Source: Ignavibacteriales bacterium (GTDB taxonomy: Bacteria > Bacteroidota > Ignavibacteria > UBA10030 > UBA6906). From it: a DNA stretch of 25,777 nucleotides. Under the pieces are notes generated by a model. The model did no database searches. It was given only the letters and a program-made list of their open reading frames with translations, and was not told the DNA's origin. The number at the start of each line of letters is the position of its first letter. The stretch's first letter is position 1. The position numbers and the translations under genes were made by a program. Below, piece by piece: positions 1 to 25,777 of this stretch. Where the stretch lies: positions 1 through 25,777 of the forward strand of contig JBBIRR010000051.1 of NCBI GenBank assembly GCA_037441705.1. Direction: 5' to 3'.

Positions 1-532
1 GTCCAGCTTCGGCGGCGATGATCATGCGATAGGCATCGACCGGAAGAATGAGCGATCCGACGGCGTTGGTGTCGGCGTACCAGTCGCGAGTGGCAACCGT
101 TTGATCCACATTCAGCACAAAGGGTTGTCCGCCGATCAGTCCGCCGAGCGTGTCGTAGAACCAGAACTTCAGTTGCCAGCGGGCCTGATCGTTGGCGGGA
201 TTGATGTTGACGCCGCTGGTTTTGACGTAGGCGCCGACTTTGATGTCCACGTTGCGGGGAATCTTATCCACCCAGTACCGCACCTGATTGCCGCTGATCC
301 ATCGGGACATCGAGCCGGTGGTGGTTTTGACGATCTTCAATGAACGCGGGCTTCCGCCGTAGGTCTGATCGGTGGCCCAGCTGAGCGTGGCTCCTCCGGG
401 TTCCGGAAACCACAACGAGGGCTTCCCACTCTCAAACCCACCGTTTGGAAGCAGGTTGGTCGTCTGTCCCAACGCAACGACGGCGAGGGACAGAAAGGCG
501 ATCGGCACAAAAGAAAGTATGCCGTATCTCAT
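1..532 (-). CDS. Secreted carbohydrate-binding-module (CBM4/9/16/22-like jelly-roll) protein, 3' end outside the window
   Basis: Manual translation from ATG 532: MRYGILSFVPIAFLSLAVVALG-QTTNLLPNGGFESGKPSLW..., a signal peptide followed by the 'NLLxNGGFE' start typical of CBM4_9-like modules. The frame is open to the window edge and a perfect SD (TAAGGAGGTG) lies at 537-546. Absent from the ORF track because it has no stop in the window. Confidence 0.75.
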   Translation of the reverse strand, partial: MRYGILSFVPIAFLSLAVVALGQTTNLLPNGGFESGKPSLWFPEPGGATLSWATDQTYGGSPRSLKIVKTTTGSMSRWISGNQVRYWVDKIPRNVDIKVGAYVKTSGVNINPANDQARWQLKFWFYDTLGGLIGGQPFVLNVDQTVATRDWYADTNAVGSLILPVDAYRMIIAAEAG

Positions 533-652
533 CGTACACCTCCTTACTTGGTTGTTGATGGATGTTGTTGTTTATGAGTTCCGTCCGGTCCACATAGGAG
601 TGGACTATGAAGTACCGGAAGAAATCTACTTTATGTCTTATCCTGTCGAGGC

Positions 653-1696
653 TCATGCACCGGGACTTGCCGCGGCGAGCTGGCACGTCGAGCCGCGTAC
701 CACAAGTTCGACCGGAACATGCACGGTCATCGTCGTGGCAGATTTTGCCTTCACTGCTTCCACCAGTGTGCGAACGGCTGCAGCGCCCAGTTCCTCTTTG
801 AGAACCCGGATCGTTGTAAGTGGAGGCTCGAGGTGCGCACTGGTTTCAATGTCGTCGAAGCCAACGAGGGAAAGGTCCTCCGGGATGCGAACGCCGCGCT
901 GCCGTGCAAGCTGCATGCACCCGATCGCCATGGCATCGTTGGCGGCAAAGAGTGCCGTAGGACGGCTGCCGCGATCGAGCAGTACTTTCATTCCTTCGGC
1001 ACCATCCTGGACGGCAGTGCCCGGCATGTCGGCGACGATCAGGTCCGGCTTGAGCGGAATGGCATGATCAACAAGGCAGTCCTTGAATGCATCGAAGCGT
1101 TCAGCGATACTCGGGTGTGAAATGTCGCCCCCAACGAAGCCGATCGCGCGGTGGCCGAGGCTCAGAAGATGTTCGACGGCGAGGCACGCACCTTTGCGAT
1201 TATCAATTTGCACGGATGAATAGTGCTTCTTCGGGACGGCGAAATCCACCAACGCAAGAGGCAAGCCCAGGCGGTCAACGTAGGCAACAAGCTTCTCGTT
1301 GACGCGTCCGGCGATGATCACGCCATCAACATTATGCTCGAGCAGAAAGCGAGGAACGTCGGTCGGTTCGCGAAACTTTGCACCGACGGTCGTCATCAAG
1401 ATGTAATAGTTGTGCTTGCGCGCTTCGAACTCCGTCCCCAAAAATATTTTGGTGTAGAACGGTTCGGCAAGCGAGAAGTGATCTTCCGACAGAATGAAAC
1501 CAATGTTGCCGCTGGTTCGTGAGGCGAGACCGCGTGCAGCTCTGCTGGGATGATAGCCAAGTTCCTCGATCGCTTGCAGAACTTTCTTGCGAGCTTCCGC
1601 GCTCACGTAACCGCTGTTATTGATGACAAGCGAAACGGTCGAAAGCGCAAGCCCGGCTTTGCGCGCGACATCCTTAATGGTGGGACGTTTTTTCAT
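653..1696 (-). CDS. LacI-family transcriptional repressor (347 aa)
   Basis: N-terminal HTH 'PTIKDVARKAGLALSTVSLVIN', hinge 'YHPSRAARGL', sugar-binding domain with 'ANDAMAIG', 'LVGFDD', 'PPLTTI'. Start placed at MKKRPT (ATG 1696) rather than 1942. Confidence 0.95.
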   Translation of the reverse strand: MKKRPTIKDVARKAGLALSTVSLVINNSGYVSAEARKKVLQAIEELGYHPSRAARGLASRTSGNIGFILSEDHFSLAEPFYTKIFLGTEFEARKHNYYILMTTVGAKFREPTDVPRFLLEHNVDGVIIAGRVNEKLVAYVDRLGLPLALVDFAVPKKHYSSVQIDNRKGACLAVEHLLSLGHRAIGFVGGDISHPSIAERFDAFKDCLVDHAIPLKPDLIVADMPGTAVQDGAEGMKVLLDRGSRPTALFAANDAMAIGCMQLARQRGVRIPEDLSLVGFDDIETSAHLEPPLTTIRVLKEELGAAAVRTLVEAVKAKSATTMTVHVPVELVVRGSTCQLAAASPGA

Positions 1697-1714
1697 TCCA
1701 AGAGGTCTCCGGTC

Positions 1715-1728
1715 TCGAATCGTTTTCT
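1715..1728. promoter_or_regulatory. Possible secondary LacI operator
   Basis: TCGAATCGTTTTCT matches the perfect operator at 10/14 positions with the central CG kept; centres are 75 bp apart. Confidence 0.4.
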
Positions 1729-1789
1729 GGATAGAACTTTGAAATAGATTGAAATAGTGAAAGAAATGAGAGGAACATTCCGTATGACC

Positions 1790-1803
1790 TCGAAACGTTT
1801 CGA
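1790..1803. promoter_or_regulatory. LacI-family operator
   Basis: Perfect 14-bp palindrome TCGAAACGTTTCGA with the central AACGTT typical of LacI operators, directly downstream of the lacI -10 box. Confidence 0.85.
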
Positions 1804-1831
1804 TATTAGAACCTTTTTTCCAAAAAGTCAA
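1803..1831 (-). promoter_or_regulatory. sigma70-type promoter of the LacI gene
   Basis: TTGACT (1831-1826), 17 bp, TAATAT (1808-1803). Confidence 0.75.
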
Positions 1832-2108
1832 GCCCCCCACGACGAGCGGCAGCAGTCTGTCCATCAAAGCACCATGCTTGCCCACTCTGGCGCCAGATTG
1901 TTGCCAACCACATCGTGCCAATCCGGGTGGCGAATGAAACATATGCTTGACCTTTCAAAAAGAGCATCTGCTGCACGTGCAGTATGATGTGTTCGTATAC
2001 ACATGCTTGTATCACGAGTGTGCACACAGGTAGTAGGGAGGGATTGGAAGTTCTGGACTTATCAAGAAATGATGAGCGAACGAGAGTTGGAATTAAGGCG
2101 GGAATGCG

Positions 2109-2137
2109 TTGCATCTCTCCGCTTCATGGTCTATATT
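2109..2137 (+). promoter_or_regulatory. sigma70-type promoter of the dut operon
   Basis: TTGCAT, 17 bp, TATATT, 35 nt upstream of the dut ATG. Confidence 0.65.
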
Positions 2138-2172
2138 GGCAAAGACCAATCGACAGCCAATCTTCGATCATT

Positions 2173-2622
2173 ATGCAAAGCATTCGAGTTCCCATCGTCC
2201 GCACGGAGGCCGCGCAAGAGCTACCTCTGCCGCAGTATGCAACCGAGCATTCAGCAGGGATGGACATCTATGCGGCCGTTGAAGATGAATACGTGCTGCG
2301 TGCCGGTGAAACGGCGCTTCTTCCTACCGGCTTTGCCATTGCACTGCCCGAGGGCTATGAGGCGCAGATCAGGCCGCGCAGCGGGCTTGCCCTCAAGCAT
2401 CACATCACCGTGCTGAATTCCCCCGGTACCATCGACGCGGACTATCGCGGCGAGGTGAAGGTGATCCTCACCAATCTCGGCAAGCAGGATTTTGTCATCC
2501 GCCGAGGCGATCGGATCGCGCAGATGGTGATTGCCCGCTACGAACGCGCAGTATGGCAGGAGCAAGATGCGCTTGATGAAACTGCTCGCGGTGCCGGCGG
2601 CTTCGGACACACAGGAAGATAA
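2173..2622 (+). CDS. dut: dUTP diphosphatase (trimeric dUTPase)
   Basis: All five motifs: [36 protein letters not shown]. Start placed at MQSIRV. Confidence 0.97.
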
Positions 2623-2644
2623 AGGCAACAACATTATCGCGGCG

Positions 2645-3871
2645 ATGGACGACGAGCGTTCGCACACCCTTTTTACTATCCTCACCATTGTTCTGGCCGG
2701 AGCGCTGCTGTTTGCGCTGGGCGTGAGTATCGAATCCATTCTCTCGCCGTTCGTCTTTGTCGCCGCGCTTGTCTACATCCTCTATCCCTTCCGAACGAAT
2801 CCGCTTGCGCGAAGGACGATTGCTGTTTCGCTGGCGCTCTTTGGCGTCTGGTTCATGTATTCCCTGCTTGGAATTCTTTTTCCGTTCATCGCCGCGTTTC
2901 TGCTGGCGTATCTGTTCAACCCACTCGTTGTCCGACTTGAGCGCAAACGCATCGCTCGCTGGGTAGGGTCACTTTTTGTCACACTCGGCGGTCTGGCGGT
3001 TGTTGTTGCGGTTGTGCTGTTCCTTCTCCCGATAGCAGTTGTGCAGTTTCAGGGACTGATCAACGCGGTAAGCGCGATCGCACAGAGTGTCGTGGACGTG
3101 ATGCGGTCGGGAAGAGTCTTCGATCTCCTGGCCGATTGGGGCTTGCCCGCCGACCAGGCGCGGCGGATTCTTGCTGAAGAACTCTCGCCGAGATTGGAAG
3201 GTATCCTGACGCAACTGTTCAAGAGCGTGTTAGGATTCCTGACCGGCTTCTCCTCGCTCATCCTGCAGATCATCAATGCCATCATCATTCCATTCCTCTT
3301 CTTTTACATGCTCAAGGACTTCCCGCGCATGAAAGAGACCTTCGCCGCCTTCCTTCCCGATGCGGCCAGGCCGAACGTGCTGGCGTTCGTGGCTTCCGTT
3401 GACGATCTCCTCGGACGTTATCTGCGCGGGGCGTTGGTGGTTGCGCTTATTCAAGGCGCCCTCTCGGCGATCGTTCTCACCCTCATCGGCGTGGATTACG
3501 CACTCGTGCTCGGAGTGATGACAGCAATTCTGAATTTCATTCCGTACGTCGGGTTGATCACAAGTCTGGTTGTAGCGAGCATCGTAGCGCTCTTCAGCGG
3601 GGGCGCCGTTGGGGCTAAAGTGATCGGGGTGATTGTTCTGTACCTTTCCCAAAAACTTCTTGAGGCCACCGTCCTTGCGCCCAAGATCATCGGCAGCAAG
3701 GTGGGACTCCATCCCGTCGTCCTCATTCTGTGCCTGATGGTGTTTGGGTATTTTCTCGGATTCGTCGGCATGCTGATCGCCGTGCCGACAACCGCGCTGC
3801 TCATCTCGCTGGCAAAGGAGTGGCGCCGTGTCCGACAGGCTCCGGCGGTGGAAACCCCCATCGAGGTGTAG
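2645..3871 (+). CDS. AI-2E family (PerM/TqsA-like) transporter
   Basis: Multi-TM protein with 'PFIAAFLLAYLFNPLV', 'NFIPYVG', 'PKIIGSKVGLHP'. Confidence 0.9.
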   Translation: MDDERSHTLFTILTIVLAGALLFALGVSIESILSPFVFVAALVYILYPFRTNPLARRTIAVSLALFGVWFMYSLLGILFPFIAAFLLAYLFNPLVVRLERKRIARWVGSLFVTLGGLAVVVAVVLFLLPIAVVQFQGLINAVSAIAQSVVDVMRSGRVFDLLADWGLPADQARRILAEELSPRLEGILTQLFKSVLGFLTGFSSLILQIINAIIIPFLFFYMLKDFPRMKETFAAFLPDAARPNVLAFVASVDDLLGRYLRGALVVALIQGALSAIVLTLIGVDYALVLGVMTAILNFIPYVGLITSLVVASIVALFSGGAVGAKVIGVIVLYLSQKLLEATVLAPKIIGSKVGLHPVVLILCLMVFGYFLGFVGMLIAVPTTALLISLAKEWRRVRQAPAVETPIEV

Positions 3872-3874
3872 CGC

Positions 3875-4567
3875 ATGGCCGGAGTGCTTTATCTGGTTGC
3901 GACCCCCATCGGCAACTACGACGACATGACCTTCCGCGCGCTGCAGGTGTTGAAGTCGGTGGACCTTGTGGTGTACGAAGAACGGCGCGAAGGAGAGCGC
4001 CTGCTGCGTCACTTTCAGATTCAGAAACCGGTGGAGTCGCTCAACGAACACAACGAAGCGGCGGCGTCCCACCACATTCTTGATTGCCTCCAAGCCGGCA
4101 AGACTGTTGCGCTGATCTCGGACTGTGGCACGCCGGTGTTCTCCGATCCCGGCCAGCTTCTTGTTCGCAAAGCCATCGAGCACGGCATCCGCATCGTTCC
4201 CATTCCGGGCGCGTCATCACTCCTTCCTGCCTTGACCGTATCGGGCTTTTCCATTGATCAGTTTCTCTTTTACGGCTGGCTTTCGCCCAAGAAGGAACGT
4301 CGCCGGGCAGAACTGAAACAGTTGATGCAGGAACGTCGCACCATCGTGTTGATGGATACGCCCTACCGATTGGTGCCCTTGCTGCGCGATCTCGCGGAAA
4401 CGTTCGGCACCACGCGCCGCATCTGCATCGCTCTTAATCTCACAATGCCGGACGAGCAGATGTTCTACGGTACCGCGGTGGAACTGTACAAGCGCTTCTC
4501 ATCGAAAGAAATTAAAGGGGAGTATGTTCTCGTTATCGAAGGCAGGCCGACCGGGCGCAAGAAATAG
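3875..4567 (+). CDS. rsmI: 16S rRNA (C1402-2'-O)-methyltransferase
   Basis: 'LYLVATPIGNYDDMTFRA', 'ALISDCGTPVFSDPG', 'PIPGAS'. Confidence 0.95.
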   Translation: MAGVLYLVATPIGNYDDMTFRALQVLKSVDLVVYEERREGERLLRHFQIQKPVESLNEHNEAAASHHILDCLQAGKTVALISDCGTPVFSDPGQLLVRKAIEHGIRIVPIPGASSLLPALTVSGFSIDQFLFYGWLSPKKERRRAELKQLMQERRTIVLMDTPYRLVPLLRDLAETFGTTRRICIALNLTMPDEQMFYGTAVELYKRFSSKEIKGEYVLVIEGRPTGRKK

Positions 4568-4593
4568 CCGCAGGGTGAGCGACGCTGCGTTTC

Positions 4594-5361
4594 ATGACAA
4601 CGGATAGCATGATGACTATGGTTCTGCTTGTCGGAGTTCTTGCATTGCTCGGTCTCCATCCGGCGAATGTGCTGGTGGGTGACGACGCGTTCGTTCGTCT
4701 TGATTATCCCTCCGCTATCGCCGCCTACGAAGGCGAGTACACACGTTTTCCGGACGACACGGAGTTGCTCTGGCGGCTTGCGCGCGTGTACGTCTGTGCA
4801 GGAGAAGTTAAAGAGGAAGAGGATGCCGCTCGGGACTTCCGAAGAGCTGAACAGTACGCTCGCCGCTGCATCGAACTCGACTCTGCAACCGTCGAAGGGC
4901 ATACCTGGCTTGCAGCGTCACTCGGCTACCAGGCGCTGCATGCAGGTCTCGTGGAAAAGATCGAGCTGACAGCCGAGATGCATCGAGAGTTAGATCGGGT
5001 TCTCGCCCTCGACCCGCAGAATGATGCCGCCTACTCCATGCGCGGCTCCTACTTCCGCGCGTTTGCCAATGCAAGCTGGGTCGAACGTCGGATCGCCGTT
5101 CTGCTGTTTCCCTCCTTGCCTGAGGGCGGATATGAAGAAGCAGAAGCCGCCCTGAAGAAGGCCATCGCACTGGCGCCGGAAGTGATGCGCCATCACTACG
5201 AGCTGGGAATTCTGTATCTGGACTGGGGGAGAATCGCCGATGCGAAGGTCGCACTCGAACATGCAGCAACACTCCCGGTCCGCGTCGCCATTGATATCCC
5301 GCGCCTCGCGAAGATTCAGAAGCTCCTTGCCTCACTCACCTACACGCGGGAGCGTGAATGA
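4594..5361 (+). CDS. Exported TPR-repeat protein (RMDN/TatT-like helical repeats)
   Basis: Hydrophobic N-terminus and TPR-like repeats 'ELLWRLARVY', 'CIELDS', 'VLALDPQN', 'KAIALAP..HHYELG'. ATGA overlap with the next gene. Exact start Met uncertain. Confidence 0.75.
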   Translation: MTTDSMMTMVLLVGVLALLGLHPANVLVGDDAFVRLDYPSAIAAYEGEYTRFPDDTELLWRLARVYVCAGEVKEEEDAARDFRRAEQYARRCIELDSATVEGHTWLAASLGYQALHAGLVEKIELTAEMHRELDRVLALDPQNDAAYSMRGSYFRAFANASWVERRIAVLLFPSLPEGGYEEAEAALKKAIALAPEVMRHHYELGILYLDWGRIADAKVALEHAATLPVRVAIDIPRLAKIQKLLASLTYTRERE

Positions 5362-6215
5362 CGAAGCAGCACGGCATGCGCGGAACTTTCCGGCGGATTG
5401 CCTCCCTTCTCGCGCTCGTTGCCGTTCTCTACGCGGGGGTTGTTGGATGGTTCGCGTGGAAGGAGGACTCGTACGTCTATTTCCCCCGCAAAGGCTTGCA
5501 TGATGCCGAGAGACTCAACATGAGAATAGAGACGGTGGCGCTGATGACGCCCGATAGCGTTCGACTCGTCTGCTGGATCATTCCCGCGCGGGATTCGTCG
5601 GATGTGTGGGTGTTGTACTTTCAGGGCAACGGAGGAAACATCTCCTCCCGTGGATACGTCGAGCACTATGAAGCGCTTACGCGCCAGGGCCTCAATATTT
5701 TTGCGCTTGGGTATCGTGGATACGGAGATAGTGAAGGTTCCCCGAGTGAGGAAGGATTCTACAGGGACGCGCGCGCGGCTTATGACTATCTTGTTCACGA
5801 GCGCGGCATTTCTCCCGCGCGCATCATCCTGTTCGGCTACTCGCTCGGCTCCGCTGTCGCCGTCGAGCTTGCAGCGAATGTCGCGACAGCAGCCGTCATT
5901 CTCGAAGGAGCATTCATGTCCGCACACCGGCTCGGACAAGACTACTACCCGTTCCTGCCGGTGGCGCTCGTCATGAAGAATCGCTACGACTCCATCAGCA
6001 AGATTCAGCGTGTGGCCGAGCCGAAACTTTTTCTCCATGCCGTGGATGACGAAGTTGTTCCCATCGAGCACGGAAGGAGCCTGTTCGAGGCGGCATCTGA
6101 ACCGAAAGCGTTCGTGGAACTTTCAGGAGGCCACAACACTGCGCATGCCGCCGACTCTGCGCGTTTCTACGGCAGCATTACGGCTTTCCTGCAGCAACTC
6201 AACCTTGTGAAATAG
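5358..6215 (+). CDS. Membrane-anchored alpha/beta hydrolase (ABHD13/ABHD17/BEM46-like)
   Basis: N-terminal TM, 'YFQGNGGN', 'YRGYGDSEGSPSE', nucleophile GYSLG, acid DEVV, His in GGHN. Confidence 0.9.
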   Translation: MTKQHGMRGTFRRIASLLALVAVLYAGVVGWFAWKEDSYVYFPRKGLHDAERLNMRIETVALMTPDSVRLVCWIIPARDSSDVWVLYFQGNGGNISSRGYVEHYEALTRQGLNIFALGYRGYGDSEGSPSEEGFYRDARAAYDYLVHERGISPARIILFGYSLGSAVAVELAANVATAAVILEGAFMSAHRLGQDYYPFLPVALVMKNRYDSISKIQRVAEPKLFLHAVDDEVVPIEHGRSLFEAASEPKAFVELSGGHNTAHAADSARFYGSITAFLQQLNLVK

Positions 6216-6243
6216 CTTATCTCATAAAGAGAGGATAAAAAGA

Positions 6244-7008
6244 ATGGAATGGCTTACCACTCCCGAATCGTGGATTGCGCTTGTTACGCTGACAGTGTTG
6301 GAGATTGTGCTGGGCATAGATAACATCATCTTCATTTCCATTCTGTCGGGAAAACTCCCCGAGCATCAGCAGGCGAAGGCGCGCACAACGGGGCTGGCAC
6401 TTGCCACCATCACGCGTGTACTGCTTCTGCTCTCGCTGACGTGGGTCATGCGGCTTACAGCGCCGCTGTTCTCCGTCTTCGAGAACGAAATCTCGGGCCG
6501 GGACTTGATTCTGATTCTCGGCGGGTTGTTTCTCATCGGCAAGAGCACGCATGAGATTCACGACAAGTTGGAGGGTTCGGAGGGCAGGGTTTCGGCAAAG
6601 GTGAAGGCGAGATTTTCCAGCATCATCGTTCAAATTCTTCTGCTCGACATCGTGTTCTCTTTGGATTCGGTGATTACAGCGGTGGGGATGGCGCGGCACA
6701 TCGAGATCATGGTTGCGGCCGTCCTCATTGCTGTCGGCGTTATGATGCTGGCTGCCGGCGCAATCAGCAGGTTTGTCGAACGCCATCCGACGGTGAAGAT
6801 TCTCGCGCTCAGCTTTCTGCTGCTCATCGGTGTTACACTCATCGCCGAAGGATTCGACCAGCACATCTCCAAAGGATACGTCTATTTTGCCATGGCCTTT
6901 TCGGTGTTCGTGGAGATGCTCAACCTGCGGCTGCGCGCGAAGGAGGCTCAGCCCGTCAAACTGCATGCCCCGTACGTGCAGGAGGCGAAAGCACAGTCGA
7001 AAGTGTGA
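6244..7008 (+). CDS. TerC family integral membrane protein
   Basis: 'LEIVLGIDNIIFI' and 'DIVFSLDSVITAVG' signatures. Confidence 0.93.
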   Translation: MEWLTTPESWIALVTLTVLEIVLGIDNIIFISILSGKLPEHQQAKARTTGLALATITRVLLLLSLTWVMRLTAPLFSVFENEISGRDLILILGGLFLIGKSTHEIHDKLEGSEGRVSAKVKARFSSIIVQILLLDIVFSLDSVITAVGMARHIEIMVAAVLIAVGVMMLAAGAISRFVERHPTVKILALSFLLLIGVTLIAEGFDQHISKGYVYFAMAFSVFVEMLNLRLRAKEAQPVKLHAPYVQEAKAQSKV

Positions 7009-7091
7009 TCAGCCTCGAGAAGCATTCAGCGTGTGAACCTCCACCACGTGTACGACACGGTCAGAATGGCGAACGATGGACAACGAGCAAT

Positions 7092-7120
7092 TTGTGCGAT
7101 TGAGGTTTTTGTGGTAGATT
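7092..7120 (+). promoter_or_regulatory. sigma70-type promoter (extended -10) of the cysteine desulfurase
   Basis: TTGTGC, 17 bp, TAGATT preceded by TG-G; ATG only 10 nt downstream. Confidence 0.55.
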
Positions 7121-7130
7121 GCCGTTGTCC

Positions 7131-8291
7131 ATGAAACGCGTCTACCTCGACCATACCGCCACCACACCGCTGGACGAACGCGTCTTCGAAGCAATGCGTC
7201 CATACTTTTCGGAGACGTTCGGAAATGCCTCCTCGATTCATTCTTTCGGTCGGGAAGCGAAGGCGGCGTTAGAGAAGGCGCGAGAGACCATTGCTAAGGC
7301 CATCGGCGCGCAGAGCGGCGAGCTGTTCTTCACCAGCGGCGGAACGGAATCCGACAACTTTGCCATCCGAGGCGTTGCACTTGCCGCACGAAAGAAAGGC
7401 AAGACGCACATCATCACATCGGCAGCGGAGCATCATGCCGTGCTCGAGCCGTGCGAGGGACTCACGGAGGAGGGATTCGACGTCACGGTGCTGCCGGTGG
7501 ACAGCCACGGACTCGTCACCCCCGAACAGGTGCGGACTGCCATCACCGATCGGACCTGTCTCGTTTCCATCATGCATGCCAACAACGAAGTTGGGACGAT
7601 CTATCCGATCAAAGAAATCGCCGCAATGGCCCACGAGCAAGGCGTGCTTGTTCACACCGATGCCGTTCAGACGCTGGGCAAGATCCCTGTGGACGTGAGA
7701 GAGTTAGAGATTGATCTGATGACGATCTCTGCGCATAAGTTGTATGGCCCGAAAGGCATCGGTGCGCTGTACGTGAAAAAGGGGACCGAACTTGAGCCGC
7801 TTCTGTATGGTGGGGGACAGGAGCGCGGCAAGCGTCCCGGCACGGAAAACGTTCCTCTGGTAGTAGGCTTCGCGCGGGCGGTTGATCTTGCTCTTGCAGA
7901 AATGTCCACCGAAATGCAGCGGCTTGCCCTGCTGCGGCAGAGTCTCGAATCCAGAATACGCGACGAGTTTCCTGCCGCAATCATCAACGGTCATCCGACA
8001 CACCGCCTGCCCAACATCCTCAACATCTCGTTCGACAGCTCGAAGTTGAACATTGATGGTGATGTGTTGGTGTTGAATATGGATTTACACGGCGTCGCCG
8101 TGACCAGCGGCTCGGCGTGCACATCCGGCAGTATGCAACCCTCGCATGTTCTTCTCGCGATGGGACGCGATGTGAAGACCGCAAAAGCAACGTTGCGCTT
8201 CGCGTTCGGGAAGTGCAACGCCGAAGACGACGTCGCTGCGGTTGTACAACGCTTGCAGGACGTGATTGGGCAAATGACCCGCCGGGGATAG
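7131..8291 (+). CDS. iscS: Cysteine desulfurase, IscS/NifS type (group I)
   Basis: 'YLDHTATTP', 'FTSGGTESDN', PLP lysine 'SAHKLYGPKG', catalytic 'SGSACTS'. Confidence 0.93.
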   Translation: MKRVYLDHTATTPLDERVFEAMRPYFSETFGNASSIHSFGREAKAALEKARETIAKAIGAQSGELFFTSGGTESDNFAIRGVALAARKKGKTHIITSAAEHHAVLEPCEGLTEEGFDVTVLPVDSHGLVTPEQVRTAITDRTCLVSIMHANNEVGTIYPIKEIAAMAHEQGVLVHTDAVQTLGKIPVDVRELEIDLMTISAHKLYGPKGIGALYVKKGTELEPLLYGGGQERGKRPGTENVPLVVGFARAVDLALAEMSTEMQRLALLRQSLESRIRDEFPAAIINGHPTHRLPNILNISFDSSKLNIDGDVLVLNMDLHGVAVTSGSACTSGSMQPSHVLLAMGRDVKTAKATLRFAFGKCNAEDDVAAVVQRLQDVIGQMTRRG

Positions 8292-8452
8292 TTGCGTGTG
8301 AAAGTCTGACCAAGGCAACAACTGAAAGCAGCCCGGAGCCTGAACGTACATGGGAGACAGCGCGTGTAGTTTTGTAAGATTGTGAAGTAAGAATAACATT
8401 ATCGCTTCCGAACAGCCCGCGGAAATGCCGAGCGTTGAGCGACGGGTGCTTC

Positions 8453-8467
8453 TGGCGCGCATCTTGG
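8453..8467 (+). promoter_or_regulatory. Candidate sigma54 -24/-12 promoter with variant -12
   Basis: TGGCGCG-CATC-TTGG against consensus TGGCACG-N4-TTGC; 50 nt upstream of the lipoprotein ATG; AT-rich tract upstream. Confidence 0.45.
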
Positions 8468-8517
8468 AGCAGAAGGAGTGCATTGGTTCCACATTCACGA
8501 AGGGGAAAGAAAGCATT

Positions 8518-8838
8518 ATGGTTCGAGTTCTTGTTGCGTGCATACTCGTTCTTGGCCTGGTGGGCTGCGGCCTCGGGAACGATGATGGGTCACAAACGGC
8601 AGTCAGAATGGTGCAAGATTTCAAACCGACCGGAGGCGGAAGCACGCTCGCCCAGATGGTGGCCTCGGCGTTTCCTGCCGGCGAGTGGGATGTCACGAAG
8701 ACTTCCGAAAGTTTGTATCGCGTCATCTTCCGTCCGTCTTCCGGAGAGAGCAAGGAATTGGTCTTCGGTGTCAGCATCAACAAGCATCACGTGATGGCAC
8801 TGAACCGCGACGCGCTTGCCTTCACCAACCCCCGCTGA
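8518..8838 (+). CDS. Small hypothetical lipoprotein (106 aa)
   Basis: MVRVLVACILVLGLVG-C lipobox; purine-rich RBS AAGGGGAAAG upstream. Confidence 0.75.
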   Translation: MVRVLVACILVLGLVGCGLGNDDGSQTAVRMVQDFKPTGGGSTLAQMVASAFPAGEWDVTKTSESLYRVIFRPSSGESKELVFGVSINKHHVMALNRDALAFTNPR

Positions 8839-8859
8839 GTTTGCGCAACCCCGATGAAC

Positions 8860-8888
8860 AAAAAAAGCCCGACCGGATCGTCGGGCTT
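8860..8888 (-). terminator. Rho-independent terminator of the minus-strand MerR transcript
   Basis: Stem AAGCCCGAC/GTCGGGCTT with a 6-nt loop; the A-run at 8860-8866 gives a U-tract on the minus strand; lies between convergent genes. Confidence 0.8.
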
Positions 8889-8909
8889 CATGGGTTGTGT
8901 TGAGAATCG

Positions 8910-9293
8910 TCAGTTCAGCTTTTGCAGAAGTTCCTCCAGAAATTTCTTCACCTCCAGTACATCGTTGCGCAGCTGCTCATCTTTGATCTTCGTTCGAAGC
9001 CTCGGCGAGTCGATCAACTCCAGCTGTTCGCCTGAGTCGCTATCGGGGGTGTAGTTCTTCAGGACCTGCTTGGCGCCTTCGATCGTGTAGCGTTCGTCGC
9101 GCAGAAGCTTCTTGATGTAGAGGATGAGCTTGATATCGCGGTTGGTATAGATGCGGTTGCCGGCTCGGTTCTTCTGCGGCTTCAGCTCGTCGAATTCCGA
9201 CTCCCAGTATCGCAGAACATACTGCTCGAGGTCGGTAATCTTGCTCACCTCGCTGATGGAGTAATAGAGCTTCTTGATGCCGGTGGCTTTCAT
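8910..9293 (-). CDS. MerR-family HTH regulator (short MlrA/LdtR-like type)
   Basis: 'YYSISEVSKITDLEQYVLRYWESEF..LKPQKNRAGNRIY', 'YTIEGAK'; no metal-binding Cys. Confidence 0.88.
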   Translation of the reverse strand: MKATGIKKLYYSISEVSKITDLEQYVLRYWESEFDELKPQKNRAGNRIYTNRDIKLILYIKKLLRDERYTIEGAKQVLKNYTPDSDSGEQLELIDSPRLRTKIKDEQLRNDVLEVKKFLEELLQKLN

Positions 9294-9328
9294 GGCCTCA
9301 CATCCGATGATGACTGAAACGCTGAGAG

Positions 9329-9357
9329 AAGCTAACGAATTGCATCATGAATTGCAA
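9329..9357 (-). promoter_or_regulatory. sigma70-type promoter of the MerR gene containing a direct repeat
   Basis: TTGCAA, 17 bp, TAGCTT on the minus strand; GAATTGCA repeated at 9337-9344 and 9349-9356. Confidence 0.5.
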
Positions 9358-9362
9358 CGTTC

Positions 9363-9929
9363 CTACTTGCCGCCCTTGCGCCGGTTGATGCGCACATCCA
9401 CCTCACGCAGGCGTTCAAGCTCCACTGTCGTTTTCTTGAGTTCCGCTTCCAGTTCCTGCACGCGTTTGGCTCGCGCCGCAAGGTCGCCGGATTGTTTGCG
9501 GGTGATCGCCTGAAGGCTGTCGACTGCTGCCGCGCGGCGGTTCAGTTCCCTGCGCAGGTCGTTGATCCGTTTCAGCATCGTCACGTAGATCTCCGCCTTC
9601 ACGCGTTCGTCGCGAGAGATCGGCAGGGTCAGGTAGGTCTGGAACCATTGAAGCGACAGGCTGTCGTCCACCGCGGGGTTTGCGGGATTGCTGTACAGCA
9701 GCGCCGTATTCCGCACTGCCGCGGGGTAGTAACTGGTGGTGGGATACAACTCCGCCACAAGCTTGTACTCCAAAGCCGCTTCTTTCAGCATCTGGACAGA
9801 CTCGAGGCTATCGGCAAGTCTCATGTGATACTCTGCGCGCGCCTCAGCAACATTCTCGATGGTTGAACCCGGCCGGCAGGATGCCAGAAGGAGCATCAAG
9901 CCGGTTGCGGCAATGTGCCACGTGCGCAT
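9363..9929 (-). CDS. Lipoprotein with TPR-like helices and C-terminal coiled coil (QseG/YfhG-like)
   Basis: Lipobox LLLAS-C; 'EAALEYKLVAELYP' helical repeat; C-terminal coiled coil ending 'ELERLREVDVRINRRK'; overlaps the kinase stop by 1 nt. Confidence 0.75.
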   Translation of the reverse strand: MRTWHIAATGLMLLLASCRPGSTIENVAEARAEYHMRLADSLESVQMLKEAALEYKLVAELYPTTSYYPAAVRNTALLYSNPANPAVDDSLSLQWFQTYLTLPISRDERVKAEIYVTMLKRINDLRRELNRRAAAVDSLQAITRKQSGDLAARAKRVQELEAELKKTTVELERLREVDVRINRRKGGK

Positions 9930-11419
9930 CAGGTTGTCCCCTCCGTTACGACATGTGGTGTGTGCTGTGCATGTTGGCTTTCGGGTGGCGCAGCGGGCAG
10001 CTCTACGGTGAATGTTGTCCCCTTTCCCAATTCGCTCTGCACATACACGCGCCCCTTGTGCGCGTCCACCAAATGTTTGACGAGCGCCAGCCCGATGCCC
10101 GTCCCCTTCTTCGCGTTCTTTGCCTGATAAAATTTCGTGAAAATTCTCGGCAGGTCTTCTTTCGGTATCCCGGCTCCCGTGTCGGTGACGCTGATGGTGA
10201 CCCCGCCGGGCATTTTCGCGGCACGGACAGTAATCGTTCCGTCGGCCTCGGTGTACTTGACGGCGTTGCTCAGGAGGTTGCTGAAGACCTGAGAAATCCT
10301 CTCGGCATCCGCCATCAGCTCCGGGAGATCGTCATCAATCGAACATTCGAGCCGGATCTCCTTCTGTGCAGCGTAGATCTGTGCATCCTCGACAACCGGC
10401 GTCAGAATCTCTCGCAGGTTGACACGCGCGAAATGATACTCTAACGATCCGTGCTCGATTTTTTGTATGTCGAGAAACTGATTGCTGAAAATCGTGAGCT
10501 TCTTGATTCCTTCTTTCATGGAATTGAGCAGCCGCATCTGTTCGGCATTCAACGGGCCGCGCTTCTGCTCGGAAAGCAGGTACTGTGCCGACAGCATCGT
10601 CTGCAGCGGTGTTCTCAGCTCATGCGAGATGTGATGCAGCATCTCGGTCTTGAGGTCGTTGATGTGTTTGAGCTTCTGGCTCATGTCGTTGACCGCCGCG
10701 GCGAGCCAGGCCATCTCGTCGTTGGAACGGACGGCGATCGGATCGAACACGCCGCGGGCAATGCGTTCCATCCCTTTGACCAGCGTGCGCATGGGCGACA
10801 CGATTGTTCTCGAGATCAGGAGGGCAACGGCCAGGGCGACGAGGAACGTTCCACCCGTCACCAGCCACGCAACGTTCGATGAACGGATCATCGCTTCGCT
10901 GATGGCGGCGATGGACTCGCTCACATCCAATTCGTTCGAGCGGATGATGCGATCAATCGTTGCGTGCAGCATATCGAGTGTATCCTTGCGTGCGCCAGCT
11001 ATGCGGAGGGGTTCCTCCGGTTTCGGCGCGCGCGGCGAACGCACCTCCCGCTCCATGCTTGCCGACAGCCACCGGTGACCGTTCCGCAGTCGATAGATCA
11101 ACCCCACCTCGTGCGGATTGGGCGACATGCTGTAGAGCGAGTCCGTGTAGAGGTCGAACAGCTCTGCCTGATCCTTGAAAATCATAAAGTACATCGTATC
11201 GCGCGAGATCAGATACTTCTCGGCGGCGCGTTCTTCATCGAACAGAATCGTCTCAAGCTGTTTCGCAAGATTGATCGAACGGGCGTCCGAGCGGAAGGTG
11301 GCACTCGTCGTCTTGCTGACCGCGTTCAACTGGATCAAAACGTAGACGTTGGCCACCACCATCAGCACAATGATGCCGGCGAAACTGACCAACAGTTTTC
11401 TGTAGATCGGAAACGTCAC
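9929..11419 (-). CDS. Membrane sensor histidine kinase (four-helix-type periplasmic domain, HAMP, HisKA, HATPase)
   Basis: Two TMs, HAMP 'DEMAWLAAAVNDM', H-box 'SHELRTPL', N-box 'NLLSNAVKY', G boxes 'DTGAGI' and 'GTGIGL'. GTG start at 11419 overlaps the acpS stop (GTGA). Confidence 0.92.
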   Translation of the reverse strand: MTFPIYRKLLVSFAGIIVLMVVANVYVLIQLNAVSKTTSATFRSDARSINLAKQLETILFDEERAAEKYLISRDTMYFMIFKDQAELFDLYTDSLYSMSPNPHEVGLIYRLRNGHRWLSASMEREVRSPRAPKPEEPLRIAGARKDTLDMLHATIDRIIRSNELDVSESIAAISEAMIRSSNVAWLVTGGTFLVALAVALLISRTIVSPMRTLVKGMERIARGVFDPIAVRSNDEMAWLAAAVNDMSQKLKHINDLKTEMLHHISHELRTPLQTMLSAQYLLSEQKRGPLNAEQMRLLNSMKEGIKKLTIFSNQFLDIQKIEHGSLEYHFARVNLREILTPVVEDAQIYAAQKEIRLECSIDDDLPELMADAERISQVFSNLLSNAVKYTEADGTITVRAAKMPGGVTISVTDTGAGIPKEDLPRIFTKFYQAKNAKKGTGIGLALVKHLVDAHKGRVYVQSELGKGTTFTVELPAAPPESQHAQHTPHVVTEGTT

Positions 11420-11811
11420 CTTGTGGTATCCTCGATAACGACCATGGCAACGACGTGGGAATCGGAATGCGAGAGCGACACGAGCACCGAGCAATCAGCG
11501 AGCTTCTCGCGAAGCCTGCCGTGCAGTTCCACGCGCGGCTGCCCCGAAGGCTCGTTGAAAATCTCGACGTCCTTCCATCGGAACTCGCCCGCCCACCCCG
11601 TGGAGAGGGCCTTGCTCAGAGCCTCTTTGGCGGCGTAGCGCGCTGCAAAATGCTGCGCTGCGGTAGATTTGGCCGAACAATAGGCTATTTCCCCCGGGGT
11701 GAAAATCTTGTGAAGGAACCGTTCCCCTAACTCCTCGATGCTGCGGTGAATTCGATCAATCTCGATGATATCAACGCCGATGCCTCGAACCATGCCCTTC
11801 CCCATCGTCAT
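11416..11811 (-). CDS. acpS: Holo-[acyl-carrier-protein] synthase
   Basis: 'GIGVDIIEIDRI', 'FAARYAAKEALSKAL', 'SLSHS'. Confidence 0.96.
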   Translation of the reverse strand: MTMGKGMVRGIGVDIIEIDRIHRSIEELGERFLHKIFTPGEIAYCSAKSTAAQHFAARYAAKEALSKALSTGWAGEFRWKDVEIFNEPSGQPRVELHGRLREKLADCSVLVSLSHSDSHVVAMVVIEDTTR

Positions 11812-12494
11812 CCGGATGCATTCTCACGTTCGATGACGTGCAACAGCTCCGAAACATCATTGATATCATACTTGGCATTGCTTTCGATCGTGCCGAAGGT
11901 GTCACCGTAGCGGGCGAACACCGTAATCATGCCGACCTGTGCCGCCCCGACCACATCCCGCTCGGCCCAATCTCCCACCATAATTGCTTCATGCGGCTGT
12001 ACCTGCAAAAGCTCCAGCGCTTTGAGGAAGGGGATGGGGCTGGGTTTGCGTTCGCCCGTGTCGTCGAACGTTATCACATGGTCGAAGATGTGATGGAAAT
12101 TGAGATAACACAGGCGCAGCCAGGCTTCCCTTCCCGGTGCGTCGGAGATGACTGCGAGCTTGATGCCTCGCTTCAGCAGCGACACCAGCGTCATGTTCAC
12201 GTGCGGGTAGGGAACGAGCGCTGCCTCGCGCGCCCGGCGATACGCGATGATGCCTGCCGAGAGAATCTTGTAATCGACTTTCTGAAACACGTCGTACAAC
12301 AATTGGTCGAACACGTTTTGAAACTCGATCCCGCGCTCCTGATAGATAGCGTCAATACGCTCCTGCGCTTCCTCGCGGGTCAGGCCCAAACCGGCGTCAA
12401 TCATGGAGTCGATCGCCGCCGCGATCGCCTGGCGCTTCATCGCCATGAAGTCCACGAGCGTGTTGTCGAGATCGAAGATGACGGCTTTGATCAT
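11808..12494 (-). CDS. HAD-superfamily hydrolase (subfamily IA)
   Basis: Motif I 'FDLDNTL', 'ISD', 'KP' and 'VGD...DVVGA'. Confidence 0.92.
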   Translation of the reverse strand: MIKAVIFDLDNTLVDFMAMKRQAIAAAIDSMIDAGLGLTREEAQERIDAIYQERGIEFQNVFDQLLYDVFQKVDYKILSAGIIAYRRAREAALVPYPHVNMTLVSLLKRGIKLAVISDAPGREAWLRLCYLNFHHIFDHVITFDDTGERKPSPIPFLKALELLQVQPHEAIMVGDWAERDVVGAAQVGMITVFARYGDTFGTIESNAKYDINDVSELLHVIERENASG

Positions 12495-12499
12495 GGCGG

Positions 12500-12778
12500 C
12501 TAACTGCTTTGTGCCGAGCGGAATGCCTTCGCCACTTCATCTTCGATAAACTCGCGCACGGCGGGCTTGATAAAAATCGCATCCAGCCCGAGCTCCGCCA
12601 GCGCCACGGCCAGCACCGATGCCTTTCTGTTCGGAACCAGCTTTCGGTTGATGAGTATAATTTTCTGATCCTTCAGGATGCAAAACCCTCCCTCAAAATC
12701 TCCTTTCTCATACCTGATCGTTACACCGAGCTGACGGGCAATCTCTTCGAGTTCTGCTATGCGATCTTCGGGCTTCAT
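12500..12778 (-). CDS. Hypothetical protein (92 aa), ImmA/IrrE-like fold without HExxH
   Basis: ATGA-coupled to the upstream gene; 'LEEIARQLGVTIRY...GGFC...IILINRKL...SVLAVALAE'. Confidence 0.7.
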   Translation of the reverse strand: MKPEDRIAELEEIARQLGVTIRYEKGDFEGGFCILKDQKIILINRKLVPNRKASVLAVALAELGLDAIFIKPAVREFIEDEVAKAFRSAQSS

Positions 12779-13329
12779 CCTGCGGGTATTTTTTTCATGG
12801 GTTGAAACACTGCCAGACCGATGATGGTGAAATAGCACAACGATGCGATCGTGGGCGCGCCGGCCAGCGCCCCAACGCGTGCAAGGAACAATTCCTGAAA
12901 ACGCTCCAATCCCTCGGTCGTAAAAAACTCCAGGTAGATCATCTCACCATCAAGATACAGTGTCCACGCTTCCACGGGGACGAACAGATAGAACAGGATG
13001 GCACTCATCATCAGCCAGCCGTGCTGTTTGAGGCGGAACGGTGAGATGGCAAGAAACACAATGCTGCTGACGAGCGTGACGATGTACGCTCCGAGAATGA
13101 CGACGGAGCAGATGCTGAGCAGACGAAACACCTCCCGCTGCGCTTCGGGGGAAAGATCGTCATTGATACTCAGCATGAGAGTTTCCGCGTCCGTTCGGAG
13201 GAGATCGTTGCCGATCAGCGCTCGCGTGACGGTAGCCCCCAGCCAGATGATTGCCGAGACAACCAAGAAGAACAACGCCACACGCCACGCGTTCGGATGC
13301 TGATCGAGGGGAGAGTGCCTCATGGTCAT
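12775..13329 (-). CDS. Hypothetical membrane protein with about 4 TM helices
   Basis: Four hydrophobic segments; ends 'LAVFQPM'; translationally coupled to the next gene. Start is 13329 or 13323. Confidence 0.75.
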   Translation of the reverse strand: MTMRHSPLDQHPNAWRVALFFLVVSAIIWLGATVTRALIGNDLLRTDAETLMLSINDDLSPEAQREVFRLLSICSVVILGAYIVTLVSSIVFLAISPFRLKQHGWLMMSAILFYLFVPVEAWTLYLDGEMIYLEFFTTEGLERFQELFLARVGALAGAPTIASLCYFTIIGLAVFQPMKKIPAG

Positions 13330-13334
13330 GGCAA

Positions 13335-13363
13335 AAGGTAAGAGATTTCCCGGGTGTTTTCAA
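13335..13363 (-). promoter_or_regulatory. sigma70-type promoter, probably giving a leaderless mRNA
   Basis: TTGAAA, 17 bp, TACCTT; only 5 nt separate the -10 from ATG 13329. Confidence 0.6.
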
Positions 13364-13432
13364 CCGAGAGGGACAAACCCGGTTGCCTCACGCATGCGTT
13401 GGATTCAGTTCAGAGATTTGGCAACAAAGGAA

Positions 13433-13858
13433 TCACCCGCGCTCTTTTCGTTCATCAATCAGCTTATTCTTGTACCAGGAAAGGTCGGCAAAGAGGTTCA
13501 GGAGATTGGCGAGCGCCTCGGGCGTGACCGCCAGAAACTGCTCGGCAAACGTGCGGCGTACTTCATCCGGGGCGGCGCCGACGAGATTGGTCAACAGGGT
13601 CTTGCACTGCTGCAGGTTTGCGGAAAACTCTTGCGCAAGCTTTTCGTATCCCTCAGCGCCCGGGCCAATTCGCGCCATGATGCCGTATGTCTTGTGGCAG
13701 AACTTGGCGTAAAAGCTCAAGTCCTCCAGGAGCCGTTCCAATCCGTGTTGGGATGCGGTCTCGATCAAGATTCCCATCTCCGTGCAACAGAGGAGGGGCT
13801 TGCGGGCAAGCTGCTCGATAGACCGCAGCAACTCTGAGGTTGTTGGACTGATTTCCAT
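13433..13858 (-). CDS. Hypothetical all-helical protein (141 aa)
   Basis: Only sensible ORF in the gap; start MEISPTT lies just downstream of a promoter; 'LEDLSFYAKF', 'DLSWYKN'. Confidence 0.7.
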   Translation of the reverse strand: MEISPTTSELLRSIEQLARKPLLCCTEMGILIETASQHGLERLLEDLSFYAKFCHKTYGIMARIGPGAEGYEKLAQEFSANLQQCKTLLTNLVGAAPDEVRRTFAEQFLAVTPEALANLLNLFADLSWYKNKLIDERKERG

Positions 13859-13882
13859 ATCTGCGAGGCCGGAACTGGATGC

Positions 13883-13991
13883 AATATAGAGCATCGTGTT
13901 CGCGGAAACAAGGCCATGCAACTTTTTGCTCCCCTCAGCAACTTTATGCTAATGAATGCGGATTGATTCTCTGGAAGTGAATGGGTAAGTT
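13883..13991. promoter_or_regulatory. Divergent promoter pair flanking two repeated dyad boxes
   Basis: Minus strand: TTGTTT (13911-13906), 17 bp, TATATT (13888-13883). Plus strand: TTGATT (13963-13968), 17 bp, TAAGTT (13986-13991). Between them GCAACTTTTTGCT (13918-13930) and GCAACTTTATGCT (13938-13950). Confidence 0.55.
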
Positions 13992-14045
13992 TTTGTGTGA
14001 GACACCAACCGCACACGCAGGTGTAACCCAACGCCGACGACGAAG

Positions 14046-15632
14046 ATGTTCACCTTTCACACATGGTCAATCTCCCGCAAGATTCTGTTTGGGATTTTGC
14101 CGCTGTTCCTTCTGTTCATAGCATTGAGTGTGGCTATCAACAACCGCTTTCAGGAACAGGAGATGATGGAACAGGCGCAGATTGCTGCACACACCTACGG
14201 CGAGATCATCCGAGAAGCGCTCGTGAGCATGATGGTGAACAATCTGGAGGTGGATGAGAGTTTTCTCAATCGCGCCGGTTTGTTGCAGCCCTTTGACTCG
14301 CTTCATATTCTGGTCAACGATCTCAAGCTGCGCCCGGAAGTCCTGACGCCGAAGAACGTCAAACGGGTCGACACGCGGCACAAGGTTCTCGCCCCGCACG
14401 ACGACGTCGAGCGCGACGTGCTGCGCACGGGGCACCCGCGATTCATCCGCGACGGCGATAAGTTCCGCGGCGTGGTTCCGTTCAACGCTACCGAGGTATG
14501 CCAGAAGTGCCACGCCGTGCCGGTGGGGTACACGCTCGGCGCGACGGACCTGCACATCTCGCTCTCGCAAATCTCCGCTGCGGCGCAGGGAAACTGGAAA
14601 CGGTCGTTCATTCTCTTGGTGGGGTTTTCCATCGTTGCCGTCATTGTTGCCGGCATGATGTTCAACCGGTTCGTCTCGCGACCGGTGGAGAAGCTGGTCA
14701 AGGCAACAACGGCGATCAGCGGCGGCAACCTGGATTATGATGTGGTGGAAGGAGATGAAGGCACGGTCGGCCATTCCAACGACGAGCTTGCCTTTCTCTC
14801 GCTAAAATTCGACGCGATGCGCCGTTCGCTCAAAGAGAAGATCGAACAGCTGGACGAGGCGAACAGAAGTCTGGCCGAACGAAACGCCGAAATCGAGCAA
14901 GCACTCGCGCGCCTCAAGCAGGCACAGGAGGAGCTTGTGCGAAGCGAGCGCCTCGCTGCGACGGGGAAGATGACGGCGCAGCTTTCGCATGAGATCAACA
15001 ATCCCATTCACAACATCCAGAGTCTGCTCGAGTCCTCGCTGCGGAAGGTGGATGGGTCGACGCGGGAGCTTCTCGCTCTGGCGCTCGAGGAGGTGACGCG
15101 GATGGCGAAGTTGACGCGCCAGATGCTGGAATTCTATCGCGGCTCCGTCGTCGAGATTGAACGTGTGCCGGTTGATGTGAAGGAAATACTGAACAATCTT
15201 GTGCGAGAGAATGGGGCCGTGCTCGAGCAGCACGGCATCCAAACCGTTCTCGACGTTGCTGACGGCAAATCCTGTGTGCTCGGTTCGCGCGACAAGCTGA
15301 AGCAGGTGTTCCTCAACCTCATCCTCAACGCGCGGGATGCAATGCCGCACGGGGGAACACTCACCCTGCGGGTCCGGCATGCCAACGGCCGCGTGCAGAT
15401 TGATGTTGCCGACACGGGAGTCGGCATACCGCCGGAGAATCTCGGAAGAATCTTCGATGCCTTCTTTACCACGAAAAAAGAAGTCAGCGGTGTAGGGTTG
15501 GGCCTGTCGGTAACGTACGGGATTATTCAGCAGCACAACGGCACCATCACGGTCTCCAGCACGCCCGGCAAGGGGGCCACATTTCATATCGCACTACCAG
15601 CAGCAGAGGAAACGCATGTCGAAAGGACCTGA
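14046..15632 (+). CDS. Sensor histidine kinase with periplasmic CxxCH (putative heme c, DUF3365-like) domain, HAMP, HisKA, HATPase
   Basis: Two TMs; 'VCQKCH' just before TM2; H-box 'SHEINNPI'; 'QVFLNLILNARDAM'; 'DTGVGI'; 'GVGLGL'. Confidence 0.92.
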   Translation: MFTFHTWSISRKILFGILPLFLLFIALSVAINNRFQEQEMMEQAQIAAHTYGEIIREALVSMMVNNLEVDESFLNRAGLLQPFDSLHILVNDLKLRPEVLTPKNVKRVDTRHKVLAPHDDVERDVLRTGHPRFIRDGDKFRGVVPFNATEVCQKCHAVPVGYTLGATDLHISLSQISAAAQGNWKRSFILLVGFSIVAVIVAGMMFNRFVSRPVEKLVKATTAISGGNLDYDVVEGDEGTVGHSNDELAFLSLKFDAMRRSLKEKIEQLDEANRSLAERNAEIEQALARLKQAQEELVRSERLAATGKMTAQLSHEINNPIHNIQSLLESSLRKVDGSTRELLALALEEVTRMAKLTRQMLEFYRGSVVEIERVPVDVKEILNNLVRENGAVLEQHGIQTVLDVADGKSCVLGSRDKLKQVFLNLILNARDAMPHGGTLTLRVRHANGRVQIDVADTGVGIPPENLGRIFDAFFTTKKEVSGVGLGLSVTYGIIQQHNGTITVSSTPGKGATFHIALPAAEETHVERT

Positions 15633-17037
15633 ACGGAACAACGAAAGCATCCTCGTCGTTGACGACGACAAAGCATTTCGTGTTGCAACACGGACGGTGC
15701 TTGAAGACGAAGGCTACAGCGTGCTGCTGGCCGCCACGCCGGAGGAAGCGCTGGCGACTCTGGCGTCCTCGGAGGTCGATCTGCTTCTGTCGGATCTCGT
15801 GATGGCGAAGATGACCGGCATGGAGCTTCTTGAAACCGTCAAGACACAGTATCCCGACCTTACGGTCATCATGGTCACAGGCTTCGGTTCGATCAACACG
15901 GCGGTGGAGGCCATGCGATTGGGGGCGGAAGACTATCTGACCAAGCCGTGCAACAATGCCGAGCTTCTCTTCAAGATTCGCCGCGCGCTGGACGTTCGCC
16001 GCAAGGATCGTGAGTTGAAGCATCTGCGCGAGGAACTCCGATCCACCTACAGCTTCGGGAACTTGCTGACGCGCAGCGACAAGATGAAGCACGTCATTCA
16101 ATCCATCCGGCAGGTTGCGGACACCGACGTGACGATTCTGATTCAGGGCGAGAGCGGGACGGGTAAGGAGCTGGTTGCTCGGGCACTGCACTACAACAGC
16201 AACCGCAAAGCCAAGCCATTCATTGCCGTGAACTGCTCGGCCATTCCCGAGAATCTCCTGGAAAGCGAGCTGTTCGGCCACGAAAAAGGCGCATTCACGG
16301 GCGCCCTCAGGCAGAAGATCGGAAAGTTCGAGGAAGCAAACGGCGGCACGCTCTTCCTCGATGAGATCGGCGATCTTGCCCCTTCCATCCAAACAAAACT
16401 CCTCCGCGTGCTTCAGGAGAAGACCTTCGAGCGCGTAGGAGGCAATGCGCCGATCACGGTTGACATCCGCATCATTGCGGCGACCAACCGCGACCTGGAA
16501 GCGATGAGCAAGCAGGGAGATTTCCGTGAGGACTTGTTCTTCCGCCTGAACGTGTTTCCCATTTACCTTCCGCCCCTGCGCGAACGCCTGGAGGATATCC
16601 CGCTGCTGGCGGAACATTTTCTGCAGCGCCACGCCGATCTTGTGAACAACCGCGTGAAGTATATTTCTCCCAAAGTCATCACCGACATGATGAATTACCG
16701 CTGGCGCGGCAACGTGCGTGAGTTAGAGAATTTGATCAAACGCGCAATGATCAAGACTCCCGGCGATACGATTATGAGCATCGAGCTGCCGACGAACGAA
16801 GCGGTTCAACAGGCGCCGCCTAAAGACGCCGCGCCCGATGTGGATTTGAACACGCCGTTCAAAGACTACATCAACGCCATCGTGCGCGACGCCGAGGAAA
16901 AATATCTCCTGAGAATGCTGCGCTTGTACCGAGGCAACATCAACCAGATTGCCCGGCTCATGGACATTGATCGCAAGACGGTGTACCGGAAGATGGCGGA
17001 GTATTCCATCGATCCGGGGACGTTCCGCGAGGCGTGA
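15616..17037 (+). CDS. sigma54-dependent response regulator (NtrC/AtoC/ZraR family)
   Basis: REC domain (VVDDD, phospho-Asp in LLSD), AAA+ 'GESGTGKE', intact GAFTGA, 'FLDEIG', C-terminal Fis-type HTH. Confidence 0.96.
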   Translation: MSKGPERNNESILVVDDDKAFRVATRTVLEDEGYSVLLAATPEEALATLASSEVDLLLSDLVMAKMTGMELLETVKTQYPDLTVIMVTGFGSINTAVEAMRLGAEDYLTKPCNNAELLFKIRRALDVRRKDRELKHLREELRSTYSFGNLLTRSDKMKHVIQSIRQVADTDVTILIQGESGTGKELVARALHYNSNRKAKPFIAVNCSAIPENLLESELFGHEKGAFTGALRQKIGKFEEANGGTLFLDEIGDLAPSIQTKLLRVLQEKTFERVGGNAPITVDIRIIAATNRDLEAMSKQGDFREDLFFRLNVFPIYLPPLRERLEDIPLLAEHFLQRHADLVNNRVKYISPKVITDMMNYRWRGNVRELENLIKRAMIKTPGDTIMSIELPTNEAVQQAPPKDAAPDVDLNTPFKDYINAIVRDAEEKYLLRMLRLYRGNINQIARLMDIDRKTVYRKMAEYSIDPGTFREA

Positions 17038-17043
17038 TGGCGC

Positions 17044-17274
17044 CTACAATGCGCGGAGCTCTCCACTCACCCGGATTTCAACCTCGATCCCTTCAACCTC
17101 CTGGGGAATGGAGGCTCGGATCGTCTCCGGGTTTTCCTTCACGGACACGATCACGCCCACGTTGCCCGATGCGGTTGTGCCGATGCCGACGGCAACGACT
17201 CCCGCAAGCGCCAGCCATTGCTGTTCGTACCTGTGCTTGATCTGTTTGACGCGATCTAAATCCACATCACTCAT
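17044..17274 (-). CDS. 76-aa protein homologous to the N-terminal domain of the adjacent protease
   Basis: ATGA-coupled to the protease; 'GVVAVGIG...IPQEVEGIEVEI..SG' aligns with protease 'NVVAVGVG...IPESVQGIPTDV..TG'. Confidence 0.85.
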   Translation of the reverse strand: MSDVDLDRVKQIKHRYEQQWLALAGVVAVGIGTTASGNVGVIVSVKENPETIRASIPQEVEGIEVEIRVSGELRAL

Positions 17275-18269
17275 GGCAGCGTAACGCCCAAGGCCGTAAA
17301 CACGTTTTGAATTCGATTGATAATGGTTGAGGTATTACTTCCGGCGAACAGCAGCCCGACAAGCCGGTTCTGATCGTCCAGCACCGCTGAACCGCTATCA
17401 CCTCCCTGACTCATTGCCCCGGCCATGAGTTGATCACTGAACGTCGCCACCTTGTTCGAACCGTAACTGACGCTTGCCGTCACATCAATTTGCTGGATGG
17501 AGCCGGTCGTCAGTCCCGTCGTACGCCCGCTTTTCTTGACGGACATGCCGAGCGTTCCTTCGGCAACGCCGGTGATTGTGCCGATTTCCAGAATCTGGGC
17601 CGTCACATCCGACGGGTTGATCGGCTGAGCAATGGCGCAGTCCACAAGATTTTCCTGCGCTACAGCCGCTGCCTGCAGCCGTGTGCTGCTGCCAACGGCG
17701 GCGGCGAGACCGTTCAGCACGGAAGCAACCGCACTTCCGATGGGGCAGGGGATGGTACCCGTGGTGAAGTTGATGGGAACAAACTCGCTCAAGCGTGCAA
17801 TCGTATCGTTCTGCTGCGTCCCACCGTCGTACGGTCCGGGCTGCAGAATCGGATCGCCGACAGATGCTTCATTGCTGTTGGCAAGTACGTGATTGTTGGA
17901 GAGAATGTAGATCGTGTTGTTCTTCTTGACCAAACATCCCAGCGTGCCGGCGGTGATGAGATAGTGTCCGATGCTGACGCCGCCGGGCGCTGGTCGGTGA
18001 CGCTCCGTGCGGCTCTGCTGTGCAAAGATGACACCCGTCGAATTCACGTCCGTGGGAATGCCTTGCACGCTCTCGGGAATCATCTCGGCTGCCGTCAGAG
18101 ACACCTTCGCCGCTTTCACCTCCACCGAACAGATCAATGCGAGTTGACCGGTTTTCTTGCCTTGCACCGTTTTGTATCCAACGCCGACCGCGACGACGTT
18201 GCGTCGCCGCAGCAGTTCGCGGCGCGCTGAGCGCAGAACGTTTCTGCAATCTTCCAACTGGACCGCCAT
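17271..18269 (-). CDS. Nal1-like trypsin-fold serine protease
   Basis: 'RPAPGGVSIG...GTLG', His 'SNNHVL', Asp 'VDCAIA', 'KSGRTTGLT', Ser 'GDSGS'; SD AAGGAGG; no signal peptide. Confidence 0.88.
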   Translation of the reverse strand: MAVQLEDCRNVLRSARRELLRRRNVVAVGVGYKTVQGKKTGQLALICSVEVKAAKVSLTAAEMIPESVQGIPTDVNSTGVIFAQQSRTERHRPAPGGVSIGHYLITAGTLGCLVKKNNTIYILSNNHVLANSNEASVGDPILQPGPYDGGTQQNDTIARLSEFVPINFTTGTIPCPIGSAVASVLNGLAAAVGSSTRLQAAAVAQENLVDCAIAQPINPSDVTAQILEIGTITGVAEGTLGMSVKKSGRTTGLTTGSIQQIDVTASVSYGSNKVATFSDQLMAGAMSQGGDSGSAVLDDQNRLVGLLFAGSNTSTIINRIQNVFTALGVTLP

Positions 18270-18329
18270 AACCGCCTCCTTGCGTTATGTGTGGGGAATG
18301 TCCGTCAGTGTTGTGTGCGTAGACGGAGG

Positions 18330-18725
18330 TTAACGTACAACGACTGTCTTCTCCAATCCCTTGTGTGCAGATGAACCGAACCTGAGCGTGTAAATGCCCG
18401 GCTGCTTTGGCAGGAGTGTGGACTTCACATTCAGCGTGCCTATGGTCTGGATGCAGGGCCGCCCATCATATCGGGCGTAGATGGTAATCTCGTATGTAAA
18501 GCCGATCGTGTTCACGACGACGCGCTCGAGTTCCCAGCAGGGATTCGCGGTGCTGCAGACTGCTTCGAATCGGATCGGTTCGCCGAGTGTCACGGTATCG
18601 GGCAGCGATGCCGAAACAACAGCAACGGGAGATGTTTGTATGGCGGTCGGTCGTTCCGCACATGAAAGCATTGTGCACACACAGACCAGCGCAGGAATGT
18701 AGGTCAATCGGCTCAGCATCCGCAT
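18330..18725 (-). CDS. Hypothetical lipoprotein, Ig-like beta-sandwich
   Basis: Signal ending TMLS-C; 'LPDTVTLGEPIRF', 'PGIYTLRF'; three further Cys. Start is 18725 or 18719. Confidence 0.7.
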   Translation of the reverse strand: MRMLSRLTYIPALVCVCTMLSCAERPTAIQTSPVAVVSASLPDTVTLGEPIRFEAVCSTANPCWELERVVVNTIGFTYEITIYARYDGRPCIQTIGTLNVKSTLLPKQPGIYTLRFGSSAHKGLEKTVVVR

Positions 18726-18798
18726 CACTCTCGAGGCCGCTGGATAGAAGTTGAGCGGGCGAAAACACCGGACGGTGGTTCCGGAATCGTGCTGCCGC

Positions 18799-18827
18799 AA
18801 TGTACTTCAAAAAAAGAGTTGACGCAA
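18799..18827 (-). promoter_or_regulatory. sigma70-type promoter of the lipoprotein-protease unit
   Basis: TTGCGT, 17 bp, TACATT on the minus strand. Confidence 0.6.
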
Positions 18828-18903
18828 GGCGAATTCTCTCCGGCGCATGCATCGGGAAGAGTTCAGCGTGTCTTCGCTCGTTGAATGCCGTGCGTGCGCC
18901 GTA

Positions 18904-18932
18904 TTGAATGACAGAACCAATTCCCCTATCTT
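18904..18932 (+). promoter_or_regulatory. sigma70-type promoter of the hydrolase-CDF unit
   Basis: TTGAAT, 17 bp, TATCTT; SD AAGGAG before ATG 18979. Confidence 0.6.
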
Positions 18933-18978
18933 AGTCGGGCATCGGTAGAACATAATTCACCAACAAAGGAGAATAGTC

Positions 18979-19547
18979 ATGCGTTGGTTCGTTTTGCTTG
19001 TCGTTCTCGGCATTGCTGCGGCATCGCGTGCAGCCATCAAGGGGGAAGAAGTGCAATACGCCGCCGACGGCGTTACCTTGAAAGGCTATCTTGCCTATGA
19101 TGATGCGGTGAAAGGAAAGCGTCCGGGCATTCTCGTGGTCCATGAATGGTGGGGACACAACGAATACGCTCGTAAACGGGCACGCATGCTCGCCGAACTG
19201 GGCTACACTGCGTTGACCTGAAAGGCGTTGTCAGCTTTCACGGGAGTTTGGGAACCCAACACCCGGCACGGGCCGGAGAGGTGAAGGCGAAGGTGTTGGT
19301 CTGCAACGGCGCCGCGGACCCGTTCGTCTCGAAAGAAGACATCGAGAGCATCAAGAAGGAAATGAAAGAAGCGAAGGTTGATTTCACCTTCAAGAACTAT
19401 CCCGGCGCGAAGCACTCGTTCACCAATCCCGAAGCGGATGCGAACGGGAAGAAGTTCAATCTTCCATTGGCCTATAACAAGAAAGCCGACGAAGCCTCGT
19501 GGAACGACATGAAGGCGTTCTTCAAGAGATGCTTTGCCTCGAGGTAA
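18979..19547 (+). pseudogene. Dienelactone hydrolase family pseudogene (internal deletion plus frameshift)
   Basis: N part: signal peptide, 'VVHEWWG...LAELGYTAL', then TGA. C part in another frame from 19212: 'VDLKGVVSFHGSL...ADPFV...AKHSFTNP'. The central region with the GxCxGG nucleophile is absent. Confidence 0.88.
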
Positions 19548-19561
19548 CGCTCTAGCACTCG

Positions 19562-20950
19562 ATGAACTCCAAGCATTTTCACAACTCCGTTACCGAAAAG
19601 AAGGCCGTCGCCCTCACGTCCGTGGGGGCGGCGCTGTTCCTCACCGCCATCAAACTCGTTGTCGGCTTGCAAACCAACAGCCTCGGGATTCTCTCGGAAG
19701 CCGCACACTCGGCGCTGGACCTGATTGCCGCGCTGTTGACCTACGGTGCCGTGGCCGTGGCGGACAAGCCGCCCGACGAAGAACATCAGTACGGACATGG
19801 AAAAATCGAAAACGTCTCTGCGTTCGCTCAAACCATTCTCCTCGTTTTTACGTGCGCGTGGATTATCTACGAAGCGGTGAGCCGGCTCCTCTCGCATGAA
19901 ACACATATCGAAGCCAACGTGTGGGCCTTTGTTGTGATGGGTACGGCGATCGTTGTGGACCTCGGCCGCTCACGCGCCCTCACGACGATTGCACGCAGGC
20001 ATCACAGCCAGGCGCTGGAGGCGGACGCCCTTCATTTTTCGAGCGACGTATGGACGTCAGCCGTTGTCATCCTCGGATTAGTCTCTGTCTCTCTCGGCTA
20101 TCCGATGGTGGATGCCGTTGCCGCGATTATGGTGGCATTCCTCGTTCTGTTCGTCAGCTATAAGCTCGGGAAGCGAACGGTGGATGCATTGATGGACAGG
20201 GTGCCGCGGGGCTTGTATGAGGAGATCGTACGGGCAATCCGGCAGGTGGAGGGTGTGGAAGAAGTCCGCAGCATTCGCTTGCGCCCTTCGGGCGCGAAGG
20301 TGTTTGTTGATACCACCATCGCCGTCCGACGAACGATTCCCTTCGAGCGCGCTCACGCAATCATGGATAGCGTCGAGCGGGCCATTCACTCGCTTCATCC
20401 TCATATCGATGTCGTAGTGCACGCCGAGCCGTTGACGAGTCCCGACGAAACAGTGGGCGACAAGGTACGGATGATTGTTCTGAAGAAGGGCTTGCGTGCG
20501 CCGCACAACCTTGAAGTTCAGAACGTGGACGGAAAGTATTTTATCGACTTCGACCTCGAATACCAGAAGGGGAAGAGTTTCATCGAAGCGCATGCCCTAG
20601 CACATGAGGTCGAGGAGGCGATCCGGCGTGATGTACGCTCGGTGGACAAGGTTACGATTCACATGGAGGAATACGAGCCGGGTGAAGGACGGTTTGCAGA
20701 CGTGAGCGACGAGGAGCGGAGTCTGTGCGATGAGATTCGGGACGTCCTTCGCTCCGATCCTCGCGTGCTCGATTGCTCCGAGATCACGTTGCTGAAGTTC
20801 GGCCAGGCGTACAATCTGACGGTAAGCTGCCACGTGGATAAGACGAAGACCCTCGACGAGGTCCACTCCATCATTGCCGACGTGGAAAGTCGGCTCTATC
20901 AGCAATTCAAGCAGTTGCGGCGGATTACCATTCACGCTGAGCCGATTTAA
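19562..20950 (+). CDS. Cation diffusion facilitator (FieF-like) with three C-terminal domains
   Basis: TM2 'HSALD', 'HQYGHGKIE', TM5 'HFSSD'; three cytosolic repeats ending VHAEP, IHMEE and IHAEP. Confidence 0.93.
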   Translation: MNSKHFHNSVTEKKAVALTSVGAALFLTAIKLVVGLQTNSLGILSEAAHSALDLIAALLTYGAVAVADKPPDEEHQYGHGKIENVSAFAQTILLVFTCAWIIYEAVSRLLSHETHIEANVWAFVVMGTAIVVDLGRSRALTTIARRHHSQALEADALHFSSDVWTSAVVILGLVSVSLGYPMVDAVAAIMVAFLVLFVSYKLGKRTVDALMDRVPRGLYEEIVRAIRQVEGVEEVRSIRLRPSGAKVFVDTTIAVRRTIPFERAHAIMDSVERAIHSLHPHIDVVVHAEPLTSPDETVGDKVRMIVLKKGLRAPHNLEVQNVDGKYFIDFDLEYQKGKSFIEAHALAHEVEEAIRRDVRSVDKVTIHMEEYEPGEGRFADVSDEERSLCDEIRDVLRSDPRVLDCSEITLLKFGQAYNLTVSCHVDKTKTLDEVHSIIADVESRLYQQFKQLRRITIHAEPI

Positions 20951-21112
20951 GCTTAGCGTCCTGATGCTCGCGGCTGCCTGCAAGAGGCTGTAGCACCACA
21001 TCCCCACCATCTCACCAAAACTCTCCCCGTATTGTTGCCCGCAATCCGCAGCGCTTCAATCATTCGTTCGTCAAATCACCGAAATCCGACCGCGTTGCTG
21101 CACAAGCGATCG

Positions 21113-21127
21113 TGGCATGCCCTTTGG
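21113..21127 (+). promoter_or_regulatory. Candidate sigma54 -24/-12 promoter with variant -12
   Basis: TGGCATG-CCCT-TTGG, 59 nt upstream of ATG 21187; I saw no good sigma70 pair nearby. Confidence 0.5.
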
Positions 21128-21186
21128 CTGTAGAGAAGCCGGCACGCACCTCGAGAACGCTTCAATCAAACACACACGGTGGCTTT

Positions 21187-21858
21187 ATGGGAAACGATAC
21201 GATGTTTCATCAGGCATTGACCCTCGAATACGAAGGTCGGTTTGCCGATGCGTTGGAGTTGTTCGAGCGATGCCTCGACGATCCGACGTTCGATGAAGGA
21301 GACCTCCATTTCCATTGCGCGTGGTGTTTGGAGAATGAGAAGCGTACGCGCGAGGCCCTGCTGCGGTATGCACGCGCGGCGGATCTGACCCGTATTCCTT
21401 CCTGCAAGATCAATTGCTTTTTCCGTTCCGGCTGGATTCTGATGCACGAGAAGGACATGGTTCAGGCGGCAGAAATGTTTCGGAACGCCGTTGACTACGG
21501 CGAGCTTGTTGGGCTGAAGAACGAGACGTACCGCCAGGGGCTGTACTGGTACGCCGTCTGTCTGGAAGCGCAGGGACGCTGCCTGGAGGCGCTCACCTGG
21601 TATCGTCTCGCACAGGCATCATCACCCCAACTTGATCCGGAGAGCCGACGGCGTCAGCTCGCGTGTCTTGTTCACGTGGGACTGTACGACGAGGCGCTTG
21701 ATGTGTGCCGCACATTCGATGCCCCGTGTCCGGAGGAGTTCGATGCGGAGCGCTATGCCGTCCTCCGGACGGAAGTGGAGAACGAACGAGCGATCCTTGA
21801 AGCATGTCTGACACCATCTCCCACTCATCACTCCACCATGGCCTATGCAAGCCGCTGA
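21187..21858 (+). CDS. Cys-rich TPR protein (223 aa)
   Basis: TPR-like repeats 'GRFADALELFERCL', 'QAAEMFRNAV', 'QGRCLEALTWY', 'GLYDEALDVC'; no signal peptide. Confidence 0.78.
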   Translation: MGNDTMFHQALTLEYEGRFADALELFERCLDDPTFDEGDLHFHCAWCLENEKRTREALLRYARAADLTRIPSCKINCFFRSGWILMHEKDMVQAAEMFRNAVDYGELVGLKNETYRQGLYWYAVCLEAQGRCLEALTWYRLAQASSPQLDPESRRRQLACLVHVGLYDEALDVCRTFDAPCPEEFDAERYAVLRTEVENERAILEACLTPSPTHHSTMAYASR

Positions 21859-23695
21859 GCGAACAGAAACGCTTCGGGCATTCCCGCCCGATCCCGTTGA
21901 ACCGCGCGAACTTGAGCATATTGCCTTCATCGGGCAAAGCGAGATTGCGCACGGGATTTTCCGCAGCATCCCCGTCGAACGGCGCGAAGCCTTTGCCAAT
22001 AAGTTTGTGTTGAGTGAAGTGATCGGCGGCGGCATCAGAAAACTGCGGACTTTCCTCGCTGCGTCGGCAGAGGAGGCCGCCAACGACGAAAAGGAATTCA
22101 TCCGCCAGACGGTGGAGCTTTTCATTGCGACGGCGGGCCGAAACGGCCCTACCCCGCGCGAGCTGTTCGAGTCGCTGCTTCTCTGGTCCGATGAGCTGAC
22201 GAACCTCTCGCTGCTGCGCGAAGCGCTGCACTACTACGACACGGCGCTTGCGCTCGGCATCAATAGGTTTCCCGACCTGTACATCCGCTGCATGATGGCG
22301 AAAGCGAAAGTCCTGAATCTTACAGGGAAGTATCGCGAAACGGAATCATTGCTTTCTTCGCTCGCCCAACGTCCGTACATCATCACCGATCGGAATCTTG
22401 TGCCGCAGCTCTTGTTCGATCTCGGTCAGGAATCGCTGCTGCGTGGGAACGCGTCGGCGTACAAATCGCTGCTGTTCCGGAGCCTCCGGCATTTCTACAC
22501 GCGAATGGAAACACGGCGGCAGATCGTTGATCAAATTCGGAAGACCTACCGCCGCGTGTACTCGATGATGATCGATCGAGAAGTCAGCTTCGCGGACAAG
22601 CTTCTCTTCATCCTGCATCGTGCATTCTTTCGTCTGCAGAATCGTCGGCTTGTGCGTGTGTTTGGCGTGGCCCGGCTCATGAAGCTGATCCTGCTGGGAT
22701 ACGTCTATGCACTCAACTACGGTCTGCGAACCTCCACGGCGTTTCCCCGTGAGTTGAACAGAACCCCTCGAGCCGGCCGCGCTTCCGCGGGCGAGAGCAT
22801 TCTCATCACGCGAGCGATGGGCGGCATCGGCGACCTGCTGATGATGACGCCGGGTATTCACGCGTTGAAGAAAAAATATCCCCGTCGGGAGATTCATCTT
22901 GCGATCCCTCAACGATACTTTCCTCTCTTTCAGGGAAACGCGGATGTCTGCCTCATCGACATCGAACAGGAGGAACTTGATCCGACATCCTACAAGAAGT
23001 GGTTCAACCTCACGGATTGTCCTGCTGCTCGGGTGGAAGCGAGGACTGCGCCGAAGGTCAAGCGGACACGCATCGAGTTGTTTGCGCGCAGTATGGGGAT
23101 CGGACCGTGGCGGGCGAAAAGAATGGACAAGCGTCCGCGGTATTTCGTCACCCCTGAGGACAGGGCGTTTCAGCAAAGCTTCTGGCGCGACCATCACCTC
23201 GTTGGCAGGACGGTCATCGGCGTCCAGCTTCATGCCGATGAAGTGTACCGCGATTATCCGCACATGAGGCAGCTTATCGAACATCTTGCGCGTCGGTATC
23301 ACGTGCTCGTGTTCGACACGGAGACAATCGAGGGGCTGGACGGCGAGCGCGTGGTGAAGGTGGAGGGATTCCCGATGCGCAAAGCCTTTTCGCTCGCTGC
23401 CGCGTGCGATGCCATCGTCGCTCCCGATTCCTCGTTCGTGCATCTTGCAGCCGCGCTGGATGTTCCGTGCGTCGCTCTCTACGGTCCGGTGGATGGCGCG
23501 GTTCGAACGAAGAACTATCCGCGATGCGTCTTTCTCGACGTGCGCAAGAGGCTGGGCTGTCTGCCTTGCTGGCGCAACGACAAGATTCCATGCAAGCTCA
23601 CCAACCTGCGCACGAGCGCCTGCCTCGCCGACATCAGCGTGCAGGACATCCTCACGACATTGGACAGAATCCTTCAGAAGGGAAAATGGCTATGA
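21845..23695 (+). CDS. TPR-like helical domain fused to a GT9 (heptosyltransferase-like) glycosyltransferase
   Basis: C-terminal half: 'RAMGGIGDLLMMTP', 'APDSSFVHLAAALDVPCVALYGP', C-terminal Cys cluster. N-terminal half: 'EALHYYDTALALG' helical repeats. Confidence 0.88.
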   Translation: MQAAERTETLRAFPPDPVEPRELEHIAFIGQSEIAHGIFRSIPVERREAFANKFVLSEVIGGGIRKLRTFLAASAEEAANDEKEFIRQTVELFIATAGRNGPTPRELFESLLLWSDELTNLSLLREALHYYDTALALGINRFPDLYIRCMMAKAKVLNLTGKYRETESLLSSLAQRPYIITDRNLVPQLLFDLGQESLLRGNASAYKSLLFRSLRHFYTRMETRRQIVDQIRKTYRRVYSMMIDREVSFADKLLFILHRAFFRLQNRRLVRVFGVARLMKLILLGYVYALNYGLRTSTAFPRELNRTPRAGRASAGESILITRAMGGIGDLLMMTPGIHALKKKYPRREIHLAIPQRYFPLFQGNADVCLIDIEQEELDPTSYKKWFNLTDCPAARVEARTAPKVKRTRIELFARSMGIGPWRAKRMDKRPRYFVTPEDRAFQQSFWRDHHLVGRTVIGVQLHADEVYRDYPHMRQLIEHLARRYHVLVFDTETIEGLDGERVVKVEGFPMRKAFSLAAACDAIVAPDSSFVHLAAALDVPCVALYGPVDGAVRTKNYPRCVFLDVRKRLGCLPCWRNDKIPCKLTNLRTSACLADISVQDILTTLDRILQKGKWL

Positions 23696-25068
23696 ACGTT
23701 CACAGCAAGCTCTGCGATGCCGCCGACTGGTTCCATCCGGAGATTCAGCAGATCATCCAGCACGAATTGCGCGAAGTGCCGCGCTTTCATCGCAAGCAAT
23801 GGGAATTTGCTATGATCTTCCACGCGCTGCAGCGGCTCGGAAAGCTTCGTGAAGACACCCTCGGGCTTTCGATGGGCGGCGGCAGAGAACTCGTCGCGTA
23901 CGCTCTTGCCCAACATGTGCGGCAGCTGATCATTACAGATCTGTATGAGACGAACACGACATGGGACTGCGCCCGCACGGAAGATCCCGACGAGTTCATT
24001 CGGCGCAACAAGCCGTTTCCGGTCGACGATGCAAAACTGAAAGCTCTGCGGATGGATATGCGCAAGCTTCATTTTCCGGACGGAACGTTCGACTTCTGCT
24101 ATTCGACCTGTGCTGTCGAACATATCGGCGGGCGGGAAGATTTCGTGCAACATTTCAACGAAGTGGCGCGCGTGCTGAAGGATGACGGCGTGTATGTGTT
24201 CACGACGGAGGTTCTCTTTGAGGAAGAGACGATTCGTGATGACCACAACTATGTCTTCTCGCTTCCGTTCCTGTATGACATTTTTCTGGAATGCGACCTG
24301 GTGCCGGAGGAACGCTTCGACGCGACCATCGCCCCTCACAAGACAAACTACCCGCAACCTTCAACTTTGAAGCAGCTGACGAATTTCATTCCCGATAATC
24401 TTGCCCAGGCACTTCTGCAGGAGGCGCCGCACATTCAGCTCTTGCGCGGCAAGCATCCCTTCACGTGTGCCCTCTTCATCATGAGGAAGAGAAAGGGAAA
24501 ACACACGCATCAGAACGTAACGATAGAGGGTTTACAGGAAACGCGGCAGTTCACACAGCGAGGGGTACGGGAGTATGAGGCGATGCTCGCGAAAAGCCGC
24601 GTTTCCATCCATCCCTTCTCGCTGCTGCCGGGCAGTCGATCGAGATTCTTTGTTGATCATGCGGCATTTTTCGCGGAGAGCCGGCAGGAAGCGGATCGGG
24701 AGACGGCTTTCCATACCGACTACTTCTGGTTCGGGAAGGGCAAGCGCGTGTTCGATGTCGCCTTGCGCGTGGATAGCTCCGAGCGGACAGGAAAACCCGT
24801 CGTCGAACTCCGTGTGCATCGGTACAAGACACTCGACTCCCACACGGTGGAGTGCATTGCTGCCGTGAGCCATGCCGTTCCGAGCGTTGGTTGGATGATG
24901 CGTCGGCTGGAGGTAGAAACACACGACGATTACTGTTATGCCGTGCTGGCGAAGGTGCGCAACGGGACGTGTGTGTTCGACCGGATCGAAATCAAAAGTG
25001 CCCTGTCGCGCGTCGTGGCAGAAGGAAGCGACACAGGCAAACAGAACAACCACATACTCGCAGCATAA
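23692..25068 (+). CDS. Class I SAM-dependent methyltransferase with C-terminal beta-rich domain
   Basis: ATGA-coupled at 23692; 'FHRKQWEF', 'GLSMGGGRE', 'MDMRKL.FPDGTFDFCYS.CAVEH', 'RVLKDDG'. Confidence 0.85.
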   Translation: MNVHSKLCDAADWFHPEIQQIIQHELREVPRFHRKQWEFAMIFHALQRLGKLREDTLGLSMGGGRELVAYALAQHVRQLIITDLYETNTTWDCARTEDPDEFIRRNKPFPVDDAKLKALRMDMRKLHFPDGTFDFCYSTCAVEHIGGREDFVQHFNEVARVLKDDGVYVFTTEVLFEEETIRDDHNYVFSLPFLYDIFLECDLVPEERFDATIAPHKTNYPQPSTLKQLTNFIPDNLAQALLQEAPHIQLLRGKHPFTCALFIMRKRKGKHTHQNVTIEGLQETRQFTQRGVREYEAMLAKSRVSIHPFSLLPGSRSRFFVDHAAFFAESRQEADRETAFHTDYFWFGKGKRVFDVALRVDSSERTGKPVVELRVHRYKTLDSHTVECIAAVSHAVPSVGWMMRRLEVETHDDYCYAVLAKVRNGTCVFDRIEIKSALSRVVAEGSDTGKQNNHILAA

Positions 25069-25072
25069 AATC

Positions 25073-25777
25073 ATGGTCGGTGCTCTTTCCCATCGCTTCG
25101 TCTGGTTCTACACAAAGAGCCAACTAAAACTCAAATACCGCTATACTGCACTCGGCTTTCTGTGGAATTTTCTTGAGCCTGCAATGTTCCTTCTGGTGTT
25201 GAGCGTGGTCTTTTCGGTTGTAAACGGAATGGACGTTGCGGACTATGCGGTGTTCCTGTTCGGTGCGCTTTTGCCCTGGCGCTACTTCGAAAAAACGGTG
25301 AACAGCTGCATGGATGCGTTCGTCGGCGGAGAGTGGTTGTTGAAGAAGCTGTACGTCTCGCCGTATGCCTTGCCCCTCACGCGCTGGGCAATTGCCGGCA
25401 TCGAGTTCCTGTTCTCGCTGTCGGTTGCCTTCATTTTCTTTTCGCTCTGGAACCACGCGTTTACACCTCATCTTCTTATCATTCCGCTCGCCATCGTGCC
25501 ATGGGCGATGTTAGGACTGGGTGTTGGACTGAGCGCTGCCGTGTTGTTCATCTTCTTCCGAGATGTGCGAACCATCGTGCAGATGCTGATGATGCTGGCA
25601 TTCTTTTCGTCGCCCATTCTGTTCCGCGCGGATACACTCCCGCCGGGTTCGCTGCAAGCGCGTTTGATCGCGTTCCATCCGATCACGTACTTCGCCGCGC
25701 TGTTTCAGAAGCCGATCTACCACGCGGCGTGGCCGGGCCCGACGGATTGGGCGGTGTCGTTCGTCGTTGCTGCTCTT
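25073..25777 (+). CDS. wzm: ABC-2 type polysaccharide export permease (Wzm/TagG-like), 3' end outside the window
   Basis: Manual translation: 'LKLKYRYTALGFLWNFLEP', 'LLPWRYF', 'LLKKLY', 'FFRDV...FFSSPILF', 'HPITYF'. Confidence 0.88.
   Translation, partial: MVGALSHRFVWFYTKSQLKLKYRYTALGFLWNFLEPAMFLLVLSVVFSVVNGMDVADYAVFLFGALLPWRYFEKTVNSCMDAFVGGEWLLKKLYVSPYALPLTRWAIAGIEFLFSLSVAFIFFSLWNHAFTPHLLIIPLAIVPWAMLGLGVGLSAAVLFIFFRDVRTIVQMLMMLAFFSSPILFRADTLPPGSLQARLIAFHPITYFAALFQKPIYHAAWPGPTDWAVSFVVAAL

Follow-up and report, generated by a model that had tools for sequence, protein, structure and literature searches.

In the window of 25,777 nucleotides (the whole stretch of DNA that was analysed), two overlapping genes encode a serine protease, which its predicted fold marks as a NAL1-type enzyme, and a 76-aa protein that our comparisons confirm, at the sequence level, as an ancient, intact and free-standing copy of the N-domain of that protease, homologous end to end to its first ~84 residues. 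The best explanation is that the two genes encode one functional unit. We lean towards a reading in which the small protein is a dedicated active-site cap that would inhibit the protease and might in addition serve as a chaperone of its folding or assembly; its binding and geometry are predicted, and from them we infer inhibition. The features of the locus are listed in Table 1.

Table 1. Features of the protease and partner genes (positions in the window)
Feature	Position	Strand	Basis
Predicted NAL1-type S1 serine protease gene, 332 aa, stop codon 17271-17273	17271..18269	-	ORF, Trypsin_2, fold match to NAL1
Protease N-domain, residues 1-84	18018..18269	-	AF2 secondary structure, profile alignment to NAL1
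Linker between N-domain and protease core, residues 85-96	17982..18017	-	Low pLDDT, conserved motif
S1 protease core, residues 97-332, triad His127/Asp210/Ser292 (GDSGS)	17274..17981	-	Invariant triad, superposition
Small partner gene, 76 aa, stop codon 17044-17046	17044..17274	-	ORF, hhalign to N-domains
Partner C-terminal tail, residues 69-76, V-S-G-E-L-R-A-L-COOH	17047..17070	-	Complex prediction, fixed C-terminus
ATGA, overlap of protease stop and partner start	17271..17274	-	Sequence
Shine-Dalgarno sequence AAGGAGG, 5 nt upstream of the protease ATG	18275..18281	-	Sequence

The two open reading frames and the ATGA coupling reported by the sequence-only reading are present as described, on the minus strand, with lengths of 76 aa and 332 aa. 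The ATG of the partner and the TGA of the protease share 4 nt, and no Shine-Dalgarno sequence was found before the partner gene. Judged from its sequence, this overlap indicates translational coupling of the protease and its partner. Among related loci, the same 4-nt overlap is seen for 31 of the 32 downstream partners of the signal-peptide type and for 3 of the 21 same-strand downstream partners without a signal peptide. A 156-aa lipoprotein-like ORF lies upstream (18330-18800); since only the two closest relatives (L001 and L002) share it, we rejected it as a member of the module.

The name Nal1-like, given to the protease from its sequence, was borne out by profile and structure searches. 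In Pfam, Trypsin_2 matched with 33.7 bits (cut-off 27.6), and the two families built on NAL1 scored below their gathering thresholds (NAL1_N, PF25608, 21.0 against 27; Nal1_C, PF25819, 19.5 against 26.1); PF25608 is nevertheless present in the precomputed annotation of several close protease homologues. A profile of the protease matched the NAL1 chains of the PDB with an E-value of 6e-8, its positions 25-129 aligning to NAL1 residues 112-236. The AF2 model of the protease (pLDDT 86.8) retrieved NAL1 in Foldseek (E 2.5e-15), and with VIA the model superposed from residue 1 to 332 on NAL1 residues 89-444 (7y77_A; Z 25.1, rmsd 3.6, 279 residues aligned), at about 19-20% identity. The closest class after NAL1 is that of the alpha-lytic-type proteases, on which the core superposes with Z-scores of 16.6-18.3. 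H127, D210 and S292 are invariant in 63/63 protease sequences, and the family as a whole comprises at least 7,999 clusters at 90% identity.

Rice NARROW LEAF 1 (NAL1; PDB 7Y77, 8PME, 8PMG, 8PMM and 8HAS) has the same arrangement, with an alpha/beta domain of ~85 residues ahead of an S1 protease. Because the model superposes on NAL1 residues 89-444, we consider the N-domain to be the counterpart of the ATP-binding domain of NAL1. It is modelled as a helix (residues 5-20) and three strands (25-35, 38-49 and 71-77). Its residues K33, K52 and D74, invariant in 63/63 protease N-domains, align with NAL1 R120, K139 and D166, which contact ATP according to the available text of the NAL1 study (PMC12012508). 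The alignment thus suggests that the ATP-contact residues as well as the catalytic triad are kept in the bacterial enzyme. The two proteins differ in that the bacterial protease has neither the N-terminal region of NAL1 (residues 1-88) nor its C-terminal extension, and a free-standing partner is not described for NAL1. Between N-domain and core, residues 86-96 have a pLDDT below 50 and the modelled linker (residues 85-96) is probably flexible; it carries the motif T-x-R-x-R-P-A-P-G-G, in which R92 and P93 are found in 63/63 sequences.

The end-to-end alignment of the small protein with the protease N-terminus, noticed in the earlier reading, was recovered by BLASTP as a single comparison (partner residues 4-75 against protease residues 3-83, 25% identity, E 1e-4). 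The profile-profile check that it had called for gave a match over 79 columns with a probability of 99.3% and an E-value of 3.4e-20 (hhalign between a profile of 64 small proteins and one of 63 protease N-domains). Moreover, of 80 related loci, 77 have a protease whose N-domain is matched by the small-protein profile, with domain E-values from 3e-4 to 3e-17; in the other 3 the protease is cut by a contig end. Taken together, these three results place the likeness far beyond chance. In a quick joint tree, free copies and protease N-domains fall on separate branches. This separation and the 25% identity argue for an old duplication, in agreement with the earlier description of the copy as diverged but intact and not recent. 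No family of Pfam or NCBIfam matched the 76-aa partner. It has four close homologues, each of 76 aa, and its profile finds 5072 representatives at E<=1e-3, a count that includes protease N-domains.

The free copies differ from the N-domains at the putative nucleotide site. The 5-residue loop of this site is missing in the partner of this locus and in 58/64 partners overall, and the residue aligned with K33 is a lysine in 9/64 and that aligned with D74 an aspartate in 7/64. As far as can be judged from the alignments, the NAL1-type nucleotide site is lost in most partners. Neither the correspondence of the N-domain to the ATP-binding domain of NAL1 nor the loss of its site in the free copy had been seen in the sequence-only reading. 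The C-terminus of the partners lies at a fixed position: it coincides exactly with the end of the profile in 152/195 single-domain members and falls within +2 in 179. Exactly one residue follows a G-x-x-x-[A/S/T] motif in 137/164 partners, and the tail consensus is G-x-I-[R/K]-A-x-COOH.

Recurrent pairing, which the earlier reading had proposed to look for by a gene-neighbourhood survey, was found in many phyla. The partner gene adjoins the protease gene in 72/80 loci, downstream in 60 of them, upstream on the same strand in 10 and divergent in 2. The pair also occurs on a Bacillus cereus plasmid, with a protease 39% identical to this one. Among five genomes with an apparently "orphan" protease, four hold a free copy elsewhere in the genome. 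Two natural fusions were found, one ordered N-domain, protease, extra copy (P0165) and the other extra copy, N-domain, protease (P0178). A word-index search for longer proteins holding the domain returned 1 match among 8,000 candidates. No third conserved gene was found at the related loci. A small ORF after a Clostridium novyi plasmid paralogue proved unrelated.

We then modelled the protease and its partner as a 1:1 pair. The predicted complex reached an ipSAE of 0.91 in three runs, the best of 3 controls reaching 0.00; this mark is reached by 116/157 solved complexes and 2/215 mismatched pairs, and it may in part mirror likeness to solved complexes, of which a protease with its pro region is one type. 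The three runs share at least 98% of their contacts, with a pLDDT of 89 for the partner. On the protease side the predicted interface comprises residues 127, 210, 259-270, 287-292 and 307-314, and on the partner side residues 26-33 and 69-76. In the model, the partner tail (residues 69-76) touches protease residues 267-268, 309 and 311 and the region of H127, D210 and 287-292. As a point against the cap reading, over 50 pairs the last residue of the partner did not co-vary with protease residue 84 or with the cleft residues 288, 312 and 313. The view of the small protein as a dedicated partner is supported by the natural fusions and by a complex prediction that passed its controls.

Because the tail occupies the catalytic cleft in the predicted complex, the partner is best read as a pro-region-like cap or inhibitor that acts in trans. 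Alpha-lytic-type proteases are the S1 group that uses pro regions. The pro region of alpha-lytic protease binds its protease by hairpin strand addition, with its C-terminal tail in the active site, and aids folding when supplied in trans; pro regions of alpha-lytic protease and of subtilisins work as active-site caps and chaperones. The partner would resemble the pro regions of alpha-lytic protease and streptogrisin in being an ~80-residue alpha/beta domain, with predicted strand addition and a tail predicted in the active site, so the analogy with alpha-lytic protease that had been drawn from the sequence suits the predicted binding. Profile searches returned no sequence link to these pro regions by the thresholds used: PF02983 (Pro_Al_protease) matched neither the protease nor the 76-aa partner at E<=1, at E<=0.01 it matched none of the 64 small proteins, and PDB searches with the partner or N-domain profile returned no pro-region chain, the N-domain profile finding NAL1 only (E about 0.005). 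The systems also differ in other respects. Here the cap would be encoded by a separate gene and the enzyme retains its own uncleaved copy, and alpha-lytic protease is secreted, whereas both proteins of this pair are without a signal peptide. The present family is not known to undergo autocleavage.

In the mechanism that we favour, the protease would consist of a nucleotide-binding and oligomerisation N-domain, a flexible linker and an S1 core with the H127/D210/S292 triad, and the ATGA overlap would allow the partner to be made in step with it. The first beta-strand of the partner would add onto the protease hairpin 259-270, and its C-terminal tail would occupy the substrate cleft next to the catalytic triad, much as a cleavage product would if it stayed bound. 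The cap may thereby hold the protease inactive, a state that would end with displacement or degradation of the cap or with assembly of the protease. We infer both the inhibition and the release. According to the available text of the NAL1 study (PMC12012508), the homologous domain of NAL1 belongs permanently to the enzyme and forms the trimer, unlike a pro region that is cleaved off, and the cage has its active sites on the inner side. A cap at each site would have to act before, or instead of, assembly.

We found no characterised bacterial system like this pair in the literature searched, in agreement with the sequence-only reading. Stand-alone subtilisin-propeptide inhibitors are grouped in family I9. 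Plasmodium SUB1-ProM, as far as the available text of its source describes it (PMC6993865), is comparable: it is encoded by a small separate gene beside a protease gene, is homologous to the N-terminal domain of that protease and is its selective inhibitor, whereas inhibition is only predicted here. Inhibitors of the SUB1-ProM type differ from the present one in acting on subtilisin-fold proteases of eukaryotes, as against an S1-fold, NAL1-type protease of bacteria. In addition, the homologous domain of the enzyme would here be a nucleotide-binding and oligomerisation counterpart and not a removable propeptide.

The partner could instead belong permanently to the protease oligomer, as a subunit that completes or stabilises it without inhibiting it; it might, for example, take the place of NAL1 residues 1-88 in stacking. 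We regard this as unlikely but worth serious consideration. In the available text of the NAL1 study, beta-strand 1 of the N-terminal region stacks two trimers into the active hexameric cage, the homologous domain makes trimer contacts and the hexamer is needed for activity (PMC12012508). The bacterial protease starts at the equivalent of the ATP-binding domain and thus has no such region, fusions into one polypeptide occur, and coupled translation suggests matched amounts. However, the predicted interface is the catalytic cleft (H127, D210, 287-292, 307-314) and no peripheral surface, and the strictly fixed free C-terminus suits a tail that binds in the cleft and has no obvious role in a scaffold.

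By analogy with pro regions, the partner may also be a transient intermolecular folding catalyst only, destroyed afterwards and without a regulatory role. Its predicted binding mode would be the same as that of a cap, and the core resembles the alpha-lytic-type proteases that use such helpers. We consider this quite improbable. The protease already has its own copy of the domain, and NAL1 needs no such helper in the published work as far as its available text goes (PMC12012508); the sequence holds nothing that separates a chaperone from an inhibitor.

A further feature of the family is the distribution of signal peptides. No signal peptide was found on the proteases in the set examined, nor on the 76-aa partner of this locus. 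A signal-peptide-like N-terminus is present in 34/63 partner homologues from the loci and, in a wider set, in 89/195, with 16 of them lipobox-like. The earlier description of the system as cytoplasmic therefore stands for this pair and has to be qualified for these homologues. On the joint tree, close partners are separated by at least 5 gains or losses of the signal peptide, while the protease stayed unchanged. Tat "hitch-hiking" was rejected as a general explanation for the signal-bearing partners, because RR occurs in the first 8 residues of only 7/89 and because the signal-like N-termini are short and very hydrophobic. In lineages with signal-bearing partners a stable cytoplasmic cap is hard to picture, which counts against the cap model; that about half of the partners carry a signal peptide and no protease does is an odd point that this model leaves unexplained.

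These signals recall polymorphic toxins and effector-immunity pairs, in which an enzyme gene is accompanied by a small protective partner gene. On such a reading, the protease would be released or delivered to other cells and the partner would protect its site of action, in the periplasm when it bears a signal peptide and in the cytoplasm when it does not. The gene arrangement is alike, with a signal-less protease gene followed by a small coupled gene whose product has a Sec or lipoprotein-type signal in many lineages. Secreted tandem arrays of the domain without protease exist (P0125, P0146 and P0159), the distribution among relatives is patchy (16/41 genomes), and relatives are found on plasmids and in a few viruses. 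We nevertheless judge it very unlikely. The partner studied here has no signal peptide, and the repeated gain and loss of the signal beside an unchanged protease speaks against it. No trafficking domains were seen, and the small protein of this pair is related by duplication to a domain of the enzyme itself, which sets the pair apart from known effector-immunity pairs. We scanned 137 of the 143 called flanks, six being dropped as protease fragments (L027 and L064), ORFs of <100 aa (L073, L074 and L080) or a duplicate of L032 (in L034). They hold one secretion-type gene, a T2SS/T4P-type ATPase beside L007, and no recurring secretion system, trafficking domain, lysis gene or defence gene. The flanking genes are ordinary chromosomal genes with no functional theme, and PADLOC-DB holds no family that matches the protease and a single model that matches the small protein, at E 0.021.

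The toxin-antitoxin or defence module suggested by the sequence-only reading, in which the protease would be a growth-arresting toxin checked by a labile antitoxin and the module might act against phages, was not supported by these PADLOC and flank results. It can claim the coupled two-gene operon with a predicted active-site blocker, the patchy distribution with decayed copies in congeners and a match in PHROGs, where only the generic "protease" family was found (E 1.5e-75), but mobile or toxin-antitoxin-type genes make up only 5/137 flanks (two transposases, one ParE, one HEPN and one nucleotidyltransferase), a relative is present in only 3 of 50,697 phage records and an "antitoxin" that half of the lineages export is at odds with such a module, which makes it highly improbable.

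A wider reading, which we put forward as speculative and doubtful, would join the cap to the export signals and to the origin of NAL1. The cap might couple the activity of the protease to export: the amount of cap in the cytoplasm would depend on export efficiency, and the protease would be switched by the export state. Alternatively, an exported cap could protect the periplasm from this same enzyme when kin cells release it. The ATP-binding domain of NAL1 would then be a fossil pro region, one copy having become a permanent, nucleotide-locked oligomerisation domain and the other having stayed a removable active-site cap. If the fossil reading were true, the same kind of control could extend to plant NAL1.

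NAL1 is a major rice yield gene; the structure of its protease, with an unusual architecture that forms a cage and binds ATP, has been solved only recently. Our results indicate that a NAL1-type core is widespread in bacteria, usually beside a small dedicated partner that has no name in any database. Signal-bearing partners pose a concrete puzzle, namely where the protease and the cap meet. If the small protein is a cap, it would give S1-fold proteases of this type their first known example of a stand-alone, pro-region-like inhibitor. Such a cap would offer an experimental handle on the silencing of NAL1-type proteases and a hint at the origin of the odd ATP-binding domain of NAL1.

On the minus strand the protease gene is followed head to tail by the small gene, and both ORFs and their overlap can be read directly in the sequence, as the sequence-only reading had proposed for the coupling of the 76-aa gene to the protease. 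Inspection of the sequence upstream of the small gene revealed no Shine-Dalgarno motif, and its expression therefore depends on translational coupling. The genome holds just one such pair. The kinase-regulator arrangement next to it is common to the window and the related locus L002, and the regulator is also present in L001. The 156-aa ORF on the other side matched no Pfam or NCBIfam family and is kept only in L001 and L002 among the related loci.

The gene pair and its neighbours in the window
Feature	Coordinates	Strand	Remarks
Protease ORF	17271..18269	-	332 aa
Small partner ORF	17044..17274	-	76 aa; own ATG overlaps protease TGA (ATGA)
Protease Shine-Dalgarno, AAGGAGG	18275-18281	-	strong
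Histidine kinase gene and sigma-54-dependent response regulator gene	14046-17037	+	528 aa and 473 aa; overlap by 17 nt; 6 nt separate the end of the regulator gene from that of the convergent small partner gene
ORF with lipoprotein-like signal	18330-18800	-	156 aa; 60 nt upstream of the protease

The small protein was also expected to match the N-terminus of the protease, and it does so beyond chance: BLASTP aligned its residues 4-75 with protease residues 3-83 (25% identity, E 1e-4). Profiles of 64 small proteins (A1) and 63 protease N-domains (A2), which like A3 (63 full-length proteases) come from related loci, aligned over 79 columns with an hhalign probability of 99.3% (E 3.4e-20), which bears out the relationship at family level. 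An exhaustive profile search for the small protein retrieved 5,072 cluster representatives, protease N-domains among them, at E<=1e-3; at E<=1e-10 there were 1,032. Lengths of 70-100 aa predominate in the best 150. Their source annotations are hypothetical; Pfam names six of the 64 A1 proteins, as NAL1_N, and the other 58 match nothing (the scan gives the number of these six, the only small proteins matched by NAL1_N, and not their identities). Natural fusions occur in both gene orders: P0165 (432 aa) consists of N-domain, protease and extra copy, and P0178 (416 aa) of extra copy, N-domain and protease. P0221 (392 aa) resembles a protease-partner pair read through after a frameshift. Tandem arrays with a signal peptide and no protease carry three (P0125, 255 aa), four (P0159, 493 aa) or five copies (P0146, 584 aa). 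P0146 also scores 44 bits against Pfam FeS_assembly_P (DUF59; cut-off 23.5), with no single stretch passing alone.

In a quick maximum-likelihood tree of low resolution (127 rows, 88 columns), a branch with support 90 sets apart the 63 N-domains, on whose side six loop-bearing Chloroflexota copies also fall, and the 58 loop-less small proteins form one group (support 94). Partner clades mirror N-domain clades. These separate groups and mirrored clades indicate that the free copy is old and inherited jointly with its own protease.

The protease itself is of the NAL1 type. It scores above threshold for Pfam Trypsin_2 (33.7, cut-off 27.6) and slightly below for NAL1_N (21.0, cut-off 27) and Nal1_C (19.5, cut-off 26.1), and the A3 profile matches rice NAL1 structures (E 6e-8 to 7e-7, with NAL1 residues 112-236 opposite profile positions 25-129). 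In a Foldseek search, the AlphaFold2 model (pLDDT 86.8, pTM 0.83, with linker 86-96 below 50) gave NAL1 chains as top matches (E 2.5e-15, TM 0.62-0.66). VIA-align placed model residues 1..332 on NAL1 89..444 (Z 25.1, rmsd 3.6, 279 residues), followed by alpha-lytic-type proteases (Z 16.6-18.3) and HtrA/Deg (11-14). The catalytic triad H127/D210/S292 is invariant in the 63 proteases, and so are K33, K52 and D74 of the N-domain, which align with the NAL1 ATP contacts R120, K139 and D166. PMC12012508 describes an "ATP-binding domain" at NAL1 residues 89-172, through which the trimer contacts to the neighbouring protease domain are made, and a region (residues 1-88) that stacks two trimers into an active hexameric cage with the active sites inward. 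Since the model superposes on NAL1 89..444, the bacterial N-domain is the counterpart of this ATP-binding domain, whereas the first 88 residues of NAL1 are absent from the bacterial protease.

The free copy differs from the N-domain at the ligand site. Of the 64 small proteins, 58 lack the five-residue loop after G-I-G that holds the phosphate-binding residues of NAL1; K stands opposite K33 in 9/64, and D opposite D74 in 7/64. The nucleotide site appears to be lost in the free copy. The loop is kept in six Chloroflexota copies (L059, L066, L067, L072, L076 and L078), most of which keep the K and the D. The C-terminus is fixed: in 195 single-domain members (the 150 representatives plus A1), it falls exactly at the last profile position in 152 and within two residues of it in 179. 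The resulting tail, G-x-[I/V/L]-[R/K]-A followed by a last residue that is mostly Q (78), L (28), R (21) or H (10), aligns with the end of the protease N-domain (consensus T-G-x-I-R-A-L-Q), directly before the flexible linker.

Complex prediction for protease (A3) and partner (A1) gave an ipSAE of 0.91 in three of three runs, against 0.00 for the best of three controls; the mark used is reached by 116/157 solved complexes and 2/215 mismatched pairs. The runs share at least 98% of contacts, with a partner pLDDT of 89. The predicted interface comprises protease residues 108, 125, 127 (His), 132, 210 (Asp), 240-241, 259-270, 276, 280, 282, 287-292 (Ser loop), 307-314 and 316, and partner residues 10, 13, 17, 21, 26-33, 39, 42, 44 and 69-76. 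Confidence is highest for the pairing of protease 260-266 with partner 28-32, by strand addition, and of protease 267/268/309/311 with partner 73-75, the tail lying in the cleft. Both features are present in the complex of alpha-lytic protease with its pro region, a likeness through which the pass could owe something to solved complexes. The prediction thus supports binding of the partner to the protease but does not prove it.

We prefer, with moderate confidence, to read the partner as a pro-region-like cap that acts on the protease in trans. It would be made in step with the enzyme, its product-like tail would block the active site, and it may also help folding or control assembly. Because the NAL1 active sites face a closed cage, the cap would most likely act before assembly or in its place. 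A permanent structural subunit seems unlikely. It is less probable again that the partner is purely a folding helper.

Some observations fit the cap poorly. Pfam scans and PDB profile searches detected no similarity in sequence to the pro region of alpha-lytic protease. Ahead of the domain, 34/63 locus partners and 89/195 of the wider set carry a hydrophobic N-terminus of 20-25 residues whose start is basic (a lipobox-like Cys in 16 of the 89); it is absent from all proteases examined. The extension is very probably translated, since the longer ORF starts at the exact 4-nt overlap with the protease stop in 31/32 measurable cases. Related partners show at least five gains or losses of the signal, and the partner in the window is without one. 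Partners with a signal-peptide-like N-terminus occur in Desulfobacterales, Gammaproteobacteria and Chlorobiota (for example L007:4996-5277, L013:4996-5277, L006:4996-5277, L050:5008-5292). A putatively exported cap is hard to reconcile with a signal-less protease. Twin-arginine co-export was considered and rejected because RR occurs in only 7/89. An effector-immunity-like pair is scarcely probable.

Recurrent pairing, which the sequence-only reading had proposed to survey, was found in 72 of 80 related loci from Ignavibacteriota/Chlorobiota, Calditrichota, KSB1, Desulfobacterales, Gammaproteobacteria, Bacteroidota, Chloroflexota, Coriobacteriia and others, where the small-protein profile detects an adjoining ORF. 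The partner lies downstream on the same strand in 60, upstream on the same strand in ten Chloroflexota loci (L055, L058, L059, L066, L067, L070, L072, L076, L078, L079) and divergently in two Balneolales loci. Eight of these Chloroflexota loci share an upstream MBL-fold gene, and five a downstream ArsR-DUF2087 gene. The remaining eight loci comprise one cut at a contig end and seven without an adjacent partner; five of these seven were searched as whole assemblies, and four hold a free copy elsewhere, in two cases beside a second protease paralogue. On a Bacillus cereus plasmid, a 76-aa gene lies 14 nt upstream of a protease 39% identical to ours, and its product matches both the N-domain of its own protease (E 2e-7) and the profile of the small proteins (97.9%, E 4.9e-13).

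No third gene is conserved across the 80 loci. Of the 143 immediate flanks, the 137 that were scanned hold genes of an ordinary chromosomal kind, apart from a ParE, a HEPN, a nucleotidyltransferase and two transposases. A toxin-antitoxin or defence module is very improbable. The module is accessory, because matches are patchy: 16/41 related genomes (our own counted) and 6/11 other genomes of the genus, two of them decayed to a 25-residue remnant (G014:C87:15856-15930) or a partner gene in which two TGA codons stand in frame (G008:C112:10744-10974). Two related genomes (G033:C39:70588-72857 and G002:C12:114876-118487) have extra copies, in one case a small copy on each side of the protease and in the other two small copies after it. 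In L063, some 3.3 kb downstream of the pair, the locus ends with a second, partial partner-like domain (8249-8965) in an ORF whose upstream part looks spurious. Protease relatives of 35-40% identity form multicopy tandem clusters on plasmids of Clostridium novyi and the C. botulinum group, with up to 25 matching places on one 68-kb plasmid; the one small ORF tested there (117 aa, after the paralogue in L084, C. novyi plasmid pCN2 region) is not of the partner family. Relatives of 33-35% identity also occur in a 484-kb uncultured phage and Aeropyrum coil-shaped virus (LR756508.1, 90301-91158; HE681887.1 / NC_043427.1, 10565-11449), and the PHROGs "protease" family phrog_20754 matches the protease at E 1.5e-75.

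In the literature searched, whose coverage leaves out most subscription journals, we found no description of a bacterial NAL1-type protease with a small partner. Among subtilases, inhibition by a free-standing copy of the protease's N-terminal domain is already known; stand-alone propeptide-like inhibitors such as Plasmodium SUB1-ProM (PMC6993865) are analogues. The present system resembles these but differs in its protease, and what is new is the S1/NAL1 architecture, an enzyme whose own retained copy would, by analogy with NAL1, be a domain for nucleotide binding and oligomerisation, and a partner that is probably exported in many lineages.
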